Shown here: one piece after another, positions 1 to 48,179 of the stretch | Layout of the letters: the number at the start of each line of letters is the position of its first letter | How positions within the stretch are numbered: the first letter of the stretch is position 1 | Sequence record: OZ503099.1 | Origin: a phage | Strand: one strand, 5' to 3' | DNA: 48,179 bases | Notes under the pieces: generated by a model | Told to the model about the DNA's origin: nothing | Databases searched by the model: none | Seen by the model: the letters and a program-made list of their open reading frames with translations, nothing else | Program-made: the position numbers and the translations under genes

Positions 1-127
1 TCGAGAAGCGGGCGTTTGCTAACATTCGGCCCCCATATTTCGTAGCGACTTAATCCTTTAAGCAGTACGTTAACGGCGTGCGGCTTCTCCTCAAAATTGA
101 ACTTTGGCAGCTTAATTATGGTGGTGT
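1..127. repeat. Terminal direct repeat, identical to 48053-48179 (circularisation overlap or short terminal redundancy)
   Basis: Bases 1-127 are repeated verbatim at 48053-48179. Confidence 0.9.
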
Positions 128-1154
128 TTGGCTTAACCTGCCACGCAGTTACAGATGATACGGTCCCTGTTAAACTGTAATACAACGCATCTGACATTAA
201 CCCGCGAGTTGAGATTAACGCAATGTGTTTCCATGTGCGGATGTTACCTCTGGAGTAATACGCGCCGATACCGGAATCAAACACGCACACATTATTGTTT
301 AGCGTGGTGTCATCTACCAGGCCGTCAATCTGCATTGATTGCGCGAGTTTACTTTGTGAACTAGACCCGTTTATCTTAGATAATAGCGCAGCGCCTTCAG
401 TAGTGCCGGAGTCATACACCGTAACCGGGGTGGATGGATCGGTTATAACTAATTGCCCTGTCCAGTTAACATCGTAGATAAATTCTGAATTCTCCATTTT
501 AAAAGTTAAACCGGGTATCACAAGGTCTTCACTTCCACCAATTCTGTAAACCGGATTACCTGGAGTGGTATCAACTACCTTTCTTATCCCTTGAGCATAC
601 GCATTTGCAAAAATGGCGTTTAATTGCGAGGTAACAGACGTTGCCCCTGTCTTATCCAAATCATCAAAAGAGTTAAGATCTAACCATGTTATTACTTTCG
701 ACAACTCCTGGCGTAATACAGCATCACCGACACTTACAAGATGAGTCACATCAACCGCCCATGATGTGCTGTTAACCCCTGTGGTTGTGTATGGAGGTGT
801 TGTTGATGCGTTTAAGCGCCAGAACTCTCCTTGATAGCGAATTACCTGGTTAATGGCATCAATTGTATACGGGCCGTTTTCATAATCACCTAAAAATTGA
901 TAGCCTGAATTTAAGAGGAACTGCTGAAAGCGCAATTCTTTATTTTCCTGTGACGCAACAAATTCTGCCTCACGCTCATATTGTGCTGTCTGAAACTGTT
1001 TATCCCTGCCGGTATTCGTCAGCCTATGCGCACCAAATCGGTCGGCGTAGTAATCAGCACTGCCATTGACCTCTTCATCAATCTTCCCGGCGTTAAACTT
1101 CAGGTCGCGCGGGTCTTCCGATGGAATTGGTTTATTAGTTGGTGTGGTAGCCAT
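1..1154 (-). CDS. Tailspike/tail fibre protein, N-terminal part (ORF continues across the junction into 46498-48179)
   Basis: ATG at 1154 (MATTPTNKPIPSEDPRDLKFNAGK...); minus frame open to position 1 and in phase with the ORF at the window end (hand-translated across the junction). Confidence 0.6.
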   Translation of the reverse strand, partial: MATTPTNKPIPSEDPRDLKFNAGKIDEEVNGSADYYADRFGAHRLTNTGRDKQFQTAQYEREAEFVASQENKELRFQQFLLNSGYQFLGDYENGPYTIDAINQVIRYQGEFWRLNASTTPPYTTTGVNSTSWAVDVTHLVSVGDAVLRQELSKVITWLDLNSFDDLDKTGATSVTSQLNAIFANAYAQGIRKVVDTTPGNPVYRIGGSEDLVIPGLTFKMENSEFIYDVNWTGQLVITDPSTPVTVYDSGTTEGAALLSKINGSSSQSKLAQSMQIDGLVDDTTLNNNVCVFDSGIGAYYSRGNIRTWKHIALISTRGLMSDALYYSLTGTVSSVTAWQVKPNTTIIKLPKFNFEEKPHAVNVLLKGLSRYEIWGPNVSKRPLL

Positions 1155-1193
1155 TATAATAAATGCTCCTTTGTGAATTTGATGTATATTGTA

Positions 1194-5197
<4,004 letters not shown>

Positions 5198-5201
<4 letters not shown>

Positions 5202-5674
5202 TTACTGTGTTCTGGCAGTTCTCTGTTTACAGTTTCATCAAGGAAGCTATACCATCTGTAATCAAGTTCAACCAGAACATCATCAAACTCATCCATCGTG
5301 TTATTGAGTTTCTTAGCGATGACATTGCCAGTCCACGTAACCACGCCACCATCAATGCTAGTCTGCACCGGATAATCGGTAAAGTGCAGCGTCTGCTCCT
5401 GCAATCCGCTGCCGCCTAGGTCAATCATCATGGTGAACCAGTTGTTACACTTATTCAGGTAGCGTGAGCTACGAAGCCACTGGATAAATGCACGTTCTTC
5501 CGCCAGTGTAAAAATCCACGTCAGGCTCCATGTCGCCGCAATATCAGTTGTCAGCTTCTGGAAAATTGGTGCTCCGACCGCAGGCTGGTCACTGCGGAAC
5601 GGGGTTTGCTGTGTCAGGTTTTTACTGGCGCGTTGTGCCAGTGGCAGCCAGTCAGGGTATTTGATGATAGTCAT
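5198..5674 (-). CDS. Minor tail protein (gpM-like position)
   Basis: 158 aa immediately downstream of tape measure gene; start overlaps tape measure stop (TAATG). Confidence 0.45.
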
Positions 5675-8157
5675 TATTCGGTTGCTCTCCTGTTGGTGTT
5701 GTAGTTTCTTGAGATGGCTTGCCCTATTGGGCCATTTTCCGAAATATCACTCACAATCGTCTCAATTGTCACGCTGCCGTCACCGTTATCTCTGGCGCTG
5801 CTACTAACCTGTGCTGAACTGTTATTGATGATGCTATTATAAACCACAACGCCACTGCCACCTCCCGTTAGGTCTTTGTTGCTGATAACCTTTCCTGAGT
5901 TGCCAGGTATCATGTATTGCCTGCCTGTGCTCGCCTGGAATATCTCTGGTGCGTTTCCCTCGCCAACTTCGTACATACTTCCGGCACTAACAGGGCCACC
6001 ATTTTTACGCTTGCCAGCAATGCCCATTGCCATCGCCCCGAGAACGGCACCTACCCCAATTGCAGCAGCCCCGCCGAATGAGCCGATTGATGCCACGATT
6101 GCCGCAGGAGTCCATGCTGCCGTTGTGGTGGCTGCCGCTGCAGTAGATGCTGCTGTTGTGGTTGCCAATCCTGCTGTTTGCGCCGCTGTGGTTGTAGCTG
6201 TTGCTGCAACCTGCGCAGTCTGCCCCATAACCGCAGATTTTACCCACTGAACGCCCATTTCAACAAAGCTGTTTACCAGAGAGTTCAGCACTGTAGAGCC
6301 GAGGCTACGCATTGCATCCTGTACGCTCATTGTGCCTGTCAGCAATCCGGTGATGCTGTTTGATGCCGTGCTCATTGCTGAATCAAGAGCTGTACCGAAC
6401 AGCTGCGCGCCGAGGCTTTGTTGCTGCCATTCCTGCCACATGGCGTCCATTCTCTGCTGGCGATATTGTGCTTCAATTGCTGCGCGAGTTTGTTCAATCT
6501 CCGTGATTTTCTGCGGATATGCTGCGGCGTAGGCGTCAAGGTCAGCCATACGTTGCTGGTATTCGCTGTCAATGCCAGTGGTTGGCGACGCAATGGCGCG
6601 CACCCCCTGATATGATTTTTCTACTCGTTGCTTTTCTTTCTCCGCTTCCGCCTGTTCCTTCAATGCGTTCTTCTGGTCCCAAATCTTCGCAGCGTACTCA
6701 CCAGCCAGTTTTATTTGCTCCTGAGTGGCAGCTTTGCCAAGCGATTGCTGCGCGTTGAGGATTGCTTGCTCGCGGGATAGTTCGCTGGTTGATGTGGCAT
6801 TTAGCATGGTTTGCTGGCGTAATTTCTCCAGCTTTTCAGTTACTGATTCTTCAAGGTTGGCTTGCTTTGTTGACGCAGCTATGCGTTTTTTGTCTTGCTT
6901 TTCCTGCTCTTTTTTTGCAGCAAGCTCAGCCTTGTATGCCTCTATCTTGTCGAATGACGAGTTGATTGTTTGCTTGTCTGCATCACTTGCTCCAAGCTGT
7001 TCAGCTCTGTACAGTGCCTTTTGTCTTGCTGTAAAGGCGATGGTTTCACCTTCTTCCTTGATCGACTGGATGTAAGCCTGAAGCCTTTTCGTGTTTTCTT
7101 CAGTGGCTCTCGCATCCTCTTCTGAAGCTACTTTGTGCCCGTTCAGCATGTCGGTAGCCAGCTTTGTAGATTCTGCTGCCTGATCTGCCGAAATTGAATA
7201 CTCGCCAACCTTGCCAGTAAGCTCAGATAGTGACTTGTTTGCGTATCCATATTTCTGACTAAGGTCAACAGTCAGGTCACGCAGTTCCGCTATTGTTTCA
7301 GGATTGGCGTTTTTTCTCACCGCCGCCAGAGCTTCAACCAGCTTCAAAGCGTCCTCTGCGCTTATACCAAACTCATCTGCCAGGCTTTTTACCACCTGAT
7401 TAAGCTGGTTTAGTCCTAGAATATTACCCTCATATGTCCCACCAAGATTTTTGAGTGCTGTGTTTACATCAATGCCTCTTGCTTTCAGTGTATCAAGCTG
7501 ACTGATGGCTGCTGATAGTGGCGCTTTCCATGAGCCAAGTGCGTCACCAAGCTCATTGACTCCCTGCACTGAAGCCTTGATGATATTGTTTGCATCAATC
7601 AGAGCCATTGTTAACTGCGCTCTGGCGGCGTTTTCTGACTGTTTAGCCAGTGTTGCGAATTTGTCAGAGAGAACTACAACTCCATTAGCAGAAAGCTGGA
7701 ATATATCAGCAAGTCGCTGCTGTGCTGCGGTAAGCGCCTTTGTAGAAACGGTTGCGTTATCCATGCCAGCGATTAATGAGCCAACAATTACCGTACCGAT
7801 GGTTAACAGTGCACCGGCAACCGCGCCGCCTGAACCAAAGACGCTTAATAACTGACTACCTTGCTGACTTAGAGCAACAAGTGCTGATTGTCCACTCTGC
7901 ACCTGAACTACAAAGTCCTGAATCTGGTAGCCACCCTGCCGCATGGCGTTATTTAAACTGGAGAAACTCCTGCCAGATTTCTCAACTGTCGACGCGGTGT
8001 TTTTTAGACCTGTGTCAAGTTTATTTATCCCAGCAATTGACTCATCAATTGACTTCTCAATCTCCTGAAGAACCTTGTTTACCTTTTGCCCGCCAGTCGT
8101 CAGCCCGGATACATCCATCCCGACTTCGTAGACAATTCCGCCGACTTCTTCAGCCAT
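5674..8157 (-). CDS. Tail tape measure protein
   Basis: 827 aa, long coiled-coil-like stretches, Ala/Thr-rich and Gly-rich hydrophobic C-terminal region; position between chaperone and minor tail genes. Confidence 0.8.
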   Translation of the reverse strand: MAEEVGGIVYEVGMDVSGLTTGGQKVNKVLQEIEKSIDESIAGINKLDTGLKNTASTVEKSGRSFSSLNNAMRQGGYQIQDFVVQVQSGQSALVALSQQGSQLLSVFGSGGAVAGALLTIGTVIVGSLIAGMDNATVSTKALTAAQQRLADIFQLSANGVVVLSDKFATLAKQSENAARAQLTMALIDANNIIKASVQGVNELGDALGSWKAPLSAAISQLDTLKARGIDVNTALKNLGGTYEGNILGLNQLNQVVKSLADEFGISAEDALKLVEALAAVRKNANPETIAELRDLTVDLSQKYGYANKSLSELTGKVGEYSISADQAAESTKLATDMLNGHKVASEEDARATEENTKRLQAYIQSIKEEGETIAFTARQKALYRAEQLGASDADKQTINSSFDKIEAYKAELAAKKEQEKQDKKRIAASTKQANLEESVTEKLEKLRQQTMLNATSTSELSREQAILNAQQSLGKAATQEQIKLAGEYAAKIWDQKNALKEQAEAEKEKQRVEKSYQGVRAIASPTTGIDSEYQQRMADLDAYAAAYPQKITEIEQTRAAIEAQYRQQRMDAMWQEWQQQSLGAQLFGTALDSAMSTASNSITGLLTGTMSVQDAMRSLGSTVLNSLVNSFVEMGVQWVKSAVMGQTAQVAATATTTAAQTAGLATTTAASTAAAATTTAAWTPAAIVASIGSFGGAAAIGVGAVLGAMAMGIAGKRKNGGPVSAGSMYEVGEGNAPEIFQASTGRQYMIPGNSGKVISNKDLTGGGSGVVVYNSIINNSSAQVSSSARDNGDGSVTIETIVSDISENGPIGQAISRNYNTNRRATE

Positions 8158-8864
8158 TATGTATTCCTCGCTTTTTTAGCTTTGCGTTCAGCCAGTGCCT
8201 TCATGCGCTCACGGTCTGCTTTAGCCTGATCGTACTCTGCCGCGCGCTCTTCTTTCGTTAACCCCTTCGGCTCTGGGTATTTATTCTTAACCATCATCTG
8301 AAACTCTGTCATGGACAGGTTTTCGGCCTCATCGCGAGTCATATCGAAATGCGTGCGTGCTGAGATGATGTATTGCGACGCATGAAACTCGTTTGTAGTT
8401 TTCTTGCCTTGTTCTTCCAGACGCTCTGGAACCTTGAGTGGTGATTTTCCAATAATGCCGTGCTGCATCAGGTTGCGCGCAATAATAATAATGTCGTTCA
8501 CTGGCATGATGCCGGGAACATATCGCACACCGCGCGGAGTTGGCTTCCAACCACCAATCAGCACTGAAACATCATCTTCACAGCATGACTGCATGACGAT
8601 ATAGGCTGCGCTCAGCACATGGCGACCATACACGGGCTTACTGATGGTCTTCATGACCTGCATCTGCGCTCCAAATGGCAGGTATTCGACGTGCTGCAAC
8701 GGCGCAACATAATCAATGCCATTGAGCTTAGCGTATACCTCAACGATTTCTTTTGGTGTGCCAATTTCATTCATGGCGCGGAATGATGGCTTGAAGAAAA
8801 AACTCCTGTCAGAAAGCGAGATGCGCATCTCCCCGATTTCTGTTAGTGGCGTGCGATTGCTCAT
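8157..8864 (-). CDS. Putative tail assembly chaperone
   Basis: ORF directly upstream of tape measure with stop/start overlap; basic C-terminus; no frameshift site identified. Confidence 0.35.
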   Translation of the reverse strand: MSNRTPLTEIGEMRISLSDRSFFFKPSFRAMNEIGTPKEIVEVYAKLNGIDYVAPLQHVEYLPFGAQMQVMKTISKPVYGRHVLSAAYIVMQSCCEDDVSVLIGGWKPTPRGVRYVPGIMPVNDIIIIARNLMQHGIIGKSPLKVPERLEEQGKKTTNEFHASQYIISARTHFDMTRDEAENLSMTEFQMMVKNKYPEPKGLTKEERAAEYDQAKADRERMKALAERKAKKARNT

Positions 8865-8890
8865 GTTTTGCATCCTGAATTTGACTGATG

Positions 8891-8942
8891 TTGATTATAT
8901 CATCTCAGTAGTGTTGACACCTGCTAGGTGGTGATGTAGATT
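8891..8942. promoter_or_regulatory. Bidirectional promoter module
   Basis: Minus-facing extended -10 TGaTATAAT (8894-8902); plus-facing TTGACA (8914-8919), 17 bp, TAGATT (8937-8942). Confidence 0.45.
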
Positions 8943-8977
8943 CAAGTCATCGAAACGAGATATTGATGAGGTGAGTT

Positions 8978-9271
8978 ATGAAAATTAAAATGTTGATTAC
9001 ATCTGTCCTGTTGGCTTCTTCTTTTGCCGTCAGTGCAACTTCCGAGGTGTGCAAAAACATCGGAGAAATCGCCATGAACACTGCAGATGTTCGCGATAAC
9101 GGTATCAGCAAGAATCTTGCGGAAGTGGTGGTAAAAGGTTCCGCAAAAAACAACGAATCAGCAGAAATAATCGGCCTTGCTATCGTAGAAATGGTTTATG
9201 CACGCAAGGATATGACCAAAGAGCAATTGCGTGATGTGGCTGTTTCTTTGTGCGAAAAGCAAGGGATGTAA
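8978..9271 (+). CDS. Small secreted protein (N-terminal signal peptide)
   Basis: MKIKMLITSVLLASSFAVSA then TSE: typical Sec signal peptide; RBS GAGGTGAG upstream; first gene of plus-strand island A. Confidence 0.55.
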   Translation: MKIKMLITSVLLASSFAVSATSEVCKNIGEIAMNTADVRDNGISKNLAEVVVKGSAKNNESAEIIGLAIVEMVYARKDMTKEQLRDVAVSLCEKQGM

Positions 9272-9280
9272 GATTCTGCT

Positions 9281-9424
9281 ATGAACGAACAAACAAAAGC
9301 TGACCTGATTTTCTATACTGATTTGTATGTCGATGCGGGTTACGACTACGAAGAAGCGGAACGCATGGCGAAAGACTTACTCCGCGTGATTGGCGTGATT
9401 TTTGATGAGGATAAGGTGATATGA
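9281..9424 (+). CDS. Hypothetical small acidic protein (47 aa)
   Basis: ATG 9281 to TGA 9424, hand-translated; stop overlaps next start (ATGA). Confidence 0.35.
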   Translation: MNEQTKADLIFYTDLYVDAGYDYEEAERMAKDLLRVIGVIFDEDKVI

Positions 9425-9711
9425 AAAATTATGAAGAGATGAGCGATTTTGAGATTAACTGCCGTGTGCACGCAGAGATTATGCAAATCTCAGGGTTGAA
9501 TTCATTTAAGGCAAAAGACTACTGCAACAACCCATCTTATGCATGGCCCATAATAATTGATAATCACATGTCAATTGAATGCGTCACGGTTAACCGGCAT
9601 GCGTTTACATATCGCGTGTATCACTCTGCATCGTTCACTAAAAGTACGCACGAAAACCCCCTTCGTGCCGCCATGATCGTCTTCCTTAAAATGAATGAGG
9701 ATAAATTATGA
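9421..9711 (+). CDS. Hypothetical protein
   Basis: 96-aa ORF, translationally coupled within island A. Confidence 0.5.
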   Translation: MKNYEEMSDFEINCRVHAEIMQISGLNSFKAKDYCNNPSYAWPIIIDNHMSIECVTVNRHAFTYRVYHSASFTKSTHENPLRAAMIVFLKMNEDKL

Positions 9712-9908
9712 GCCAGTGGATTAAGTGTAGTGAAATGCTACCTGGTAACGGTAGTACAGATAAAGAGTTCTTGGTGTATGAAACTTTGAATAATGCCGTT
9801 CAGCACGACTACTACATTGTTCCTGACGACGAGAGAAAGCCATTCTGGAATCACTACGGAAAATATGTAACGCACTGGATGCCACTACCACAACCACCAC
9901 AAGAATAA
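9708..9908 (+). CDS. DUF551-like small phage protein
   Basis: MSQWIKCSEMLPGNG...THWMPLPQPP resembles the DUF551 pattern as I remember it. Confidence 0.45.
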   Translation: MSQWIKCSEMLPGNGSTDKEFLVYETLNNAVQHDYYIVPDDERKPFWNHYGKYVTHWMPLPQPPQE

Positions 9909-9910
9909 AC

Positions 9911-9937
9911 AAAGCCCCTTTCGGGGCTTTTTCTTTA
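9911..9937. terminator. Rho-independent terminator (bidirectional)
   Basis: AAAGCCCC-TTTC-GGGGCTTT hairpin followed by T-run; flanked by A-run on the other side. Confidence 0.6.
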
Positions 9938-10654
9938 TCAGGACACGGTGCACGCCGTGCTGATGATAATTTCCGGGTCAGTGGACGAATCTGTGACCGT
10001 AACGGTATACACACCATCGGTAGGGCTTGCCAGCGATGCGCCAGACTCACCACCGACAACCACGCCGTCTTTGCGCCACACGTAGGTGTAAGGAGCGACG
10101 CCACCTTCAACAGCAACAGTTAACGGGCTGCCAGTGCTGCCAGTTGATTGCAGGTCGGTGGTGAACTTCAGTGGCTCAAGGCTTTCGACGGTAACGCTGT
10201 CAGAATCGTAAACCTTGAACTCAAGGCTGCCAGTTACGATGTCGTTGGTGCCGCCTTCATAACTGATGCTGGTGATGTTGCAGTACGCGGTAACGATAGT
10301 TGCACCAGTTACCTCACGTACCCACAAAGAAGGCTGACGACGCGCTTTCAGTTCGGTGGCGTAAATCTCAACCAGACGATGAAAACCAAACTCATCGCTC
10401 GGGTCATTCTTGCGGATTTCAACCTCAGCACTGATGGTCATATCAGAGCTGGTTACGAGAGTGGAAACAAAGCCGCCAGCGGTATCCGCTTCCGACGTAG
10501 TGGTCTGCGGCGAGTAGTCAACGCCTTTACTGGTGGTTGAGCCTAAATATTTCCAGTCACCTGCATCCGGGACTGCGTCACCGCACCCTTCAGCAAGGAA
10601 CAGTCTGGTCATGCGACCGACCAGAACGCCTTTATCATTTGCACAAATAGCCAT
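9938..10654 (-). CDS. Major tail protein with C-terminal Ig-like domain (gpV-like position)
   Basis: 238 aa upstream of chaperone/tape measure; C-terminal segment with Ig-like (Big_2-type) sequence character. Confidence 0.5.
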   Translation of the reverse strand: MAICANDKGVLVGRMTRLFLAEGCGDAVPDAGDWKYLGSTTSKGVDYSPQTTTSEADTAGGFVSTLVTSSDMTISAEVEIRKNDPSDEFGFHRLVEIYATELKARRQPSLWVREVTGATIVTAYCNITSISYEGGTNDIVTGSLEFKVYDSDSVTVESLEPLKFTTDLQSTGSTGSPLTVAVEGGVAPYTYVWRKDGVVVGGESGASLASPTDGVYTVTVTDSSTDPEIIISTACTVS

Positions 10655-10690
10655 TTCGATCTCCGAATTGTGTTAGCTGCTAACGTGGTG

Positions 10691-10734
10691 ATTATATCAC
10701 AGGTGTTGACAGTGATTATTTTGTGGTGTAGATT
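10691..10734. promoter_or_regulatory. Bidirectional promoter module (paralogue of 8891-8942)
   Basis: Minus-facing TGaTATAAT (10691-10699); plus-facing TTGACA (10706-10711), 17 bp, TAGATT (10729-10734); shares GATTATATCA with the 8891 module. Confidence 0.45.
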
Positions 10735-10735
10735 G

Positions 10736-11228
10736 TATTTCAGATAGTTTTCGTTAGCGACTTTGCGGACTTTTTAGAAACTGACCACAAAGATAAATGC
10801 AAACGATGATGTTGTTCTGATGGCGGCGTAATAGCCTGTAAGTCAGCAAGGTCTTCCGATTCCTTGTAAACAAATTCGGCGCAGTGGCCCGCTGTGATTA
10901 ATAATGGGCACGCAACAGGTAAGAGCATTGGGTAATGTCAGCCTTGGTTCGAAGTCGAAAGACATGCGGTAATACCCAGCCCAAGTTCCAGTGCTCTTTC
11001 CGTTGTGGTGAAGCTCAATGGCGAGCTAGCAGATAGGCGACAGTGAAAATACTAGTCATGTAGCTGACCGCCGCGCGTACTGTAATCGGCAGCGCACCGA
11101 TGGAAGCAGGTTCGATTCCTGTCGCCACAACACTTAATATCCAGCATTATCGCAATCATATGTAGGGGTATGTATGGGTTACGGGGCTGGATATTAAGAA
11201 AGCACGCTGGCAATGCTTAAGCCAGTAA
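10736..11228 (+). other. Orphan transcribed non-coding region (candidate ncRNA or decayed island)
   Basis: About 500 bp between a consensus plus-strand promoter and a terminator, with no ORF above about 20 aa on the plus strand; 13-bp inverted repeat at 11141-11153 / 11187-11199. Confidence 0.3.
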
Positions 11229-11258
11229 TAAAGCCGCTTCATGCGGCTTTATTTATTT
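11229..11258. terminator. Rho-independent terminator
   Basis: AGCCGC-TTCAT-GCGGCT hairpin followed by TTATTTATTT. Confidence 0.5.
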
Positions 11259-11627
11259 CACAACCCGCAAAAGCAACTCATGCACAGGCCGCTTCTCTTC
11301 CGTTAACATCGGCCTACCGAGCGGCGCTTGCAACTGGATGTAGTTAACGCATGAATCAATCGGATTAGTTTTGATGTATTCGATAATCTCATTGGCTTTA
11401 GCGTCAACATCCGACACGTTGTATTGACCATGTTTGCCAACAACATACAGAGAGAAATAGAAATCACCGCCGAGTCCATCCATAACCTGCGTACCGCCAT
11501 TGGATTGCAGGACAATAAATTGCTCATTGCCGTCTCCGGTGTCATTCCAGAACTGCAACTGCGAAGTCCAGCCATCGTATAATCCGGCATCCTGAAGATA
11601 TGCGTCAACCAGCTCAAGCATATTCAT
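11253..11627 (-). CDS. Hypothetical structural protein (connector/tail completion region)
   Basis: 124-aa ORF in an overlapping gene series between head and tail genes. Confidence 0.45.
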   Translation of the reverse strand: MNMLELVDAYLQDAGLYDGWTSQLQFWNDTGDGNEQFIVLQSNGGTQVMDGLGGDFYFSLYVVGKHGQYNVSDVDAKANEIIEYIKTNPIDSCVNYIQLQAPLGRPMLTEEKRPVHELLLRVVK

Positions 11628-12094
11628 TAGAGTGTCATCTCCTTCTTAATCACGCTATCAACAAGGTCTTTTGTGCGTTGCGCTGCTTTGGTCAGGAATT
11701 GTGGCTCGGCATTTGGGTCCCAGTAGTTACCTGTCAGCGAGCCGCCACCAAATTCCTTAACCTGTTTCGGTCCAAAATCTGAAAGGTTATTGGTCTTGCC
11801 AAAATGAGCGCGTGGCTTTCCTTTTAGTGTCCCCGGTGCGCGGTGAACATATAGAGCATAATCAGCAGAATAACCTATTTTCCCTGTTATCCTCGTCCCT
11901 GACACTTCCACCGTATCATATTGGCTATTGATAAGGTTTGATGTATCAATTGGCGTTATTGTTGCCGCTTCTGTGCGAATAATATAGTTGGCACTTTTGA
12001 TTGCTCTCACCGCTTTTTCTGCCGTGATAGTGCCAACTATCTGCTCAGTTTTGCGAATTGCCTCCTGAATACCTCTTAATTTCGCTGCCATCAC
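11627..12094 (-). CDS. Hypothetical structural protein (connector/tail completion region)
   Basis: 155-aa ORF; start/stop overlaps with neighbours. Confidence 0.45.
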   Translation of the reverse strand: MMAAKLRGIQEAIRKTEQIVGTITAEKAVRAIKSANYIIRTEAATITPIDTSNLINSQYDTVEVSGTRITGKIGYSADYALYVHRAPGTLKGKPRAHFGKTNNLSDFGPKQVKEFGGGSLTGNYWDPNAEPQFLTKAAQRTKDLVDSVIKKEMTL

Positions 12095-12438
12095 GTCACC
12101 AGTGCGAAATCCGGCGGCTCAGCACGATTGAACGTGTTGCCGTAATTAATCACATTCAGAATCTGATTTGCGCCAGCCACCAGAGGGTCAACTTCTGCCA
12201 CTGTGCCAATCATGATGTAGTCGCCAGTCTTAGCGCCAACATACTCAGTCCAGAAAGTATTCTTCTGCACAATCTCATTGCCTTTCGCATCGGTCGATAC
12301 ATCATCGTTAAAGCCATAGTCGCACATGATGCTCACTGGCGCGTCAAAAGTCGGCTTTCCGTACTTGTCAGTGCCGCTTTTGTGCCAGATCGTGCATGGT
12401 TGCGTGTAGCTCCAGTTAGCCAGTGAAGTCATTTGCAT
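12091..12438 (-). CDS. Hypothetical structural protein
   Basis: 115-aa ORF; ATGA-type overlap with upstream gene. Confidence 0.45.
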   Translation of the reverse strand: MQMTSLANWSYTQPCTIWHKSGTDKYGKPTFDAPVSIMCDYGFNDDVSTDAKGNEIVQKNTFWTEYVGAKTGDYIMIGTVAEVDPLVAGANQILNVINYGNTFNRAEPPDFALVT

Positions 12439-12857
12439 TTACTCCCGCGAACAACCGCAAACCACGGTTTACCGCTTCCGTCAGGGTCTTCCACCAAATC
12501 GCCAGTGCATCCAGCCGTATCCAGTAGTTTCATCTGATTGTACAGCGCCACCCACGGCTTGCTTCCGTAAGCGAATGATTGTGATGCGCCAGATGGTGCG
12601 CTCTGACTGGTAACGTAGCGACCAGCGGTATTTGCACTAATCAGGATGGAAGCCCACAGCATGATCGCATTTTGTCGGCATTCATCGTTTGGATAGCTCA
12701 GTTCAAGGCATTCACTGATTGATGCCACAAGACACAGAATACCGGATGCATCCGTTGTGGTAATAGTCATTCCACGGGATGCCATCTGGCTTACTAATTC
12801 TTCAGGTGTTGGTGCTGCCATTTTTTTTCGACTCCCGTACCTTCCACCACATTTCAA
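12429..12857 (-). CDS. Hypothetical structural protein
   Basis: 142-aa ORF in same series. Confidence 0.45.
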   Translation of the reverse strand: MKCGGRYGSRKKMAAPTPEELVSQMASRGMTITTTDASGILCLVASISECLELSYPNDECRQNAIMLWASILISANTAGRYVTSQSAPSGASQSFAYGSKPWVALYNQMKLLDTAGCTGDLVEDPDGSGKPWFAVVRGSKCK

Positions 12858-13086
12858 AGAGGTTTTTTATTACCAGAGACAGAGCGCCGAGGATTGACGC
12901 TACCGCCGCCCACTCTGTCAGGCTGTGTGGAATCATAGCCTCAAAATAAGATTGCGTGACAGGTGTTTGCTCTGCGACTTTCAGGCCGATGCCAGTGCCA
13001 ATAGATGCGTATCCAGCCTTGTCAATCACCTGCCCTGTCGTTCCGCTTATAATCTGCTCTGCGACTTGCCTTAGTGCTCCGTTCAT
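12802..13086 (-). CDS. Hypothetical protein with C-terminal hydrophobic segment
   Basis: 94-aa ORF; start position uncertain. Confidence 0.35.
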   Translation of the reverse strand: MNGALRQVAEQIISGTTGQVIDKAGYASIGTGIGLKVAEQTPVTQSYFEAMIPHSLTEWAAVASILGALSLVIKNLFEMWWKVRESKKNGSTNT

Positions 13087-13118
13087 TGCGTGTCTCGCTG
13101 ATGATATGTTTCCAGCAC

Positions 13119-13559
13119 TTATAGATTTGAATCAGCGAAAAAACAATGGCGACCACGCCAAGAATAATGTCCAATTTCGCCGCCCCATTTAAAAGTGATG
13201 GAAAGGATGAACAGATGGATGCCGATAATAATAAATGCGTACTGCGCATGAAGCGGCGTTTCTACAGGCGTGATAAATTCCCATACGAATGACTCTATCG
13301 CTACCAGCCATTCGTAAAGGCTCATCGTCAGCACGCAGAGCGCCATCTTTGTACTTTTGCGCAGTGCAATAGCTGGAAACAACCAGATCATAGACTGCGC
13401 AAGGTAATACAGATATTCGGCGGGAAATGAATCAACAAGCACCCATCCAAGATACACAGACATCGCCATTGCCGGAATGAACACCAGAAACGCGACCATG
13501 CCCGTGCAGGCAAAACCCAGCACATACATGATCATGATGGCAACGTCTGCGCCGAACAT
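13119..13559 (-). CDS. Integral membrane protein (about four hydrophobic helices)
   Basis: 146 aa with four long hydrophobic stretches. Confidence 0.5.
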   Translation of the reverse strand: MFGADVAIMIMYVLGFACTGMVAFLVFIPAMAMSVYLGWVLVDSFPAEYLYYLAQSMIWLFPAIALRKSTKMALCVLTMSLYEWLVAIESFVWEFITPVETPLHAQYAFIIIGIHLFILSITFKWGGEIGHYSWRGRHCFFADSNL

Positions 13560-13724
13560 TATTTCTTACCGCGCGATGGTGAGCGAGTGGAGCCGTTTGG
13601 CTTCACTGCGCCAGTTTTGCCGCCAGTTTTGGTATTGCCAGCGGCACGTGAACGAGAAGGACCGTTTGTTGAACCCATTCTTAAATCTCCTGTTGTTTGA
13701 TTAGCATGATTTTAGCATATTCCT

Positions 13725-13754
13725 GTTGACGTAGATTGATGTGACGTTTATAGT
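13725..13754 (+). promoter_or_regulatory. Promoter of island B with repeated TGACGT(AGA) sites
   Basis: TTGACG (13725-13730), 18 bp, TATAGT (13749-13754); TTGACGTAGATTG at 13725-13737; TGACGT at 13726-13731, 13742-13747 and 13759-13764. Confidence 0.45.
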
Positions 13755-13794
13755 AGGTGACGTAGAAACAGCAATAAATGTTAGGGTGAATGAG

Positions 13795-13992
13795 ATGAGA
13801 GCAGCAAGCATGTACTACTGTATGTTCCGCAATACCGTGATTGATTTCCGCGATTGTGTTGACGCAATCAGCAACGCTGGTTCCATTGATGACTTCAGCA
13901 TCCCAGAGCGCGGCGCTGCTGAACTAATGTATCACCTGGCTAATGCATACATTGCAAACTATGAACTTTTATTAGAAGAAAGTGGTGAATGA
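13795..13992 (+). CDS. Hypothetical protein
   Basis: ATG 13795 (MRAASMYY...) downstream of predicted promoter. Confidence 0.4.
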   Translation: MRAASMYYCMFRNTVIDFRDCVDAISNAGSIDDFSIPERGAAELMYHLANAYIANYELLLEESGE

Positions 13993-13993
13993 G

Positions 13994-14338
13994 ATGAAAG
14001 AATTTAAAGGTACGCCCGGGCCGTGGGTCGCAGATATTCGCGGAGGTTGCGCAGCTATTTACCCGTCTTGTCGAACTGATGACACGCCGGGCTGTCACCA
14101 CGACGATGACAGAAATATTGCCTTCTCTAGCAAGGGTGCAAAATACAACGGTATGCATTGGGAGATTGATGGCAGCGTTGTGCATGACTTTAATTTAATG
14201 GCAGCGGCCCCTGAGTTGCTTGAAGCTCTGCAAAAAATGCTTGGCAAGGCATACAAACAAAACTGGAATGAGCAATACCCAGAAGAATTGCTGTTAGCTG
14301 AAGAATCTATCAAGAAAGCATTAGGAAAGAAACAATGA
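13994..14338 (+). CDS. Hypothetical protein
   Basis: 114-aa ORF (MKEFKGTPGPW...), Cys/His-containing. Confidence 0.45.
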   Translation: MKEFKGTPGPWVADIRGGCAAIYPSCRTDDTPGCHHDDDRNIAFSSKGAKYNGMHWEIDGSVVHDFNLMAAAPELLEALQKMLGKAYKQNWNEQYPEELLLAEESIKKALGKKQ

Positions 14339-15144
14339 AAACACTAAGCAAAATCTATTCAGACAAAGAAACGCGCAACGGTATTGCTGTTAACAAAACC
14401 TATCTCGTGCCAGTGGAGCGAATCTATCTGGAGCCGGGATATAACATCCGTGAAGCAGATGAGCAACACGTTGAATATTTCGCTCAGTGCTGGGAATCAG
14501 GTCAGCCATTGCCAGCATTAACAGTTATCCCTGACGACAAAGGAATCCGCATTCTTGATGGACAGCATCGCTATCTCGGCGCATTGCGTGCCATTGAGCG
14601 CGGTGCACCAATCGTTCGCATTGAGTGTAAGGATTTCACTGGCGATGAGGCAGACAAAATCGCCTTCATGGTGTCATCCAGTCAGGGTAAGCAGCTTGAC
14701 CCGTTTGAGCGCGCAAAGGCTTATACGCGACTGAAGGGCTTTGGATGGACGAATGAAGAAATCGCCAAGAAGGTAGGGCGCTCAGTGTCTGACGTGCAAA
14801 TGCATTTGTCGTTGGGTGATGTGCCAGCGGAAGTAAAAGCGCGCATCAGTGCTGGGCAAATCAGCTATGCAAACGCCGTAGCAGTAACGCGTGAGCACGG
14901 AGATGATGCGGTAAAAGTTATCGACGAGGCAGTCGAAGAAGCGAAGGCGCAAGGCAAGGATAAGGTCACAGCGAAGGTGCTGAAGTCGAAAAAGATTAAG
15001 CCAGTGGACCGCCTGATTGAGTTACTGAAGCCAGCAGACCACGTGATTCTTCCTGCTGGTCATGTGGTGGTTGAGGATGAGGAATTTATCCAGATTCCTG
15101 TTGCTGATATTCACGAGGTCATGGCAATTCTGGAGAAGATGTGA
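14335..15144 (+). CDS. ParB/Srx-fold (ParB N-terminal-like, DGQHR motif) protein
   Basis: 269 aa with ...GIRILDGQHRYLGALRAIERG... in the N-terminal third, typical of ParB-like nuclease/NTPase domains. Confidence 0.55.
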   Translation: MKTLSKIYSDKETRNGIAVNKTYLVPVERIYLEPGYNIREADEQHVEYFAQCWESGQPLPALTVIPDDKGIRILDGQHRYLGALRAIERGAPIVRIECKDFTGDEADKIAFMVSSSQGKQLDPFERAKAYTRLKGFGWTNEEIAKKVGRSVSDVQMHLSLGDVPAEVKARISAGQISYANAVAVTREHGDDAVKVIDEAVEEAKAQGKDKVTAKVLKSKKIKPVDRLIELLKPADHVILPAGHVVVEDEEFIQIPVADIHEVMAILEKM

Positions 15145-15335
15145 TGAGTAAGTATGAAGAGTTGGACCTGAAGATATTGCACATGCTTTCTGTTAAGCCA
15201 ACTCCTGTTTTTGATATATGGCTTAAGTTTCGTGATGATGTTAGAGACATTACGGTTATTGATCGGCGTATGCAGGTACTGAAAAAGAAAGGTCTTGTTT
15301 ACAACGTTCGCGGATGTGGTTGGGTTAAGCTATGA
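15144..15335 (+). CDS. Small protein, possible winged-helix DNA binder
   Basis: 63 aa; helix-rich pattern (LKILHML...RMQVLKKKGLV); TGATG overlap with upstream gene. Confidence 0.35.
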   Translation: MSKYEELDLKILHMLSVKPTPVFDIWLKFRDDVRDITVIDRRMQVLKKKGLVYNVRGCGWVKL

Positions 15336-15505
15336 CACCAGAACAATTCATCGAAAAACAACTGCGCGCCAAGCTGACTGACATCGACCAGATGGCAATT
15401 GATGCGGCGATTCAGTATTACAAGCGCAATCAGAGCGCAAAGAAGGGAGGCATTTTTGAGGAATGCCTGAAGGTTGCAAAACAGCACATGATTAAGGTGA
15501 AGTGA
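15332..15505 (+). CDS. Hypothetical small protein (57 aa)
   Basis: ATG 15332 to TGA 15505, hand-translated; ATGA/TGATG overlaps with both neighbours. Confidence 0.35.
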   Translation: MTPEQFIEKQLRAKLTDIDQMAIDAAIQYYKRNQSAKKGGIFEECLKVAKQHMIKVK

Positions 15506-16044
15506 TGAAACTAAAAATCAGCAAGCTATTACTTGAATCAGCGTTAATCTTTCAGGCGCGCAATGATGTGCGTTACTACCTGAATGGCATTTGCTTTATG
15601 CCAGATGGTCGCATTGCCTCAACTGACGGTCATCGTGCGTTTATTGGCGGAAGCCATGACAATAAGCTGACAGAAAATGTGATCATCAAGATTGGAAAGT
15701 CTCCAACGAAACGCTATGAGTACGCCATCATTGATACCAAGGCGAAAATTGCAACGTATCATGATGAAGCTGGCGCGATGGTTGGCGCTGGTATCTGCGA
15801 AGAGATTGATGGTCGATTCCCAGATATTGATCGCGTGATACCAAAGGAAACGAAGGCAGCAGAGGAAATTGGTTTCAATGCTGGCTACCTTGTGGATGTC
15901 GAGAAAGTGGCTAAGCTGTTTAATCCTAAATTCTGTGGTGTCAAATTTGAACTGAATGGAAATACAAATGCAGCAGTTTGCTGTCTTAGTGCGCCATCTG
16001 GCGAGACTGCGAAGATTGTTGTTATGCCGATGAGGATTGATTGA
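15505..16044 (+). CDS. Truncated beta sliding clamp (DnaN)-like protein
   Basis: NDVRYYLNG...ASTDGHRAF, IDGRFPDIDRVIPK and C-terminal GFNAGYLVDV...KIVVMPMRID match my recollection of E. coli DnaN domain II/III segments and its C-terminus. Confidence 0.65.
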   Translation: MKLKISKLLLESALIFQARNDVRYYLNGICFMPDGRIASTDGHRAFIGGSHDNKLTENVIIKIGKSPTKRYEYAIIDTKAKIATYHDEAGAMVGAGICEEIDGRFPDIDRVIPKETKAAEEIGFNAGYLVDVEKVAKLFNPKFCGVKFELNGNTNAAVCCLSAPSGETAKIVVMPMRID

Positions 16045-16226
16045 TGGACATCAAAGAGAAAACAAAACTGGCTGCCATCGCTGCGCGTGATGCTTTAAAC
16101 ATGGGTTGCAGCGTAAGAGCGGCAAACGAAGCGTTTAATGAAATTGCTGGTTTTTATTTAAACCATAGCGGAAAACGAGATTTCATTAAGTTAGTTAACT
16201 TCTATGCAGACCCAGATTGTCAGTAA
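16044..16226 (+). CDS. Hypothetical small protein
   Basis: 60-aa ORF; TGATG overlap with clamp-like gene; last gene before terminator. Confidence 0.4.
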   Translation: MDIKEKTKLAAIAARDALNMGCSVRAANEAFNEIAGFYLNHSGKRDFIKLVNFYADPDCQ

Positions 16227-16228
16227 AC

Positions 16229-16257
16229 CAAAGCCCCTTCACGGGGCTTTCCTTTTA
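16229..16257. terminator. Rho-independent terminator
   Basis: AAAGCCCC-TTCA-CGGGGCTTT hairpin followed by CCTTTTATC. Confidence 0.6.
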
Positions 16258-17076
16258 TCACGCCAGATAAGTATCATCCTCAAACCACGAAATGTAAGCA
16301 TTGATATTCTGCGTCGAAGCATCCAGTGATGTTATGCGAAGCAGATACGTCGTATTTGGTGCCATGATAATTTGCTCGCCGAGTTTCGCCTGCGAGTTAC
16401 CCTGCCCCTGATTCGATGCATTCCCTTCGCTATACGTTGCTGCAACTGTCAGCTGCCCGATGTTTGTCACGGTAGCGCCAGTAATTAACTGCGCCGTAGC
16501 TGCTTGTGGTGTTATATCGTTGGGATTATTAATCTCCGCAGCCGTGCCGCCAGTGGCTACAGCTCCACGGTAGATTGACGCTACGACACCCTTACCGGTG
16601 TAGCCGATGATGCGTTGATTAAAAACGACCTGTTTTGAGCCGGTAATAAAAATGCTGTCAAGGCTGGCTCCGCCAGCAACATCAGTTACTCTGCGAGACG
16701 CAGTGAACAGCTTGCCTTGCTTGTTGGCAAACTCTGCATAGGACTGCGCGACAACCTGACTTGATGGTACTGATGTAGCAGTTCGCCATACCAGGACTTT
16801 CAGAGATGCAATGCCAGCAGGTATCTGTGACTTGATCACCTTCAGTCGCAGCGCCACGCCATAATAATTATTATTGTTGACGTCAATCCAGTAGTTGCCA
16901 GATTCAAATGGCGACACCTTCACGGACACGGTTCCGCTTGTTAATGGCTCATAGCCACCGGAAGAATTTAGCGGCACAATCTGTACCTGCAGTGCTGACC
17001 AGTCTGCTGACATGGTTTCGCTAAGCAAAACCTCTCCATCAGCCGGAGTTGTGTTTATTTCGTACCTGACAGCCAT
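16258..17076 (-). CDS. Hypothetical structural protein (Ser/Thr/Gly/Asn-rich)
   Basis: About 272 aa from ATG 17076, G-rich RBS upstream; low-complexity beta-rich composition. Confidence 0.45.
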   Translation of the reverse strand: MAVRYEINTTPADGEVLLSETMSADWSALQVQIVPLNSSGGYEPLTSGTVSVKVSPFESGNYWIDVNNNNYYGVALRLKVIKSQIPAGIASLKVLVWRTATSVPSSQVVAQSYAEFANKQGKLFTASRRVTDVAGGASLDSIFITGSKQVVFNQRIIGYTGKGVVASIYRGAVATGGTAAEINNPNDITPQAATAQLITGATVTNIGQLTVAATYSEGNASNQGQGNSQAKLGEQIIMAPNTTYLLRITSLDASTQNINAYISWFEDDTYLA

Positions 17077-17088
17077 AGAAACCCCCAA

Positions 17089-17112
17089 TAAAAAACCCGC
17101 ATAATGCGGGTT
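17089..17112 (-). terminator. Rho-independent terminator (minus strand)
   Basis: AACCCGCA-TAA-TGCGGGTT hairpin followed on the minus strand by a U5 run, just after the stop of the 17117-17314 gene. Confidence 0.55.
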
Positions 17113-17116
17113 CAGT

Positions 17117-17314
17117 TTACTCTGCTTTCTTTTTCTTTGTCGTCTTTTCTTGCGGGGTTGCGACTTCGAAAGACTTTTCCAGTTCTGGCATGACGCGCAG
17201 CTTTGACATCAGATGCTCAGCAGGTTCCGTAATCACCTCGCCAAGCTGCAATTCACGAATCTTGCCTTTCTCTTTAACAAAGATTCCTCGCGCGATGACT
17301 TCGTATTTAGCCAT
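17117..17314 (-). CDS. Hypothetical small protein with Lys-rich C-terminus
   Basis: 65-aa ORF downstream of capsid region. Confidence 0.45.
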   Translation of the reverse strand: MAKYEVIARGIFVKEKGKIRELQLGEVITEPAEHLMSKLRVMPELEKSFEVATPQEKTTKKKKAE

Positions 17315-17690
17315 TATTCACCTCCGAAAGATTCTGCTTAAGGAGATAACCCTCAAGCATCCAGATTTTATTTACCGCATTCTCTCTGGCAATCTTGCGA
17401 CCAATTCCAGCATCGAAATTCTCTGGGCTGGCGCAGGCGCTTTCTCCGGTCACGGTGAATCCGTTTTTCAACACCAATACACAGAATGTGATAAGTTTTA
17501 ATGATTCATGGCTCGAACGCAAGTCAAGTGCTGACTTGTATTTTGCCCACGCACCATCTCCACCAATGCCATCGTAACCCGTAAAGTAGTGCTCGCTGAC
17601 AATGATGTCTTCAATGTGTTGCCCGGTTACTCGTGGCGCTTTACTGCCTTTGTCCTGAATCTCTTGCTCAATGCCTTTGCTGGTCATCAT
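17307..17690 (-). CDS. Hypothetical protein
   Basis: 127-aa ORF between major capsid gene and terminator. Confidence 0.45.
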   Translation of the reverse strand: MMTSKGIEQEIQDKGSKAPRVTGQHIEDIIVSEHYFTGYDGIGGDGAWAKYKSALDLRSSHESLKLITFCVLVLKNGFTVTGESACASPENFDAGIGRKIARENAVNKIWMLEGYLLKQNLSEVNNG

Positions 17691-17706
17691 AACCTCTGAT
17701 AGTTAT

Positions 17707-17730
17707 AAAGGGGCTTTCGCCCCTTTTTTA
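17707..17730 (-). terminator. Possible attenuator hairpin after capsid gene
   Basis: AAAGGGGC-TTTC-GCCCCTTT hairpin immediately after capsid stop codon. Confidence 0.3.
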
Positions 17731-18801
17731 TTACAGCGGAGTTTGCGTGCCGTAACCGTTGAACACTTTGGACTTGCCAGTGAAATCCTTACGGATTTGC
17801 AAACCGAAAGCTGACCACACCATAAAGTTAAAGTTATCGTGCGGGTTGGCGCGAACTGCCGCGTAGGTGGAAACAGGCTGGGCAACGCGAGGACGGATGT
17901 ACATATCGTTGCGAACGTAGCCAACGAAATGGTTACCAGTCAGCAGGAAGTTGGTGCCAATCTTGCCGATGCGACCATTGCCGAACTGCGTGATGTACTG
18001 CTCAACAGTGCCACCTTTGAATCCAGCTGCATCAGAATACGGACGCATGAAGCTGCGACGCACTGCCGGGGAAACCCACAGAGTCACCTGCTCAAATACG
18101 TTCTGCGCATCCAGAATAGCCTGGAAATCCTGATTGAAGAAGGTCACGATCTCATCTGGCGTTGCGGTTTGCAGGTCGATATTCAGGCCGCCGGAAGCAT
18201 TCAGGTTAACCTGAATAGTGTTCGGGTGGTTAGTGATACCGTAACCAGTGTAAACGCCGTTCACGTTCAGAGTCTGGTCGCCAGTCAGCAGGTACTGCGC
18301 CATATCTGAACGCAGGTTAAAGGTGACGTTAGCCTGATCGTCAAGCAGTGGGTCAAAACCTTCAGACTGCATACCCCGCAGTTCGCGCCATTCGCGGCTG
18401 TAGCCAGTCTTGAAAATTGGAATTACATCGCCAGTGTAATCGTAGCGAGTTTTATCCAAATCTTCCGGCTCCTGACCAGACAGAGTGCGAACAACCTTAC
18501 CAGCATCGGAAGCAATGCGGCTGATTGCCACAGTCTTACCGATATTGATGTTTGCCGCGATACCCATCAGGTCAGCCATCATATCCTGACCAGCTTCGTT
18601 GCGGAAAACGCGGGTGGTGACGTTATCAACATCGCGCCAGTAATCCTTCGTTACCAGTGCGGTGGCGTTTAGTGCGTATTTTTTCGCAAGAGCATTTTCC
18701 GCATTAACAAAAACCTTGCGGTCAATCTTCAGGTGATTCCACTGGTCAGCCACCACTGCGGAGTTGGCTACCAGGTCTTTGGTAAAAATAATCTTTTCCA
18801 T
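17731..18801 (-). CDS. Major capsid protein
   Basis: 356 aa, size and position (after scaffold and decoration-like genes, before strong terminators) typical of an HK97-fold capsid protein. Confidence 0.6.
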   Translation of the reverse strand: MEKIIFTKDLVANSAVVADQWNHLKIDRKVFVNAENALAKKYALNATALVTKDYWRDVDNVTTRVFRNEAGQDMMADLMGIAANINIGKTVAISRIASDAGKVVRTLSGQEPEDLDKTRYDYTGDVIPIFKTGYSREWRELRGMQSEGFDPLLDDQANVTFNLRSDMAQYLLTGDQTLNVNGVYTGYGITNHPNTIQVNLNASGGLNIDLQTATPDEIVTFFNQDFQAILDAQNVFEQVTLWVSPAVRRSFMRPYSDAAGFKGGTVEQYITQFGNGRIGKIGTNFLLTGNHFVGYVRNDMYIRPRVAQPVSTYAAVRANPHDNFNFMVWSAFGLQIRKDFTGKSKVFNGYGTQTPL

Positions 18802-18803
18802 TA

Positions 18804-20683
<1,880 letters not shown>

Positions 20684-21130
20684 GGTTAACTCTCCACGGT
20701 TAGTTTGTGGTCGAATTATAACACAGGGAGATATAGCACCATGAGGCGGTAGCCAGTGCAAACAATGGCGAATTGGTGAGCGCGTATAGCGTGAGAAAGT
20801 AAGTGATAGGGATTATGTTCATGGGCTACCTCCTGATTAAATGATAGCAGCCCACGATGAACAAAAGATATACGGAGTTAGTCTGAAATCACATCATCCA
20901 TAAATGCAAGCGCAGCACCTGACAGGCAGAACAGAGCGCCATAACAAATCATCTGGTACAGAGTGTCTGCCTCAAATACCCTTGCGAATGCGTAGGCTGA
21001 TAACATCCAAAGCAATGGAATCATAATTTACCTCTCCACGCTCTAATCAACTCCTCTATTCCAGCAAATAATAAGTAGCCGGAAAATAAAGTTAAAATCC
21101 AGTGGTCAGCGAACCAGTTCAGGAAGTCCA

Positions 21131-21457
21131 TCATAACCCCGCCTCCTGTTTTGCGCGGTGAACGTAAGACATGAACTTGCCAATAGGCATTTCCTTGCGG
21201 ATTTGCGCCAGTATCGCGCCATGAATCATTCTTTCTTCGCCAAAATATAGCTTATCAAGACGAGTTTTAATGAGTGCTCGCGTGCGCTTCATGTGGTCGC
21301 GCGCCTTAAGTGCTTTCTCATGCCAGACGCGATCATTCTTCTTATCTGCATATTGCAGTTGACGCTCAACGGTTTCGATTTCAAACGCCAGTTGCATGTC
21401 ATAATCTTCAAGCTGAATGATGTCTGCTTTCATGATGTCGTTTAACTGGATAATCAT
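21131..21457 (-). CDS. Hypothetical protein
   Basis: 108 aa from internal ATG 21457; ATGA overlap with upstream gene. Confidence 0.4.
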   Translation of the reverse strand: MIIQLNDIMKADIIQLEDYDMQLAFEIETVERQLQYADKKNDRVWHEKALKARDHMKRTRALIKTRLDKLYFGEERMIHGAILAQIRKEMPIGKFMSYVHRAKQEAGL

Positions 21458-21756
21458 TTGCTTAACTCCTTCAACATATCGTAAGCGCCGCGAGTGTACG
21501 GATGGTCGTAAGGGTTTCTTTCCCATTCTTGAATTTCCTTCTCCTCCCATTTACTTAGCTTCTTGCTGTTTAAATACACAGCTGGATTAACTTTCTTGTC
21601 AAGCATGTACTGATTTCCAATCCACTTTTCAAATTCTTCCTGTGTCATCTTCACTTCCTCCACTATCCAGCCCATCTTCCTACGGTTATTGGCAACAAAC
21701 TCGTCTGATGTTACAAACAGAGTTCTGCCAGATTTATGCTTAATAGCCCATCTCAT
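21454..21756 (-). CDS. Hypothetical protein
   Basis: 100-aa ORF. Confidence 0.45.
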   Translation of the reverse strand: MRWAIKHKSGRTLFVTSDEFVANNRRKMGWIVEEVKMTQEEFEKWIGNQYMLDKKVNPAVYLNSKKLSKWEEKEIQEWERNPYDHPYTRGAYDMLKELSK

Positions 21757-21881
21757 TTAGTACATCCTCAGCAAGTTTGCGGAACATGATTTGCACTCTT
21801 GCCACCTTGCGCCACTCAGCTTCGGTAAGAATCACATCCTCCTGTCGAGGCATTCCTGACATTTCGCATGGTGGTAATGGT

Positions 21882-22376
21882 TCATACTCTTGCTTCTTGC
21901 GTTTGGCTTTCCCCATGCTGACCTCTTACGTTGCGAAGAAGTGAATTGAACAGGTTGCTCACATTAACTTCCTGCTCATGCCATGAGTAACTCCACAGCT
22001 TCTTGTGGTGGTCATAGCTTCGCGTCACGTCTCCGTTATGAAACATAATGCGGATGCGGTTTTTCACGATTCGATAATCAATGCTAGTGTCTGCGCTAAT
22101 TTCTTTCACCTCTGCGCCAGCGTTATCAATCAAATGGCACTTAATGGCATCATCAATACCTGCCGCATCATCAGAGATGAAATATTTATACTGCCACTTA
22201 CCGCCACGAATCACTGACTTCTCACGGCGAATAAAGCCAAGTGCCAGCATCTCATGCAAACGATGCGTAGTTGTGCTTGAATGTTTACCACCGCAATGCT
22301 TTTCAATGTATGCGCGCGTTGCTCCCGGATGATTGACAATCACGCGCATTATTTGCGATTCATAGTCCATAATCAC
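21882..22376 (-). CDS. Hypothetical protein with N-terminal winged-helix-like region
   Basis: 164 aa; N-terminal 70 aa resemble a winged-helix DNA-binding fold. Confidence 0.35.
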   Translation of the reverse strand: MIMDYESQIMRVIVNHPGATRAYIEKHCGGKHSSTTTHRLHEMLALGFIRREKSVIRGGKWQYKYFISDDAAGIDDAIKCHLIDNAGAEVKEISADTSIDYRIVKNRIRIMFHNGDVTRSYDHHKKLWSYSWHEQEVNVSNLFNSLLRNVRGQHGESQTQEARV

Positions 22377-22614
22377 GCCCCTCTGCTACCTGATTGAAGT
22401 CTTCTGCGGTGTACAGGTTCCCACCTCTTGTGTTCCATTGCGTAGCTGCTGTCAGTTTTGTTACGTGAACATCACTTGAGCATCCGCACTCACACATGGC
22501 GAAATACATTCCATCATCGTTATATAACTTAACTTCGCTGCTGCCACAGAATGGGCACTCAAGCAGCATTTCATCATTCATTGTTGGCATATGTGGTGCG
22601 CTCATTTCACCCAC
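22360..22614 (-). CDS. Lar-family-like zinc-ribbon protein (possible restriction alleviation)
   Basis: LLECPFCGSSEVKLY...YFAMCECGCSS: CPFCG then CxCGC spacing as in Lar-family proteins. Confidence 0.5.
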   Translation of the reverse strand: MGEMSAPHMPTMNDEMLLECPFCGSSEVKLYNDDGMYFAMCECGCSSDVHVTKLTAATQWNTRGGNLYTAEDFNQVAEGRDYGL

Positions 22615-22796
22615 TCCCCAAGATTATTAAATTTAGGCGTATCACCAGACCAGTCGATAACGTCTTTCTGCTGACTACGCTTACGTTGCAGGCGGTTGCG
22701 CACTTCTCGCAGCTCGCATTCCAGCCATTCGCGAGTACGCTCAACTTCATTCAGTCGCTGGATTAGCGATTCTTCGTACAGTTCGTCATGCGCCAT
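22602..22796 (-). CDS. Hypothetical small coiled-coil protein
   Basis: 64-aa ORF. Confidence 0.4.
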   Translation of the reverse strand: MAHDELYEESLIQRLNEVERTREWLECELREVRNRLQRKRSQQKDVIDWSGDTPKFNNLGEWVK

Positions 22797-22856
22797 TTAT
22801 AATTTCTCCCGTAGAATTTGATAACAACATGCTCAATGCACAGATAACCTTCATCT

Positions 22857-23054
22857 TCAATCGTTACTGGTTGAACTATAAACCAGCGCGGATATAAGTT
22901 CGTCAGCCTTTTCACGACCAGCAACCTCCGCTTCAAGTGCCAGTGAACACATGGCAGTTTCCACATACTTAATGGTATCTTCGCGAACGTTAAGAATCTC
23001 CATAACCTCGCGCACCTCCTTCTGGTATCTCGCCGCTATTTCTTTGTATCGCAT
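22857..23054 (-). CDS. Hypothetical small protein
   Basis: ATG 23054 (MRYKEIAARY...); first gene of a minus-strand unit. Confidence 0.4.
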   Translation of the reverse strand: MRYKEIAARYQKEVREVMEILNVREDTIKYVETAMCSLALEAEVAGREKADELISALVYSSTSND

Positions 23055-23153
23055 TTCCACATCACCTTTTCTGTTATGGTACAATCTACGTCAACAAGTA
23101 TTGACTAAGTGATGTAGAAACGTCAAGATGTTTTTCGAGAAGGAGTAGTAAAT

Positions 23154-23378
23154 ATGCCAAGACCACGACGAGAGCCGATGGACATTATCACCAGCATTGT
23201 GGAGAAGCGGCAGCCGCTGACACTCCGTGATGTTCGCTACTTTGCCCGTTGCTATGTGGCGCTGGCTGATATGTCTAAGGGTGATATGTATGATTTGGTT
23301 CGTGAGAATTTTAACGTTGATGAACACAACCGCGTCACAATGCCGCGACGCGAGATGACTAAGTGGAGAGAGAAATGA
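23154..23378 (+). CDS. Hypothetical basic small protein
   Basis: 74 aa; AGGAG RBS at 23142-23146; first gene of island C. Confidence 0.45.
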   Translation: MPRPRREPMDIITSIVEKRQPLTLRDVRYFARCYVALADMSKGDMYDLVRENFNVDEHNRVTMPRREMTKWREK

Positions 23379-23959
23379 AGAAGTGGAAATATCTGAAAGG
23401 TTATGAGGATGATTTTGCTGGCCATGACACGGCTTGTCTTGTAGTTAAGTCAGGAAGCACTGGTGAGATTTTCTATCTAAGCATAGATTACGCTGGTCGC
23501 ATTGAAGTGATTGAGGGTTGCGGGGATATTGTTATTGCATACCGCGAGCCAATTACCGACGAACAAGACCTCAACGAATGTACTGGCGCTCCTGAAGCAG
23601 ATGTGAAGCGAGGTGGCTTTATTCCCAACACAACATTTGTTGGTGATTTCTTGCCTGAAGGGTATCCGATTTTTGGTCATCCCAATTGCCGATGCAAGGC
23701 AGTTAAGGTTGGAGAACTTCACACGGATGGGAAATGGCATGAGGCGCAACTTGGAAACAAATACCTGCGCGAGATTAAGCCGGGTGTATTTGTTGATGTG
23801 TACGATGTGCTCATGGCGTGGAATGCCACCAATCCAGCATTGCAGCACTTAATCAAGAAGGCATTGCAGGCTGGCGAGCGCGGACACAAATCACGCGAAC
23901 AAGATTTGCAAGACATCATTGACAGCGCAATTCGCGCAAAAGAACTGGAGATTAAATAA
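23375..23959 (+). CDS. Hypothetical protein
   Basis: 194 aa from ATG 23375 (ATGA overlap); Cys/His-containing. Confidence 0.5.
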   Translation: MKKWKYLKGYEDDFAGHDTACLVVKSGSTGEIFYLSIDYAGRIEVIEGCGDIVIAYREPITDEQDLNECTGAPEADVKRGGFIPNTTFVGDFLPEGYPIFGHPNCRCKAVKVGELHTDGKWHEAQLGNKYLREIKPGVFVDVYDVLMAWNATNPALQHLIKKALQAGERGHKSREQDLQDIIDSAIRAKELEIK

Positions 23960-24270
23960 TGGCATTTTGCGATATCACAATCGCGCAACGAAACGCGAAC
24001 TTTACCAACATTGCTGACACATCCGCACAACTGGTATCACTGAACAGCGACGGCAGCGCAGTGCTAAAAATCGGCACAGAAACAGCGCAATTCATCGTGC
24101 AGAATCTGTCGCAGGCGAACGCAAAGCAGGTACTGATTAGCACGGGTAGCGTGCTGTTTCTGGCTGGCAATTACAATGCACCTAACCTTGAGTGTTCACT
24201 GGTGCGCATCGTTGAAGCTGCGGTTGAGGAATCTGTTGATGAGTCAACAACAGTTCTCCCAATCGAATGA
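23959..24270 (+). CDS. Hypothetical protein
   Basis: 103 aa; TAATG overlap with upstream gene. Confidence 0.5.
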   Translation: MAFCDITIAQRNANFTNIADTSAQLVSLNSDGSAVLKIGTETAQFIVQNLSQANAKQVLISTGSVLFLAGNYNAPNLECSLVRIVEAAVEESVDESTTVLPIE

Positions 24271-24400
24271 GCCACAAAAACCATCTGCATGGTGTGAGCA
24301 AATGGAGCGCAATGCTAAAGATGGAGATGAAGCGTATGCTTATTTTCAGTTGAAGCAGATGTGGAAGCAGAGAGAAGAGTCGGAACACACCAGTTAAACA

Positions 24401-24426
24401 CAAGCCCCATCACGGGGCTTTTTTAT
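24401..24426. terminator. Rho-independent terminator (bidirectional)
   Basis: AAGCCCC-ATCA-CGGGGCTT hairpin followed by TTTTTTATT. Confidence 0.6.
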
Positions 24427-24901
24427 TGCGCAGCGAATTATACTGCGCCTCACACGCTAATCCTGCCTCTCTTGCCCTGTCAGCGTAATCTGCCAGCTGT
24501 CTATTTCTTTCGACAGATTTGCTGAGCACGTCGGAGAGCAAAACTCCGGTTTCTGCGGCTGGGTTGCCAATGGACTCAGCGGTGGAATATCCGACGAGCT
24601 GCTTGCGGATATTTGCGAGCTGTTGCTGCAACCTGCCAGACTTAGAAGCAGCATTGACAGCATCATTGCGCGCAGCGTCAATCCTTTGCTGTGCGTCGGC
24701 CTGAATCTTTTGCAGTTCTGCATTGCGTCGTTGCTCCTCTTGTTCGTCTGCGGCCTTTTGCTCTGCGATTGCTTGAGTCTTGCCTTCTGCGTATCGCTGG
24801 TCTCCGTAGCTGATGATTTCGCTACGCGCCCACAGCACGCCAGCTGCAACAATTATAATAATTGCCAGCGGTCGCCAGTATCTACTGAGTACTGTTTCCA
24901 T
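24410..24901 (-). CDS. Rz: i-spanin (Rz-like)
   Basis: 163 aa; N-terminal transmembrane anchor then Gln/Ala/Arg-rich coiled-coil-like domain; downstream of endolysin/holin; contains embedded Rz1 frame. Confidence 0.7.
   Translation of the reverse strand: METVLSRYWRPLAIIIIVAAGVLWARSEIISYGDQRYAEGKTQAIAEQKAADEQEEQRRNAELQKIQADAQQRIDAARNDAVNAASKSGRLQQQLANIRKQLVGYSTAESIGNPAAETGVLLSDVLSKSVERNRQLADYADRAREAGLACEAQYNSLRNKKAP
24457..24666 (-). CDS. Rz1: o-spanin (Rz1-like lipoprotein) embedded in Rz in another frame
   Basis: MMLSMLLLSLAGCSNS: signal peptide plus lipobox LAGC, Pro/Ser-rich mature part; entirely inside the Rz gene. Confidence 0.6.
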   Translation of the reverse strand: MMLSMLLLSLAGCSNSSQISASSSSDIPPLSPLATQPQKPEFCSPTCSANLSKEIDSWQITLTGQERQD

Positions 24902-25023
24902 TTCCCGAAACTCCAGCCAGCCATAAGTGAGGATGGGCTATGCAGTTGGTTATAAAGTGCAATCCCTTGGTGGTCTGGTATGCAAAGTAAAATCCACTCC
25001 GCATCTTCATTAGTTTATGTATT

Positions 25024-25263
25024 TCACGCATTCTTGCTTTCATCTTTTAACCTCTTATTCGCCTTATTCATCGCATGCATCTTGCCGAGTATGGAGAGCA
25101 GTAGAATGGAATAGCTGATAGCCTTTACCGCGATTGGCGGCAGCGCTGCTTTCAGGTCATCAGGCATCATTACCCACACATGCATCATTGCATCAGGCCA
25201 CAGCTGCAATAGCGAGCAGAATGAAATCCACGCACCAAGCAGCCAGTTGCTTAGCTTTTTCAT
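25024..25263 (-). CDS. Holin-like small membrane protein
   Basis: 79 aa with two hydrophobic segments and charged C-terminus; ATGA overlap with endolysin stop. Confidence 0.5.
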   Translation of the reverse strand: MKKLSNWLLGAWISFCSLLQLWPDAMMHVWVMMPDDLKAALPPIAVKAISYSILLLSILGKMHAMNKANKRLKDESKNA

Positions 25264-25724
25264 GCCACGGCCCCGCCAGCATCCTTGTACACCTGAATCA
25301 GCTTATCCAGTTTCTGCTCATGCTGACCATAGCCAGCGCCCGGCAATGAAGCCCAGCGGGAGCGGCATTTATGGATAGCATCAGCAATGCGACCAGCTTC
25401 AATGTCGGCAGTGGCTTTGCATTCGCGGATTAACTTCATTGCAATAGCGTCCTGTGATGCTGGGGAGAAGTCCGGCAGGCACAGCTGCTTTTTGTACGCG
25501 TCATAAAATTTAGCCAGCACCTGATAGCGCCCGGCGGCGGTGGACTTGATGCCCAGCTTAGGCAGGCTAATCAGCTTGCGTGGGTGGTCGGAGTAATCAG
25601 TAAACAGTGAGCCGCCAACAATCACATCATAGCCATGATTATTGGTTTTCTGTCGTCCGTTATCCGTACCCTCGCTGTACGCCAGCATATCCAGAAACGC
25701 CTTCATGTTTTTGCTAATAGCCAT
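25260..25724 (-). CDS. R: Endolysin, lambda R-like lytic transglycosylase
   Basis: FLDMLAYSEGTDNGRQKTNNHGYDVIVGG...WASLPGAGYGQHEQK closely matches lambda R as I recall it; start at internal ATG 25724. Confidence 0.85.
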   Translation of the reverse strand: MAISKNMKAFLDMLAYSEGTDNGRQKTNNHGYDVIVGGSLFTDYSDHPRKLISLPKLGIKSTAAGRYQVLAKFYDAYKKQLCLPDFSPASQDAIAMKLIRECKATADIEAGRIADAIHKCRSRWASLPGAGYGQHEQKLDKLIQVYKDAGGAVA

Positions 25725-25992
25725 ACCAGTAAACCTCTTTTTCAGCCTTGCGTTTTGCTTTGTCGCCAGTCTTCTCGCCCCACACGATGAAATGAGCAAC
25801 AGCACATGAGAAGCAGCGAAGGTTGTGTTTCTTCAGAAGCGTTGATTTGCGGAAAGTGTCAATACCAATGTCGGTGGCGAGGCTTGTCAGTGCATCAAAC
25901 TGATTCTGCGTTGTCTCGGTGGTGATGTAAGGCGATATATCCACGGCATCGGTGATTCCAAGCGTTTCCATGCCGCGTTGCGATAGTTTCAT
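25714..25992 (-). CDS. Small ORF resembling the C-terminal lobe of a GH24 (P22/T4-type) lysozyme; possible gene remnant
   Basis: TQNQFDALTSLATDIGIDTFRKSTLLKKHNL parallels NQNQYDALCSLIFNIGKSAFAGSTVLRQLNL of P22-type lysozymes (from memory); N-terminal catalytic region absent; strong RBS AGGAGG. Confidence 0.4.
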   Translation of the reverse strand: MKLSQRGMETLGITDAVDISPYITTETTQNQFDALTSLATDIGIDTFRKSTLLKKHNLRCFSCAVAHFIVWGEKTGDKAKRKAEKEVYWYGY

Positions 25993-26036
25993 CCTGCCTC
26001 CTGTTTAAATAATGATTAATTCTATCACAACAGGTA

Positions 26037-26076
26037 TTGATGTAGATTGAGAGGTGGTGCATACTATCTACATCAA
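26037..26076 (+). promoter_or_regulatory. Promoter of island D with palindromic operator-like site
   Basis: TTGATG (26037-26042), 17 bp, CATACT (26060-26065); inverted repeat TTGATGTAGAT (26037-26047) / ATCTACATCAA (26066-26076). Confidence 0.45.
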
Positions 26077-26097
26077 ATGATGAGTGAGGGAGAAATC

Positions 26098-26241
26098 ATG
26101 GTAATAGTCAAATTCAAAGAAACAGGATGCCGCAGAATGTTCAACCTTGAGCAAATCAAAATACGTCCATGCGGCAAGGTGGTTGCGCCATTTAGTCTGG
26201 TGCAGATGCGTGAATGCGAAATTGTTGAATATATTAAGTGA
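26098..26241 (+). CDS. Hypothetical small protein
   Basis: 47 aa from ATG 26098; four Cys. Confidence 0.4.
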   Translation: MVIVKFKETGCRRMFNLEQIKIRPCGKVVAPFSLVQMRECEIVEYIK

Positions 26242-26249
26242 GGCAGGCT

Positions 26250-26513
26250 ATGACGCAGCGCCAGGTGTACCAGTTATTTAGTGAGTGGTTTGATTATGTT
26301 GGTTTTGTCGGCATGACGGATAGAGAAAAGGACTTGATTTGGCTTGGGTTTTCTGTTGGTTATTGTCACGAAAATAGTAAATCAATGCTATCAGCGCTCC
26401 AGCAACTCTTGGAAATCTACGACGACCACTCCGGCAAGGTCTGGACAACATCAAGCAAGCGTCGCGCTCTTGATAATGCGCGTGCGGCGGTTAATAAAGC
26501 ATTGGGAGAATAA
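26250..26513 (+). CDS. Hypothetical protein
   Basis: 87 aa from ATG 26250. Confidence 0.45.
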   Translation: MTQRQVYQLFSEWFDYVGFVGMTDREKDLIWLGFSVGYCHENSKSMLSALQQLLEIYDDHSGKVWTTSSKRRALDNARAAVNKALGE

Positions 26514-26515
26514 TT

Positions 26516-26740
26516 ATGTGGCTTGTATTTAATATTGGATGCATAGAATGCGGTGTCTCATCAAATGTTGTTGCTGTTTATCCGCACAAACATGAAGCCG
26601 ATGCTGTCGCAGCAAAACTAAATGAAAAATTCTCATGGCGAGACGGCGGTCAAAACTCGTATGAGGTATTTAAGCTTGGTGAACTGTACGAGGTTGAAGG
26701 TGAATATAAAGAAATACTTTCTGATGGAGAAACAAAATGA
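26516..26740 (+). CDS. Hypothetical protein
   Basis: 74-aa ORF. Confidence 0.45.
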   Translation: MWLVFNIGCIECGVSSNVVAVYPHKHEADAVAAKLNEKFSWRDGGQNSYEVFKLGELYEVEGEYKEILSDGETK

Positions 26741-26952
26741 GCAACAAGAAGGTAATTGTTGGTGGCATTTACAAGAGTAATTACTCTTGGGGCGATGCAG
26801 GTGTGGCTAGTTTCATGGTAACTGCGGTTGGGTTGGAACACATACTTATCGCTGACTACCCATTGATAAAACTCAATGAATCCTGTTTAGAATATTGTGT
26901 TGGTAGAAAGGAATTCGAATCAAAATTTGAGTTTGTGGAGGAAACAAAATGA
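26737..26952 (+). CDS. Hypothetical protein
   Basis: 71-aa ORF; ATGA overlap. Confidence 0.45.
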   Translation: MSNKKVIVGGIYKSNYSWGDAGVASFMVTAVGLEHILIADYPLIKLNESCLEYCVGRKEFESKFEFVEETK

Positions 26953-27599
26953 AACTTATCGACCTGTTAGTTCAAGAATTGCCTAAGCGTGGTGGGTGGC
27001 CTCACAATGCGCTGTCAATTACCCAAGATGATGACGGTTCTCTGTGCGTATGGGACACAAATGACCCAAACTATGATGGATTGTCATGGAGACATCACAC
27101 AGGGAATAGCCTTGTATATTACTGGCGTGGAATTGATGCCGTACCTTTATCTTGCGACCACAGGGAGTCGATAGTGACCTATTGGCAATACAAATCAGCG
27201 ATCGCAGCATCGCAAAAGCCAGCATGGAACGGAGATGGCTTACCGCCAGTTGGTGAAAAAGTAGAATTTTTCATCAATCCAAAGTTTGGATACCGCAATG
27301 ACTGGATTCCTGCTGCTGGAACTGAAATGGAAGTAGTTGCACACAAGAAAACCACGGACGGAAACGATGTGGCTGTTTGCTACTGGGATGAGGGTGGCGC
27401 CGGTCGGTCATGCTGCTTCGTGCCTGAAAGCCTAAAGCCATTACGCACAGAAGCAGAAAAGAAGCATGAGGCTGTACTTGAGTCTATCTGCGCGGTGTTA
27501 GAAATGGTAGCTCAAGATTACAAGCGCGAGGACGAGGCCAAGCTAATTTATGAAGCTATCGCGGCAGGCAAGATTCCAGGTGTTAAACTGGATGATTAA
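26949..27599 (+). CDS. Hypothetical protein (216 aa, Trp-rich)
   Basis: Largest ORF of island D; no recognisable motif. Confidence 0.5.
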   Translation: MKLIDLLVQELPKRGGWPHNALSITQDDDGSLCVWDTNDPNYDGLSWRHHTGNSLVYYWRGIDAVPLSCDHRESIVTYWQYKSAIAASQKPAWNGDGLPPVGEKVEFFINPKFGYRNDWIPAAGTEMEVVAHKKTTDGNDVAVCYWDEGGAGRSCCFVPESLKPLRTEAEKKHEAVLESICAVLEMVAQDYKREDEAKLIYEAIAAGKIPGVKLDD

Positions 27600-27675
27600 A
27601 ACAATATTCAGCGTCGTAGAGATATTGTGCTATGCGATAATAATATTTGTTCTGTGCATGCTGATAAGATAAATC

Positions 27676-27700
27676 AAAGCCCTCACTTAGAGGGCTTTTT
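27676..27700. terminator. Rho-independent terminator
   Basis: AAAGCCCTC-ACTTA-GAGGGCTTT hairpin followed by TT. Confidence 0.6.
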
Positions 27701-28672
27701 GCTTGCTGACTGCCACGCTTCACGCTGCTTATCAAGCCTTTCCTGCGACGACTCAAGAATAACTGGCTTGCCATCCATTAACAGCGATGGGATTTGGCTG
27801 CAGTGGCAATTATATCTATTGCCATTCTCACTATAAAACGTGTCAATCTCTTCTGGCGTGTAAAAGCGCCCGTGTCTCGCTGCGTGAGTCTGGCGGGTCG
27901 TGCGCATCAATGCCGACTGCCACAGCATCACCGTCTCAATGCCTAACTCTTCGCGCGCCTCAATGACCTCTCTCCTGTTAGCCTGCCTGAGTGTTCCTGT
28001 GATTTCTGTTTGCGCCAACTGTTTCGCATAGCTGTGAGATACATCAACACGTTTAACAATATCATCCTCAACATCGCGAGGATTAGCTCCACGAGCAATG
28101 CCTTCCATAATGACAGATGCCAGTTGCTGACGGGAGTAATCGCTCAATCCGCGCCAGTCGGAATAACCTTGTGTGTACGCCAGCTGGAGCCGATTCAGGT
28201 AAGGCTCACTGTAGAGTATCGCGGCAATCGGCCTTTGCTCAGCATAAACAGGAGACAGGCTTGACAGTTCCGAGTTGGCTTTCTGTGTGCCAGCCTGATA
28301 CACATCACCAATGAATACGTTAGCCCACATTCTGCCGTGACCGAAATCATCACCCTCAAGCAAAATCTCGTCAACCAGCTCCTGTAATTCATCCATGAAA
28401 GTGGCGGCCCGCGCGCTGCTGAAATCATAGAAATACAAGCCGCTTGATTCTGCATTGGTCTGACTACTTGGAATGGTGCGAAACAACTCAAGGGCACGAA
28501 TCCTGAGTTGCTTGTATTTGCGCGTTATCACCTTATCCATCTTCGACAGGCGAGTTGCAGCGCCTAACGGGTCCGTCAGACTCTGCGATATGCGCGGCTG
28601 TGGCAGTCTTGCGTTAAACCGGAGTATCTTCATTTTCGTCTTCCGGTGGTGTGTCTTCGCGGTAGCTTTCAT
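27683..28672 (-). CDS. Head morphogenesis protein (Mu F-like minor head protein)
   Basis: Position directly downstream of portal; C-terminal region has the character of Mu-F/SPP1 gp7-type proteins; start uncertain. Confidence 0.5.
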
Positions 28673-30026
28673 CAAGCTCAATCGGCTCCATGCCAACCAT
28701 GCCGCGAGCCTCATCAACACTCAGCAATGCAGATTGACCAGCATCAAAGAACGACTTGTTCGCAGTTGCGAGCTTAGACAGCAATTCAGCTTTATCCAGC
28801 TCAGAAGGGGCAAGCAGGTCATCCCACTTAACCTTGTAGCCATTTGCCGGGGCTTTATCGACAATGCCGAACTGAATCATGCGCTCAACGAACATTGAGA
28901 TAACATAATCAACCCATGTTTCGCGGCGCTGTTTGGCGGTCATCGCCTCCTGCATCTTGTCTTCGTCGCTCGCAAGACGTCCGGTCTGCTGCCCAAAAAT
29001 GACGGTGAACGGAAGTGCCATTGATGCGGCGAACTGGTTGGCAGCCACTTCCCATGTGGGTTTCGGGTCGGCCGGTGTCACAGCGAGAACTTTTGCATCC
29101 GCGCCCATTGTGAACATAGCGGCGTCAATCCCGGAGTTCAGCGCCTCAATGTTCTCATTCATGATGTCGGTTAGCTCTTCAATATCGACACCCATTGATT
29201 GCGCAAGGCTTGCTGGTGTTACGTTATCCTTCGTGTAGTTAACAGCCAGTTGGCGGCTTGCATTTTTCAGGAACCCTTCAGCTGAGCTACCGGAAACCTT
29301 AGCCATGTCGATAAGGCTATTGTAACCAGCACGCAGCATTGGGATTCCACTGAACATGCTGCCATCGAAGCTACCCTCAGCCAGAATGATGATGCGGTCT
29401 GGATGAATCTGTACGGAACGCTCAGGTTTGCCGTCGCTATCGAAATCTTCCACGGCGCTTTCCTGATATTCGTACATCTCAGGCATTCCGTAGTCTTCGC
29501 TGGTTTCGTCATTATTCCATGCGCTGACGCGGAGCTGCTCCTCCCATACAGGAATAAAGCGAACGATGGATTTATCTTTAATGCGGCGGGTCTTTGTGAT
29601 GTCTACTGGCTCACTCCACTGCTTGCCGTCACGGATTTGCAGGATAATAGCAGAGTAGCGGTTGATGGCGTTGCGTTTGTCGGCCTCCTTGATGAATGGG
29701 TAAGCACGCTTCATCATGTCGTTGATGGACAGTTCCCACGACGTTGAGTTCTTGTCGTCCTCGCCATCTTCGACCACTTCTGGGTATTTCTGCCAACATT
29801 TATTAATAATGCGGTTGATACCAGCGGCGGCGGCTGGATGTCGTTCGTAGGCATAGCGGAACATCTCAGCGGTAATTTCCTGTGGGTAGCCCAGCTCCTT
29901 CCACATGAACTCACGTTTCTGGTCCAGATTCTTCCCGCCAGCACAAAGCCGCTGCTGCTGGAGCGCCCGGTTATTATTCGCCACGCGGTCGCGTATATAG
30001 GCGTTTAATGCATCAATTTTTGACAT
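28614..30026 (-). CDS. Portal protein
   Basis: 470 aa between large terminase region and head morphogenesis gene; acidic C-terminus. Confidence 0.6.
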
Positions 30027-30099
30027 ATGTCACCAATAAAAAATCCCATCACGTTGGATGGGATTATAACACGAGCTTGCAGTGGCTATGGTTGATGGC

Positions 30100-30333
30100 T
30101 TATTCTCTCCGTGATGGCATTGCAATCATCGGTTGCGTTTGTCTTTGCATGATAGATAATAGCTCGCCCTTGTAATGTTCTGTAATTTCATTTTGCCCTT
30201 TCATGTAAATCAAGATGGCCTCCTGTTCGGTGACAATTCCTTGCTTAAACAAGGTTATTACTTTCCTTGCCATAGTATCGCAAAGAGACAATTCTTCAAG
30301 GTATTGAATCGGCGTTTCGCAGTTATCCATCAC
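30100..30333 (-). CDS. Hypothetical protein
   Basis: 77-aa ORF. Confidence 0.4.
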   Translation of the reverse strand: MMDNCETPIQYLEELSLCDTMARKVITLFKQGIVTEQEAILIYMKGQNEITEHYKGELLSIMQRQTQPMIAMPSRRE

Positions 30334-30515
30334 TCCACCTTTTCCAGTTTATCAATAACAATATCGAACCCTTGGGATTGGAATATGGCGGCATTCTCGT
30401 TCGCCATAAATACTTCGAAAGCATGAACTGCGTTTGACGCAGCTATCACCATAGACATTTTTGCGGCAACTTCACCACCACCAAGCACTTCAGCATGAAT
30501 AAAATAAACGCTCAT
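30330..30515 (-). CDS. Hypothetical protein
   Basis: ORF with ATG at 30515. Confidence 0.4.
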   Translation of the reverse strand: MSVYFIHAEVLGGGEVAAKMSMVIAASNAVHAFEVFMANENAAIFQSQGFDIVIDKLEKVE

Positions 30516-30694
30516 CACTCAATCTCCTCACCATTAACCCAGCGGTGCAGGACTTCGATTAGTTGCTCGGCTTGGTGTTTGTCAATAATAATAGTGTCGT
30601 GGCCCTGAGTAATCATTGGGTCAGAATTGAAATCAACCGCTATTGTGCACATTGTCGTTTTGGTTTCGTCTTCAATAACAATCATCACATCACC

Positions 30695-31102
30695 TCAACA
30701 AAGTTCACCATCAGTTATCATCAACAACCTCTGCCATTTATTCACAGGTTTACATAACTCAGCTTTCAGCCTGCTCAGTGAACCTGTAATATCAGGCCAT
30801 TCAGTAAACGGAACGAATCGCACAAAGCGATAATCAGCACCAGACCAGTGCCAGCCAAGTGTGTAATCAACATAAGAGCCGTCCGCCTGCATGTTGATGT
30901 AATGTGCTGTTCCGCTATCATCATTAATCATAACCACCTCAACCACTGCGCACGAACTACCATCACGAGCACGGTTTACTGCATTCAGATGGCAAGCATG
31001 ATTGTACAGGCCAGCGCCATCAATGAATGAAATATCAATCTTTTTGGTGTACCTCTTATCCGCAGCATCGCGGATTATTTTCTTTAGTTTATTATTAAAC
31101 AC
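30695..31102 (-). CDS. Hypothetical protein
   Basis: 135-aa ORF downstream of terminase. Confidence 0.45.
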   Translation of the reverse strand: MFNNKLKKIIRDAADKRYTKKIDISFIDGAGLYNHACHLNAVNRARDGSSCAVVEVVMINDDSGTAHYINMQADGSYVDYTLGWHWSGADYRFVRFVPFTEWPDITGSLSRLKAELCKPVNKWQRLLMITDGELC

Positions 31103-31103
31103 A

Positions 31104-31370
31104 TCACCCTCTCAAAAAATCATTCTTGCAGCAGATACCCTTATATCCGCGCTTCTCCTGCAGGTTAACGAAAACATCATCCAGAACGCGTAGCAGGAAG
31201 TCTTCGTCGATATCATACCGACGACAAATCACCTCGTCAGGCACGCCAGCTCGCGCCAGTGAATAAACCTGCTCTTTTTCCTCCTGTGTGAACCCTGCAT
31301 AGCTGCGCATAGTGATATCTCCGATAAGCCTGATGTAGATTATACTATTCGCTCGGTGTAGATTGGTCAA
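31104..31370 (-). CDS. Hypothetical protein with helix-turn-helix-like segment
   Basis: 88-aa ORF. Confidence 0.4.
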   Translation of the reverse strand: MTNLHRANSIIYIRLIGDITMRSYAGFTQEEKEQVYSLARAGVPDEVICRRYDIDEDFLLRVLDDVFVNLQEKRGYKGICCKNDFLRG

Positions 31371-31386
31371 GTGTGGTGATGAAGAT

Positions 31387-32811
31387 TTATCGCCTGCGAC
31401 GGATTAGCATTCCACTGCCACGCTGAACGATGTGGTCATTGAGTGCATAACGAACCGCGTCCCAGTAGTGGTTATATGCATCAACAATATCAGTCAGCAC
31501 ATTCCCTGTCAGCTTATCAACTTTGTAGCTGTACATTGCCGCCTCATTCTGCATCTCCTTGCATCGTTCGTGAATGACAATGCTGTCGCAGCCGCGTAAC
31601 CATGTCACGCCATCCTCGACACTGCCGGGCCATTTTGTGCATGGATGAATGTCAAAGCCAGAGCGCTTGATGTGGCTGATAGTTTCTGGTCGCGCGCAGT
31701 CGGCATACCATCGTGCGCGCTTAGCCATCGGGAATGATTGCTCCATCGCAGCTGGCGTGTCGGTAATCTCAAGCCCCACCTTTCCGTACTCGCGATTAAT
31801 ATAAATATTGCGTCGCCCGCCGGGTAACTCTTCGATGTAAACCTCAACCATTGCGGTTGGATCGGTGGAAAACCCAAAGTCCATCCCGAAGTATGGTCCA
31901 TGCCATTCAGGCTTGACCTCGAAGTTATCAATGAGCCATTTTCCGCCAAATACCTGTTCGTCGCTACGCTTGTTGAATTTTCCTTCATACACCCAAAGGT
32001 AGCGATCATAATCCACTGCCTTCATCTGGTTCATGTGCTGTTTAAGTTCTTCCGTGAACCACGGGTTGTGAACGTAGTTAACATTAACAACAACGATGTC
32101 ATCATCCTGATATATGCCATCTACCATCTTGTCGATGTAAGGCTCAACAAAGTTAGTCCATGTCGGGTCCGTCTCTTTGTTCGGGTTAAAAACAATAATA
32201 ATTTCAGAACCAGCGGCGCGCACCGTTGGAATTAACGTATCCCATGACACCTGACTGATGTTTTCGGATTCTTCACAGAACACGTCTGTAAGGCCAGCCA
32301 TGCCTTTGATTGCGGTTATGTTTCGCCAAAGGCCACGAAAAACAAACTTTGATCTCGTTGTGTGGTGTGTTATCTCGCCATCCACGCAACGATATTCCTG
32401 AGTGTGCCCCTTCCTGTTTATCTCATCAACCAGTTCGGCATAGCTTGATTCTTTGATTGAGTTCTGTATCTCACGGAAGCATCCGACGCGGCTGTTGCGG
32501 AATCTTGCCTTTTCTATAAGGTAAGAAACAACGTTAGCCGTCTTTCCGCTGCCCCTACCCCCATAGAACACCTTGAAACGGCGAGGATAAAGCAGCAGCT
32601 CCATTCGCTCAGGTATTAATATTGTTGGCTTCTCGTCTGTTTCTGACACGCCAGTGGCTGTCATTTTAAGGCACTTAACCACATTCGGTGTACCGTCAGG
32701 CAATAGCTTATCGACAATACCGAAAACAGAAGACTCTGGTTTTGCAGTTGAATTGCCTACTGCTTGCTCAAGTTTTTCTATCGCAACGCTTGAGAGTCTT
32801 TTACGCGCCAT
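31387..32811 (-). CDS. Terminase large subunit
   Basis: Walker A YGGRGSGKT near the N-terminus, conserved acidic nuclease-type residues in the C-terminal half, 474 aa. Confidence 0.8.
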   Translation of the reverse strand: MARKRLSSVAIEKLEQAVGNSTAKPESSVFGIVDKLLPDGTPNVVKCLKMTATGVSETDEKPTILIPERMELLLYPRRFKVFYGGRGSGKTANVVSYLIEKARFRNSRVGCFREIQNSIKESSYAELVDEINRKGHTQEYRCVDGEITHHTTRSKFVFRGLWRNITAIKGMAGLTDVFCEESENISQVSWDTLIPTVRAAGSEIIIVFNPNKETDPTWTNFVEPYIDKMVDGIYQDDDIVVVNVNYVHNPWFTEELKQHMNQMKAVDYDRYLWVYEGKFNKRSDEQVFGGKWLIDNFEVKPEWHGPYFGMDFGFSTDPTAMVEVYIEELPGGRRNIYINREYGKVGLEITDTPAAMEQSFPMAKRARWYADCARPETISHIKRSGFDIHPCTKWPGSVEDGVTWLRGCDSIVIHERCKEMQNEAAMYSYKVDKLTGNVLTDIVDAYNHYWDAVRYALNDHIVQRGSGMLIRRRR

Positions 32812-33319
32812 GATTGCAAAATTCTCCCTGATGTTTCTCCCTGAACTGTCTTATTGCACGATCAGCATCATCAATTGATGAAAACCTACCTATTTTGTGA
32901 TACTTGCCAAATAACCAGCATTGGGCTATCCACTTTCCCCTTTGATTATCCCAGCTAACTCCCTTGATTCCAGATGTGTTGTTTTTTTGCATCCTCTTGT
33001 TCCACTGATTCTGTGATGTTGTGGCCAGTCTTAAATTTTTAATCCTGTTATCGTTGCGAATGCCATTAATGTGGTCAACTTGTTCTTCAGGCCAAGCTCC
33101 ATAGACGTAAAGCCATGCCAGCCTATGAGCAAGATAGATTCTTCCACTTATTCCTATTTCCACATACCCCTTCTTAGGTTTTATCCTGCCAGCAATGCTT
33201 CCAGAATTTATTCTTCTGCTTGGCTTACTTAACCACGTGAAAACACCAGTGTCTGGATTGTAATGCAGGAGGTGTTTAAGTCTCTCTTGAGTGATGGGCA
33301 ACTCTTTTAATGATGGCAT
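32801..33319 (-). CDS. HNH homing endonuclease with AP2-type domain
   Basis: DHINGIRNDNRIKNLRLATTSQNQWN plus SGIKGVSWDNQRGKWIAQ; paralogue of 4710-5201 and 40538-41128; sits between putative small and large terminase genes. Confidence 0.75.
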   Translation of the reverse strand: MPSLKELPITQERLKHLLHYNPDTGVFTWLSKPSRRINSGSIAGRIKPKKGYVEIGISGRIYLAHRLAWLYVYGAWPEEQVDHINGIRNDNRIKNLRLATTSQNQWNKRMQKNNTSGIKGVSWDNQRGKWIAQCWLFGKYHKIGRFSSIDDADRAIRQFREKHQGEFCNHGA

Positions 33320-33422
33320 GATTGAATCCTCGGTTACAGGCGGTCTATTGGTTGGATGCGGCAGCCCGGAGACCAATCCGGGCAGGGAGCTACCCTTTGC
33401 CGCATTAATTATTATAAATCAG

Positions 33423-33866
33423 TTACTGTTGCTGCTCAAGTAATTTCTCCAGTCGCTCAAGGCGTGCTGCGAGTTCGGTTAACTCTTTCACGTCAAGACC
33501 AACCTTAATCATAGACACAACCTGAGACGCCACGTCAATTGGGAGTTCTCCACTGGAAACGGATTGAATGACATCCTCTATCTGCTCAACTGGAGTGGCA
33601 TCTTTTCGATATTTAAAGTTAACCGGAGGTGCCATGCTTTTTTGCACAGGGCTGATGCGCAGGAATATTTCCTTCAGCATCTGCACACCCTGAGTCGGGT
33701 TTTCCTCCGTCATCCTGATTGACGTCATGATGAATGCGTCAAGGAATTCCTCCTCACCAAGCCCGCATCGCTTTAATGCTTCAATAAGCCTGTTTCTGTA
33801 GCTTAATCCTCTGCCAGCAGGCTGGTACTCAGAGGAAAATTTCATTACAGGGTTCGGATTAGCCAT
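33423..33866 (-). CDS. Putative terminase small subunit
   Basis: 147 aa upstream of HNH plus large terminase; coiled-coil C-terminus; assignment by position. Confidence 0.4.
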   Translation of the reverse strand: MANPNPVMKFSSEYQPAGRGLSYRNRLIEALKRCGLGEEEFLDAFIMTSIRMTEENPTQGVQMLKEIFLRISPVQKSMAPPVNFKYRKDATPVEQIEDVIQSVSSGELPIDVASQVVSMIKVGLDVKELTELAARLERLEKLLEQQQ

Positions 33867-33984
33867 TCTGTTTTCGTCTTTTCGTATTTCGATATGGTTA
33901 GTTTAACACAGATAAAAAAGAACCCGCACAAGGCGGGTTAAAGGTTGGGTGATGATATGAGTGAAAGCAATGGTGGTTATGCGA

Positions 33985-34224
33985 TTATTGTACACCATCA
34001 TTATCACGCTTGCCAGCATAACACCATGCATTTTCATTTCTCGTCTGCACATGAACGATTTCAAGCGCATCAGGGAATGTTTTAGCAACCTTCGCGATAA
34101 AATCATCCAGTTCGTATTGTTTTGCGAGTTGCCAGACTTTCGCTTTAGTGGTTTGCATTAGCAAAAGCCCTCGTTGAGCACATGTACTTAATGTCATGCA
34201 CGCCGTTATCTGGCACAACCTCAA
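33985..34224 (-). CDS. Hypothetical protein
   Basis: 79-aa ORF. Confidence 0.4.
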   Translation of the reverse strand: MRLCQITACMTLSTCAQRGLLLMQTTKAKVWQLAKQYELDDFIAKVAKTFPDALEIVHVQTRNENAWCYAGKRDNDGVQ

Positions 34225-34316
34225 TGTAATTGCCGATTTGTACCATCATGTAGTGACATGTCTTCATACTGTCCCAGTAGCGTTCCCACATGTTTTGCAT
34301 CGCGTCGCTAATGTCA

Positions 34317-34655
34317 TTAAACATAATGCCTCCACTCCCTTTTAACCCACGCTATGCGATTCTTGTTGGTGTGAATTGTTCCGTTAACACATTCCACATA
34401 GTATGAGTTCTCTGCGTTATTAAACGGGTAATCACGGTTGAGTCCGGCCTTAATGAATTGCGATTTCATTAACTGCAACGCCATATCCCTTACCGGGAAT
34501 CTGCAACCTTTACTTGTAAGGTGCGAGCATAAAGAACCACAAAGCCCGCTGCGACGACTGAATGGTTCACTTTCTGGTGCTCCGGCATCAATCCAGTCGG
34601 AATATGCTTCATAAAACTCAGCTAATTGATTAAACATAATACACAACTCCTGCAA
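34317..34655 (-). CDS. Hypothetical protein
   Basis: 112-aa ORF. Confidence 0.4.
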   Translation of the reverse strand: MQELCIMFNQLAEFYEAYSDWIDAGAPESEPFSRRSGLCGSLCSHLTSKGCRFPVRDMALQLMKSQFIKAGLNRDYPFNNAENSYYVECVNGTIHTNKNRIAWVKREWRHYV

Positions 34656-34806
34656 TGGCTGCTACCAGCGATAGCACATAAACAGCAAGGAATATTTTAG
34701 CGCCAGTGGTGTATCGGCGTCGTTGGTGTCTGGTCATAAAAAACTCCTGTTAGCTATGTTTAAGAAGCCATAATGCAAACTTCTGCCTAATGGAAATCTC
34801 TTTTCT

Positions 34807-35070
34807 CTAACCCGCAGTGCTTTCAACTGACGAGGGGAACAAAATCTTTTCTTCAAATCCGGCATTCATATCATGGACAGCAACACACCAATCCATTGAC
34901 GAGCGATTATCGAGAGCCTCCATGATTTCATCCATGCGGCGCAGGTCATACAGGTAAATGCTTTTATCGCCAATGGTGTAAAAACCAATTTTTTTTGGTG
35001 ATGGACAGCGATCAAGAACGTCCTGTAATTCATTCAACCATGCCCGTTCTTTTTTTGTCAAAGTTGCCAT
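34807..35070 (-). CDS. Hypothetical protein
   Basis: 87-aa ORF. Confidence 0.4.
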   Translation of the reverse strand: MATLTKKERAWLNELQDVLDRCPSPKKIGFYTIGDKSIYLYDLRRMDEIMEALDNRSSMDWCVAVHDMNAGFEEKILFPSSVESTAG

Positions 35071-35071
35071 A

Positions 35072-35485
35072 TCACTCTCCTTTGCGAAGCTGTGCGGCGA
35101 AATATTCAGCTCTTTTTACGCATTCTTCATAAGCAGCTGCATCAGCAATATCCTCATCAATGAGAGTAAAATCTCGCTCACCTCTACACCACTGTGCAAA
35201 CATCTCAACCCCCTGTGCACGAATTTCAGCCAGGAAAGCGTCGGTGGCTGGGGTTTCAGTGAGGTTGTCCTCCCAACCGTAGTACTCCTGACGACAGAAG
35301 TTATTAAATTCCTTCTCCGACTGTTTAAGCGCCGCATTCTCCGCTGCCAGCTCCGCGCATTTAGTTTCGAGTGCTGCATAGTCCTTGTATTTAACGAACT
35401 GCCCGAGCCTCAGCTCTTCTCCATGCTTAAAATTAAGAATCTCTTTTTCGCCCATAACCAATGTGTATATCTTCACTTCACTCAT
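35072..35485 (-). CDS. Hypothetical protein
   Basis: 137-aa ORF. Confidence 0.4.
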   Translation of the reverse strand: MSEVKIYTLVMGEKEILNFKHGEELRLGQFVKYKDYAALETKCAELAAENAALKQSEKEFNNFCRQEYYGWEDNLTETPATDAFLAEIRAQGVEMFAQWCRGERDFTLIDEDIADAAAYEECVKRAEYFAAQLRKGE

Positions 35486-35727
35486 ACCATAACCCCCATT
35501 ATTTCTTCGTAATAGCCATCTTCTTCAAACTCAATCTTTGCGATTTTGAGCGCATCATCATCTGTGATGTCAATCGCTTTGAATTTGCACTTTGCCAGCA
35601 CGATGCAGCCAGAAAGAATTAGCCACTTATTCCACCAGTGGACTCTCTTGATTGTCCTGCTTGCATACATTTTGTTCTGCACTATCCAGAACTCGTATGT
35701 TTTCACTTTTTCCATATCAATCACCAT
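35482..35727 (-). CDS. Hypothetical protein
   Basis: 81-aa ORF; overlap with neighbours. Confidence 0.4.
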   Translation of the reverse strand: MVIDMEKVKTYEFWIVQNKMYASRTIKRVHWWNKWLILSGCIVLAKCKFKAIDITDDDALKIAKIEFEEDGYYEEIMGVMV

Positions 35728-35920
35728 CTACTCTGCGATTCCAGTCGACGACTGCCTGTTCTGCAGACTCCCTGAAGTTTGTCATTCTCGCCCCGCATGA
35801 GCATCGAATGAGAAAGTATGGTCTTTCATGGTCAGATGAACGCCATAGCTTAACTTTTGGTTCACCACCGCAAAACGGACAACTCTTGATAATCAACTCA
35901 CTCATATAATCACCATTCAA
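35717..35920 (-). CDS. Lar-family-like zinc-ribbon protein (possible restriction alleviation)
   Basis: IIKSCPFCGGEPKVK...YFLIRCSCGARMTNF: CPFCGG and CSCG motifs as in Lar-family proteins. Confidence 0.5.
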   Translation of the reverse strand: MNGDYMSELIIKSCPFCGGEPKVKLWRSSDHERPYFLIRCSCGARMTNFRESAEQAVVDWNRRVDGD

Positions 35921-35940
35921 ATAAACGTGCTGAATCGCGG

Positions 35941-36123
35941 TCAGAATACGATAATCAGCTCATCCATTACTCTGCGCTTACCTTCACCATTAAACACGCG
36001 CACAACGCGATTTACGCGGATAGATTCCATTGCATTGCGTGCCTGTTTGCTCATAAAGTTCTGCGCGCCAACGTGACCGAGTTCCGGCTCCAGTTTCTCA
36101 CGACGATAGATAGTCTTTGCCAT
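35941..36123 (-). CDS. Hypothetical basic small protein
   Basis: 60-aa ORF. Confidence 0.4.
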   Translation of the reverse strand: MAKTIYRREKLEPELGHVGAQNFMSKQARNAMESIRVNRVVRVFNGEGKRRVMDELIIVF

Positions 36124-36218
36124 TTGTTACTCCTTATACCCTGATTTAGAAACTGCCACCGCGATGATAATGAATGCCACGACAACCAGACTGGCGATAA
36201 GTTCGAATGATGCACCTG

Positions 36219-36404
36219 TCATTTCTTAGAAGCCTTATATTCATCTTCAGTCATCGCATATGCCTCGCAAATCATGTTCGCTGCATCAATGATTGCATTT
36301 GAACGCATGTCAGCAGGAAGACTTGCAACCTGTTGTGATAATGCCATGCATATATCGCTGAACAACTTCATCTGGTCGATGTCGTACGTGCTTTCCTCTT
36401 TCAT
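36219..36404 (-). CDS. Hypothetical acidic small protein
   Basis: 61-aa ORF; first gene downstream of minus-strand promoter. Confidence 0.4.
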   Translation of the reverse strand: MKEESTYDIDQMKLFSDICMALSQQVASLPADMRSNAIIDAANMICEAYAMTEDEYKASKK

Positions 36405-36434
36405 CTCTTCACCCCCGTTTGTTACGATGAGTTC

Positions 36435-36463
36435 AATCTACATCAATGATGATTCTACGTCAA
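36435..36463 (-). promoter_or_regulatory. Minus-strand promoter for the long leftward transcription unit
   Basis: On the minus strand TTGACG (36458-36463), 17 bp, TAGATT (36435-36440); two copies of the recurrent 13-bp motif. Confidence 0.45.
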
Positions 36464-36539
36464 TATAATAGCTAAAATAAACATCTATGTTAGTTGTCAC
36501 TCACGGTTATTAATTTTGTAACTCATTGATTTTTAATAG

Positions 36540-36890
36540 GTGCATTTATCCGTTTTATCCCGCTGATTTTTTCATTTATCCCAAAGATTTCGTTATAAAT
36601 CATAACATTGCGTCGTTTTATCTCATTTAACCTTATCCTGAATCTAATAGAGAGAAATATAATTTTTGAAATGGATTTTTGGTGAGTGAAAAAGATGGTA
36701 AGAAAAACGGGGTAAATGGGATAAATAATAGTATATATCAATAATAATATTAATAAATACATATACTTATCAACAAAATTACTTATCCCAAACTTTCCCC
36801 GTTCTTATCCCGATTTATACCGAATTGCATTTAGCGGATAAGTGATTTGCTAATGTTGCGGCTTGGTTGACATGGAGAATGGATAAGAAT
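36540..36890. promoter_or_regulatory. AT-rich region with clustered TTATCC (DnaA-box core-like) repeats; candidate replication origin
   Basis: TTATCC at 36546, 36555, 36576, 36633, 36783, 36805 (plus) and GGATAA at 36719, 36836, 36881 (minus); very AT-rich block 36721-36780. Confidence 0.4.
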
Positions 36891-36895
36891 AAGAT
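36867..36895 (+). promoter_or_regulatory. Promoter of the P1-P4 operon
   Basis: TTGACA (36867-36872), 17 bp, TAAGAT (36890-36895); GGAGG RBS 5 nt before ATG 36925. Confidence 0.5.
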
Positions 36896-36924
36896 ACTTT
36901 ATGTATAAGTGCGCGGAGGTTTTA

Positions 36925-37146
36925 ATGAAGGTAACAATGGCAACTCAATTTGATCTGGATAATGCAAGGAAGAGAACAAAGTGGCCTTTTAGCAGGATGA
37001 AGCCTGGAGACATTGTGTGCATATCAGAAAGTGAATTCAGCAATACAAAGGTTCAGAGAAAAGCCCATGCTTATGGGCATGCAACAGGAAAATCATTCAC
37101 ATGCAAATCAAGTGATGGGAAAGTAATCATCAAAAGGATCTCATAA
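36925..37146 (+). CDS. Hypothetical small protein P1 (73 aa)
   Basis: Strong RBS; stop overlaps P2 start (TAATG). Confidence 0.5.
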   Translation: MKVTMATQFDLDNARKRTKWPFSRMKPGDIVCISESEFSNTKVQRKAHAYGHATGKSFTCKSSDGKVIIKRIS

Positions 37147-38633
37147 TGTCGATAAAAACCATTTATGACCTGACTTCTGACATAAACAAAGACAGATGGT
37201 ACGACATCACAAAACCACCTGGACTTGCTGGTGAAATTGCTGATGATATTGCCGCTGGTGAGGTTCGTGAACAGCCAAGACTTAGAGCTGTTGCTGCTCT
37301 TCATGAACTGATTATTGCCAGCAAAGGCAAGATTAAAACACCAAGCGGTATGAAGGGAAATCTCCTCACTATCTGTATCGCAGATTCAGCAGGAGGAAAG
37401 GATAGATCACAAAGCCATTTCAAAATCATGGCGAGAGATATCGAAAAGGGTATGCATGTCTTTGGTCGGATTGCATCATCAAAAGATATCGGTCGGTCAC
37501 TGATAAACCATGATGGAGTTGCGACATTTATTATTGATGAATGTCATGGATTGTTTGGTGTAATGACGCAGAAGAATGGCGCAGCTTACATGGCTGAACT
37601 TGGTTCTGAAATTCTGTCTGTTTATTCCGACAGGCTGAAGAAGTTTTCAGACCTTGATGCTGTTAACGCCAAAGAGCAGCTTGAGAAGGAACTCAAGAAG
37701 CTGAAAGCTGAAGTTAAGGATAAAGGGATTGTAGAGTCAGAATACCGCAGACGCGAGCAGCAGCTTGAGCGTGAAATATTGTGGCCAATTCAGCAGGGTA
37801 TCGAAGACCCGATATTCTCGATGATGTGCTTTTCAACACCAGAGAAGCTGTCCAGTATTATTTGTTCAGAAAATATCGGAACAGGCTTGATTGGTCGAGC
37901 AATCTTCATTAAAGGGAAAGACGGTCGCGCAAGGAAATTACGCAAATATGGCCATAAAACACCACAGTCTCTAATAGATAAAATGAAGGCAGTGGAAAAA
38001 TCATCACCACAGGTTGCAAGATACGAAAACGATGTTGTGCAGGCGCTGGCTGAATCACTTGATGACAGATTTGAGGAACTGGTAAATGATGTTTCTCTTG
38101 GCGCAGTAATTGCCCGTTCATTCGAGCAGGTTGAAAAAGTTGCGACTGCACTTTCTGCTGGGAATAAAGGTGTAATTACAGAAGAAATGCTGATGTGGTC
38201 ATTCTGTTTTGTTTGTGAAAGCCTGACAGACGTTATGAGCATGCTAAAAGTGAACGAGAGCCAGGAAGAACTCGGAACAATGGCCAGATGGAATGAGATT
38301 AAAAATAGAATTGAGAATATCCTTTCTGGAAGAACGAAGGATGACAGGATGCCTCAGTCTATTCTCGTTCAGAGGGCTGTTAAAACAAAATCCCTTAAGG
38401 CTCTCGCTGATGCAATAGCAAGATCTAATGGGGAAGATTTTTCCTATGGAGCAAAAACTCTTGTTACTCCAGTAATACAATCCCTCATGGCATCTCGTGC
38501 AATTGATGCTGTAGGTTGCGGTTACTGGATTAACGACGCAAGTAAATTTGAAGGCACGAAAATGAGCGTTAAATTCACGCAAATTGTTGATGGGATTGGC
38601 ATGAATATGGCTGCAATGAGGGGTTGGCGATGA
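37146..38633 (+). CDS. Hypothetical protein P2 (495 aa) with degenerate nucleotide-binding-like motifs
   Basis: CIADSAGGKD and FIIDECHGLF segments about 45 aa apart; rare-codon (AGA/AGG/ATA) rich; no family I can assign. Confidence 0.55.
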   Translation: MSIKTIYDLTSDINKDRWYDITKPPGLAGEIADDIAAGEVREQPRLRAVAALHELIIASKGKIKTPSGMKGNLLTICIADSAGGKDRSQSHFKIMARDIEKGMHVFGRIASSKDIGRSLINHDGVATFIIDECHGLFGVMTQKNGAAYMAELGSEILSVYSDRLKKFSDLDAVNAKEQLEKELKKLKAEVKDKGIVESEYRRREQQLEREILWPIQQGIEDPIFSMMCFSTPEKLSSIICSENIGTGLIGRAIFIKGKDGRARKLRKYGHKTPQSLIDKMKAVEKSSPQVARYENDVVQALAESLDDRFEELVNDVSLGAVIARSFEQVEKVATALSAGNKGVITEEMLMWSFCFVCESLTDVMSMLKVNESQEELGTMARWNEIKNRIENILSGRTKDDRMPQSILVQRAVKTKSLKALADAIARSNGEDFSYGAKTLVTPVIQSLMASRAIDAVGCGYWINDASKFEGTKMSVKFTQIVDGIGMNMAAMRGWR

Positions 38634-38989
38634 ATATAGTGATTAATGAAAATGTTGTGAACTGTTATGCAACAGAAACTCGTCCTGGTAAAGTTGATTT
38701 CACATTGGGCGCTGCTGATTGTGATTGGTTTCATGATCTGTTTTTTCCATATGGAGACTCTCAAGAAGGCATTGAAGTTATTAGTGGTATTTTTTGCTTC
38801 AAAGACGTGCATGGTAATGGTTGGAGAGGAGTCTTGATTGGCATAGATGGACATCATACTGGTAAAAAGTATCAGATTCACACGTCTGGAATCGGGGAGA
38901 CAAAAGACAAGGCGGCAAAAAACACAAGGAAATTGTGGCTTAGTATACGGGATGAAATTGATCATAAACGCAGTGAGGGTGTGTTTTGA
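38630..38989 (+). CDS. Hypothetical protein P3
   Basis: ATGA overlap with P2 stop; 119 aa. Confidence 0.5.
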   Translation: MNIVINENVVNCYATETRPGKVDFTLGAADCDWFHDLFFPYGDSQEGIEVISGIFCFKDVHGNGWRGVLIGIDGHHTGKKYQIHTSGIGETKDKAAKNTRKLWLSIRDEIDHKRSEGVF

Positions 38990-39399
38990 TGAGCGCCAAG
39001 AAAAAACTCAAGTTTCTTATTCACAAGGCGATAGCTCTAAATTTGTATGAATATCGGCTTTTTCTTCTTGAGTGTTCAGTATCTCCTTGTGGATATGGTG
39101 ATTATGATTACTCCATTTCCATTGGTGAACGCCGTGGATGGCTTGAGACGTTTAACACTCTAAGTATTGGTAATGATTGCGAGAAAATAAATAATTGCTT
39201 GTGCTGGAGCTGCGGCGATGGTCTTTTTAGGGCTGTTTACATAGATACATTTTGCAAGATGGGAGACATAATGCTTTATTCAACAGCCATCTGTGATTCA
39301 AAAAACAGAGCTTCGATTGATGCTATTTATGCATGGAGTAATGCAAAGCGAGAGATAATAAAGATTATTGACGATGAAATTGACAAGATGAAATGCTGA
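38989..39399 (+). CDS. Hypothetical Cys-rich protein P4
   Basis: TGATG overlap with P3; 136 aa with about 12 Cys. Confidence 0.5.
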   Translation: MSAKKKLKFLIHKAIALNLYEYRLFLLECSVSPCGYGDYDYSISIGERRGWLETFNTLSIGNDCEKINNCLCWSCGDGLFRAVYIDTFCKMGDIMLYSTAICDSKNRASIDAIYAWSNAKREIIKIIDDEIDKMKC

Positions 39400-39404
39400 T
39401 AACA

Positions 39405-39434
39405 AAAACCCTCCAGTCGGAGGGTTTATTTTAT
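39405..39434. terminator. Rho-independent terminator (bidirectional)
   Basis: AACCCTCC-AGTC-GGAGGGTT hairpin followed by TATTTTAT. Confidence 0.6.
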
Positions 39435-40384
39435 CTGCTTACTGACATTTTCTCTATCAACTCGCCAGCGTCATAAATCTTTCTTCTGATTCTCTTCGCC
39501 ATCCTGATTGTGTCAGCATCATCAGGCAGCATCACCGGTAGTCCTGCGTTTTCCGCAGCGCAAAGTTCGTCAAATTTATAATTAACTATGCAGCGTAACC
39601 GTGCTTTCGTCTCATCACTAACAGAACGCACCACTTCCCACATGTTTTCCGGCGACCAGCAACACCAGACATGAGCGCCAGTGAAGTAATGGCACTTCCA
39701 CGCATCGGCATAATCAGACACCAGGTAAATGAACTTTCCGTTGTCTTCTCCGATTGGGCTTATCGCGCCGCGCGTGAGTTTGCCGTTGATGGCTGAGTCC
39801 TTGTTGTATCCTGCGCGGAAAAACGTTTTGAATGAATCACCATCCATGCCAATGAATGCCACGTTGCACGGCTTCATTGTGTCAGCTCGCATCATCTCAA
39901 CCGCAATAAGCTCTCCAGATTTACCTCTGGCAACATTAACGTCGCAACCAATACCATTTATCAACGTCCACTCATTCATCGCTACACGCGTCGTTTTAGC
40001 CATGATTGCGGCGACTTCCTGTTCGGTGATGAAGTCATCGTTGTAATTTATCTTCGGCATCTCCTTCCTGATTGCCTCCAGCTTTTCGCATGGGTGCATG
40101 TTCAGGAATCCTCCCAGCGCCTCCAGTGCTTCAGGAAAGCTCATGCCTGAAAGTTTCATCAGCCAGTTCATGCCGCTGCCGGAGCCGCACTGATTGCAGA
40201 TTGCACCGCCATCGCCTTTTGTTTCTAAGTTGTCATCAAAGCGATATCTGTCTGTTCCACCACAACTTGGACATGGCTGGTGCTTACCATTGAAAACTCT
40301 GCTATCCACATTGACGATAGACATGATGGCAGCCTGCCAGTTATTTCTCATTAGAGGCTCGATTTCCTTCCAGTCGTACTTCAT
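39431..40384 (-). CDS. DNA primase-like protein (zinc-ribbon plus putative TOPRIM)
   Basis: CPSCGGTDRYRFDD...CNQCGSG zinc-binding motif near N-terminus; downstream acidic E and MDGD elements; adjacent to helicase operon. Confidence 0.5.
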   Translation of the reverse strand: MKYDWKEIEPLMRNNWQAAIMSIVNVDSRVFNGKHQPCPSCGGTDRYRFDDNLETKGDGGAICNQCGSGSGMNWLMKLSGMSFPEALEALGGFLNMHPCEKLEAIRKEMPKINYNDDFITEQEVAAIMAKTTRVAMNEWTLINGIGCDVNVARGKSGELIAVEMMRADTMKPCNVAFIGMDGDSFKTFFRAGYNKDSAINGKLTRGAISPIGEDNGKFIYLVSDYADAWKCHYFTGAHVWCCWSPENMWEVVRSVSDETKARLRCIVNYKFDELCAAENAGLPVMLPDDADTIRMAKRIRRKIYDAGELIEKMSVSR

Positions 40385-40396
40385 AAAATCTTCCTG

Positions 40397-40479
40397 TTGA
40401 CGATGATGTAGATTCATTGTAATTTACTCACATGAAACGCGCAAGCGTTCTTGACATGAAACGCAACTGAGTTTAACAT
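40397..40479 (+). promoter_or_regulatory. Tandem promoters of the helicase/recombination operon with CATGAAACGC direct repeat
   Basis: TTGACG (40397-40402), 17 bp, TAATTT (40420-40425); TTGACA (40451-40456), 17 bp, TAACAT (40474-40479); repeat at 40431-40440 and 40455-40464. Confidence 0.4.
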
Positions 40480-40537
40480 CGAGGATAAGAAATGGCTATC
40501 ACTCTGAAAAAGTGCAAAAATTGTGGGGGAGAATTCT

Positions 40538-41128
40538 ATGGAACATCAAGAGCTGAGTTTTGTTGTTCAGGATGCAGACTCAAAAGTTTCCGAGAAAAAA
40601 AGAAGGGTGCTAAAAATTGATGTTGATTACGTGACATCAAGGTTAGAGGTTGTCAATGGACGCCTGTATTGGAAAAGGAGAGATGAATTAACGCCATACC
40701 ACAAAACATGGAATGCACGGTATCCGGGGAAACCTGCTGACAATAAGCTTGACAAAATGAATTACAGGCTTGTGATGATTGATGGTGTTTATTATAAAGC
40801 ACATAGAATTGTATGGGCTATATGCAAACAGCAAGACCCTGGAGCTATGGACATTGATCACATCAATACAATTAAGAACGATAACAGGATAGAAAATCTC
40901 AGGTTGGCTGATTGCAGTCAAAACAAATGGAATAAAGGCTTATCATCAAATAACACTAGCGGATACAAAGGTGTTAGTTGGTTCAAAAGGGAGAAACGGT
41001 GGGTTGCTCAGATTTGGGTTAGAGGTAAAAAGAAAGTTATTGGTTATTTTAATACCCCTGAAGATGCACATAAAGCGTATGCAAAAGCATCATCAAGTCT
41101 TCATGGTGAATTTGGTAGGGTAAAATAA
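40538..41128 (+). CDS. HNH homing endonuclease with AP2-type domain
   Basis: DHINTIKNDNRIENLRLADCSQNKWN plus SGYKGVSWFKREKRWVAQIW; stop overlaps helicase start (TAATG). Confidence 0.7.
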   Translation: MEHQELSFVVQDADSKVSEKKRRVLKIDVDYVTSRLEVVNGRLYWKRRDELTPYHKTWNARYPGKPADNKLDKMNYRLVMIDGVYYKAHRIVWAICKQQDPGAMDIDHINTIKNDNRIENLRLADCSQNKWNKGLSSNNTSGYKGVSWFKREKRWVAQIWVRGKKKVIGYFNTPEDAHKAYAKASSSLHGEFGRVK

Positions 41129-43062
41129 TGCATAAAATAGACAAGATGATTTCAGAAATTGATATAGATAAATTAAAGAAATCAATAAAACTAGGCTCCA
41201 TAGAGCCATATGATTACCAATGGCTTGTTTACGCAAAGTGCGCTGAGGTTATTCGTAATTTTGGAAAGAAACCTGAACCAAGCTATGTTACAGCGTCTGT
41301 TTCATCAGGAAAGACCGTGATGATTTCAATGCTTTGCAGTAGATTTCAGGATATGGGGTGGGAGGGTCTTGTAATCTCAAGGCAGGGCGAGATAGCTGAG
41401 CAGAATGCTGAAATGATGTGGGAGTGTGGTGTAAAAAACTCTCTTTATAGCGCATCTCTTGGTAGGAAAAGTACAGCATACCCTATTATATGCGGCACTG
41501 AAGGAACAATAGTTAACGCACTTTTTGATAAAAAAGATGAATCAAATGGTGACGTTAAGAAAGGTGGGTTGAGTGATTTTACCCCAAGATTTTGCCTTTG
41601 CGATGAAGGGCACCAAGTACCGTGGCAGGATATTGTCGGTGGTGATCCAACAACACAGTATGGCGTTATACTGACCGAGTTAAATCGACGCTGTAAGGCA
41701 AAGTATGGCCATGACATGATAACTATCGGATTCACTGGAAGCCCTTTCCGTGGCACCGAGTCAATGAAAGGTGCGTATTGGAAGAATGAAATAATAAACA
41801 TTGACACAAAGTACATGGTAGATCGCGGATTTGTTGTTCCAACAATCTTTGGCCTTCATGATGTTGATGATTTGCAATACGACCTTTCATCATTTCATGG
41901 CTCTGATGTTGACGGAACGCAGGATTTCACCGCAGAACAACTCAAGCAGATGCAGAAAGAAATTCTTGATCAAGGTACGCTAACGCAAAAAATAATGATG
42001 AAGGTTGTCGAACTAACAAAAGACCGGAATGGGGTTCTGATTACCTGTGCAGGGAAGAAGCACTGCTTGGAAGCCGCTAAATATTTACCTGAAGGAAGTT
42101 ATGCGATTGTCACCGAAGATATGGGGCAAAAAGCAAGGCGCAAAGCTCTAAAGGATGCGTACACTGGCAAAATAAAATACACATTCCAGATCGCCGCGCT
42201 TACAACTGGCGTTAATATCCCCTTATGGGATGTAAGCGTGATATTACGAAAAATAATGTCGCTAACTCTCCTTGTCCAGCTTCTTGGTCGCGGTATGCGC
42301 CTGCTGAAGAAGGAGCAAATTGATGCCGGGTATCATAAAGAAGACCATCTGGTTCTTGATTTCTCAGGAACGATGTTTGAGCTTGGTCAGTTGTATGAAG
42401 ACCCGATTCTGGAAGAGGCAGAAGCGCAGCGTTCAAAACGCAGTGGTGAACAGGTTCCGTGCCCGAAATGCGGAACGATGAACAGCCCATACGCTCGTCG
42501 CTGCATTGGCAAAGATGCATTGTCGCCAGATGGTCGTTGCGAAGAGTTCTTCAGTTACATCCGTTGCGGTTTCGATAAGCACGGCATCCGTATTTTTGAT
42601 GATGGATGTGGTACTAAAAACGACCCTACTGCGCGTTATTGCCGACATTGCGATCATGTTTTGCGCGACCCGAATGCTGCACTGAATGAGCGTGCGTATA
42701 CCGACAATGAATGGGCTGATGTTATGGACTTCAAAGTACAGTTGACGAAGGACGGAGAGGGAATTTTATATCGCTACTGGATTAATCGTTGTGATGGCAA
42801 AGAAGGCTGGGCTAATGAAGTTTTCTATCCATACGGTGGCGCAACTCACATGAAAAACATGTTTAAGGCAAAGGCGGTTTTTCCTCACCTTGATGATAAG
42901 TCAATGGCGGGTAAAATCCTGAAATGCCAGAACGCCAAGCAGTTCATGATGTATGCGGGATTGATTAAAGCGCCAAAACGCATCACTCATCGCATCAACG
43001 ATAAAGGCAGAGACATAATCCACCGCAAAGAATTTAAAGGAGAACAAAGTGAAGCAGCTTGA
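41128..43062 (+). CDS. ATP-dependent DNA helicase (SF2, DEAH-type) with C-terminal Cys-rich region
   Basis: Motif I ASVSSGKT, motif II CDEGHQ, motif VI QLLGRGMR; C-terminal CPKCG...RCIG and CRHCDH zinc-ribbon-like pairs. Confidence 0.8.
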   Translation: MHKIDKMISEIDIDKLKKSIKLGSIEPYDYQWLVYAKCAEVIRNFGKKPEPSYVTASVSSGKTVMISMLCSRFQDMGWEGLVISRQGEIAEQNAEMMWECGVKNSLYSASLGRKSTAYPIICGTEGTIVNALFDKKDESNGDVKKGGLSDFTPRFCLCDEGHQVPWQDIVGGDPTTQYGVILTELNRRCKAKYGHDMITIGFTGSPFRGTESMKGAYWKNEIINIDTKYMVDRGFVVPTIFGLHDVDDLQYDLSSFHGSDVDGTQDFTAEQLKQMQKEILDQGTLTQKIMMKVVELTKDRNGVLITCAGKKHCLEAAKYLPEGSYAIVTEDMGQKARRKALKDAYTGKIKYTFQIAALTTGVNIPLWDVSVILRKIMSLTLLVQLLGRGMRLLKKEQIDAGYHKEDHLVLDFSGTMFELGQLYEDPILEEAEAQRSKRSGEQVPCPKCGTMNSPYARRCIGKDALSPDGRCEEFFSYIRCGFDKHGIRIFDDGCGTKNDPTARYCRHCDHVLRDPNAALNERAYTDNEWADVMDFKVQLTKDGEGILYRYWINRCDGKEGWANEVFYPYGGATHMKNMFKAKAVFPHLDDKSMAGKILKCQNAKQFMMYAGLIKAPKRITHRINDKGRDIIHRKEFKGEQSEAA

Positions 43063-43489
43063 TAGCGGTATATGGGTATTTGATAGCGGTTATCGTGGGG
43101 AGTGTAATTCAGAGGAAACGGAACAGATGACTTATGGGTTGTGGATGGATTATCACTTCCCTGATGTCATATGGTTTCATGTTCCAAATGAGACAGGGAC
43201 AAAAAGCGGTGCGCAGTTCGTTATAAAGAGAAAAAAAATGGGCGTAAAAAGCGGAGTGAGCGACGTAATTATACTAAGCAATGGTGTTGCTCATTCTTGC
43301 GCAGTAATTGAGCTTAAGAAAGAAGATAGAGCAAAATCTCAGGTATCAAAAGACCAACGCAAATTTCTTGAGAGGGCGCATAGAGAAGGCAAGTTCGCAG
43401 CTATAGCATACGGTGCTGAACAACTAAAAAAAGCCACGCTTTTCTATTTTGGCTTGCCTTTTGATGTGGATTGGTGTAGATTCAACTAA
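43049..43489 (+). CDS. VRR-NUC-type (PD-(D/E)XK) nuclease domain protein
   Basis: GVSDVIIL...AVIELKKE arrangement typical of VRR-NUC; GTG start with AAGGAG RBS. Confidence 0.5.
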   Translation: MKQLDSGIWVFDSGYRGECNSEETEQMTYGLWMDYHFPDVIWFHVPNETGTKSGAQFVIKRKKMGVKSGVSDVIILSNGVAHSCAVIELKKEDRAKSQVSKDQRKFLERAHREGKFAAIAYGAEQLKKATLFYFGLPFDVDWCRFN

Positions 43490-43503
43490 CAATAACAAGA
43501 GAG

Positions 43504-43701
43504 GTGATGAAGATGAAATTATTCTGTGCAAGTTCAACGAGTTTCAGATTTACAGAGGGTGAGCTGTATGATGCAGAGTTCAACGGAATGCAGTTTCGCA
43601 TTAATGATGATGCAGGAAACGCATGGAATGGATGGTACGAAGATGAGTCTGGTTTTATTGTGGTAAGCATGGTTGGTGGTGATTTTGTGGAGTTTGAGTG
43701 A
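43504..43701 (+). CDS. Hypothetical small protein
   Basis: 65-aa ORF. Confidence 0.4.
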   Translation: MMKMKLFCASSTSFRFTEGELYDAEFNGMQFRINDDAGNAWNGWYEDESGFIVVSMVGGDFVEFE

Positions 43702-44657
43702 TGAAAGTGTACTTCAACAACGAACTCACAAATGGGCAGTATCACGCTGACACAGAGCACATCAACGGCTCTGGCCTGTGGAACATTTATGACAGATGTC
43801 CAGCAGCTTGGCGATACAAAGACGAAGAAGATGAGCAGTCAAAAGCTCTTGTCTTCGGAACTGGCAGCCACACAGCGCTGCTTGAGCCTGAGCGTTTTGA
43901 TGCTGAATATGCGCGAATGCCGGTTGTAGATGATTTTCCAAAAGACAAGGATGGGAAACCCACGGTACTGGTGACTACTGCAGATATGAACTCATGGGCG
44001 AAAGAGCGTGGTATCAAAGGGCTTTCAGGGAAGTCGAAAGCTGAGGTAATCAAAATCATTCAGGCGACTGGCGAACCAGTGAAAATTTACGATGTAATCC
44101 GTGAAGAGGCTGAAAAAGCTGCTTCAGGAAAGCAGATGCTGGAAGGAGGTGATTATGACGCCATTCAGCAAATGCGCGCTGTAATCCACGCAAACAGCTA
44201 TTACAGCAGTCTTCTTGCTGGTGCTTATGCTGAAGTATCAATACTCGGTGAACTTAACGGAGAAAAAGCAAAGGTTCGTTTTGACTGCCTGACAAAAGGT
44301 GGTGACATCATTGACTACAAGACAGCAGTAAGCGCCAAGCCTGATGAGTTTTTCCGTCATGCTGCGCGACTTGGGTACTTTATGAAAATGGCGATGCAGC
44401 ACGACATGTTTTGCGCGGCATATCAGCATCCGCCACGCTCTGTAAATCTTCTCGTGCAGGAAAAGAAAGCGCCGTTTATTCCTGCGTTAATTCGATTAAC
44501 AGAAGAGCAGTTGCACATTGGTCGAATTCAGTTACATGGTGCAATGGAAATTTACAAGGCGTGCAAAAAAGCCAATTCATGGCCGGGGTATTCAATGGGA
44601 AATCCAGTCATCGAAATGGAAACGCCTGAATGGTTCAAGAAACAGTTTAATTTATAA
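43701..44657 (+). CDS. PD-(D/E)XK-family exonuclease (recombination exonuclease candidate)
   Basis: VRFDC...GGDIIDYKT matches the D...D-x-K nuclease core; located beside Sak4-like ATPase and SSB. Confidence 0.5.
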   Translation: MKVYFNNELTNGQYHADTEHINGSGLWNIYDRCPAAWRYKDEEDEQSKALVFGTGSHTALLEPERFDAEYARMPVVDDFPKDKDGKPTVLVTTADMNSWAKERGIKGLSGKSKAEVIKIIQATGEPVKIYDVIREEAEKAASGKQMLEGGDYDAIQQMRAVIHANSYYSSLLAGAYAEVSILGELNGEKAKVRFDCLTKGGDIIDYKTAVSAKPDEFFRHAARLGYFMKMAMQHDMFCAAYQHPPRSVNLLVQEKKAPFIPALIRLTEEQLHIGRIQLHGAMEIYKACKKANSWPGYSMGNPVIEMETPEWFKKQFNL

Positions 44658-44668
44658 TTGATGAGGTG

Positions 44669-45715
44669 ATGCAAATGGGCATTCTAAATATTAAACCAGC
44701 AGAGCGTTCCGGTTCTCGCGTGGTCATCGGTATTTCAGGCCAATCTGGTAGCGGAAAAACATATAGCGCACTTAAGCTGGCGCGAGGCATGGTTGATTCA
44801 CCAGAAGAAATCGGCTTCCTTGATACTGAAAACGGTCGCGGTCGCCTGTACTCAAATATCCTTGATGGTAAATTCCTGCATGCTGATATGTATGCACCAT
44901 TCAGCCCTGCTCGTTACCGTCAGGCCATTGAAGAGTTTCAGGCCGCTGGCGTTAAGGTTCTTGTTATTGATTCAGGTTCGCACGAATGGGAAGGGGAAGG
45001 CAGTTGTACTGAGATTGCTGAAAAGCCACTACTTAACGGGAAAAAGATGGCTGACTGGAAGCGCGCCAAAGCTGAACACAAGAAGTTCATGAATGCCATG
45101 CTGCAAAGCAATATGCATATCATTGTCTGTCTTCGCGCTCGCCAGAAAACTGACTTCGCAAACCCGAAGGAACCTGTATCACTTGGGTTGCAGCCAGTGT
45201 GCGAGAAAGATTTCATGTTCGAGATGACCGTGAGCATGATGATGCACGATGGGGGGAAAATTCAAGAGTTCACCAAATTACCAGAAGAACTACGCCCCAT
45301 CTTCTTTGAGTCTGGTCGTGAAAGCGTTCGTCATGGATACATTGGCGAGGCACATGGTCGCGGACTCATAAAATGGGTTGACTCTGGAGTTAAAGTTGAC
45401 GAAGAGTTTGAGTCATGGCGCTCACGACTTCAGCTTTCCGCTGCAAAAGGAATGGAAGGATTGAAGGAAGAAGCAAAATCAATACCTGACAACCTGAAAG
45501 ATAAGATTCGCGCAATCTGGCCTTCTCTCGCTGCTTCTGCTGCTGAATATGATCGCATTGAGTCTTTTATCAATGATGAGCAATTATCCCCTGTGGTAAT
45601 CACTCCTCAGGATAATTTCAACCCTGCAAAACTGGCCAAACCACAACCTCAGCAACCAGAACAGCAGGAAGAAACCAAAACCGAACATAAACCAACTCCA
45701 ATTGAAGGATTTTAA
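44669..45715 (+). CDS. RecA-like ATPase of the AAA_24/Sak4 type
   Basis: VVIGISGQSGSGKTYSALKL Walker A followed by FLDTENG, as in Sak4-type proteins; adjacent to SSB. Confidence 0.55.
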   Translation: MQMGILNIKPAERSGSRVVIGISGQSGSGKTYSALKLARGMVDSPEEIGFLDTENGRGRLYSNILDGKFLHADMYAPFSPARYRQAIEEFQAAGVKVLVIDSGSHEWEGEGSCTEIAEKPLLNGKKMADWKRAKAEHKKFMNAMLQSNMHIIVCLRARQKTDFANPKEPVSLGLQPVCEKDFMFEMTVSMMMHDGGKIQEFTKLPEELRPIFFESGRESVRHGYIGEAHGRGLIKWVDSGVKVDEEFESWRSRLQLSAAKGMEGLKEEAKSIPDNLKDKIRAIWPSLAASAAEYDRIESFINDEQLSPVVITPQDNFNPAKLAKPQPQQPEQQEETKTEHKPTPIEGF

Positions 45716-45718
45716 TAA

Positions 45719-46219
45719 ATGGCACGCGGCGTAAATAAAGTAATTATTGTCGGCACTTTAGGTAATGACCCTGAAGTAAAATATTCAGCATCAGGTTCTG
45801 CTATTGCCAACCTTTCCGTTGCAACATCTGAGCAGTGGAAAGACAAGCAAACAGGAGAAAAGAAGGAGCAGACTGAATGGCATCGTGTTGTCATATTCGG
45901 GAAACTTGCGGAAGTTGCAGGAGAATACCTTCGCAAAGGTTCGCAGGTTTATATCGAAGGCCAGCTGCGCACTCGTAAGTGGACTGACAGCAACGGCGTG
46001 GACAAATACACCACTGAGATTGTCATTCCGCAGATGGGTGGCGTTATGCAGATGCTTGGAGGTAAACGCGAAGATTCTGGTCAGCAACCACGCCAGAAAT
46101 CAGGCCAACAACCTCAACAACTTCAACAACCGCAACGACAACAGCAGCAACCAAAACAACAAATCCCACAAGGAGGTAATGAGCCTCCGATGGACTTCGA
46201 TGACGATATTCCGTTTTGA
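45719..46219 (+). CDS. ssb: Single-stranded DNA-binding protein
   Basis: [17 protein letters not shown]...[41 protein letters not shown] and acidic tail [11 protein letters not shown] are near-identical to E. coli SSB as I recall it. Confidence 0.9.
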
Positions 46220-46239
46220 ATATAAAGAGGGAGTGTGAT

Positions 46240-46338
46240 ATGTGTAAATTAAAATGCAATTGTGGCGGCGCTGTTGATGTGCATGTAAGCGCGAACAAAT
46301 TTTATGCGCAATGTGAAAGATGCCACTATGGATGGTAG
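46240..46338 (+). CDS. Possible small zinc-ribbon protein (32 aa)
   Basis: MCKLKCNCGG...QCERCHYGW; GAGGGA RBS; not in the ORF track (below size cutoff). Confidence 0.3.
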   Translation: MCKLKCNCGGAVDVHVSANKFYAQCERCHYGW

Positions 46339-46470
46339 TAACTTTAGCTATTATAATTTATACCATTTACAAAAGCCTGATAATGCATTGGATTTGGGTG
46401 ATGTAATTCTTTACGCAGAGAATCAGATATTACTGCTGCAAGAGTTCGAAGGTGCGGAATCAGCATAGTA

Positions 46471-46494
46471 GAAAGGGGCCGAAAGGCCCCTTTG
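46471..46494. terminator. Bidirectional terminator between convergent replication and tailspike units
   Basis: AGGGGCC-GAAA-GGCCCCT hairpin between SSB-operon end and tailspike stop. Confidence 0.5.
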
Positions 46495-46497
46495 TCA

Positions 46498-48179
46498 TCA
46501 TGCCGCCAGGTATATATCACGTAACATAGCATCTGCTGATGCAGTTGCTGAGTTTATTAAAGCACGGTTTCCCCTGATACTTATGTTAAGGAAGTACCCA
46601 CCATCGGCCCCGTTATATAACTTACGTCCCAAGTTTCCAGAAAGACTACTAATCTTAAAGGTGTCATTAGTCGTCAGAGAGTTATACGCGCTTTGAGTCA
46701 CTATGTCGTTACCATTACGAATCTGTACCGACACTGAAACAGGTGTAGTTCCGATAGATCCAGAGAATAATTTCATATATGGCACTTTAGCACCAGTAGT
46801 TGTGAAGAATTGACACCCAGACAGTTTGAACCACTTAGCGAGATTTAGGTTTGTTTCCGTGACTGTCGACGCTGAGAAATCGCCCAAAAATGCGACGTTT
46901 GCGGCAGAGATGTCATGATATACATTGTCATTGGCGGTCATAGGCATTATGGCGCTATCAAACACCTTGAATGTGCCACCCGTAACTTTAATGACATTTG
47001 GCACAGTTGGCTGAGATGAACCAAACACCGCGCTAAGACTCGTAATATCAGAATCACTAATATCGTAAACCCCGCGTGTGCTTGCGACAATAGCCACGCC
47101 TTTTTTGCCGTAGCGCAAATCCCTAACCTGATTAATCTTAACGCTGATGTTTTGTTTATTACCTGTTCCGGCGAAGGTTAATCCGGCGAAGGCCCCACGA
47201 TTAATAGTCACATGGCATGTTGTATCAATAGCCATTGGCGGTGAAGTTGTATCATCTGTGTAGTACGTGTCAAGCCAGTTACCAAACCCGAAGACCAGTG
47301 GCTGGTCACAGAAGTAATCGAAGTCATCAAGAGTTATTGACTCGGGGTGCTTTAAATACTGCGGCAGGTTAGAGTAGATGAAACGTCTATAGCGTTCACC
47401 AGTATATCGGCGAAGGTGTTTAAAGCCTTTTATTGTGATGTCCCTGAATAGTCGTGGTACGACTGGGGATCCAGGTGGCAGGATATCGCCGCCCGGATTG
47501 GTAGCCGACATATTGATCATCCCACCAATGAAATAACTTGGTATTGCGTTGTTGTCGTTATAAGTAAGCCCCCCTGACACAATACTATTTTCAATATAAA
47601 TATCGCCATCGAACCAACCACCTATATCATCACGGGTTTTGATCATCGTAGTTTCTACAGGCTGGTACGGGGCATTTAATGTTTCAGGTTTGAAATCACA
47701 TCGGATAACGTCTAGCCGCCCCATGCCGCACATACTAATCCCTTTGTCACCGACGGTGCAATCAATAAGCGACGTGCGGCCTTGCATCGGTTCGTGGAAG
47801 TCAAAGCGGTTCAGTTTACAATTAATGAAAGTGGTATTAGAGCATACTTCTCCAGCACTAGAACCCCAACCAAAACCCATCGAATACTGATTGATAAACC
47901 GGCAATCGAGGCAGAAATTATAGTTCAGAGTGTATGACGAGTACGCTAGTTGCCCACTACCATTCAGCGCCACGTTAGGATGAATATCATAACCCCATCT
48001 CACCTCGCAATCGAAGCAGTTAACCATACTGATAACGTATTCCGAACCGTCATCGAGAAGCGGGCGTTTGCTAACATTCGGCCCCCATATTTCGTAGCGA
48101 CTTAATCCTTTAAGCAGTACGTTAACGGCGTGCGGCTTCTCCTCAAAATTGAACTTTGGCAGCTTAATTATGGTGGTGT
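46498..48179 (-). CDS. Tailspike protein, C-terminal part (beta-helix-like; continues at 1-1154)
   Basis: Repetitive Gly/Asn/Cys-containing segments typical of right-handed beta-helix tailspikes; frame open upstream of Met 48027 to the window end. Confidence 0.6.
   Translation of the reverse strand, partial: TTIIKLPKFNFEEKPHAVNVLLKGLSRYEIWGPNVSKRPLLDDGSEYVISMVNCFDCEVRWGYDIHPNVALNGSGQLAYSSYTLNYNFCLDCRFINQYSMGFGWGSSAGEVCSNTTFINCKLNRFDFHEPMQGRTSLIDCTVGDKGISMCGMGRLDVIRCDFKPETLNAPYQPVETTMIKTRDDIGGWFDGDIYIENSIVSGGLTYNDNNAIPSYFIGGMINMSATNPGGDILPPGSPVVPRLFRDITIKGFKHLRRYTGERYRRFIYSNLPQYLKHPESITLDDFDYFCDQPLVFGFGNWLDTYYTDDTTSPPMAIDTTCHVTINRGAFAGLTFAGTGNKQNISVKINQVRDLRYGKKGVAIVASTRGVYDISDSDITSLSAVFGSSQPTVPNVIKVTGGTFKVFDSAIMPMTANDNVYHDISAANVAFLGDFSASTVTETNLNLAKWFKLSGCQFFTTTGAKVPYMKLFSGSIGTTPVSVSVQIRNGNDIVTQSAYNSLTTNDTFKISSLSGNLGRKLYNGADGGYFLNISIRGNRALINSATASADAMLRDIYLAA
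48053..48179. repeat. Terminal direct repeat, identical to 1-127
   Basis: Exact 127-bp identity with the window start. Confidence 0.9.

Follow-up and report, generated by a model that had tools for sequence, protein, structure and literature searches.

Back-to-back promoter pairs in a phage tail operon and the putative tmRNA-related RNA behind one of them

How do two short and similar stretches of promoter sequence, each facing both ways, come to lie within a tail operon that is read from the minus strand, and what is the cargo that stands behind them on the plus strand? The question is posed by a siphovirus genome (record OZ503099.1, whose 48,179 nt, analysed whole, are the window referred to below) in which the order is tail terminator gene, RNA operon, major tail gene, accessory island, and then the gene in the TAC position with that for the tape measure. 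A sequence-only reading had seen here one bidirectional promoter cassette, duplicated, with each plus-strand unit inserted together with its own promoter. The answer we favour, with reasonable but by no means full confidence, is that these are two conserved back-to-back promoter regions, and that the cargo of the second is a tmRNA-related RNA which probably captures host tmRNA by antisense pairing. Coordinates are in Table 1.

Table 1. Predicted features of the promoter modules and their cargo (positions in the window)
Feature	Position	Strand	Remarks
Module 1, back-to-back promoter pair, DUF6246/TAC-position gene (minus) versus accessory island (plus)	8892..8942	.	Conserved in L001-L003
Extended -10 TGATATAAT, late structural-gene class, for DUF6246 gene and tape measure	8894..8902	-	Expected start near 8887
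Plus-facing promoter TTGACA-17-TAGATT, TG before -10, for island	8914..8942	+	First ATG 8978
Accessory island, four small genes: exported 97-aa protein, 47-aa protein, NinX, DUF551	8978..9908	+	Gene content varies among relatives
Terminator-like hairpin between island end and major tail gene end	9911..9930	.	Called on both strands
Major tail protein gene	9938..10654	-	phrog_853, E = 7.7e-85
Module 2, back-to-back promoter pair, major tail gene (minus) versus RNA operon (plus)	10689..10734	.	Conserved in two phage clades
Extended -10 TGATATAAT for major tail gene	10691..10699	-	GGAG 6 nt before ATG 10654
Plus-facing promoter TTGACA-17-TAGATT for RNA operon	10706..10734	+	Expected start near 10741-10743
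Predicted non-coding RNA operon, ~515 nt	10741..11255	+	Without credible ORF; mosaic homologues
Leader complementary to host tmRNA nt 57-106	10745..10786	+	Six colinear helices, 38 bp
A-rich 12-nt linker ACAAAGAUAAAU, invariant U(-5)A(-4)	10787..10798	+	Matches tmRNA U85/A86 (PMC2481249)
tmRNA-like tag frame: GCA resume codon, 10 codons (ANDDVVLMAA), UAA UAG	10799..10834	+	23 nucleotide versions
Helix-5-like hairpin, stop codon in loop	10825..10836	+	Compensatory GC/AU, CG/UA changes; 67% of cells paired
H-type pseudoknot	10846..10879	+	S1 10846-10851/10862-10867; S2 10856-10859/10876-10879
Hairpin, covarying stem, conserved loop GCUGUGAUUAAUAAU	10887..10909	+	Helix 4; marks end of covariance model R1 match
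'H unit', long helix ACAACAGGUAAGAGCAUUG with CAGUGCUCUUUCCGUUG around variable insert	10913..11006	+	By-eye covariation in P1-like and N4-like versions
tRNA-like domain: 9-bp acceptor-like stem, D-arm, ~50-nt insert, CAGCGCA-loop hairpin, T-arm 11106-11122	11002..11131	+	Fold
3' module: 13-bp stem around AUGUAGGGGUAUGUAUGGG, then short hairpin	11133..11226	+	Kept in L001-L003, L135, L136
Intrinsic terminator of RNA operon, AAAGCCGC-UUCA-UGCGGCUUU then U-rich tract	11230..11258	+	Sequence and fold
Tail terminator protein gene, convergent with RNA operon	11253..11627	-	PF23842, E = 3.7e-41

Both modules are there with the elements first described for them. TGATTATATCA occurs exactly at 8892-8902 and 10689-10699 and has no other exact copy in the window, and GTGTTGACA-N17-TAGATT occurs at 8911-8942 and 10703-10734, two matches where 100 dinucleotide shuffles lead one to expect 0.00. 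In a promoter scan the two are the top plus-strand sigma-70 matches within 5-15 kb (TTGACA, 17 bp, TAGATT; 10/12), each with a TG directly before the -10, one position off that of a canonical extended -10. The consensus promoter that had been claimed for both sites is thus indeed a promoter by prediction, but a near-consensus one only, since TAGATT matches 4/6 positions of the -10. The minus-facing extended -10 in front of a tail gene was correctly seen at both: TGATATAAT is read on the minus strand at 8902-8894, before the DUF6246/TAC-position gene and then the tape measure gene, and at 10699-10691, before the major tail protein gene. The distance to the first in-frame ATG is 29 nt in module 1 (ATG at 8873) and 45 nt in module 2 (ATG at 10654), though the likelier start of the module 1 tail gene is 8864, which is 38 nt from TGATATAAT and has AGGA 8 nt upstream. 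With near-consensus hexamers at 17-bp spacing on one strand and TGnTATAAT on the other, these are predicted sigma-70 promoters. Both modules are kept at the same positions in phages Akira, Sa179lw and STGO-35-1, and module 2 also in a more distant Klebsiella-phage clade; across the two clades the hexamers and the 17-bp length of the spacer are invariant while the spacer sequence drifts.

Is the likeness of the modules a mark of duplication? On aligning them, as the sequence-only reading had proposed, the two prove to be mutual best matches in the genome: module 1 searched by local alignment finds module 2 first, with a score of 23 (shuffled genomes give 16.0 +/- 1.3, maximum 20). The arrangement of some 35 bp said to be common to both is real in that blocks of 11, 9 and 8 nt are identical, non-consensus positions included, but it is not a single rigid unit, the gap from ATTATATCA to TTGACA being 11 nt in module 1 and 6 nt in module 2. 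What else would argue for duplication is that only the two tail promoters read TGATATAATCA, where the other two extended -10 sites have TGTTATAAT. Against it is that the identical blocks are class consensus sequences seen at other promoters. The plus-facing class, TTGACR-N15-TG-TAGATT, is used elsewhere in the genome; TGTAGATT with TTGACR-N17 is found again at other gene starts, and GGTGATGTAGATT with TTGACG-N17 at further promoters in the window and in Sa179lw. The minus-facing class has four TGnTATAAT sites in the window, all on the minus strand and each some tens of nt before the start of a gene on that strand, and four in Sa179lw, before gp03, the major tail gene, the TAC-position gene with the tape measure gene, and the portal gene; going by these positions, in both genomes the class stands only before structural-gene operons. 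Moreover the minus- and plus-facing halves lie 2, 6 or 11 nt apart, from which it follows that the halves behave as independent elements; a third region, 31329-31387, scores nearly as high as module 2 (22 vs 23); and neither flanking repeats nor insertion scars were noticed around the modules. Duplication is then unnecessary for the likeness, each module being mainly two class consensus elements joined, as judged by comparison across the genome.

As for the plus-strand cassettes having come in with their own promoters, the reverse is seen: relatives retain the promoters and swap the cargo. LPSTLL and PJN025 have an identical module 2 with the 5' RNA module behind it replaced by unrelated sequence, and an Imm gene is present in or absent from the island, depending on the relative. 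To judge from these relatives the promoters are the stable part and what lies behind them is exchanged. That one bidirectional cassette was duplicated and that each plus-strand cassette was inserted with its own promoter is accordingly a history we consider unlikely.

A different view of the same motifs is that TGTAGATT and the inverted repeat TGAT-N3-ATCA serve, instead of or besides a promoter role, as operators for a phage or host regulator, the modules being early/late switches. TGTAGATT occurs 9 times where 1.57 would be expected, an approximately 6-fold enrichment with strong strand bias; three of its copies are exactly 23 bp apart (31334, 31357, 31380) in an intergenic region where they face no plus-strand gene, and the same iterated region is present in Sa179lw, in which Cro-like and HTH proteins are annotated. 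The palindrome TGAT...ATCA, for its part, is within TGATTATATCA. On the other hand, at four or five sites the motif is exactly 17 bp after TTGACR and 28-43 nt before a start codon, just as is predicted for a -10, and no regulator has been identified or tied to it. An operator role is possible, if on the whole doubtful.

In the reading that we prefer, the plus-facing TTGACR-N15-TG-TAGATT promoter, probably read early by host sigma-70, would drive the accessory cassette, and the minus-facing extended -10 (TGATATAAT), which lacks a -35, would restart transcription of the tail genes beyond the oppositely oriented insert. Each plus-strand cassette ends in its own terminator (9911-9930 for the island and, by fold, 11230-11250 for the RNA operon). 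Morons, in the concept of Hendrix, are accessory units that carry a promoter and a terminator of their own within the late operons of phages, and the present cassettes are like them: by their predicted signals they have their own promoter and terminator between structural genes, their content varies between relatives, and it includes genes of the lambdoid nin-region type (NinX, DUF551). They differ from morons in running against the operon, and each is paired with a structural-gene promoter facing the other way, which would compensate for the interruption.

The cargo of module 2 had been called an orphan unit (10736-11228), which it is not. It is, by prediction, a structured and mosaic non-coding RNA operon of approximately 515 nt with a tmRNA-like first module, and it has homologues in other phages. 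Its fold has a z of -2.86, with 0/100 shuffles folding as well. ARAGORN finds no tRNA or tmRNA in it, and there is no Rfam match at gathering thresholds. Its tRNA-like domain lacks G3:U70 and CCA and is 94% identical to a sequence in the late-operon leader of phage HK75; the AUGUAGGGGUAUGUAUGGG motif of its 3' module is also in the N4-like phage phi G17, and in relatives a tRNA-Met is situated just before the terminator. No partner was found for the conserved loop GUGUGAUUAAUAA. In being co-transcribed with tRNAs, such RNAs resemble the stable RNAs of the T4 tRNA operon. They are also like ROOL and GOLLD, structured RNAs of several hundred nt that are found in phages and prophages beside tRNA genes and have variable peripheral domains, but the hosts of those differ and they have no tag-like message; the Rfam covariance models of ROOL and GOLLD leave the RNA operon unmatched even at E <= 10.

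The first module, of about 170 nt, is on comparative grounds a message-half relative of tmRNA without the tRNA-like acceptor half. With tmRNA (SsrA), the two-piece forms included (RF00023, RF01849-51, RF04321), it has in common an A-rich linker with U(-5)A(-4), GCA as resume codon in the absence of a start codon, a 10-codon AND...AA tag (the E. coli tag, ANDENYALAA, also being of 10 codons) whose stop codon is in the loop of a helix-5-like hairpin, and a pseudoknot further downstream. U(-5)A(-4) is invariant in 24 sequences (AUAAAU followed by GC; alignment A2); in E. coli tmRNA the U85/A86 region has a functional role and A86 is essential (PMC2481249). The tag is degron-like, and all 23 nucleotide versions of its frame have exactly 10 codons, AND/ANE...[AV]A, with synonymous changes at Ala1, Asn2, Asp3 and Ala10 and a codon entropy of 1.07 at third positions versus 0.60 and 0.42 at positions 1 and 2. 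In the window no start codon stands in frame ahead of the tag, UAG being eight codons upstream with no AUG, GUG or UUG between. An ordinary small ORF in an overlapping AUG frame was considered and rejected; its peptide varies in length and sequence (MQTMMLF*, MQTKKCIWQ*) and is absent in PhaxI.

The structure also covaries. Pseudoknot stem S1 is paired in 99.3% and S2 in 100% of cells (slid controls pair in 34-49%), and each stem has three pairs with changes on both sides, six compensatory pairs in all, whereas helix 1, the helix-5-like one, has compensatory changes and yet is paired in 67% across the alignment. Covariance model R1 finds a single copy, at 10746-10913, with 193.9 bits. Rfam matches on the tag region are below threshold (in bits against the gathering threshold, RF04321 30.4 vs 47, RF01850 18.1 vs 84 and RF00023 10.4 vs 47) but repeated in several unrelated phages and with four tmRNA models. 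Outside the tag, homology to E. coli ssrA is confined to words of 7-8 nt.

Unlike tmRNA, the module has no acceptor stem, G3:U70, 3' CCA, T-arm of its own or PK1 (the only T-arm in the window is that of the separate tRNA-like domain), it has one pseudoknot only, it is below every Rfam gathering threshold and missed by ARAGORN, and in place of the 5' tRNA-like half there is a leader complementary to host tmRNA. A permuted tmRNA with the 'H' helix as P2 or acceptor stem was rejected on inspection by eye, T-loops being in the variable inserts but in no consistent place, and in no case with a CCA terminus.

The module is widespread. It is in 831 phage records from unrelated families, none of them annotated for it, and, again unannotated, in 656/5,426 E. 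coli genomes (~12% of complete genomes). Its carriers are the present siphovirus group, Felix-O1-like, Vi1-like, N4-like and P1-like phages (P1-like plasmids) and lambdoid prophages; in the last and in several phages it lies within a longer transcript, not at the 5' end. A scan of viral contigs with a 14-mer gave mostly chance matches, which were filtered with nhmmer. We found no description of this RNA in the literature, our coverage of which is incomplete, and an earlier one is possible; none of the module-carrying phages is in the 2014 list of phage tmRNAs (PMC4131195).

If only the message half was kept, might the other half be nearby? The module could be the coding piece of a true split tmRNA, whose acceptor piece is either the domain at 11002-11131 or the D-armless G3:U70 tRNA-like gene of the Felix-O1-like phages. 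Two-piece tmRNAs occur in nature (PMC11915505), the module is nearly always beside tRNAs or tRNA-like domains in what by arrangement is one transcription unit, and in Felix-O1-like phages an acceptor, CGGGGCG...CGCCUCG-ACCA with G3:U70 and A73, is about 30 nt downstream. Yet a dedicated G3:U70 acceptor search over the loci was negative save in some of these Felix-O1-like phages, and ARAGORN returns no tmRNA at any locus. The tRNA-like domain in the window lacks, as noted, the hallmarks of an acceptor, Sa179lw has the module with such a domain wholly absent, and no pairing was found that would hold two pieces together. We consider a split tmRNA highly improbable.

The leader may hold the clue to what the message is joined to. 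Its 42 nt are predicted to pair with host tmRNA nt 57-106, which comprise PK1, the resume codon and tag codons 3-6, through the helices UAGUUUUCGUU, GCGACU, UUGCGG, CUUUUUA, GA and CUGACC, in that colinear order. With E. coli tmRNA the duplex of 38 bp has a dG of -42.2 kcal/mol, dinucleotide shuffles giving -18.6 +/- 3.6 with 0/300 as good; 20/24 distinct leaders likewise have 0/300 shuffles as good, and for the other four the proportion is 0.3-1.7%. On cofolding, leader plus tmRNA has a ddG of -25, compared with only -20 for the leader with the phage's own message. In duplex scans against tmRNA sub-regions the leader ranks first among 12,034 and among 24,076 phage-genome windows, but the runners-up are close behind (-40.5 vs -42.2; -25.4 vs -28.9), so energy alone is not decisive. 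The paired blocks of the leader are its invariant blocks in alignment A2, with a variable-length insert at a helix junction. The divergent leader of the Felix-O1 type matches that same part of the host tmRNA in another register, and for leaders of the Felix-O1 and L044 types the predicted pairing with nt 76-106 persists (p 0-0.017). Of 120 ssrA genes from Enterobacterales and Pasteurellales, more have this target sequence than any other form of it. Those ssrA genes that specify an ANDETYALAA tag, in species that we take to include Salmonella, have a mismatch in the 11-bp helix (GAAACC), and many phages with the module infect Salmonella. In native tmRNA the PK1 part of the target is already folded, and the leader would need to invade it. 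With complementarity beyond that of composition-matched controls, and with pairing nucleotides that are conserved or, in divergent homologues, still complementary, the leader is a predicted antisense to tmRNA, and this complementarity suggests that the phages block or re-program the host tmRNA system.

That chance has produced both the likeness of the two modules and the resemblance of the RNA to tmRNA merits hardly any credence. Promoter consensus elements do recur through convergence and the Rfam matches are under gathering thresholds, but against this stand the shuffle statistics, the footprint across two clades, the covariation, the covariance-model score, the codon pattern of the tag and the leader-pairing controls, together with retention of the module across unrelated phage families.

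What would annealing accomplish? It would mask PK1, the host resume codon and tag codons 3-6, and it would place the phage linker and resume codon 12 nt from the leader duplex, near to the 11 nt that separate PK1 and resume codon in the host. Rescue of stalled ribosomes by host tmRNA-SmpB would then continue, but with a phage-specified tag added; at minimum, host tagging would be blocked. The fuller version, that many Enterobacterales phages have a 'tmRNA hijacker' whose leader disrupts PK1 and whose heteroduplex offers the rescued ribosome the phage linker, resume codon and 10-codon tag, with ...LMAA, ...LAVA or ...LMVA replacing ...ALAA, is put forward as a tentative proposal that may well be wrong. 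We know of no precedent for a ribosome resuming on a message merely base-paired to tmRNA at this site.

A simpler role would be that of pure antisense inhibitor or decoy of tmRNA-SmpB, the message being untranslated and the tmRNA-like features derived from a captured ssrA fragment. The complementarity spans the host resume codon and tag, and base pairing around the resume codon inactivates tmRNA (PMC2481249). Synthetic anti-ssrA oligonucleotides, employed in ribosome display and cell-free translation, suffice to block trans-translation in vitro and prevent release or tagging of stalled ribosomes (PMC3384345); those are artificial DNA, whereas here it would be a natural RNA that brings a replacement message. 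Among phage-borne derivatives of trans-translation RNAs, with which the module may be grouped, there are the tmRNAs of cluster C mycobacteriophages and Bacillus phage G, and mycobacteriophage DS6A, with its TLD-only tmRNA, illustrates that a phage can carry one half alone, probably interfering with host tmRNA (PMC4131195; PMC11915505). Those were found via the tRNA-like domain, whereas here it is the message half that is retained and the hosts are Enterobacterales. Counting against a pure antisense role is that the tag keeps 10 codons, its AND/ANE start and [AV]A end over 23 versions, with synonymous changes and an excess of third-position variation, and that the frame-setting U(-5)A(-4) and the 12-nt length of the linker are conserved; conservation of tag frame, U(-5)A(-4) and linker length is of features that a pure antisense RNA would not need. 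We think that role rather unlikely.

Phage RNAs directed at host non-coding RNAs are not without parallel. AgvB and AsxR are prophage anti-sRNAs from pathogenic E. coli that have their genes in lambdoid late regions and pair with host non-coding RNA, though their targets are Hfq-dependent sRNAs, not tmRNA, and they have no message-like domain. The present RNA is like them in its predicted pairing with a host non-coding RNA and, in its lambdoid copies, in a late-region location.

In this little-studied group of coliphages and Salmonella phages two promoter classes can now be defined, the early-looking TTGACR-N15-TG-TAGATT and the structural-gene TGnTATAAT, and their pairing illustrates how antiparallel cassettes can occupy a tail operon without the genes beyond being shut off. 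The candidate message-only relative of tmRNA, present in hundreds of phages and in P1-like plasmids, has no entry in Rfam, and tmRNA searches that depend on the tRNA-like domain did not return it. Should the pairing prove real, RNA-RNA capture would be a means by which phages manipulate the main bacterial pathway of ribosome rescue and protein tagging, and if the re-tagging proposal is true the fate of tagged proteins would change during infection. Some phages have long been known to need host ssrA. The leader pairing, if real, bears on that dependence, and it could give a natural route to re-programmed tmRNA tags.

Two plus-strand inserts fill two consecutive junctions of the minus-strand tail operon of this siphovirus, which has about 90% identity with phages of the Sa179lw / Akira / STGO-35-1 / SeSz-2 group, and the main interest is the cargo behind the second promoter, not the promoters themselves. 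For the DUF6246 gene the listed start, 8873, lacks a usably spaced Shine-Dalgarno sequence; judged by sequence, the ATG at 8864 (AGGA, 8 nt, ATG) is likelier, and it fits the gene length annotated in Akira and Sa179lw (708 nt).

Features of the tail-operon junctions and their inserts
Feature	Coordinates	Strand	Remarks
DUF6246 protein	8157-8873 (listed ORF)	-	tail-assembly-chaperone position
Promoter module 1	8892-8942		back-to-back promoter pair
Island	8978-9908	+	exported 97-aa protein, 47-aa protein, NinX, DUF551
Terminator-like hairpin	9911-9930		island end; scan lists both strands
Major tail protein	9938-10654	-	phrog_853
Promoter module 2	10689-10734		back-to-back promoter pair
RNA operon	10741-11255	+	the former 'orphan unit'
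Leader of tag module	10745-10786	+	5' 42 nt
Tag module	10746-10913	+	tmRNA-like message
H unit	10913-11006		long helix, highly variable insert
tRNA-like domain	11002-11131	+	9-bp acceptor-like stem, D-arm, ~50-nt insert, covarying CAGCGCA-loop hairpin, T-arm
3' module	11133-11226		13-bp stem around AUGUAGGGGUAUGUAUGGG
Tail terminator protein	11253-11627	-	PF23842
Tape measure		-	827 aa

Reading 8700-11400 bore out the blocks that the sequence-only reading had described as common to 8891-8942 and 10691-10734. The sole exact copies of TGATTATATCA in the 48-kb genome are at 8892-8902 and 10689-10699, and GTGTTGACA-N17-TAGATT is found twice (8911-8942 and 10703-10734; none expected from shuffles). 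Both plus-facing sites, the top plus-strand candidates of a promoter scan in 5-15 kb, are TTGACA / 17 bp / TAGATT with 10/12 matches, and the extended -10 claimed for the other direction is also present, both modules reading TGATATAAT on the minus strand. On gapped local alignment module 2 is the best match of module 1 genome-wide (score 23; shuffled-genome control 16.0 +/- 1.3, maximum 20), with an unequal distance between the two halves in the two modules; the spacing of plus- and minus-facing halves is not constant (2, 6 or 11 nt). Akira, Sa179lw and STGO-35-1 have both modules at identical positions, the hexamers, the 17-bp spacing, ATTATATCA and GGTG(A)TG ahead of TAGATT being invariant while spacer sequence drifts, and in a more distant Klebsiella-phage clade module 2, which there too separates the major tail gene from the same RNA, is ATTATATCA-TG-TTGACA-N17-TAGATT. 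Such conservation is the footprint expected of functional promoters, as these are predicted to be.

Elements of both kinds recur. TGTAGATT occurs 9 times in the window (1.57 +/- 1.17 expected), 8 of the 9 on the plus strand; at 36442(-) and 43475 it is 17 bp 3' of a TTGACG or TTGCCT hexamer, and these two and 26041 are 28-43 nt ahead of a start codon. Sa179lw has plus-facing class members at 30814 and 35777, the latter with GGTGATGTAGATT, identical to module 1. All 4 TGnTATAAT sites of the window are on the minus strand: the first in-frame ATG is 29 nt from the one at 8902 and 45 nt from that at 10699, and those at 20723 and 30071 likewise precede minus-strand gene starts by a few tens of nt. 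The latter two (20715-20723 and 30063-30071) read TGTTATAAT, and the genes downstream of them seem to correspond to gp03 and portal of Sa179lw. Sa179lw has sites at these same four positions, preceding gp03, the major tail gene, the TAC-position gene with tape measure, and portal. By their sequence and placement the four seem to make up a class of promoters that lack a -35 and serve structural operons only. Since class elements occur at other sites, each module pairs an early-looking promoter with a structural-gene promoter that faces the other way, and the mutual resemblance of the two modules appears to be in large part class consensus. At 31329-31387 there is a third region, whose alignment with module 1 scores nearly as high as that of module 2 (22 versus 23) and which has three TGTAGATT-like copies exactly 23 bp apart (31334, 31357 and, as TGAAGATT, 31380); it could represent an array of operators or iterons and not a promoter. 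The array sits in a 75-bp gap with minus-strand genes on both sides, and Sa179lw has an equivalent iterated region at about 35777-35850.

It had been suggested that a bidirectional cassette was duplicated, and that plus-strand cassettes were inserted together with their promoters. The resemblance stands, but a duplication is not needed to explain it, as class elements recur and half-spacing varies. Joint insertion is made less likely by phages LPSTLL and PJN025, whose module 2 is identical to that here while the first ~110 nt of the transcript are unrelated: the promoters are fixed points and the cargo is exchanged, so that the earlier interpretation is partly supported. The promoter observation is correct, non-random and ordinary in kind. 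The terminator of an antiparallel cassette would also halt, or collide with, tail-operon transcription, and a back-facing -35-less promoter would restart it past the cassette.

The second insert, formerly read as an orphan unit, is a structured RNA operon: it has no credible ORF, no tRNA or tmRNA called by ARAGORN and no Rfam family at gathering thresholds, its fold beats 100/100 shuffles (z = -2.86) and its 3' end is a clean terminator. In relatives its conserved cores form a mosaic with hairpins that have been exchanged, and a tRNA-Met is directly ahead of the terminator in Akira, STGO-35-1 and PJN025. The tRNA-like domain, again without an ARAGORN call, is 94% identical to a late-operon leader segment of lambdoid phage HK75 (L134 1516-1642), downstream of pR'-tR', and is also in Pantoea phage PdC23. 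The core motif of the 3' module, a further phage RNA module that is widespread and unannotated, recurs in N4-like phage phi G17 (L129 ~1500-1540), where a tRNA follows directly. The helix of the H unit (also in the comparison loci L045, L091, L036, L005 and L129) pairs ACAAC-AGGUAAGAGC... with ...GCUCUUUCC-GUUGU, has CUAUC/GAUAG in other lineages and, judged by eye, covaries between them; there are 1-3 units per transcript, inserts often have T-loop hairpins, and in many loci one is directly upstream of the tag module. In LPSTLL (2563-2660) and PJN025 (2256-2350) the place of the tag module is taken by an unrelated ~110-nt 5' segment, and the same H unit comes next; these natural tag-minus variants could serve in genetics.

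At relaxed thresholds Rfam gives tmRNA_permuted (30.4 bits, E = 2.4e-4) and beta_tmRNA for 10708-10880, with alignments centred on AUAAAUGCAAACGAUGA...GCGGCGUAA, and unrelated phages give the same weak matches. The frame there, GCA AAC GAU GAU GUU GUU CUG AUG GCG GCG UAA UAG, encodes ANDDVVLMAA, with the same count of 10 codons as the E. coli tmRNA tag ANDENYALAA. The 37 different module sequences that we compiled come from this phage group, Kuttervirus, Miltonvirus, Felixounavirus, Mooglevirus, N4-like Schitoviridae, P1-like Punavirus, Klebsiella siphoviruses and lambdoid prophages. Among their 23 nucleotide versions of the tag (ANEEMYLAVA, ANDEQFLAVA, ANDNVFLAVA, ANDSEVLMAA, ANDDLMMVAA, ANEEAYLMVA and ANDNAYLMVA are examples) all have exactly 10 codons, with AND or ANE first and [AV]A last; entropy is 1.07 at third codon positions, but 0.60 at first and 0.42 at second positions, and all four Ala codons are in use as the last codon. 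The window has no in-frame start codon for the tag, and a UAG is eight codons upstream. An overlapping AUG frame, considered as a small ORF, is not conserved among the module sequences. The 6 nt ahead of the resume codon are AUAAAU, with invariant U(-5) and A(-4) corresponding to U85 and A86 of E. coli tmRNA, A86 being nearly universal and essential for frame setting (PMC2481249). In a 24-sequence alignment the stop codon is in a helix-5-like hairpin loop with GC/AU and CG/UA compensatory pairs that is only 67% paired, and the H-type pseudoknot downstream is 99.3% (S1) and 100% (S2) paired, three pairs in each being changed on both sides (slid controls, 34-49%); a hairpin with a covarying stem bears the conserved loop GUGUGAUUAAUAA. 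A covariance model built on the 24 sequences has a single match in the window, of 193.9 bits.

What is missing is the acceptor. ARAGORN called no tmRNA in 33 loci, and no tRNA-like acceptor domain belonging to the tag module was found: the single T-arm of the window, at 11106, is inside the separate tRNA-like domain, which is without G3:U70 or CCA, and Sa179lw keeps the tag module with a domain of that type absent. A dedicated search for a T-arm with a G3:U70 acceptor found only an unusual D-armless tRNA-like gene beside the tag module in some Felix-O1-like phages. By the defining feature of tmRNA, the tag module is therefore not a tmRNA; it is a message-only relative. The D-armless gene of phage Alf5 (L006 1665-1746), ~30 nt downstream of the tag module and without annotation in the record, reads CGGGGCG...CGCCUCG-ACCA with G3:U70 and A73 (alanine identity elements) and a UCU anticodon loop, and scores 31.7 bits as Rfam tRNA; a normal tRNA-Arg(UCU) takes its place in the related phages L119 and L132.

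By blastn, the 5' ~190 nt are in 831 phage records and in 656/5,426 complete E. coli genomes, where 554 places are on plasmids and 150 on chromosomes. The plasmids are mostly of ~90-115 kb and the match is like that of P1-like phage RCS47, which suggests P1-like phage-plasmids as the carriers; the one chromosomal example opened is a lambdoid prophage, with the module between the Q antiterminator and holin genes. Sister modules of this RNA are also present in HK75, within the leader annotated there as pR'-tR'. The RNA-module family fills the unannotated Q-antiterminator-to-holin stretch of the E. coli H19 prophage (L128 2645-3718), and the same modules fill the unannotated dmt-to-tRNA-Asn stretch of RCS47 (L007 1276-1950), each stretch being >600 nt. 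To judge from such sequences, the classic 'empty' lambdoid and P1-like leaders probably encode processed non-coding RNAs. The tag module usually adjoins tRNA genes; records whose annotation was checkable have no RNA feature over it, and some annotate a short hypothetical CDS across it. A 2014 census had phage tmRNAs only from mycobacteriophages and Bacillus phage G (PMC4131195), one of 2025 has 79 phage sequences found via ARAGORN or BLAST (PMC11915505), and our full-text literature search found no description of this RNA.

The most conserved stretch of the module's 5' end, (U)AGUUUUCGU...GCGACUUUGCGG...CUUUUUAGAAACUGACC, is complementary to E. coli tmRNA (sequence from comparison locus L196). 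RNAduplex predicts that the leader pairs with tmRNA nt 57-106 in six colinear helices totalling 38 bp: UAGUUUUCGUU with GACGAAAACUA (11 bp, tag codons 3-6), GCGACU with AGUCGC (6 bp, -4 to +2 around resume codon G90), UUGCGG with CCGCAA (6 bp) and CUUUUUA with UAAAAAG (7 bp), both in the PK1 3' strand and linker, and, in PK1, GA with UC (2 bp) and CUGACC with GGUUGG (6 bp). The dG is -42.2 kcal/mol versus -18.6 +/- 3.6 for dinucleotide shuffles of the leader, with 0/300 as good; the same 0/300 holds for 20/24 distinct leaders, and 0.3-1.7% of shuffles are as good for the divergent ones (Felix-O1-type, L044-type and L104). When cofolding makes both partners pay for unfolding, ddG is about -25; with the phage's own message the leader reaches only -20.2. 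Along tmRNA the best target is nt 57-108 (median of other windows, -17.9). In a scan of the phage genome in 12,034 windows of 46 nt, none binds tmRNA nt 51-115 better than the leader (runner-up -40.5), and for nt 74-108 the leader is first of 24,076 (-28.9; next unrelated -25.4; mean -8.1 +/- 3.3).

Its paired blocks are the invariant alignment columns, the sole variable-length insert is at the junction of helices 1 and 2, with some variants adding pairs to the host GCA-AAC codons, and the Felix-O1-type leader pairs a different sequence, GCGUCUAUUUU, with the same host segment, AAAAUAGUCGC. All three features are in keeping with a real duplex. In 120 ssrA genes of Enterobacterales and Pasteurellales, the host segment most often reads GCCGCAAAAAAAUAGUC-GCAAACGACGAAAAC; ANDETYALAA species, presumably including Salmonella, have one mismatch to the leader. 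Phage and host messages differ exactly at the leader-paired positions (AAAU-GC versus AGUC-GC; GAUGAUGUUGU versus GACGAAAACUA).

Once paired, the phage RNA would exit the duplex beside host nt 57 with its own resume codon 12 nt on. The A-rich linker to that codon is 12 nt (13 in one case; variants inspected by eye), and native tmRNA has 11 nt between PK1 and G90; from this likeness we propose that the phage RNA docks on host tmRNA, which would supply the alanyl-tRNA-like domain and SmpB, and that it would thereby silence the host tag template and present its own tag. Possibly the module is instead a pure antisense inhibitor of host tmRNA, as trans-translation can be blocked with synthetic anti-tmRNA oligonucleotides (PMC3384345) and tmRNA is inactive when the bases around its resume codon are paired (PMC2481249), but this weaker version leaves the coding constraints on the tag unexplained. 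Docking would account for these in the peptide-level conservation of the tag, and likewise for the missing acceptor domain, U(-5)A(-4), the conserved linker length, the invariant leader and the fact that the module is confined to phages whose hosts share this tmRNA sequence. Such a hijack, as proposed, would be more novel than a message-only relative. The C-termini of the tags are ...LMAA, ...LAVA or ...LMVA in phages versus ...ALAA in the host, with Tyr7 often lost. ClpX and SspB recognise tag residues, and an altered C-terminus could change the degradation of tagged proteins.

Follow-up and report, generated by a model that had tools for sequence, protein, structure and literature searches.

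The tmRNA is treated as a self-contained molecule, whose genes come in three forms: standard, permuted and intron-containing. In the two-piece permuted tmRNAs of alpha- and beta-proteobacteria and cyanobacteria (RF04321, RF01849-RF01851), the template and the acceptor are carried by separate base-paired RNAs. Both pieces nonetheless stem from one gene and one precursor in one organism, and the coding piece begins with the 5' acceptor strand. To our knowledge, the tmRNAs known so far from phages are either complete or correspond to a single form consisting of the tRNA-like domain only. Other phage RNAs are relevant here, namely AgvB and AsxR, the anti-sRNAs of EHEC prophages, and GOLLD and ROOL, large structured phage RNAs found beside tRNA genes. 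The tRNA-like-domain-only tmRNA is that of mycobacteriophage DS6A, for which interference with host trans-translation has been proposed or shown (PMC4131195; PMC11915505).

The locus that concerns us lies in sequence record OZ503099.1, a 48,179-nucleotide stretch of phage DNA that was analysed whole and is referred to as the window. The interval is a single promoter-to-terminator unit devoid of conserved ORFs on either strand. The initial annotation placed it between two minus-strand structural genes, and both neighbours do match genes annotated in relatives, one of them partly as hypothetical: those matching 9938-10654(-) are recorded as major tail protein (in some records tail tube, neck whiskers or fibritin), and those matching 11253-11627(-) as hypothetical, minor capsid or tail completion protein. 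The plus-strand promoter that had been pointed out, TTGACA-17-TAGATT, is present and matches 10 of 12 consensus positions; transcription of the unit is predicted to start at about 10741-10742. Generic promoter-like sites are at chance level in 9500-12500 (5 vs 4.2 expected) and the exact arrangement TTGACA-N16-18-TAGATT is found at two sites of the window (8914-8942 and 10706-10734) and in none of 100 shuffles. The hexamers of the second site are unchanged across relatives while positions of its spacer differ, the arrangement is the same in Roufvirus pYD38-A, and Felixounavirus places TTGACA-17-TATAGT equally far from the motif described below. The promoter at 8914-8942 lies upstream of a plus-strand ORF island (8978-9908), in agreement with the claim that promoters of this type drive gene islands. 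At the other end of the unit, the terminator already noticed is a perfect 11-bp hairpin (11227-11237 / 11243-11253) followed by a T-rich tract. It is absent from the list of a simple consensus scan and is symmetric enough to also serve the convergent minus-strand gene; in relatives, tRNA genes are inserted directly upstream of it. The description of the interval as free of plus-strand ORFs was roughly right, but its limit of about 20 aa was too low: the longest one has 33 aa (10935-11036), others have 21-25 aa, and stop-free runs reach 44 codons. Apart from small errors in coordinates, the rest of the original observation stands.

That observation left the choice between a structured ncRNA and a decayed island. 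The former is borne out by a conserved, covariation-supported and tmRNA-derived core. The latter is contradicted by the near invariance among relatives of the 5' 280 nt and the 3' hairpins, and by the comparison of the syntenic interval, in which relatives differ by swapped modules and inserted tRNA genes rather than by decay. The covariance-model scan that had been suggested as a check provided no match at curated thresholds: Rfam at gathering score returns zero matches across the 48-kb window, and ARAGORN, which also detects permuted tmRNAs, finds neither tRNA nor tmRNA in it. At E<=10, the Rfam matches in 10600-11350 are either tmRNA-related or noise, and none corresponds to GOLLD, ROOL or other families. 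The best sub-threshold matches are RF04321 (30.4 bits, 47 being required, with a credible alignment in the tag region only) and RF01850 (18 bits on the tag region, also below threshold), and RF00023 attains 10.4 bits where 47 are required. The kinship with tmRNA is therefore visible only through sub-threshold matches and comparative analysis. The nested minimum-free-energy fold of the core is uninformative (z = +0.45), pseudoknots being outside the nested model; the long hairpin and tRNA-shaped domain that follow give z = -1.2, and the 3' hairpins alone stand out (z = -6.3).

The core, M, comprises the first ~170 nt of the unit (10741-10909) and is a member of an unannotated RNA family. This family is present in >800 phage records from many phage families, its carriers including relatives of the siphovirus of the window, P1, lambdoid phages, Felixounavirus, Kuttervirus, Schitoviridae and Chaseviridae, and in 656 of 5426 complete E. 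coli genomes (12%). Rfam and the searchable literature (tag peptides, phage tmRNA, anti-tmRNA) yielded no description of it. The sequence located 5' of the motif differs between phage families, and the promoter abuts the motif in the window and in Felixounavirus. It is well supported that the RNA of the interval is modular, structured and non-coding and that M derives from tmRNA. It is equally well supported that M retains the mRNA-like domain (spacer, GCA resume codon, 10-codon tag, stop codon in the loop of helix 5 and two pseudoknots) and is devoid of the tRNA-like domain and pseudoknot 1, lost from the tmRNA ancestor. The features of the unit are listed in Table 1.

Table 1 Features of the promoter-to-terminator unit (window coordinates; tmRNA positions refer to the host molecule)
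Feature	Position	Strand	Description
Sigma-70-type promoter	10706..10734	+	-35 TTGACA 10706-10711, 17-nt spacer, -10 TAGATT 10729-10734
Antisense 5' arm	10743..10786	+	complementary to host tmRNA about nt 57-107, pseudoknot 1 to tag codon 6
Arm segment	10745-10755	+	tmRNA 96-106 (tag codons 3-6)
Arm segment	10757-10762	+	tmRNA 86-91 (around resume codon)
Arm segment	10763-10768	+	tmRNA 75-80
Arm segment	10770-10776	+	tmRNA 68-74
Arm segment	10781-10786	+	tmRNA 57-62 (pseudoknot 1)
Sequence in predicted M-tmRNA pairing			AGUUUUCG
A-rich spacer	10787..10798	+	ACAAAGAUAAAU; 12 nt, single-stranded, U at -5 and A at -4 before resume codon
tmRNA-type tag frame	10799..10831	+	GCA resume codon, ten codons ANDDVVLMAA, stop TAA
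Helix 5 equivalent	10817..10846	+	CUGA..GGC / GCC..UCAG; stop codon in loop
PK2-like H-type pseudoknot	10847..10879	+	S1 10847-10851 / 10862-10866; S2 10856-10859 / 10876-10879
PK3-like H-type pseudoknot	10880..10909	+	S1 10880-10884 / 10892-10896; S2 10887-10890 / 10906-10909
Long imperfect hairpin (LH)	10913..11005	+	CAACAGGUAAGAGCAUUG ... CAGUGCUCUUUCCGUUG, variable apex; inverted repeat I2 and fold
tRNA-shaped S domain	11002..11131	+	127-nt; inverted repeat I4, fold, compensatory changes
S domain acceptor-like stem	UGUGGUG 11004-11010 / CGCCACA 11123-11129	+	extendable to 10 bp
Hairpin HP1	11133..11198	+	closed by perfect 13-bp repeat 11133-11145 / 11186-11198; inner hairpin
Hairpin HP2	11206..11226	+	GCUGGC-AAUGCUUAA-GCCAGU
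Intrinsic terminator	11227..11260	+	11-bp stem, 5-nt loop, U-rich tail; inverted repeat I3

Like the standard tmRNA (SsrA, RF00023), M has an A-rich single-stranded leader with UA at -5/-4, which leads to an Ala (GCN) resume codon without start; the counterparts of these two nucleotides in E. coli tmRNA are U85 and A86, and the spacer measures 12 nt in nearly all family members. The tag also has the standard ~10 codons, the A-N-D start, the small hydrophobic residues and the A end. The frame of the window has no start codon and no Shine-Dalgarno sequence. The 29 distinct tag genes of the family all encode 10-aa peptides of the form AN[D/E]x...[A/V]A, using all four Ala codons and all three stop codons. 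Their codon entropy is highest at the third position (1.01, vs 0.63 and 0.37 at positions 1 and 2), and 28 of the 55 single-nucleotide codon variants are synonymous, where 23% would be expected. C-termini in Ala-Ala or LVA-like are ClpXP degrons (bioRxiv 10.1101/2024.01.29.576913). M thus combines a resume codon free of initiation signals with a short tag ORF that has a degron-like end, as is characteristic of an mRNA-like domain. Also as in RF00023, the stop codon lies in the helix 5 loop and H-type pseudoknots come next, two after the tag instead of three. In helix 5, pairing of the outer helix reaches 98%, with one pair that is G-C in 29 sequences and A-U in 22. Changes on both sides affect three pairs per stem in the PK2-like pseudoknot and four per stem in the PK3-like one, in which the GAUUAAUAA loop is conserved and S2 varies from 4 to 8 bp among phages. 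All the stems of helix 5 and both pseudoknots covary: 86.9% of cells are paired, vs about 40% with slid partners, 16 pairs show double changes, and the observed values are reached by 0 of 500 shuffles.

Contrary to RF00023, the ends of M form no tRNA-like domain, helix 2 and pseudoknot 1 are missing, the 5' end is antisense to tmRNA instead of being an acceptor strand, ARAGORN does not recognize the molecule and its Rfam scores are far under threshold. M has no end-paired acceptor stem, G3.U70, T arm or 3' CCA, and its 5' end abuts the promoter. Upstream of the resume codon, the search for pseudoknot 1 found no covarying intramolecular helix in the 5' arm; a candidate AGUUU/AAACU helix there shows no covariation. 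A candidate 5' acceptor strand, GTGGTG (10723-10728), which would pair with CGCCAC, was likewise rejected: it is part of the spacer separating the two promoter hexamers, it is also present in the promoter at 8914-8942, and phage families do not share one 5' flank of M. Known two-piece tmRNAs have an acceptor piece upstream and a coding piece that begins with the 5' acceptor strand; M has neither, and no T arm precedes it in the window. A T-loop element without a matching acceptor stem is found upstream of M in Schitoviridae TR2. M carries its own tag template but no consistently attached tRNA-like head. Both this family and DS6A bring half a tmRNA to a phage, but DS6A keeps the tRNA-like half and no tag, whereas M keeps the tag half without the tRNA-like one and adds an antisense arm.

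The 5' ~45 nt of M are complementary, in colinear fashion, to the host tmRNA. The family profile has two matches on tmRNAs, one in sense by its mRNA-like part and one on the opposite strand by its arm part. Since tmRNA nt 50-125 has no self-complementarity, sense homology cannot mimic the complementarity of the arm. The reverse complement of 10741-10790 aligns colinearly to E. coli tmRNA nt 67-106 with a score of 30, compared to 14.5 +/- 2.1 for shuffles (2 of 5000 reach 30). This complementarity was spotted post hoc with a per-sequence significance of about 4e-4, and an unrelated coding 50-mer in the window scores as high as the arm. Against tmRNA nt 51-125, the mean score of 58 distinct arms, which share ancestry and are not independent observations, is 25.0 (null 10.5 +/- 2.0, maximum 20), compared to 11.6 against their own mRNA-like domain, host exceeding own in 58 of 58. 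With their own 363 nt downstream and upstream, the arms score 14.1 and 13.7, which is the null level and reveals no own partner. At least 80% of the arms share a footprint on tmRNA nt 57-62, 68-73, 75-81, 86-91 and 96-106. The paired segments are separated by linkers whose length and sequence are variable, and the Felixounavirus-type and L036-type arms address the same tmRNA stretch in different registers. The predicted duplex has on average 36 bp and -41.5 kcal/mol, vs -19.5 +/- 4.9 for shuffled arms. RNAduplex energies of the arm vs the whole tmRNA do not stand out from those of other genomic 66-mers, and this measure was replaced by colinear alignment scores and a restricted-target analysis. 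A 14-nt intramolecular match of the arm to 10839-10852 was discarded as it is not conserved in other families. A second tmRNA-like 24-mer (47101-47150, within a 509-aa ORF) was treated as chance and calibrates the false-positive rate. The arm thus shows a conserved complementarity to a host RNA that exceeds chance and that intramolecular pairing does not explain.

The tmRNA target region is nearly invariant in 120 species, mainly Enterobacterales, which fits the conservation of the arm across phages of different hosts. Divergent mRNA-like domains are known from Yersinia (ANDSQYESAALAA) and Pasteurellaceae (ANDEQYALAA). The sole informative case for host-specific covariation of the arm, Salmonella A103C, is uncompensated: GAA ACC instead of GAA AAC in the Salmonella tmRNA creates a U.C mismatch in the central helix, lowers the score from 30 to 26 and changes the duplex energy from -43.4 to -38.7 kcal/mol, and no compensation is found in Salmonella phages, including the closest relatives of the window. 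A conserved and probably 5'-terminal segment antisense to an abundant host RNA, with its own promoter and intrinsic terminator, is reminiscent of anti-sRNAs and 5'-seed sRNAs. Unlike anti-sRNAs, M would address the tmRNA rather than an Hfq-dependent sRNA, its complementarity (about 36 bp in five blocks) is much longer and it also bears a translated-type template.

The rest of the unit consists of other modules. Several hundred nt long, modular, phage-borne, often beside tRNA genes and function-poor, the RNA of the window resembles GOLLD and ROOL, but it matches neither in sequence or structure, and they are not known to have a tag template or an antisense arm. The stems of LH show compensatory differences in P1 and L036, its apex is swapped among relatives, and other phages have this hairpin again, on either side of M. 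The T-loop-like GGTTCGATTCC lies exactly where it had been reported (11109-11119). It does belong to a tRNA-shaped domain, though not one detectable as a tRNA. This S domain has D-like, long anticodon-like and extra arms and a T arm with the T-loop, and eight of its pairs carry compensatory changes among 4 sequences. Its anticodon arm is a ~50-nt irregular helix instead of a 7-nt anticodon loop and tRNA finders do not detect it, its 3:70 pair is U-A, and it ends in A11130 followed by CAC, not CCA. The Rfam tmRNA model gives it 10 bits. The domain is 94% identical to that of lambdoid HK75. One GenBank record labels its 3' 58 nt 'tRNA-Ser'. The 13-bp inverted repeat of the initial annotation is real and perfect, but had been misplaced at 11141-11153 / 11187-11199 (see Table 1); the hairpin that it closes has undergone three independent substitutions in relatives, all of them G-U compatible. 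Hairpins similar to HP2 also occur in TR2 and in the L177 S domain.

Several scenarios may account for these features. The one we tentatively prefer, at slightly below an even chance, is that M is a tmRNA derivative with an anti-tmRNA arm that would act with the host tmRNA as a hybrid two-piece tmRNA. M would be transcribed from its own sigma-70 promoter and its arm, which has taken the place of the tRNA-like domain and pseudoknot 1 that were lost, would pair with the abundant host tmRNA. Host SsrA remains abundant in phage infections (bioRxiv 10.64898/2026.03.30.715471). This pairing would mask both the resume codon and the tag template of the host, and the phage spacer and resume codon would exit the duplex at the end nearest to the host tRNA-like domain, so that the hybrid could serve as a two-piece tmRNA. 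The host Ala-tRNA-like domain would then enter the stalled ribosome with SmpB, the phage template would be translated and rescued proteins would bear the phage tag instead of ANDENYALAA. To judge from the complementarity, the host tag template would be blocked and that of M probably substituted. LH, the tRNA-shaped domain and the hairpins would be exchangeable accessory modules of the same transcript, joined by tRNA genes in relatives. The base-pairing principle is that of the known two-piece tmRNAs, but the putative partner is an intact host tmRNA, paired at pseudoknot 1 and the mRNA-like domain. A bolder version, which seems somewhat unlikely, makes M a parasitic trans-translation template that would strand-invade the host pseudoknot 1, forming an inter-kingdom two-piece tmRNA. 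The hybrid faces difficulties: half of the target is inside pseudoknot 1 and has to be invaded, we know of no precedent for an interrupted duplex of ~40 bp on the ribosome, and the non-canonical tRNA-like elements found beside M in many members could supply a tRNA-like domain in cis.

The latter elements raise the possibility of a self-contained rearranged phage tmRNA, made up of M and the downstream tRNA-shaped domain, linked or in two pieces, with the tRNA-like domain placed 3' of the tag template rather than around it and with an arm that silences the host tmRNA or is a relic. This seems unlikely, yet it has support in several families, where elements with a 7-bp acceptor stem, a T arm and often NCCA lie 200-500 nt downstream of M. 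The 78-nt element of Felixounavirus lacks a D arm and combines G3.U70, A73 and CCA, which are the alanine identity set (Rfam tRNA model, 31.7 bits); that of Kuttervirus (65 nt) has G3.A70 and CCA, those of Schitoviridae (~130 nt) end in A-CCA, and L177 has an S domain of the window type ending in A-CCA. Moreover, the interior and T arm of the S domain resemble the tmRNA 3' end (ACUAxxCAUGUAG ... GGAAGC-T arm; Rfam tmRNA 10-20 bits). Nevertheless, the S domain of the window has U3-A70 and encodes CAC, its interior is replaced in relatives by an unrelated T-loop-less domain (ZCEC08 type) or a bare tetraloop (L025, L036), P1-type loci have no such element between M and the canonical tRNAs, HK75 has the S domain without M, and RNase P is expected to cleave the domain from M. 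The complementarity between arm and host tmRNA would also be left unexplained. It would apply equally well to a pure antisense sponge of the host tmRNA, whose tmRNA-like remainder would be a never translated scaffold or leftover. Prophage-encoded anti-sRNAs are known. For phage interference with trans-translation, the precedent is the DS6A tRNA-like-domain-only tmRNA, which has been reported to inhibit host tmRNA (PMC4131195). We consider a sponge distinctly improbable, as a mere scaffold would not need a tag frame constrained at the protein level (third-position variability, synonymous excess), with a fixed length of 10 codons and A-N-D/E start, degron-like ends (AA or AVA), three different stop codons at the same position and a preserved resume-codon context (UA at -5/-4, 12-nt spacer).

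Two further readings dispense with tmRNA biology altogether. The linkage of M to tRNA genes in siphovirus relatives, P1, Felixounavirus and Roufvirus, together with the likeness of the LH and S stems to processing hairpins, would suit a leader or processing scaffold of a phage tRNA operon without any role in ribosome rescue. We hold this for very improbable: there is no tRNA gene in the unit in the window and in the Schitoviridae, Aeromonas and Erwinia phage loci, and the translated-type tag frame, pseudoknots and arm would have no explanation. Finally, minus-strand stop-free stretches of 49-71 codons cover M in all relatives examined and hypothetical proteins are annotated there in some GenBank records, as would be expected of a protein gene. 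In the window, such a gene would correspond to a 62-aa minus-strand ORF (10740-10928), which the initial annotation did not mention. This ORF was rejected, its frame not being conserved: the aligned frame has in-frame stops in Akira, P7, Cba120, Alf5 (two) and L071, the matches in L059, L137 and L096 are partial and frame-shifted, close relatives are separated by indels of 1, 5 and 3 nt, and the substitutions over M compensate RNA pairs. Since the region is conserved without decay, a minus-strand gene or a decayed gene island is scarcely credible.

The descriptive part alone amounts to a new, widespread and covariation-supported phage RNA family, missed or mis-annotated as hypothetical proteins. 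It is abundant, including in model phages such as P1, Felix O1-like phages, CBA120 and lambdoid phages, and is unannotated everywhere. The M family would be the missing converse of the DS6A form: a tag-template-only tmRNA derivative, unable to work alone, that would carry an address label for the host tmRNA. As its 5' end is antisense to the host tmRNA, the family may allow many enterobacterial phages to block ribosome rescue or to hijack it. Should the pairing be real, it would explain the retention of an 'empty' 0.6-kb unit inside a tail-gene operon, re-programming of the ssrA tag in trans would have a precedent in nature, and phages would intervene directly, through RNA, in ribosome rescue and protein quality control. 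Were the bolder, parasitic version of the hybrid true, phages of at least seven families would rewrite the C-terminal tag, and hence the fate, of every rescued protein.

The unit contains a core of tmRNA-like sequence (hereafter M). In the covariance-model and tRNA scans that the initial annotation had proposed as a check, ARAGORN and the Rfam gathering thresholds return nothing, but under permissive thresholds the best Rfam matches are tmRNA models (RF04321, 30.4 bits; RF01850, 18 bits), aligned on a tag-like frame. The frame encodes ANDDVVLMAA and then stops, where E. coli has the tag ANDENYALAA. All tags from 83 M instances gathered from IMG/VR and GenBank are ten residues long (ANDDLMMVAA, ANDEQFLAVA, ANDNVFLAVA, ANDNTFLAVA, ANEEMYLAVA, ANDSEMRVAA and others). 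Among 29 distinct tag genes, variability peaks at the third codon position (entropy 1.01 vs 0.63 and 0.37), and of the codon variants that differ by a single nucleotide, half are synonymous where 23% would be expected. The last codon uses all four Ala codons, and TAA, TAG and TGA all serve as stop. The frame has neither a start codon nor a Shine-Dalgarno sequence; the 12-nt A-rich spacer before the resume codon retains the U at -5 and the A at -4 of E. coli tmRNA. We read these patterns as evidence that the frame is decoded in the manner of a tmRNA tag.

Features of the RNA unit and its surroundings (positions in the window)
Feature	Position	Strand	Remarks
Island promoter	8914-8942	+	TTGACA-N17-TAGATT
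ORF island	8978-9908	+	four small ORFs
Palindrome	10673-10683		TTAGC-T-GCTAA
Palindrome	10688-10700		GTGAT-TAT-ATCAC
Unit promoter	10706-10734	+	TTGACA-17-TAGATT
M	10741-10909	+	tmRNA-like core
Tag frame	10799-10831	+	GCA AAC GAT GAT GTT GTT CTG ATG GCG GCG TAA
Long hairpin	10913-11005	+	stem compensatory in P1 and other phages, apex variable
S domain	11004-11130	+	tRNA-shaped, 127 nt, directly after long hairpin
T-loop-like motif	11109-11119		GGTTCGATTCC
HP1 (hairpin)	11133-11145 / 11186-11198		perfect 13-bp repeat; relatives' substitutions stay G-U compatible
HP2 (hairpin)			between HP1 and terminator
Terminator	11227-11237 / 11243-11253		11-bp perfect hairpin, then T-rich tract
Convergent gene	11253-11627	-	
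ORF	46498-48027		509-aa coding region
tmRNA-like stretch	47101-47150	-	inside ORF 46498-48027

The structure tested, in which helix 5 carries the stop codon in its loop and two H-type pseudoknots come next, is supported by 51 non-redundant family members: 86.9% of cells are paired, against 36-43% with partners slid by 1-3 columns, and 16 pairs (131 cells) have changed on both sides, with 3-4 compensatory pairs in every stem of both pseudoknots. None of 500 shuffles reaches the observed pairing and covariation values. A small protein on the minus strand fits these data poorly: the 62-aa ORF opposite M has in-frame stops in 5 of 12 representatives and frame changes in others, and was rejected. 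Since the covariation holds and this ORF is not conserved, M is a structured RNA built internally like a tmRNA. The structured-ncRNA reading of the initial annotation is supported and can be made more specific: the RNA is conserved and combines a tag template of translated type with helix 5 and two pseudoknots. Pseudoknot 1 is absent, and no tRNA-like domain is attached to M with any consistency across families. What lies 5' of AGUUUUCGU, a motif that hardly varies, depends on the family: some have a promoter there, others a hairpin resembling a terminator, the 3' strand of a long hairpin, or a small stem-loop.

In place of pseudoknot 1 and the tRNA-like domain, the 5' ~45 nt of M (the arm) are the reverse complement of host tmRNA. 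The reverse complement of window 10741-10761, GUC GCU AAC GAA AAC UAU CUG, reads A-N-E-N-Y-L in the tag frame. Tested on the actual E. coli ssrA sequence, the arm is colinear with tmRNA nt 67-106, with a score of 30 (shuffles 14.5 +/- 2.1; 2 of 5000 as high) for a complementarity spotted post hoc, after the homology to tmRNA was seen. The predicted duplex comprises five blocks (nt 96-106, 86-91, 75-80, 68-74 and 57-62). The 58 distinct arms, which are homologous and thus not independent observations, score on average 25.0 against nt 51-125 (null 10.5 +/- 2.0, maximum 20); against their own mRNA-like domain (11.6), 363 nt downstream (14.1) and upstream (13.7) they stay at null level. The arm is complementary to host tmRNA and not to M itself. 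The tmRNA footprint is common to at least 80% of the arms, with inter-block linkers of 2 to 12 nt, and the divergent Felixounavirus-type, L036-type, Aeromonas and Erwinia arms complement the same stretch. The family HMM matches 120 of 120 tmRNAs twice, the mRNA-like part in sense and the arm part on the opposite strand (nt 65-104, E 0.05-0.1 each); tmRNA nt 50-125 show no self-complementarity. The target stretch is nearly invariant in 120 species, mainly Enterobacterales, which would explain the conservation of the arm in phages of different hosts. The Salmonella tag is ANDETYALAA (PMC12493166); A103C in Salmonella tmRNA leaves an uncompensated mismatch in the central block, with pairing still extensive (score 26, -38.7 kcal/mol). 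Whole-tmRNA duplex energies of the arm are unexceptional, and an unrelated coding 50-mer of the window scores similarly against another part of tmRNA. The tmRNA-like stretch at the far end of the window, 24 nt of which are 21/24 identical to E. coli tmRNA nt 224-248, probably reflects chance and calibrates the alignment null.

High-identity matches to the interval come from 399 phage records; Salmonella and Escherichia siphoviruses, among them seszw, PSH-1, Akira, STGO-35-1, ZCEC08 and Bas77-79, are the closest. Aligned with four of these, the unit hardly varies over the ~280 nt that follow the promoter, in its 3' hairpins or in its terminator, while the middle is swapped module by module; this mosaicism round a conserved core speaks against the decayed island that had been considered. 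A sensitive BLAST search with 10700-11215 matched 831 phage records, mostly via the first ~230 nt. In P1/P7, M follows the C1-controlled Op(ban) operator and precedes tRNA-Asn and tRNA-Thr; in Felixounavirus it lies within a tRNA cluster, directly behind a TTGACA-17-TATAGT promoter. Lambdoid phages (IMG/VR contigs with flanks matching the HK75 late region) carry it in the part of the late leader that separates tR' from the holin gene, and it is also present in Kuttervirus, Schitoviridae and Klebsiella, Erwinia and Aeromonas phages. It occurs in 656 of 5426 complete E. coli genomes (150 chromosomal and 554 plasmid places), where it is never annotated, nor is it in any GenBank or RefSeq record examined. 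Several GenBank records place hypothetical-protein CDSs on either strand over the unit (e.g. Roufvirus pYD38-A, L362, 623-910), and PQ186186 marks 58 nt of the S domain as tRNA-Ser; both look like annotation artefacts. A leader of a tRNA operon would suit the relatives, in which one or two inserted tRNA genes (Met, Ile, or Ser plus Arg) stand immediately 5' of the terminator; it fits poorly overall, and the window itself has no tRNA gene.

The S domain has acceptor, D-like, long anticodon-like, extra and T arms, with eight compensatory pairs among only four homologues. It scores 10-20 bits on the tmRNA model, via the T arm and the strand 5' of it. It has U3-A70 rather than G3.U70, and its 3' neighbour is CAC, not CCA. 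Relatives retain its closing stem and exchange the interior. Window 10989-11131 is 94% identical to a segment of lambdoid HK75 (L009 880-1045) between tR' and the holin gene, where the S domain and the preceding long hairpin are present and M is absent; these modules thus move independently between unrelated phages. The fold of the 3' part (HP1, HP2, terminator) has z = -6.3. Accessory-module order varies between families, and non-canonical tRNA-like elements of other kinds adjoin M. In Felixounavirus Alf5 (L006 1065-1146) an unannotated 78-nt element without D arm sits one hairpin downstream of M, and its G3.U70, A73 and encoded CCA make up the identity set for alanine; a relative (L101) has an ordinary tRNA-Arg(UCU) there. 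Kuttervirus Cba120 (L005, about 1150-1350) has two more unannotated elements downstream of M. One is 65 nt long, with CCA, a mismatched G3.A70 and a GNRA-capped stub where the anticodon arm would be; the second, of 122 nt, ends in U-CCA. In the N4-like Schitoviridae phage TR2 (L008 480-950) P1's post-M hairpins (CGGGUAUAUCCCG; the pseudoknot-like motif CUGUUACCGAA) and a T-loop element lie upstream of M instead, and module order looks circularly permuted between families.

Generic promoter-like hexamer pairs are not more frequent around the unit than in shuffled sequence; the exact TTGACA/TAGATT type predicted to head the unit is present twice in the window and in none of 100 shuffles. The other copy, likewise with GGTG immediately 5' of the -10, drives an island set between minus-strand structural genes, in agreement with the claim that such promoters head gene islands; relatives annotate there a superinfection-immunity (Imm) protein and a DUF551 protein. 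The proposed terminator does close the unit. With T-rich tracts flanking it, the symmetric hairpin stands directly 3' of the stop codon of the convergent gene, so that minus-strand transcription must cross a bidirectional terminator and then ~600 nt antisense to the unit before the major tail protein gene. The other details hold, some with small corrections: only short plus-strand ORFs occur, the longest being 33 aa and not ~20; the 13-bp repeat is real and perfect, at slightly shifted coordinates; the T-loop-like motif was found as described; and of the two flanking structural genes one is the major tail protein in relatives, the other a small structural or hypothetical gene. The two palindromes, between the major tail protein gene start and the -35, are invariant in five relatives; they could be operators that act on the divergent promoter region, or form hairpins in the 5' UTR of the tail mRNA.

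Several scenarios may explain these features. M could be a self-contained rearranged tmRNA that uses a tRNA-like domain in cis, for which the neighbouring tRNA-like elements might serve. It could also be a pure antisense inhibitor, which would account for the arm and leave aside the codon pattern of the tag. The reading that we prefer is that M would pair with host tmRNA, which remains abundant during infections (bioRxiv 10.64898/2026.03.30.715471). Such pairing would mask the host resume codon and tag, and the phage spacer and resume codon would exit the duplex at the end closest to the host tRNA-like domain, so that the hybrid could function in the way of a two-piece tmRNA, with the phage tag added to the proteins that are rescued. 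ENY, the part of the host tag that SspB reads, is missing from the phage tags. Their Ala-Ala or AVA ends are of the kind recognised by ClpXP (bioRxiv 10.1101/2024.01.29.576913). With these ends kept and ENY lost, the outcome of pairing with host tmRNA could be altered routing rather than loss of degradation.

Phage tmRNAs are described in the tmRNA database papers only from mycobacteriophages, Bacillus phage G and the tRNA-like-domain-only DS6A form, and the 79 phage sequences of the 2025 update were obtained with tools that require a tRNA-like domain (PMC4131195, PMC11915505). No description of these tag peptides or of a phage tmRNA-like RNA of this kind was found in the openly searchable literature. 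We class M as a tmRNA derivative; the way in which it is proposed to act would be of a new kind.

Follow-up and report, generated by a model that had tools for sequence, protein, structure and literature searches.

An opposite-strand island among siphovirus structural genes encodes an orphan ParB-like protein and a truncated sliding clamp

Results

Organization of the island

The stretch of DNA analyzed here (hereinafter the window) is a phage sequence of 48,179 nucleotides (OZ503099.1) from a siphovirus of the ~46–48 kb class, with relatives in Skatevirus, Cedarrivervirus, Shuimuvirus and Buchananvirus. Antisense to its minus-strand morphogenesis genes lies an island of seven translationally coupled plus-strand genes (13795–16226), framed by a sigma70-type promoter (13726–13754) and a hairpin terminator (16230–16250). 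Its features, all on the plus strand, are:

13726..13754, + strand: sigma70-type promoter, TTGACG-17-TATAGT, matching 10 of 12 consensus positions
13758..13794, + strand: box 2 (TGACGTAGA, 13758–13766), leader and ribosome-binding site (AAACAGCAATAAATGTTAGGGTGAATGAG); conserved
13795..13992, + strand: g1, 65 aa, phrog_8760, variable cargo, 17/80 loci
13982..14338, + strand: g2, 118 aa, phrog_1273, variable cargo
14335..15144, + strand: g3, 269 aa, orphan ParB-family protein
15141..15335, + strand: g4, 64 aa, phrog_7185, variable cargo, 6–8/80 loci
15332..15505, + strand: g5, 57 aa, predicted small helical protein, phrog_4439, backbone gene
15502..16044, + strand: g6, 179/180 aa, truncated beta clamp ("mini-beta")
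16041..16226, + strand: g7, 60/61 aa, variable cargo, 6/80 loci
16230..16258, + strand: intrinsic terminator, AAAGCCCC-TTCAC-GGGGCTTT, then CCTTTTAT

The initial annotation had described seven tightly coupled plus-strand genes lying between minus-strand structural genes, and all seven ORFs and their overlaps are indeed present. The junctions comprise one 11-nt overlap followed by five 4-nt overlaps (ATGA, GTGA or TTGA), and in each of the latter a further in-frame ATG follows 3 nt on, creating a TGATG coupling arrangement. For g2, g4, g6 and g7 the ATG lying a few nucleotides 3′ of the listed GTG or TTG is the likelier start. The listed GTG start of g1 (13741) falls inside the promoter, and its true start is most likely the ATG at 13795, which is served by an AGGGTGA ribosome-binding site. 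To the right, the island is flanked by minus-strand head genes and to the left by minus-strand connector and tail genes, its nearest left neighbors being two small membrane or lipoprotein genes of the "moron" type. No DNA polymerase is detectable among all the phage ORFs of at least 320 aa and no full clamp of its own was found in the phage; likewise, no integrase, repressor or plasmid-replication module was seen in the window, nor any Rfam family or tRNA.

Several of the small proteins resist assignment. The g2 product, probably 114 aa long from an ATG at 13994, has a conserved AAPELLEAL motif and no match in Pfam, NCBIfam or PDB. The g4 product similarly returned no Pfam, NCBIfam or PDB sequence match, and its pattern of residues, taken by itself, is compatible with a winged helix. 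Searches of Pfam, NCBIfam and PHROG recovered no family match for g7.

A conserved transcription unit

Consensus scans yielded four promoter-like sites as against 7.3 expected, and such scans alone do not rise above chance. We accept the promoter and terminator instead because they are conserved in relatives. In our comparison set of about 80 related loci, the promoter was counted in 73 and the terminator stem in 76: the exact promoter hexamers recur in 64 of the former, with the 9-nt core of the spacer and the upstream flank varying, and the stem is kept with a differing loop in at least 45 of the latter. The 5′ leader is near-invariant between loci, even where the first gene is a different one. 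The island is a conserved autonomous transcription unit, and the promoter and terminator earlier attributed to it stand.

The −35 element sits within a first box (TTGACGTAGATTGA), and box 2 covers the transcription start, predicted near 13761; the two form a direct repeat 31 nt apart, such that the promoter is flanked by two TGACGTAGA boxes. The terminator stem has eight base pairs, five of them G-C, with CCTTTTAT directly 3′ to it. Hairpins of the same type end other plus-strand islands at 9911–9930 and 24402–24421, and the sibling opposite-strand islands show the same promoter boxes and hairpin terminators around genes that are all of unknown function. Paired TGAYGTAGA boxes flank several promoters (12 exact copies versus 0.68 expected) and are not palindromic operators. 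We considered them as binding sites for g3. Phages with 72% and 45% identical ParB proteins keep the recognition helix but have no such boxes in the neighborhood of parB, which leaves the proposed link unsupported. The type of promoter suggests that the island would be expressed early.

A constant backbone with exchangeable cargo

Conserved across the ~80 loci are the promoter, leader and terminator stem along with g3, g5 and g6, and three slots swap their cargo between relatives. Individual cargo genes of the window (g1, g2, g4 and g7) are present in 6 to ~38 of 80 loci, the g2 family being found in ~38, 25 of them by tblastn. Across the 80 loci the island cargo amounts to 116 protein clusters. 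With only ParB, g5 and g6 forming the backbone, the earlier view of the seven genes as one functional module does not hold.

Among the cargo carried by relatives are DNA methyltransferases, nucleases and an anti-restriction-like protein. In 15 of 80 loci, the start of a gene for a C5 or N6/N4 DNA methyltransferase falls precisely on the ParB stop codon, a coupling likewise seen in Bas80, and the anti-restriction-like protein is the product of the first gene in 12. Another small cargo protein of the relatives, c27, matches HTH_24 (1.5e-4).

Most relatives keep ParB, g5 and g6, be they phages of Salmonella, Escherichia or Klebsiella, and ParB is 80–99% identical across related loci. In 23 of 80 loci, ParB is present and the clamp is missing. 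The g5 gene is present in 73 of 80 and always lies directly upstream of g6 where the latter is present, with g6 starting 155–391 nt after the start of g5 (170 nt in most loci). Outside this phage group, ParB and the mini-clamp occur independently of one another. We also examined them as an obligate pair and rejected this: the mini-clamp is solo in Snoke and Bcep43 and has a replication/methylase context in C130_2. As the two are not co-inherited outside the group, the island is not one machine.

An orphan ParB-family protein

The g3 protein combines a ParB/Srx N-terminal domain (residues ~22–115, with a DGQHR motif), a ParB/KorB HTH (~120–205) and a small C-terminal alpha/beta domain (~210–269). 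This is the architecture of ParB proteins, namely a ParB/Srx fold followed by a ParB-type HTH DNA-binding domain, the latter corresponding to the KorB DNA-binding domain. It bears out the earlier assignment of a ParB/Srx-fold protein with the motif ILDGQHRYLGAL, which maps to residues 73–84. The protein scores below the family cut-off of TIGR00180 (39.4 bits versus 58.45) and under the curated cut-off for Noc as well, and Pfam gives no ParBc (PF02195) match even when E values up to 1 are admitted. It reads DGQHRY as against GERRxR and SSSQGK as against ENLQR, with only the last arginine and the Q kept.

Although databases label it a "ParB-like partition protein", the expected partners of such a protein were not recovered: the window has no ParA/SopA-like ORF, the N-terminus (MKTLSKIYSDK) has no LG[KR]GL ParA-binding motif, and no repeated palindrome that could act as parS occurs in the window. 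Palindromes common to ParB-bearing phage groups, other than the terminator stems, were also not found. Two further affinities were evaluated and discarded, namely DndB or DGQHR-domain proteins (TIGR03187, 16.9 bits versus a cut-off of 58.85; Pfam DndB, E=0.1) and GmrSD_N (DUF262; E=0.23), with which g3 has only a short motif in common. No evidence for a nuclease was found in g3. Neither this ParB nor the mini-clamp was the subject of any paper recovered by our literature search.

A clamp reduced to its partner-binding pocket

The g6 protein consists of domain II of the beta clamp without its second helix, the II–III linker, half of domain III and a C-terminal VVMPMR tail. It matches the E. coli beta clamp with E=3e-24 and 33% identity over 147 aligned residues, aligning to beta 136–252 and half of domain III. 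The earlier reading of g6 as a truncated clamp is thereby upheld, its homology being to domain II and part of domain III. Its homologues start with MKLKI and are 179 aa long. Scores against the full-length families fall short of their cut-offs (TIGR00663, 35.6 versus 137.65; Pfam DNA_pol3_beta_3, 17.5, and DNA_pol3_beta_2, 15.9, both versus 27). A confident structural model of g6 matches sliding clamps only, comprising ~1.5 domains with domain I absent and one channel-lining helix of domain II replaced by a loop. PHROG 3007 and RefSeq label g6 as a RusA Holliday-junction resolvase, which we reject since there is no Pfam or NCBIfam RusA match and the model matches only clamps; the name is a misannotation that has spread among RefSeq records.

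At the level of sequence, the pocket for clamp-binding motifs (subsites I and II) has 16 of 18 residues identical to E. coli beta. No columns of the mini-clamp family are better conserved than those of the pocket, and over this family, which numbers ~2,000 clusters at the 50% identity level and is represented in 298 phage genomes of the reference set, the pocket is under strong residue-specific purifying selection. The ring-forming surfaces fare differently: a helix-loop, AKLFNPKF, aligns to beta A271–F278, including the dimer-interface residue L273, with I272 replaced by K, and the interface residues I78 and F106 are absent along with domain I. Because g6 is without domain I, one of the halves of domain III and a channel helix, it is predicted to be unable to close a head-to-tail ring of the beta2 type.

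We looked for clamp-binding motifs in the phage proteome and found no strict motif and loose motifs only at chance level; this lack of enrichment favors host targets. The mini-clamp recurs as an opposite-strand gene inside the head-gene clusters of unrelated phages, namely Kagunavirus, Naesvirus and the present group.

Loss and retention under forced genome reduction

A relative, seszw, has been put through 300 rounds of forced genome reduction (PMC9825161). Among the seszw mutants, records with at least 99% identity number 47 for the mini-clamp, 72 for the coat gene and 70 for ParB. In seszw_300L.2, g5 and g6 are co-deleted with ParB kept; g5 and g6 are dispensable on the laboratory host. ParB was never wholly lost, persisting in all ~70 genomes, whose island has no methyltransferase, and it withstands the in-frame loss of 15 aa at two different sites, in the N-terminal domain in one case and in the DNA-binding domain in the other. 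As g5 and g6 can be deleted and ParB tolerates these deletions, the phage has no strict need of either on the test host, and both backbone functions are accessory rather than core. Deletion without a phenotype had been named beforehand as an outcome that would tell against an accessory module; this is partly what is seen for g5 and g6, which are deleted in viable genome-reduced mutants.

Discussion

Proposed functions and their alternatives

We propose, as the likeliest reading, that the island is an early accessory operon that would deploy a KorB/Noc-like DNA binder together with a soluble clamp-pocket decoy or adaptor. In our estimation, this reading is evenly poised between being right and being wrong. 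The initial inference that the island is not a module for virion structure is supported. The accompanying suggestion of an anti-defense accessory fares less uniformly: it gains from the methyltransferases and anti-restriction-like genes of the relatives (15 and 12 of 80 loci, respectively), but the window itself has no recognizable anti-defense cargo.

Under this proposal, g3 would be a sequence-specific DNA-binding organizer or regulator of phage (or host) DNA, acting in the manner of KorB or Noc, and is probably neither a partition protein nor a nuclease. Because the residues for hydrolysis and the N-gate are replaced, it is possibly CTP-independent or uses another NTP. Where a methyltransferase gene abuts the ParB stop codon, g3 may serve the adjacent DNA-modifying enzyme. 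A stronger form of this possibility is that g3 would be mainly a cofactor or loader for DNA-modifying enzymes in counter-restriction, binding or sliding on phage DNA and activating or directing the adjacent methyltransferase, and would be a remnant, or the partner of an enzyme encoded elsewhere, where the enzyme is absent. The coupled methyltransferase genes, including that of Bas80, and the anti-restriction-like first genes speak for such a role, as do the frequent fusions of ParB-fold domains to methyltransferases in phages (PMC12704722) and the dependence of a thymine dioxygenase on a phage ParB-like protein (PMC13229309). However, ~80% of the loci, the window among them, have no methyltransferase in the island and yet retain a ParB that is 80–99% identical, and the seszw lineage retained its ParB in just such an island; moreover, the ParBs associated with 5mYOX have no HTH domain, whereas g3 has one (PMC13229309). 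We accordingly judge this general cofactor role to be unlikely.

With comparably low probability, the island could be a mere recombination hot spot that gathers unrelated morons behind a strong promoter, with the ParB-like and clamp-like genes as passengers that have no common or important role. The high variability of the cargo (116 clusters in 80 loci), the deletability of g5 and g6, and the sibling islands that carry only genes of unknown function within the same boxes and hairpins are all as one would then expect. Against this, ParB, g5 and g6 are retained in most relatives from the three host genera, the clamp pocket is under strong residue-specific selection across ~2,000 clusters, and 300 rounds of forced genome reduction never fully removed ParB.

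For g6, we posit that the pocket, almost identical to that of the host, most likely binds host proteins carrying clamp-binding motifs, with the clamp-loader delta subunit, Pol III alpha, Hda, MutS/MutL and Pol II/IV/V as candidate partners. As a soluble decoy or adaptor it would shift the host replication and repair machinery on which the phage depends. A decoy for the partners of Pol III would harm a Pol III-dependent phage, so the target, if any, must be selective. A different and rather improbable option is that the mini-clamp acts on the host clamp, by capping the domain-I face of an opened beta monomer, poisoning beta2 and causing host shut-off, or that it forms a novel polymerase-tethering ring on phage DNA. 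The clamp-like fold in a phage with neither polymerase nor clamp and the alignment of AKLFNPKF with the interface segment bearing L273 could be taken to favor this; for the ring version, four protomers with three beta-alpha-beta-beta-beta motifs each would supply 12 such motifs, so that a closed ring would be possible in principle. But domain I with I78 and F106 is gone, I272 is a K, one channel-lining helix is a loop in the confident model, and the gene is dispensable, as a sole processivity factor would not be.

The partition-like role raised in the initial annotation is unlikely, and we consider it very improbable that g3 is a genuine partition protein through which the phage would persist like a plasmid, as an episome during pseudolysogeny or a carrier state: the resemblance to ParB/Spo0J and the database labels are outweighed by the sub-threshold TIGR00180 score and by the lack, in this virulent-type phage, of a ParA/SopA gene, an LG[KR]GL motif, a parS-like repeat, and an integrase, repressor or plasmid-replication module in the window.

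Implications

Sliding clamps are interaction hubs and drug targets. An oppositely oriented cassette that joins an orphan ParB-type DNA binder to a cut-down clamp keeping only the docking pocket hints at an unstudied phage route onto the host replication machinery. If the decoy or adaptor reading is true, a conserved soluble half-clamp with the partner-binding pocket alone would be a new form of viral interference with replication and repair, and g6 would be a ready-made tool to probe or block interactions via clamp-binding motifs. More tentatively, and with the balance tilted toward doubt, the mini-beta proteins might constitute a widespread undescribed class of phage effectors, in which a free-standing clamp pocket titrates or re-routes host proteins with clamp-binding motifs, allowing polymerase-less siphoviruses to control the replisome and repair; their recurrent opposite-strand placement would then stem from a requirement to be expressed independently of late transcription. 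The RusA mislabel in RefSeq affects a large mini-clamp family and has hidden its biology from annotation-based surveys. The orphan ParB, for its part, offers a tractable lytic-phage case among the emerging non-partition ParB-fold proteins. Related phages are available in the public BASEL collection (Bas77–81), and a seszw derivative already without g5 and g6 exists.

Comparison with known systems

The chromosomal ParB/Spo0J and Noc proteins are CTP-dependent DNA-sliding clamps with a GERR motif, whose counterpart in the g3 family is G(Q/H)HR; the equivalents of E111, N112 and R115 of ENLQR are S, S and G in g3. Further, g3 differs from them in having no ParA, ParA-binding peptide, parS or membrane-targeting helix, and in coming from a virulent-type phage. 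KorB of plasmid RK2 is a ParB-family global transcriptional repressor as well as a DNA-sliding clamp and shares its type of DNA-binding domain with g3. However, no KorA-like partner was noticed and no palindromes of the OB type were found, the nucleotide-pocket residues of g3 are altered, and the paired TGAYGTAGA promoter boxes of the phage do not track the ParB family.

In relation to DnaN, g6 is homologous to domain II, the linker and part of domain III of beta and has an almost unchanged pocket (16/18), but at 179 aa as against 366 it has neither domain I, half of domain III nor one helix of domain II, and it is dispensable. Precedents for interplay between phages and the clamp are MuC of phage Mu and Gp168 of phage Twort, which operate, as is proposed for g6, at the interface of the clamp and its partners: MuC acts on the host beta via clamp-binding motifs (PMC12867686), and Gp168 is reported to inhibit beta (PMC8565349). 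Their contact is with the host clamp itself, made via clamp-binding motifs or by blocking its channel, whereas g6 represents the pocket side and is not homologous to them. As the phage here encodes the pocket side of the interface, the predicted targets of g6 are the partners of the clamp rather than the clamp.

As with the ParB–methyltransferase fusions and the ParB-dependent thymine dioxygenases, a ParB-fold gene lies beside those for DNA-modifying enzymes in a subset of the relatives (PMC12704722; PMC13229309); the proteins here are, however, separate rather than fused, and the island in the window has no modifying enzyme. Finally, the island resembles the moron cassettes of tailed phages in possessing its own promoter and terminator, in lying within a structural operon and in varying in content between close relatives, but differs from them in being a multi-gene, opposite-strand unit with a conserved backbone and one of several sibling units with common boxes and hairpins.

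Genomic context and layout of the island

The window has the appearance of a complete siphovirus genome, coding for terminase, portal, head and tail proteins, primases, a helicase, recombination proteins and an SSB, and is about 90% identical at the DNA level to the BASEL-collection phages Bas77-81, IME207 (Shuimuvirus), Sf11 (Cedarrivervirus), Sa179lw (Buchananvirus) and Skate/seszw (Skatevirus). Its replication module (36.9-46.2 kb) comprises two primase-type proteins, a helicase, a VRR-NUC protein, a PDDEXK (DUF3799) exonuclease, an AAA_24 protein, an SSB and an HNH-AP2 endonuclease. Since no DNA polymerase is detectable among the ORFs of at least 320 aa, the phage presumably relies for replication on the Pol III and beta clamp of its host.

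The initial annotation had read 13725-16257 as a single DNA-targeting module with its own promoter and terminator, coding for a ParB-like protein, a small DNA binder and a truncated clamp. All seven plus-strand ORFs that it listed (hereinafter g1-g7) were recovered; their successive junctions overlap by 11, 4, 4, 4, 4 and 4 nt, which points to translational coupling. Minus-strand genes flank the island on both sides.

Features of the island and its flanks
12802-13559, minus strand: two small membrane/lipoprotein genes (PHROG categories 'moron' and 'lipoprotein') immediately left of the island, followed by connector and tail genes
13726-13754, plus strand: promoter TTGACG-17-TATAGT, matching 10 of 12 sigma70 consensus positions
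14335-14397, plus strand: N-terminal peptide (residues 1-21) of the ParB-like g3
15502-16044, plus strand: clamp-like g6 (mini-clamp)
16230-16258, plus strand: terminator, an 8-bp G+C-rich hairpin with a T-tract
16258-17088, minus strand: variable 276-aa gene, followed by the head genes

The listed GTG start of g1 (13741) falls inside the promoter, and the likely start is the ATG at 13795, behind AGGGTGA. As scans for sigma70 and terminator consensus sequences do not by themselves rise above chance, the case for both signals rests on the comparison with relatives. The 276-aa gene occurs in 37 of the 80 related loci and is absent in the Salmonella phage seszw; its PHROG match, of unknown function, covers just the C-terminal 170 aa.

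A conserved expression cassette with exchangeable cargo

For comparison, the window was set beside 79 IMG/VR loci surrounding ParB homologues. Of the 73 loci having a left boundary, 64 carry the exact promoter. In the alignment, conservation forms a footprint made up of box 1 (TTGACGTAGATTGA), the -10 element, box 2 (TGACGTAGA) and the entire leader as far as the ribosome-binding site; variation is seen in the 9-nt spacer, in the upstream flanking sequence and even in the identity of the first gene. At least 45 of 76 loci keep the terminator stem with a loop that varies. ParB is present in 80/80 loci (by selection), g5 (a predicted small helical protein) in 73 and g6 in 57, each time directly after g5. 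The remaining genes are far more sporadic: the g2 family is found in 25-38 loci, g1 in 17, g4 in 6-8 and g7 in 6. Because gene content varies in this manner, the island is not a seven-gene machine but a conserved expression cassette built on three backbone genes. Thus, the cassette with its own promoter and terminator, the ParB fold and the truncated clamp of the earlier reading all stand, while the single seven-gene module falls. We infer that the island is expressed early.

Cargo is swapped at three slots, namely downstream of the leader, in the ParB-g5 gap and downstream of g6. An acidic protein of the PHROG 'anti-restriction' category is the first gene in 12 loci; DNA methyltransferases of the C5 type (10 loci) and of the N6/N4 type (5 loci) all begin at the ParB stop codon. 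Further cargo includes an Endonuclease VII-domain ORF, HNH endonucleases and a small wHTH protein. None of these recognizable types (methyltransferases, nucleases, small wHTH or anti-restriction-like proteins) is present in the window's own island. In several loci (L033, L035, L038, L043, L051, L061, L063, L065 and L077) the C5 methyltransferase slot directly after ParB also yields an overlapping 449-aa ORF with the Endonuclease VII domain, which may reflect either a nuclease inserted there or a methylase gene that has been split.

The motif TGAYGTAGA occurs in 12 exact copies in the window, as against 0.68 expected (maximum of 4 in 200 simulations).

Exact copies of TGAYGTAGA
8932, plus strand: heads an opposite-strand/early unit
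13727 and 13758, plus strand: head the island
19693, plus strand
23085 (minus strand) and 23110 (plus strand): head an opposite-strand/early unit
26038 (plus strand) and 26067 (minus strand): head an opposite-strand/early unit
31331, plus strand
36437 and 36454, minus strand: head an opposite-strand/early unit
40404, plus strand: heads an opposite-strand/early unit

The copies heading such units are mostly paired, in direct or inverted orientation, with one on the -35 element and the second about 30 bp downstream. From its distribution the motif resembles a family of operators or promoters used across the phage. ParB was considered as its binder, and the boxes were not assigned to it because they do not accompany its more distant homologues.

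Three sibling plus-strand islands (8978-9930, 23363-24421 and 26047-27836) lie within the minus-strand structural block and likewise have box-bearing promoters. Two of their terminators (9911-9930 and 24402-24421) show the same AAAGCCCC...GGGGCTTT hairpin as the island's, and every larger ORF in them is of unknown function in PHROGs. Separately, three perfect palindromes of 16-18 bp, each a single copy, lie in coding regions: 18199-18216 (ATTCAGGTTAACCTGAAT), 19523-19538 (GTTGACAGCTGTCAAC) and 26772-26789 (CAAGAGTAATTACTCTTG).

The mini-clamp

The most interesting element of the island is g6, a 179-aa protein labeled 'RusA-like Holliday junction resolvase' in PHROG 3007 and many RefSeq records. 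This label is a widely propagated annotation error, as both fold and sequence are those of a clamp. The family profile recovers E. coli beta with E=3e-24, and an AF2 model from a 60-sequence alignment has a pLDDT of 96.1 and a pTM of 0.91. Positions 7-118 correspond to beta 136-252 (domain II and the DGRFPDxxRV linker), while positions 120-180 match domain III, on either of its halves, up to the C-terminal VVMPMRL. Since the model shows no helix between residues 51 and 109, a channel-lining helix of domain II has been lost as well. Thus, g6 amounts to about 1.5 clamp domains. Domain I of E. coli beta, which supplies half of the dimer interface through I78 and F106 (PMC11139829), has no counterpart in g6, and hence g6 cannot form a beta2 ring.

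The partner-docking pocket for clamp-binding motifs, by contrast, has been retained. Mapping the published pocket residues (PMC11139829) onto g6 via the profile alignment, we find 16 of 18 to be identical to beta (R152, L155, T172, G174, H175, R176, P242, R246, V247, V360, M362, N320, Y323, P363, M364 and R365); the departures are L177, replaced by A, and V344, which is not conserved. For diverse members of the family, at 30-50% identity, the window residue is kept at a mean of 0.75 in pocket columns versus 0.35 in the others (Mann-Whitney p=3.7e-7). Ten of the 12 most conserved residues are listed pocket residues, and the remaining pair, D22 and G29, falls within the same DVRYYLNG segment. 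Given how much better the pocket columns are conserved, it is the pocket, not the forming of a ring, on which selection has acted. Strict clamp-binding motifs are absent from the phage proteome and loose matches stay at chance level, so that the ligands of g6 are likely host proteins. We infer that it would act as a decoy or adaptor.

An exhaustive search (E<=1e-3) yields 1,995 cluster representatives, nearly all free-standing proteins of 170-210 aa. By tblastn the mini-clamp is found in 298 phage records, and ParB homologues are found in 326, many without the clamp. Since each is found without the other, the two are independent modules that one cassette expresses together in the present phage group. 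In the unrelated siphoviruses Snoke (Escherichia phage, Kagunavirus; L088 3462-3983) and Bcep43 (Burkholderia phage; L089 3498-4079), the mini-clamp is a solo opposite-strand gene with its own terminator inside the head-gene cluster, a recurrent spot between head-morphogenesis genes. In Hungariovirus C130_2 it lies among a dUTPase, two methyltransferases, a primase and a helicase. The Bcep43 record already carries the note 'DNA Pol III b subunit fragment'. The island's components are visible in existing annotations, partly under wrong labels, and no functional study of g3 or the mini-clamp was found in the open-access literature searched.

Dispensability in a genome-reduced relative

Salmonella phage seszw was subjected to CRISPR-driven iterative genome reduction, with 69 mutants sequenced (PMC9825161). 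Its island consists of gene 19, ParB (18; 99% identical to that of the window), the g5 homologue (17) and the mini-clamp (16; about 93%). The smallest mutant (36,655 bp) retains 19 and 18 and has lost 17 and 16, so that g5 and g6 are dispensable in this relative; the left-flank membrane gene, homologous to the 146-aa gene within 12802-13559, is also deleted. At 99% or higher nucleotide identity, the coat gene is found in 72 seszw records, ParB in 70 and the mini-clamp in 47. The mini-clamp is thus lost in about a third of viable mutants, and ParB is wholly lost in none. However, because two viable variants carry in-frame 15-aa ParB deletions (residues 55-69, including the conserved PALTV strand, and 160-174, after the recognition helix), intact ParB is not strictly essential on the test host either. 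The burst size of the smallest mutant falls from 140 to 37 (PMC9825161), a defect attributable to no one gene, as more than 30 are missing.

The ParB-like protein

The 269-aa g3 matches Pfam HTH_ParB (2.6e-11) and KorB (1e-5), both over the cut-offs; Pfam ParBc was not found in it. A profile from a 23-sequence family alignment (A3, with members as distant as 36% identity) recovers T. thermophilus Spo0J at E=1.9e-17, the match at residues 43-183 spanning both the nucleotide-binding and HTH domains, followed by other ParBs, Noc and KorB. On the strength of these matches, g3 is a real member of the ParB family by fold and architecture, with degenerate nucleotide motifs. The ILDGQHRYLGAL motif picked out in the initial annotation is borne out as G(Q/H)HR, in place of the GERR of partition ParBs. 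Equally, their ENLQRE is replaced by (T/S)SSQGK, which removes the counterparts of the hydrolysis and N-gate residues. The family-conserved N-terminus (MxTLxQxYxxK, with Y8 and K21 invariant) is modeled with low confidence; it is not a ParA-binding motif and may be a partner-binding linear motif.

Neither a ParA nor a ParA-binding peptide is present, no parS-like repeat was found, and g3 scores below the TIGR00180, Noc and DGQHR cut-offs. A role as a cofactor of DNA modification is kept alive by the coupling of a methyltransferase to ParB in 19% of loci and by recent work on ParB-fold fusions (PMC12704722) and ParB-dependent dioxygenases (PMC13229309). The most economical reading is that g3 would act as a KorB/Noc-like DNA binder; the annotators of Sf11 also named its orthologue KorB-like.

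Follow-up and report, generated by a model that had tools for sequence, protein, structure and literature searches.

Operators that overlap promoters are known from lambda OR and OL, where they are read by cI and Cro, and from the direct-repeat operators of the P2 C repressor. The middle promoters of T4 carry a MotA box at -30 and depend on sigma appropriation by AsiA, and at lambda PR' a -35-like TTGACT abuts a pause-inducing, -10-like sequence, giving a sigma-70-dependent pause. In T4-type phages, moreover, early promoters are found in mobile cassettes termed PeSL.

The element analysed here is a 13-bp box, TTGAYGTAGATTG, whose core, TGAYGTAGATT, is flanked by weaker positions. It resembles the lambda and P2 operators in that several short conserved sites lie inside the polymerase footprint of each region, at divergent promoter pairs and also over the promoter of a gene for a small helix-turn-helix-like protein. 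Unlike those operators, it occurs at about nine regions genome-wide, in a phage that is apparently virulent, and it is itself composed of promoter-like hexamers; its cognate protein is only a candidate. A single site is asymmetric, with no dyad in the consensus. This sets the box apart from the palindromic RK2 site, although about a dozen 13-bp copies at many operon promoters, together with an encoded KorB-domain protein, otherwise recall the RK2 KorB/KorA regulon. Literature searches by phage name, by genus and with the sequence itself turned up neither an account of the box nor mapped transcription starts for this phage family. The box is real, conserved and apparently undescribed, yet of a familiar kind, namely, a family-specific regulatory box.

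The window, that is, the whole stretch of 48,179 nucleotides that was analysed (OZ503099.1), is the genome of a Shuimuvirus/Skatevirus-like siphophage. The 4-kb stretch around the piece displayed above is about 90% identical to Escherichia, Salmonella and Shigella siphophages (Bas78, ASO78B, IME207-like); its identity to phages of Klebsiella, Vibrio and Aeromonas is 60-80%. IME207 belongs to Shuimuvirus, to which Skatevirus, Macdonaldcampvirus and Roufvirus are among the related genera. By our own gene calls, which were compared with the annotations of Bas78 and ASO78B, 89% of the window is coding; the late genes all lie on the minus strand, broken up by short plus-strand cassettes, and a hairpin terminator is predicted after several of these.

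A preliminary description of this DNA had listed near-identical copies of the motif at about a dozen sites. All of these copies exist, with coordinates off by 1-2 nt at most, and the motif was correctly described as a -35-like TTGAYG fused to a -10-like TAGATT that takes different registers at different sites. Its enrichment against a shuffled background is clear: with up to two mismatches allowed, TTGAYGTAGATTG has 16 matches, versus 3.36 ± 1.92 expected from 100 dinucleotide shuffles of the window, none of which (0/100) reaches 16. In an unbiased k-mer scan, TGATGTAGA ranks first in over-representation among the 9-mers of the window (8 observed, 0.51 expected). A weight matrix returned 19 hits at 12 bits or more, versus 3.2 ± 1.9, a count that is partly circular because the matrix was made from these same sites; 14 of the 19 are intergenic, and intergenic DNA accounts for 10.6% of the window (binomial P = 1.6e-10). 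The edges of the box are sharp, with information limited to 11-13 positions in 272 unique family contexts. The copies and the promoters assigned in the window are listed below.

1179-1191, plus strand: variant copy TTGATGTATATTG, between two minus-strand tail genes and antisense to both; kept in Bas78 and seszw, not in KpV2811; its membership in the set is uncertain.
8885, plus strand: weak box copy, absent, like the copies at 1179 and 31376, from the preliminary list.
8931-8943, plus strand: box GTGATGTAGATTC; its TAGATT is the -10 of P1.
P1, plus strand: TTGACA at 8914-8919, 17-nt spacer, TAGATT; drives small plus-strand genes at 8978-9908.
10723-10735, plus strand: box GTGGTGTAGATTG; its TAGATT is the -10 of P2.
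P2, plus strand: TTGACA at 10706-10711, 17-nt spacer, TAGATT; drives a non-coding, tmRNA-like region (tRNAs in relatives).
13726-13738, plus strand: box TTGACGTAGATTG; its TTGACG is the -35 of P3.
P3, plus strand: promoter of the ParB-like operon, TTGACG at 13726, 17-nt spacer, -10 TATAGT at 13749-13754; its equivalent is annotated as a sigma-70-like promoter in the ASO78B record.
13757-13769, plus strand: box GTGACGTAGAAAC, beginning 2 nt past the P3 -10, at about -4 to +9.
23082-23094, minus strand: box TTGACGTAGATTG, beginning 2 nt past the P4 -10, at about -4 to +9.
P4, minus strand: TTGACG at 23126-23121, 18-nt spacer, AATACT at 23102-23097.
23109-23121, plus strand: box GTGATGTAGAAAC, within the P5 spacer and inverted within the P4 spacer.
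P5, plus strand: TTGACT at 23101-23106, CAAGAT at 23124-23129.
26037-26049, plus strand: box TTGATGTAGATTG, the -35 of P6; inverted, it overlaps the -35 of P7.
P6, plus strand: -10 CATACT at 26060-26065.
P7, minus strand: lysis promoter, TCTACA at 26046-26041, 16-nt spacer, TAGAAT at 26024-26019; flagged as TG-extended.
26064-26076, minus strand: box TTGATGTAGATAG, inverted over the P6 start site, at about -8 to +5.
31330-31388, plus strand: three co-oriented copies with 23-nt spacing (31330-31342, 31353-31365 and a weak one at 31376-31388), inverted across P8.
P8, minus strand: TTGACC at 31370-31365, TAGTAT at 31347-31342; drives the gene for a 68-aa protein and the portal cluster.
36434-36463, minus strand: two copies 17 nt apart (36434-36446 and 36451-36463), which supply both P9 hexamers.
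P9, minus strand: TTGACG of copy 36451 (at 36463), 17-nt spacer, TAGATT of copy 36434; drives a leftward small-gene operon.
36867: box-less helicase/origin promoter, TTGACA, 17 nt, TAAGAT.
40403-40415, plus strand: box ATGATGTAGATTC, in the P10 spacer and inverted over the P11 start site.
P10, plus strand: TTGACG at 40397-40402, TAATTT at 40420-40425.
P11, minus strand: primase promoter, TTGCGC at 40444-40439, TACAAT at 40421-40416.
40451: box-less promoter of an HNH-AP2 gene, TTGACA, 17 nt, TAACAT.
43049-43489: VRR-NUC gene (Pfam PF08774), whose 3' end contains the last pair of copies, as the preliminary description had it.
43461-43473 and 43471-43483, plus strand: two copies 10 nt apart, in this 3' end.
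P12, plus strand: TTGCCT at 43454-43459, 17-nt spacer, TAGATT of the second copy; drives the gene at 43507.

The assigned promoters follow the sigma-70 pattern (a TTGACA-like hexamer, a spacer of 16-18 nt and a TAnnnT hexamer), and 12 of the 14 bear a box within -37 to +9, extra upstream copies aside. The register varies. At sites 8931, 10723, 36434 and 43471 the TAGATT serves as the -10, so that the box spans -18 to -6, and the copies at 8931 and 10723 each have a perfect TTGACA 17 nt upstream. At sites 13726, 36451 and 26037 it is the TTGACG or TTGATG that serves as the -35 (box at -35 to -23). Sites 40403, 23109, 31353 and 43461 fall inside the spacer (about -31 to -15), and sites 13757 and 23082 lie over the start site, from 2 nt after the -10 (about -4 to +9). 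Over the assigned promoters as a whole, the four registers come to -35 to -23, -29 to -17, -18 to -6 and about -6 to +9, and both orientations occur. Inverted copies over start sites occur at three promoters (26064 at P6, 31330 at P8 and 40403 at P11). Among 361 unique family contexts, each of three tested registers accounts for 21-26% of the copies, versus 2-6% at random positions, and for 42% of the copies a partner hexamer is lacking in all three. Copies are usually paired, with recurrent spacings of 10, 17, 23 and 31 nt for direct pairs; inverted pairs are always 27 nt apart, start to start in the case of 26064 and 26037, and this spacing is common to both of their relative orientations.

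These registers bear directly on the comparison with T4 and with lambda PR'. One of them, at -35 to -23 (centre about -29) and upstream of a good -10, is like that of the MotA box. However, the MotA box has a fixed position, whereas the box is also seen over +1, within the spacer and at -18 to -6, in some cases inverted; instead of taking the place of a -35 hexamer, it includes a canonical one, and no MotA or AsiA homologue was seen. At P3 and P4, as at lambda PR', a -35-like block abuts a -10-like block just past the real -10, the TAGAAA or TAGATT of the start-site box lying at about +3 to +8; the counterparts of both promoters in KpV2811 and pYD38-A also have a box that starts 2 nt past the -10. 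The box differs from the PR' element in recurring at many promoters, also in other registers, and no Q-type antiterminator was found.

Outside the divergent regions, each copy faces a same-strand gene or RNA, if not in this window then in relatives. In this window no co-oriented gene goes with the copies at 31330 and 31353; their counterparts face a plus-strand 96-aa gene in KpV2811 and pYD38-A, and a 50-aa gene in seszw, upstream of which there are four tandem copies. In most close relatives the divergent gene has its own copy pair, 17 nt apart, and the inner pair, inverted over P8, is kept with or without the divergent gene. In CHRF_10023.1, newly inserted genes for a homing endonuclease and Ant are preceded by fresh copies.

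Conservation of the box extends well beyond close relatives. The 9-mer that ranks first both in Klebsiella phage KpV2811 and in Vibrio phage pYD38-A is TGACGTAGA, located at syntenic regulatory regions, and 77 of 79 metagenomic loci, all recovered via the ParB-like gene, share the copy upstream of the ParB-like operon. In a more distant clade, represented by loci L073 and L074, whose ParB-like protein is 72% identical, the promoters carry TTGACGTAGATA/T; no close relative of L073 was found in the phage collection. A locus search with the 68-aa protein recovered close relatives alone, and when the viral collection was scanned for copies in pairs (GTAGATT N4-34 TGAYGTAGA), the matches were mostly due to chance, in unrelated contigs. 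The box is absent from otherwise unrelated phages that encode a ParB homologue at 45% identity.

The ParB-operon promoter was aligned in 61 distinct versions. Identity in box 1 is 93-100%, also in its TAGATTG, which falls in the spacer, where nothing is read by sigma-70; over the 10 spacer bases that follow it is 49-98%, and these bases vary even where the ParB-like proteins of the phages are 98-99% identical. Box 2 is 90-100% identical past its variable first base, and in the P3 -10 the first five bases are invariant and the sixth is 67% identical. From this alignment, selection appears to act on the entire box, including the half that sigma-70 does not use. The box is thus conserved beyond the needs of host RNA polymerase, and it is therefore probably the docking site of a regulator.

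The gene directly behind the P3 cassette differs among close relatives, which makes this cassette a mosaic boundary. The 5' leader after box 2, at 13770-13806 (ACAACAATAAATGTTAGAGGTGATGA), is invariant in 61 distinct relatives though the next gene differs; it may mark a boundary of recombination, or act as a conserved element in translation initiation or at the RNA level. The SB28 lineage (Macdonaldcampvirus) lacks the ParB-like and RusA-like genes at this place (L084, PQ336902.1 1354-2666; L086, SB28 3500-3900), and its double-box promoter drives a tiny ORF and a 57-aa protein only; CHRF_10023.1 and KE08 have an HNH endonuclease gene and a gene annotated as encoding an HTH protein upstream. 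In being a conserved promoter segment at boundaries where the neighbouring genes of relatives are shuffled, the cassette is like PeSL. Unlike PeSL, it has no associated stem-loop, and only 11-13 bp are common to different box sites, which is too short for homology-driven exchange. An exception to the shortness of the shared sequence is found in the P1 and P2 regions, which are paralogous over about 50 bp; P1 and P2 apart, distinct sites share the 11-13 bp alone and their flanks differ. P1 and P2 also have in common GATTATATCA, upstream of the -35 (8885-8900 and 10684-10699), preceded by the degenerate box-like sequences CTGATGTTGATTA and GTGGTGATTAT.

Two recognisable DNA binders, ParB/KorB-like and MarR-like, were found by Pfam and PHROGs scans of about 50 proteins. 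The proteins considered as possible readers of the box include the following.

14335-15144, plus strand: ParB/KorB-like helix-turn-helix protein (PF17762, 2.6e-11; PF08535, the KorB domain, 1e-5; phrog_1033, 1e-90).
15332-15505: 57-aa protein, present in all natural genomes checked.
21882-22370, minus strand: MarR-like winged-helix protein (phrog_1687).
31104-31310, minus strand: 68-aa protein, a candidate reader, whose promoter, P8, is overlaid by two or three copies.

The ParB/KorB-like protein was rejected as a required reader: its gene is absent in the SB28 lineage, and about 18 conserved copies stay in CHRF_10023.1. This absence was inspected directly in SB28, CHRF_10023.1 and KE08, and by sequence similarity over the same stretch in five further records; because the lineage lacks the gene, the latter is dispensable for keeping the box. 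Neither a palindromic site of 13-16 bp, as for ParB/KorB proteins, nor co-occurrence of protein and site was found. The MarR-like protein was likewise rejected, being absent from Bas78 and from seszw_160L, a viable genome-reduced mutant (Yuan et al., PMC9825161); in addition, its identity in the Klebsiella group, whose boxes are identical, is only 35%. Since each of the two is absent from box-bearing relatives, neither is the obligatory reader.

Small proteins of 47, 64, 66 and 68 residues are present in all five full genomes and are retained in seszw_160L, the 68-aa protein with 100% identity. The latter is family-restricted (16 clusters in 5.8 billion proteins), and its AlphaFold2 model is a bundle of three helices with a pLDDT of 82. 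The best fold matches of this model are nearly all helix-turn-helix DNA binders, at a level that is not significant (best E = 0.58), and the protein is 53% identical between groups that have identical boxes. It is the most suggestive of the small proteins, a weak candidate for the box reader and a lead rather than a finding. A role for the 57-aa protein, which is deleted in seszw_160L, is possible and unsupported. Among the about 50 proteins scanned, no Pfam or PHROGs match to a sigma factor, an AsiA/MotA-like protein or a Q-like antiterminator was obtained, which leaves room for unrecognisable analogues of MotA and AsiA; the sole uncharacterised protein of Q size (26949-27599) is absent from the viable seszw_160L.

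The reading that we prefer, with a probability of about one half, is that the box is an operator for a family-specific, trans-acting DNA-binding factor, placed so that it overlaps core promoters. In this model the phage family's own factor would bind the 11-13-bp box TGAYGTAGATT, which nearly all sigma-70-type promoters of the phage have within their core (-37 to +9), usually twice per regulatory region; once occupied, the box would obstruct host RNA polymerase or modulate its activity at many operons simultaneously. The outcome would be a global temporal switch with autoregulation. The need to leave promoter function intact in several registers would account for a left half that is -35-like and a right half that is -10-like. 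The sites do overlap core promoters, and their conservation exceeds what promoter recognition needs. Such an operator best explains the several registers, the inverted start-site copies, the approximately two copies per region and the conserved unused half. The preliminary description had preferred a dedicated regulator to plain sigma-70 hexamers, and this part of it is strengthened by the conservation of the unused half in each register and by the copies inverted over start sites of the opposite strand. It is weakened in that the box is not separate from sigma-70 promoters, one of its halves often being the best -35 or -10, and in that no such regulator emerged, the two obvious helix-turn-helix proteins being absent from some box-bearing relatives. 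Other features also speak against an operator. The site is asymmetric, whereas helix-turn-helix operators are mostly palindromes, and 11 contiguous conserved bases are much for one small monomer. The close match of an unrelated protein's site to both sigma-70 hexamers would be a coincidence to explain away, and the shared 27-nt inverted spacing fits promoter geometry better than protein-dimer geometry. Lastly, the fresh copies at the homing endonuclease and Ant genes of CHRF_10023.1, together with their poor -35 hexamers, suggest a positive role in expression.

This last point leads to the possibility, clearly less probable than an operator yet one to be taken seriously, that host RNA polymerase itself reads the box non-canonically, either as an autonomous phage-specific promoter or as a sigma-70-dependent pause element. 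As a promoter, TAGATT would be the -10 and TGAYG an upstream extension, recognised after a phage factor remodels sigma-70; as a pause element, the box just past the -10 would act near the promoter with its abutting -35-like block, as at lambda PR', whose pause element the P3 and P4 boxes resemble in geometry. TTGACG matches the hexamer at five of six positions, and TAGATT keeps the two critical bases, the A of position 2 and the T of position 6. The same-strand orientation of all non-divergent copies, including the counterparts of 31330 and 31353 in KpV2811 and pYD38-A, and the acquisition of copies by new genes in CHRF_10023.1 also favour polymerase. So does the invariance of the box across Salmonella, Klebsiella, Escherichia, Vibrio and Aeromonas phages, which fits a highly conserved reader such as sigma-70. 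Among the DNA-binding proteins of the phage, none combines universal presence with high conservation. However, none of the sigma, AsiA/MotA-like or Q-like proteins that might assist was recognised in the scan, TGAYG departs from the extended -10 as it is known (TGn), four registers and inverted start-site copies are not what a fixed geometry of polymerase would predict, and four tandem copies before the 50-aa gene would be an excess of promoters. A compact mode of sigma-70, in which region 4 would contact TTGAYG and region 2 the abutting TAGATT after a small phage protein repositions region 4, seems improbable. If true, it would give a virulent siphophage genome-wide sigma-dependent pause or appropriation sites, and would extend the single Q-loading architecture of lambda PR' to a whole regulon.

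A simpler account, only a little behind non-canonical reading by polymerase in our estimate, is that these are ordinary host sigma-70 promoters that have no dedicated reader, their similarity being due to common descent, to recombination of promoter cassettes or to an idiosyncratic polymerase optimum. Many sites are indeed textbook promoters, and the ASO78B annotators marked the P3 equivalent as sigma-70; the paralogy of P1 and P2 and the mosaic boundary at P3 are also as this account would have it. Yet, beyond P1 and P2, the shared sequence stops at the box, the half that is irrelevant to sigma-70 is 93-100% identical while adjoining spacer bases vary, two good promoters of the same genome (36867 and 40451) do without the box, and the 42% of family copies that have no partner hexamer in the tested registers are left unaccounted for. 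Very little weight can be given to the ParB/KorB-like protein as a global regulator acting, like RK2 KorB, on about a dozen operators. In its favour, it is the sole protein with a significant helix-turn-helix hit, has two copies on its own operon promoter, is 81% identical between groups with identical boxes and is retained in seszw_160L. Against this stand the SB28 lineage, which has lost the gene while CHRF_10023.1 keeps its copies and even shows new ones, the unrelated phages whose 45%-identity homologues occur without the box, and the palindromic nature of known ParB/KorB sites, which the box does not share. An equally minor possibility, in our view, is that the box is bound by some conserved DNA-binding protein of the host, RNA polymerase apart. 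Invariance across phages of several gammaproteobacterial genera would be in keeping with it, but the consensus sites of CRP, FNR, Fis, IHF, DnaA, MatP, SlmA, Tus, ArcA, OmpR, NarL and EvgA match the box at a half-site or at 7 of 13 positions at most.

Several further features of the window came to light, some of them adjacent to box sites.

10684-11135, plus strand: tmRNA-like gene, in a 600-bp gene-less gap downstream of P2.
32801-33163, minus strand: endonuclease with HNH_3 and AP2 domains.
36540-36900: at least 10 TTATCC(C)/GGGATAA boxes in both orientations, flanking AT-rich DNA at 36730-36770, directly upstream of the replicative helicase operon.
40430-40464: exact 11-nt direct repeat ACATGAAACGC, at 40430 and 40454, bracketing the -35 of the box-less HNH-AP2 promoter.
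40493-41128, plus strand: second endonuclease with HNH_3 and AP2 domains, with its own box-less promoter; its true start appears to be the ATG at 40493.

At curated gathering thresholds, Rfam gave nothing in the window. Below threshold, the tmRNA-like gene matches tmRNA_permuted (30 bits, E = 2e-4) and, more weakly, beta_tmRNA and tmRNA, and ARAGORN calls a tmRNA at 10684-11131, at its relaxed threshold only. The putative tmRNA has a resume-codon consensus, the tag ANDDVVLMAA and the T-arm GGTTCGATTCC; relatives of the Klebsiella group encode the tag ANEEMYLAVA at the same place, and several relatives have added tRNAs or a rearranged 5' part at this locus. The repeats at 36540-36900 are probably a replication origin with iterons or DnaA-box-like repeats, and this helicase/origin module is present in seszw, with none in Bas78, KpV2811, pYD38-A or CHRF_10023.1. 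The endonuclease at 32801-33163, whose gene is immediately upstream of that of the large terminase, may be associated with packaging, and the ACATGAAACGC repeat may be a separate regulatory repeat. Over the whole window, GCCAGTG and its reverse complement occur 32 times versus about 11 expected, with 26 occurrences on the plus strand and 6 on the minus strand, mostly in minus-strand late genes and in two reading frames.

What the box means for these phages depends on what reads it. If an ordinary small repressor does, the result would be a tidy and unsurprising regulon; if host sigma-70 reads the box non-canonically, the mechanism would be new. The family (Shuimuvirus, Skatevirus, Macdonaldcampvirus, Roufvirus and the Klebsiella relatives) is widely isolated, and is used with therapy and genome reduction in mind. 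For genome engineering the box is relevant in that a cassette that is deleted or relocated takes its boxes along, and the presence of the box on nearly all promoters offers a direct experimental handle on the timing of phage gene expression.

Follow-up and report, generated by a model that had tools for sequence, protein, structure and literature searches.

A short phage homologue of the bacterial beta sliding clamp that retains the clamp-binding-motif pocket

Bacterial replication and repair have their central docking hub in the beta sliding clamp (DnaN), which is also an antibiotic target. In E. coli a shortened form of it, beta*, a UV-inducible 26-kDa product of an internal start in dnaN, reportedly assembles into a trimer ring that supports processivity (Skaliter, Paz-Elizur and Livneh, J Biol Chem 1996). 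Phage proteins are also known to act on the clamp. Gp168 of phage Twort is described as plugging the channel of beta (PMC8565349, as cited in PMC11139829), and MuC of phage Mu uses beta for late transcription (PMC12867686).

The protein described here, termed the mini-clamp, is phage-encoded and is itself a relative of beta. Its gene was analysed in a window consisting of the whole of sequence record OZ503099.1 (48,179 nt), which is an essentially complete siphophage genome of ~48 kb. Over the mini-clamp region the window is ~90% identical to Salmonella phage IME207 (genus Shuimuvirus), to Escherichia phages swi2, C1 and HC6, and to Shigella phage Sf11. Short "Pol III beta" genes have been flagged in phage annotations for about two decades, and in genome papers the gene serves only as a marker, under the name "DNA polymerase III beta subunit"; literature searches found no functional or architectural study of phage short clamps. 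Among clamp homologues, the protein is distinctive in an architecture reduced to the pocket.

The mini-clamp gene and its relation to the beta clamp

The gene is found at positions 15505-16044 on the plus strand, with its ATG at 15505 and its TGA at 16042-16044, exactly where the original prediction had placed it, and encodes a protein of 179 aa (19.6 kDa, pI 7.6). A Shine-Dalgarno sequence, AAGGTG (15494-15499, plus strand), is read directly from the sequence 5 nt upstream of the ATG. The mini-clamp gene is the fifth of a compact plus strand operon that extends from ~13982 to 16226 and is flanked, in convergent and divergent orientation, by opposite-strand structural genes. It is preceded, all on the plus strand, by genes for a 118-aa protein (PHROG 1273; 13982-14338), a ParB-like HTH protein of 269 aa (14335-15144), a 64-aa protein (PHROG 7185; 15141-15335) and a 57-aa protein (PHROG 4439; 15332-15505), the three PHROG families having no assigned function. 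It is followed by the last gene of the operon, of 60 aa from an ATG at 16044 (16044-16226, plus strand), for which no family match was found. The mini-clamp ATG overlaps the TGA of the 57-aa gene by one base, with the A in common (TGATG), and the same one-base overlap (TGATG) joins its own TGA to the ATG of the 60-aa gene. Thus, with start and stop codons that overlap both neighbours, the mini-clamp gene belongs to a tightly coupled operon.

At the head of the operon a sigma-70-like promoter candidate, TTGACG-17-TATAGT (13726-13754, plus strand), is proposed from its consensus match of 10 out of 12. A strong, GC-rich hairpin terminator, AAAGCCCC-TTCAC-GGGGCTTT (16230-16250), separates the operon from the head genes that converge on it. 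No PADLOC defence-system model was matched by the mini-clamp or its five operon neighbours.

The original prediction of a phage-encoded, truncated DnaN homologue is borne out, with a similarity far beyond chance. A phmmer search of PDB sequences matched only beta clamps, the enterobacterial ones (Enterobacter, E. coli) at E = 5.5e-13 to 3e-12, and aligned mini-clamp residues 7-154 with beta 136-289 and, in a second stretch, residues 118-178 with beta 313-366. Pairwise BLASTP against E. coli beta gave 30% identity (E 4e-13). With hhalign, a family profile built from 131 diverse members aligned to E. coli beta with a probability of 99.5% and E = 3.5e-23, and the alignment is unbroken over beta 137-366 except for one deletion of ~60 residues (beta ~253-312). 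The E. coli beta sequence used reproduces the HMMER alignment strings, and all literature-numbered residues agree with it. The three DnaN-like segments on which the prediction was founded are genuine: NDVRYYLNG...STDGHRAF aligns to beta 149-178, the linker segment IDGRFPDIDRVIPK to beta 237-250, and the C-terminal KIVVMPMRI to beta 358-366. The mini-clamp did not reach the curated Pfam cut-off of 27 bits (PF02768, 17.5 bits; PF02767, 15.8 bits) or the TIGR00663 cut-off of 137.65 (35.6 bits). The mini-clamp is a beta-clamp homologue both by sequence and by fold.

In architecture the mini-clamp represents beta ~130-252, i.e., domain II, fused to beta ~313-366, the C-terminal half of domain III, which is the half that packs on domain II. 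E. coli beta (PDB 1MMI/2POL) has 366 aa and three full domains. The observation that the phage protein is half the length of a clamp and lacks domain I was therefore right, and domain III has in addition lost its N-terminal half. Structure prediction by AlphaFold2 (AF2) with the 131-member alignment gives a compact monomer with a clamp-like fold (mean pLDDT 97.1, pTM 0.91), whose secondary structure reads beta-alpha-beta-beta-beta, beta-(loop)-beta-beta-beta, linker, alpha-beta-beta-beta. The model superposes on real clamps as a single rigid body, and its structural matches are clamps only. In BFVD many viral proteins of 180-250 aa share the fold (TM 0.8-0.88), beside full-length phage clamps.

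By DSSP of the model, helix alpha2', the second, pore-lining helix of domain II (beta ~197-209), is replaced by a 9-residue loop in the window subfamily. Of the four channel helices that this span would be expected to carry, the modelled window protein has two. Some other members apparently keep alpha2' by sequence, e.g., IIPRDAIEFLAKKA, as in Acinetobacter phage 4316 (L047 3498-4076) and Bcep43 (L003 3998-4579). With the helix apparently kept in some members and looped out in the window subfamily, the family is structurally heterogeneous.

Important is what the protein has lost. Domain I of beta bears the pore residues K12, Q15, Q16, R73 and R80 and DNA loop I (PMC5042465). Among the DNA-contact elements, the domain I residues and loop I are gone from the mini-clamp and loop II alone is retained; the equivalents of R197/K198 are G64/K65 and are not conserved in the family. 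Mutation of I272/L273 renders beta monomeric, and the monomeric form (I272A/L273A) binds DNA and does not tether Pol III for processive synthesis (PMC11139829). Both of these dimer-interface residues fall within the deleted segment, beta 253-312. With domain I also absent, the mini-clamp has neither half of the canonical head-to-tail interface, and a two-subunit ring of the beta type is impossible for the mini-clamp. The original prediction had offered two options, that the protein pairs with the host clamp as a heterodimer or that it mimics it. Because both interface halves are deleted, the heterodimer is rejected as unlikely.

Conservation of the clamp-binding-motif pocket

Proteins that dock on beta do so through clamp-binding motifs (CBMs), which occupy a pocket of two subsites. 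Subsite I consists of R152, L155, T172, G174, H175, R176, L177, P242, R246, V247, V360 and M362, and subsite II of H175, N320, Y323, V344, M362, P363, M364 and R365 (PMC11139829, a beta-clamp review of 2024). In the window protein 16 of the 18 listed residues are identical to those of E. coli beta. The exceptions are L177, which is A, and V344, which is T, although V344 was placed by the weaker C-terminal BLAST alignment and its mapping is uncertain.

Pocket residues are contributed by the following short stretches of the gene, all on the plus strand. Codons 21-28 (DVRYYLNG, 15565-15588) correspond to beta loop II and pocket subsite I and carry D150, R152, Y154, L155 and G157, each 92-98% conserved. 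Codons 40-44 (TDGHR, 15622-15636) carry T172, G174, H175 and R176 and form the pocket wall, where H175 bridges the two subsites. The domain II/III linker (beta 238-247), with pocket residues P242, R246 and V247, is encoded by codons 102-111 (DGRFPDIDRV, 15808-15837). Codons 122-128 (IGFNAGY, 15868-15888; beta 317-323) lie immediately 3′ of the point at which 253-312 are deleted and provide N320 and Y323 of subsite II. The C-terminal strand of beta, V360-L366, is represented by codons 172-178 (VVMPMRI, 16018-16038), which supply the pocket floor and the M362 gate. The chain terminates one residue after VVMPMRI, like beta, and across the family the proteins end in MPMR[LI], plus or minus one residue. 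In beta, removal of the last five residues is known to destroy the cleft (PMC2685083).

Conservation was assessed in a sample of 131 diverse family members that are 27-51% identical to the window protein. Near-invariant among these sequences are D21, R23, Y25, L26, G28, T40, G42, H43, P106, Y128, M174 and P175, equivalent to beta D150, R152, Y154, L155, G157, T172, G174, H175, P242, Y323, M362 and P363, respectively. Ten pocket residues are at least 86% conserved. When the start Met is excluded, 10 of the 13 lowest-entropy positions are pocket residues (R152, L155, T172, G174, H175, P242, Y323, M362, P363 and R365). Mean column entropy is 1.24 bits in the pocket and 2.75 bits elsewhere, a difference matched by none of 100,000 permutations (p<1e-5). 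No second conserved protein-binding patch was found over the 131 sequences, and conserved lysines are few (K19, K134 and K137). Selection in the family is focused on the CBM pocket. However, it should be noted that across beta clamps as a whole the pocket is conserved best, so that its retention is partly expected from the way in which homologues are detected.

Distribution, selection and genomic context

By tblastn, 290 of 50,697 phage records contain a homologue, and in 285 of them at least 80% of the query is covered. The hosts of the phages include Salmonella, Escherichia, Vibrio, Klebsiella, Acinetobacter, Proteus, Burkholderia, Pseudomonas and Pantoea. An exhaustive HMMER search against 1.8 billion cluster representatives gave 1,977 matches at E <= 1e-3. 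Among the best 150 of these 1,977 representatives (50% identity clusters), 130 have a length of 160-225 aa, and the first full-length DnaN (373 aa) appears at E 6e-12.

The mini-clamp gene is under strong purifying selection. Comparison with 16 relatives of 73-92% nucleotide identity shows dN/dS values of 0.04-0.13, with dS up to ~2; the IMG/VR relatives were sought with the single window protein, and the search retrieved close relatives only. A recent fragment of a host dnaN gene that lacks expression signals, the case that would have spoken against the original prediction, is contradicted by the 30% identity to beta, by the dN/dS values and by the spread of an old and widespread family.

With regard to annotation, the protein gives a full-length profile match to PHROG 3007 (E 3.4e-64; residues 1-178 on positions 1-186 of 190), a family labelled "RusA-like Holliday junction resolvase". 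This label is rejected, as Pfam searches up to E 1 give only DNA_pol3_beta domains and the structural matches are all clamps; no similarity to the RusA family or fold was found in any search. PHROG 947 is also matched (5e-11), and some annotators call the protein a processivity factor. The "RusA-like" label (window 15505-16044; L001 9001-9540; L002 3992-4510) has been copied into RefSeq phage records and is a propagating misannotation. The analysis corrects it, and also warns against reading the gene as a sign of a phage-encoded polymerase subunit.

The genes that surround the mini-clamp differ between phages. The ParB-like operon is retained in close relatives, and the distant Pseudomonas phage D14E shows a similar arrangement, with genes for a ParB-like protein (L004 1801-2799) and a cytosine methylase. 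As recurring neighbours, the mini-clamp and the ParB-like HTH protein (14335-15144) may possibly be functionally linked. In three unrelated phages, Sodalis phage SO-1 (Dhillonvirus; L002 3992-4510), Burkholderia phage Bcep43 (L003 3998-4579) and Shewanella phage 1/41 (L049 3504-4052), the head/tail block contains the mini-clamp as a lone gene of opposite orientation, which looks like an independently transcribed insert. Earlier annotations of such lone copies read "possible moron gene product" and, for Bcep43 gp15, "DNA Pol III b subunit fragment". SO-1, a phage with a T7-like replisome, encodes a DNA polymerase, a gp2.5-like SSB and a helicase-primase of its own, and thus does not evidently require a beta-type clamp.

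A different placement is found in three other distant phages. Acinetobacter phage 4316 has the mini-clamp gene directly after that of DNA polymerase I and ahead of those of VRR-NUC and a helicase. The copy of Edwardsiella phage PEi21 comes after a DNA polymerase gene, and that of Pantoea phage LIET2 after helicase and VRR-NUC genes. The PEi21 copy (L051 3501-4028) is split by an in-frame stop and is annotated as two "RusA-like" CDSs; it is a pseudogene or else the result of a sequencing error. The Pol A proteins of 4316, PEi21 and SO-1 have no terminal CBM.

In the window phage the replication module is found at 37-46 kb and comprises two primase-like proteins, a helicase, an exonuclease, a Sak4/AAA_24-type annealing ATPase and SSB. 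The two primase-annotated genes are on opposite strands (37146-38633, plus; 39431-40417, minus), and the zinc ribbon PF08273 is found in the second only. The first, a 495-aa "primase" of PHROG 33132, is without any Pfam domain, and its activity is putative. Two HNH endonuclease genes, both of PHROG 99, are also present in the genome, one between primase and helicase genes (40523-41128, plus) and the other beside the large terminase (32801-33376, minus); they look like homing endonucleases.

No DNA polymerase gene was found among the large ORFs of the window, in a scan that took in every ORF of 262 aa or more. With no polymerase gene found, the phage presumably uses the host replicase, i.e., it presumably replicates with host Pol III on host beta. 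CBM-like strings were searched for across all window ORFs. There are 11, near a rough chance expectation, and none is at the terminus of an operon neighbour; the strings are therefore rejected as evidence of a phage-encoded partner. One of the strings, QMKLF, is a perfect pentapeptide of the clamp-binding type and is found at residue 11 of a putative 61-aa gene (36219-36404, minus), as a chance-level string.

Possible roles and comparison with known systems

The role favored here, to which about an even chance is assigned, is that of a soluble, non-ring pocket module that would bind clamp-binding motifs and act as a decoy for, or competitor of, host beta. Off DNA, the mini-clamp would bind motifs of the QL[SD]LF type in host clamp clients, for which it would compete with the host clamp, and it would not serve as a processivity ring. 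Candidate clients are the alpha and epsilon subunits of Pol III, the clamp-loader delta subunit, Pol II/IV/V, MutS/MutL, Hda and RecB. One or more of these would be diverted during infection, for host takeover or counter-defence. Of the two options in the original prediction, mimicry of the host clamp toward CBM proteins is the one that fits, given the conservation of the pocket in more than 130 members. The presence of the gene in phages with their own replisome, together with its moron-like placement, fits a host-directed accessory function of this kind.

Other observations weigh against a decoy. In 4316, PEi21 and LIET2 the gene sits in the replication module, adjoining a Pol A, helicase or VRR-NUC gene, which suggests a role in replication; and the window phage, in which no polymerase was found, presumably needs host Pol III and beta. 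With host Pol III needed, an indiscriminate decoy would harm the phage, so that some selectivity must be assumed. A blanket poisoning of Pol III is therefore awkward for the window phage.

The main rival, which is possible but rather doubtful, is a replisome adaptor or non-ring tether. Here the pocket would recruit a CBM-bearing enzyme to phage DNA or to the phage helicase-primase, the candidates being host Pol III (core or holoenzyme), Pol I and ligase, and another surface would hold DNA or a phage partner. The lack of a polymerase among the scanned window ORFs speaks for it, since the host replicase must then be captured, as does the position of the gene beside replication genes in 4316, PEi21 and LIET2. 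However, the family displays no second conserved patch that could hold such a partner, the neighbouring phage Pol A proteins have no CBM-like terminal motif, and the CBM matches of the window ORFs are at chance level. Many copies are also lone genes far from replication genes. Furthermore, the monomeric I272A/L273A form of beta binds DNA yet fails to tether Pol III processively (PMC11139829).

A genuine clamp of unusual stoichiometry, in which several subunits of 1.5 domains, or a symmetric dimer that pairs its half-domains III, would form a ring or crescent on DNA, appears improbable. In its favor, three beta-alpha-beta3 half-domains times four would give the twelve of a clamp ring, and the protein starts at nearly the same place as beta* (about beta 130-135). 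The "processivity factor" annotation (PHROG 947) and the alpha2' helix apparently kept in 4316 and Bcep43 point the same way. However, the inter-subunit interface segment is deleted and its partner, domain I, is absent; only two of the four expected channel helices remain, and the pore-contact residues are missing or not conserved. The head-to-tail junction would have to join a half-domain to a complete domain, which we infer to be without precedent in the clamp fold, and AF2 predicts a compact monomer with very high confidence. A symmetric dimer could conceivably form through the exposed half-domain.

A captured dnaN that persists as a non-functional remnant, decaying or selfish, is hardly credible: the name given to Bcep43 gp15, the split PEi21 copy and the Pfam and TIGRFAM scores under the curated cut-offs suggest it, but it is effectively excluded by the selection analysis (dN/dS 0.04-0.13, dS up to ~2), the length and end points are conserved in more than 130 clusters (50% identity), the gene has a ribosome-binding site and is translationally coupled, and the fold is predicted very confidently. 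The probability that is left falls to roles other than these four.

The decoy explanation can be extended, tentatively and with a probability well below even, from the window phage to the family. Short beta-like proteins may then be widespread and unrecognised phage "hub decoys", each of which would titrate a specific host client as a form of takeover or anti-defence mimicry. One candidate client is the clamp-loader delta subunit, whose capture would shut off host replication. Another is the RecB nuclease domain; its CBM, QVEMEF, was recently reported to be necessary for full DNA degradation by RecBCD (bioRxiv 10.1101/2025.08.20.671105). The family is common (290 phage records), and its proteins are small, confidently modelled and easily expressed, so the mimicry hypothesis is directly testable. 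If it is true, the mini-clamp would be a natural minimal pocket scaffold for inhibitor screening and a probe for the clamp clients that matter during infection.

In comparison with known systems, E. coli beta* is similar in that it is N-terminally truncated, starts at about residue 135, has no domain I and keeps the pocket. It differs in that beta* has complete domains II and III, whereas the mini-clamp has only one half of domain III, lacks the interface of that domain, and belongs to a separate, long-diverged gene family. The three-subunit ring of the beta* type takes complete domains II and III, and in the mini-clamp the N-terminal half of III is deleted.

Herpesvirus UL42, a processivity factor without a ring, is an analogy for the non-ring tether. 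However, HSV UL42, HCMV UL44 and EBV BMRF1 have two full domains and a strongly basic DNA-binding face, are of eukaryotic-virus origin, and show no sequence similarity to the mini-clamp.

Gp168 and MuC are like the mini-clamp in that all three represent phage strategies around the host beta clamp hub. Both of these proteins bind the host clamp and have no clamp homology, whereas the mini-clamp would imitate the docking site and compete for its clients. A stand-alone phage copy of the docking pocket would be a different strategy, the mimicry of the hub itself.

Follow-up and report, generated by a model that had tools for sequence, protein, structure and literature searches.

A small gene of the phage DNA analysed here encodes what is, to judge from its sequence, very probably a genuine zinc ribbon of the Lar family (four cysteine ligands, 81 amino acids), and the most distinctive property of this gene is a cassette-like hypervariable core enclosed by two constant segments. 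The cassette architecture and its association with a homing endonuclease gene are new, in that neither is described in any paper that we found; our literature search likewise returned no paper on hypervariability of the Lar-like gene and none on experiments with its subfamily. The gene, called copy 1 below, lies on the minus strand of sequence record OZ503099.1, and the whole 48,179-nucleotide stretch of this record that was analysed is called the window. Taking all of the evidence together, we tentatively favour, at a little under even confidence, the explanation that copy 1 is a Lar zinc ribbon that acts as a protein binder and carries a variable core for a polymorphic host target.

Gene model and surrounding genes

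The preliminary description reported a minus-strand open reading frame at 22360..22614, with 84 amino acids counted from a GTG codon. Both the open reading frame list and the sequence confirm it, and the encoded protein contains the two cysteine motifs given there, ECPFCGSS and CECGCSS. The start codon of copy 1 is almost certainly the ATG at 22605, which yields 81 amino acids, and the GTG at 22614 is improbable. The ATG is preferred because it forms an ATGA overlap with the stop codon of the upstream gene (22602..22796); furthermore, a GGAG element 8 nt 5' of the ATG overlaps the GTG, which would therefore have no room for a ribosome-binding site of its own. The annotated length of the orthologue in the nearest relative (Bas80_0028, 246 nt) fits the ATG start. 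The features of copy 1 and its neighbours are as follows.

22360..22605, minus strand: Lar-family copy 1, probable true coding sequence of 81 codons plus stop (open reading frame list, ATGA overlap, GGAG, Bas80_0028 and PF14354)
22543..22605, minus strand: constant N-terminal segment, codons 1-21 (MSAPHMPxMNDExLLECPFCG), with the first zinc knuckle C17/C20 (low entropy; pN/pS)
22438..22542, minus strand: hypervariable core cassette, codons 22-56 (entropy, identity dip, type clustering, boundaries and AlphaFold2 model)
22363..22437, minus strand: constant C-terminal segment, codons 57-81, consisting of WNxR and the tail GxLYTAEDFNQxAEERDYGL (low entropy; pN/pS)
22614..22617, minus strand: putative Shine-Dalgarno-like element GGAG, 8 nt 5' of the ATG at 22605 (read from the sequence)
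21882..22370, minus strand: downstream gene, MarR-like winged-helix protein of 162 amino acids (phrog_1687, 4e-55; weak Pfam MarR matches)
22602..22796, minus strand: upstream gene, coiled-coil-like protein of 64 amino acids (open reading frame list; phrog_15697; 4-nt ATGA overlap with copy 1)

Patterns of the CxxC...CxC type occur eight times in a six-frame scan of the window, and the cysteine pattern alone is thus not rare. That copy 1 is a real gene follows from its Pfam match (E=7e-9), its full-length presence in 202 phage records and the purifying selection on its flanks and core; a chance open reading frame was considered and rejected, since conservation and selection rule it out.

Copy 1 belongs to a tightly packed minus-strand run of small genes with overlapping reading frames. 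The MarR-like winged-helix-turn-helix (wHTH) gene, its usual neighbour, overlaps the 3' end of copy 1 by 11 nt. The wHTH protein (21882-22370, minus strand) also has a weak match (4e-4) to a PHROG annotated as a Ren-like exclusion protein. In the phage Bas78, the wHTH gene is missing from its usual place beside the Lar-like gene, and an unrelated 99-aa open reading frame is found there instead. The 64-aa upstream protein is 89-97% identical in most relatives of the close clade and 75% identical in locus L018. Bas77, Bas79, Bas80, Bas81 and about 12 of 29 related loci have an extra basic 73-aa gene (Bas80_0027; positions 4574-4795 of L001), which separates the 64-aa gene from the Lar-like one. 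The corresponding junction in the window is 22602-22605, and no homologue of the 73-aa gene exists anywhere in the window; an apparent divergence 5' of copy 1 in the alignment of the region turned out to be an artefact of this accessory gene. Two positions downstream of copy 1, a 100-aa gene (21454-21756, minus strand) is mosaic, most loci matching it over 33-71% of its length at 62-92% identity, which hints that the operon has a further site prone to recombination. A promoter and terminator scan around the operon gave results no better than those from shuffled sequence, and no promoter-like site was found on the plus strand near copy 1.

The name "copy 1" in the preliminary description implied another Lar-family gene, and such a gene does exist.

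35717..35905, minus strand: copy 2, Lar-family zinc ribbon of 62 amino acids (PF14354, 41.1 bits)

Copy 2 has 28% identity to copy 1 (BLASTP E=5e-7) and lacks the N- and C-terminal extensions. It is a conserved accessory gene, present in only 10 deposited phage records, at 87-98% identity. Elsewhere in the window, directly after an SSB-like gene (45719-46219), there is a candidate Cys-rich open reading frame of 40 amino acids (46216-46338, plus strand; CDMCKLKCNCGG...CERCHYGW), which gave no Pfam match.

Family membership

Our profile search agrees with the family named in the preliminary description: PF14354 (Lar_restr_allev) matches copy 1 with 36.2 bits (E=7.1e-9), above the curated gathering score of 28.6. 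The outcome that would have spoken against the family there, absence of a significant Lar profile match, did not occur. The match covers positions 3-57 of the 58 in the model and residues 17-63 of the 84-aa reading frame, corresponding to residues 14-60 of the 81-aa protein. The same domain is found, as a precomputed assignment, on nearly all clusters of the subfamily, and the "Lar-like" family phrog_599 matches copy 1 at 9e-13. With the NCBIfam model TIGR03655 (anti_R_Lar), copy 1 scores 38.0 bits (E=1.5e-9, model positions 1-54 of 55), which is 1.6 below the cutoff of 39.6. Using the sequence of the Rac prophage protein Lar/RalR from the K-12 record NC_000913, we obtained 33% identity over 54 residues by BLASTP (E=3e-7), and hhalign of the 121-sequence subfamily profile against RalR gave a probability of 97.8% (E=1e-12, 50 columns). 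The residues C17, C20, C38, C40, W57, N58 and R60 are invariant or nearly so in the subfamily; the second knuckle of copy 1 is CxC with an additional C42. From these cysteine ligands, zinc binding by copy 1 is predicted. The tail after WNxR is specific to the subfamily, lies outside the Pfam domain and is absent from RalR and copy 2. No PADLOC-DB defence model matched copy 1 or copy 2 at E<=0.1.

Phage relatives of the window

The window is a Skatevirus-like siphovirus. The 3-kb stretch around copy 1 is approximately 90% identical to the Escherichia phages Bas77-80 and C1 and to Shigella phage DS8, and it also matches many Salmonella phages. According to the BASEL paper (PMC11990801), Bas77-81 belong to a cluster centred on Skatevirus and made up of siphoviruses that depend on O-antigen and have 46-48 kb genomes. 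Orthologues in Bas77-81, DS8, Salmonella phages KFSST1, IME207 and Vi II-E1, and Klebsiella phages VLCpiS13a-c already bear the label "Lar-like restriction alleviation protein", and the paper on KFSST1 lists two Lar-like genes, matching copy 1 and copy 2 of the window (PMC12965234). The Lar-family call for copy 1 is thus correct and already known as an annotation in sister phages. Copy 1 orthologues were found at full length in all of 202 phage records, 188 of them below 60% identity and 14 at 60% or above, and the locus beside the wHTH gene spans Escherichia, Klebsiella and Aeromonas phages. Copy 1 is a universal, positionally fixed gene of Skatevirus-like siphoviruses.

Constant-variable-constant architecture

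A profile search recovered at least 196 clusters (90% identity) of this subfamily of about 80 amino acids, mostly on 45-48 kb contigs where the contig was long enough to tell, and 29 orthologous loci with flanking DNA (L003-L031) were compared. Column entropy over 121 sequences is low at residues 1-21 and 57-77 and reaches 2-3.6 bits at residues 22-56, where the only conserved exceptions are C38, C40, T/S44 and A53. This hypervariable core, which the preliminary description did not mention, comprises the beta-hairpin, the second Cys knuckle (C38 and C40, plus C42) and most of the helix. The same pattern is seen at the nucleotide level: identity along the gene starts at about 0.84 over its first 60 nt, falls to 0.41-0.52 at approximately 22548-22441 and is back at 0.8-0.9 in the 3' part and the downstream gene.

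Among close relatives, the neighbouring genes show 87-98% protein identity compared with 48-60% for the copy 1 protein. In deposited phages, the wHTH neighbour is at least 80% identical in 96 of its 156 records, and the copy 1 protein is at least 60% identical in 14. Copy 2 served as a control and is 90% identical in two genomes in which copy 1 is 52-60% identical.

Selection on the core and its exchange

Our own Nei-Gojobori counts, which are uncorrected p-distances over short regions and non-independent pairs, gave pN/pS values of 0.08-0.11 for the N-terminal segment and 0.19-0.30 for the C-terminal segment, with pS of 0.5-0.8 in the flanks. Such high pS values with low pN/pS mean that it is the protein sequence of the flanks that has been conserved, recent DNA identity not being the cause. 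When the window is compared with L003-L006, which share its core type, the core has pN of 0.02-0.05 and pS of 0.4-0.7, compared with pN of 0.50 between types. Hence the flanks and each core type are shown to be under purifying selection, and the cores represent old alleles kept by selection rather than products of decay, because pN is far below pS within a type and is 0.50 between types.

The cores of 153 sequences cluster into at least 36 types, with a bimodal distribution of identities, and among the 18 types that have several members, 10 occur with flanks from more than one lineage. Core type 2, with 14 members, is that of the window and is also found in Bas80, DS8 and one Salmonella phage. 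Phages isolated on a single E. coli K-12 host have four different core types. Two pairs of loci reveal the exchange most clearly. L013 and L026 have flanking genes of only about 45-50% nucleotide identity, and identity climbs to 0.91-0.98 inside the gene only, the cores being identical in amino acids with five synonymous differences. Conversely, L013 and L014 have backbones 85-95% identical, and identity falls to 0.40-0.49 exactly at the core. These mirror-image profiles indicate that what is exchanged is a cassette of about 110-170 nt lying within the gene, and they show that the core has been swapped in this way between divergent phage lineages.

[quoted passage not shown]

In Bas78 and two other loci (L029 and L030), an HNH endonuclease gene is inserted after the sequence WNTRGG of the Lar-like reading frame. 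The insertion sites, all inside the 3' end of the Lar-like gene, are as follows.

L069 (Bas78), 1965-2706: HNH insertion
L029, 3206-3730: HNH insertion
L030, about 3224-3750: HNH insertion

The interrupted Lar reading frame ends in a surrogate tail, FVYSNxDYEDINxEVRS. In Bas78 and L029, the HNH reading frame carries the canonical tail (GHLYTAxD...) fused to its end; this fusion was not detected in L030. A replacement tail that travels with the HNH element suggests that the tail of the Lar-like protein matters. Between backbones with only 35-49% identity in the neighbouring genes, the HNH proteins are still 90-92% identical, from which it follows that the element is mobile. It would offer a mechanism for stimulating local recombination; alone, however, it does not explain the diversity, because it occurs with several cores and the cores are selectively constrained. 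Copy 1 of the window is itself uninterrupted by HNH. Three paralogous HNH genes are present elsewhere in the window (32807-33304, minus strand; 4707-5186, plus strand; 40715-41113, plus strand) and are 40-45% identical to the HNH that has invaded the Lar-like gene of Bas78.

Predicted structure

An AlphaFold2 model based on the 121-sequence alignment has a mean pLDDT of 85.7, with values above 90 for residues of about 10-65. It predicts a beta-hairpin (residues 25-30 and 33-38), a helix (50-57) and a low-confidence C-terminal helix (67-78), the C-terminal tail having a pLDDT of 42-53. In this model, the constant N-terminal segment and residues 59-64 pair by short strand contacts, so that the two constant parts are predicted to pack together. 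PDB searches by sequence, with the single protein and with the 121-sequence profile, returned only generic zinc ribbons at non-significant E values (aIF2-beta, eL24, the ClpX zinc-binding domain and TFIIIB). Foldseek found no match in the PDB at E<=0.001 and weak matches in BFVD (best E=7e-3), several of which are named "restriction alleviation protein". Thus, neither the sequence nor the modelled fold appears to have relatives among solved structures, and these searches offer no structural precedent that would point to a mechanism.

Published evidence on restriction alleviation

Lar has been reported to enhance de novo methylation by EcoKI, by a mechanism described as unknown (PMC3177214). 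Guo et al. found that RalR is a Mg/Ca-dependent DNase toxin, which contradicts an anti-restriction role (PMC4041452). Restriction alleviation by copy 1 would accordingly rest on homology to a single characterised protein, Rac Lar, whose activity is disputed. The usual functional model comes from lambda Ral, which alleviates type IA restriction and turns M.EcoKI into a de novo methyltransferase; when Ral was made before infection, the rescue was 800-fold (PMC3874165).

Phenotypes have been published for the closest relatives of the window. Bas77 has one EcoKI site with an efficiency of plating (EOP) of 0.1 and two EcoCFT_I sites with an EOP of 0.001, from one visible replicate (PMC11990801, supplementary data). 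Bas78-80 have one EcoKI site each (EOP 0.02-0.2) and three EcoCFT_I sites each (EOP 1.4e-4 to 1.3e-3), and Bas81 has two EcoKI sites (EOP 6e-4 to 2e-3) and two EcoCFT_I sites (EOP 0.004-0.015). All five are also restricted by type II and type III systems, and the authors regard them as markedly sensitive to restriction-modification (R-M; PMC11990801). These five phages represent four core types, including that of the window in Bas80, and restriction tracks the number of sites with no allele standing out. Their plating argues against strong self-protection from EcoKI and EcoCFT_I. It is a weak test of a Ral-like activity, since effects of the Ral type are seen mainly with protein made ahead of infection: the 800-fold rescue by pre-induced Ral implies that an activity of the Lar/Ral type is possible with no strong effect on the plating of the infecting phage itself. 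The window contains four EcoKI sites (AACN6GTGC at 9457, 30536, 30647 and 38028), compared with one in each of its sisters Bas77-80; the four sites do not differ significantly from the 7.2 +/- 2.5 expected and are unusable as evidence of type I pressure.

In a PhageMaP knockout screen of the lytic phage Bas63, the Lar homologue gene 32 was conditionally important, depending on the host strain (PMC11482910). The effect was seen on hosts without intact type I systems, and the authors suggest type IV systems (PMC11482910); it therefore lends no support to the classical function of Lar.

As to the DNase activity, the residues of RalR needed for toxicity or DNase include K52 (K52Q abolishes activity) and residues 14, 37, 39, 49 and 51 (PMC4041452). 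K52 aligns to T59 of copy 1, at a position where 115 of the 121 subfamily members have T; R49 corresponds to Q56, at which the subfamily varies, and N51 to the conserved N58. Copy 1 scores 19.2 bits with the RalR equivalog model NF007260, far below the cutoff of 113. No Rfam family reached threshold anywhere in the window, although Rfam may hold no RalA model, and a novel sRNA is possible.

Proposed function of the variable core

We consider it an even question whether copy 1 is a protein binder whose target, in the host or its defences, is polymorphic. In such a scheme the protein would work through a protein partner: its constant function would come from the two conserved terminal segments, and the surface formed by the variable hairpin, knuckle and helix would decide which variant of the polymorphic host target is bound. 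By homology, the most plausible class of target would be the methyltransferase core of type I R-M enzymes, which might be steered into de novo methylation, as has been suggested for Lar and Ral, and the R-M families or specificities targeted may be other than EcoKI and EcoCFT_I. That copy 1 serves specifically in type I restriction alleviation nevertheless seems unlikely. Finding four core types among phages isolated on one K-12 host is easier to reconcile with an accessory target that is polymorphic than with an essential protein of the host. The host-dependent importance of the Bas63 homologue also speaks for the protein-binder explanation. Against it, an accessory anti-defence gene would not usually be found in all members of a phage group, Bas77-81 are restricted, and the anti-restriction role of Lar is contradicted by Guo et al. 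The core might further be a natural specificity cassette, each of the at least 36 types serving against a different host defence variant. The targets would then be, for example, distinct families or specificities of type I R-M, or another kind of sensor, and phages would re-arm by swaps of about 110-170 nt between the conserved flanks, aided by a homing endonuclease with its cut in the conserved 3' end. We hold this extension to be possible but rather doubtful.

The strongest competing explanation is that copy 1 has a developmental or regulatory role tied to the MarR-like gene. Copy 1 would be a core factor unconnected with anti-defence, for example a zinc-ribbon partner of the wHTH protein or a factor binding DNA or RNA polymerase, and "Lar" would denote nothing beyond a shared small zinc-ribbon fold. 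Presence in all 202 related phage records, the 11-nt overlap with the wHTH gene and the lack of an anti-restriction phenotype in relatives all speak for such a role, as do the only structural neighbours, which are zinc ribbons of the nucleic-acid machinery (aIF2-beta, RNA polymerase subunits and TFIIIB, with non-significant scores). However, a phage-encoded partner should co-vary with the core, whereas the neighbours stay 87-98% identical across core types, and Bas78 keeps its Lar-like gene without a wHTH gene at the usual position. Moreover, the Lar homology is specific, extending beyond the Cys ligands to the WNxR motif, and a set of at least 36 core types, maintained by selection and reassorted horizontally, is what one would sooner expect of a conflict interface; we therefore judge the developmental role somewhat unlikely.

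The remaining rivals are less likely still. Whatever the primary job of the protein, the diversity of its core could reflect escape from a host abortive-infection system or another sensor of an abundant phage protein. The same constant-variable-constant pattern and cassette exchange would be expected, and discrete, long-lived types shared across lineages fit negative frequency-dependent selection. No such sensor is known, however, the PADLOC library gives no link, and purifying selection within types is expected under either model and so does not discriminate; sensor escape appears improbable to us. The homology to RalR, the weak match to its NCBIfam model and the activity reported by Guo et al. 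could instead point to a RalR-like non-specific DNase, acting as a toxin or in degradation of host DNA. Against this stand the equivalog score, the T at the position of K52, the lack of an Rfam match or of an arrangement resembling an sRNA antitoxin, and the apparent nature of the protein as a bare zinc ribbon of about 60 amino acids with no recognisable nuclease active site, and we regard a DNase as very improbable. Least credible of all is passive variability, in which gene conversion driven by the homing endonuclease shuffles neutral sequence in loosely constrained loops. The mobile HNH gene lies in the 3' constant region in Bas78, L029 and L030, and recombination is certainly stimulated there, but non-synonymous changes are about ten-fold rarer than synonymous ones within a type, so that the core is constrained; in addition, the HNH element is found with several different cores, and copy 2, which has the same fold, is not variable.

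Significance and comparison with known systems

"Lar-like restriction alleviation protein" is among the commonest functional labels that annotation pipelines give to small phage genes, and it traces to a single prophage protein with a mechanism described as unknown and a disputed activity. In the window, the label is right at the family level, and nothing in the phenotypes published for sister phages points to the function that it names. The cassette and the HNH association make the gene more interesting than its label suggests, and the diversity of core alleles provides a tractable route to the real target. If the core encodes target specificity, the gene would be a compact example of modular counter-defence evolution. 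Its cassette would be the phage-side counterpart of hsdS-style specificity shuffling, and the core types would form a ready-made allelic series for learning what Lar-family proteins do.

The Lar-like genes of Bas77-81, DS8, KFSST1, IME207, Vi II-E1 and VLCpiS13a-c are positional orthologues of copy 1, labelled by automated annotation of the PHROG/Pharokka type. Bas80_0028 is 91% identical to copy 1 and has the same core type, but most orthologues share with it the flanks only, at an overall identity of 40-60%. Gene 32 of Bas63, a Felixounavirus, is a Lar-family gene of a virulent phage and the sole one that we found with knockout data; it comes from another phage group and another subfamily than copy 1. 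Lambda Ral, the small phage protein whose functional model is usually attached to Lar, is not homologous to copy 1: this relationship was rejected, there being no Ral family among the Pfam matches at E<=10.

The closest characterised system is Rac Lar/RalR of E. coli K-12 (b1348, 64 amino acids), the founding member of PF14354 and TIGR03655. Both proteins have a zinc ribbon of the form CPFCG...C-x(1-2)-C and, after it, a helix with W-N-x-R at its end. Copy 1 differs in being eight residues longer at the N-terminus and in continuing into a conserved C-terminal tail, about 20 residues long, both extensions being absent from RalR, and in its second knuckle, which is CxC in copy 1 and CxxC in RalR. 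The genomic settings are also different, RalR being located beside recET in a lambdoid prophage, whereas copy 1 is a universal gene of a virulent siphovirus and carries a cassette-like hypervariable core.
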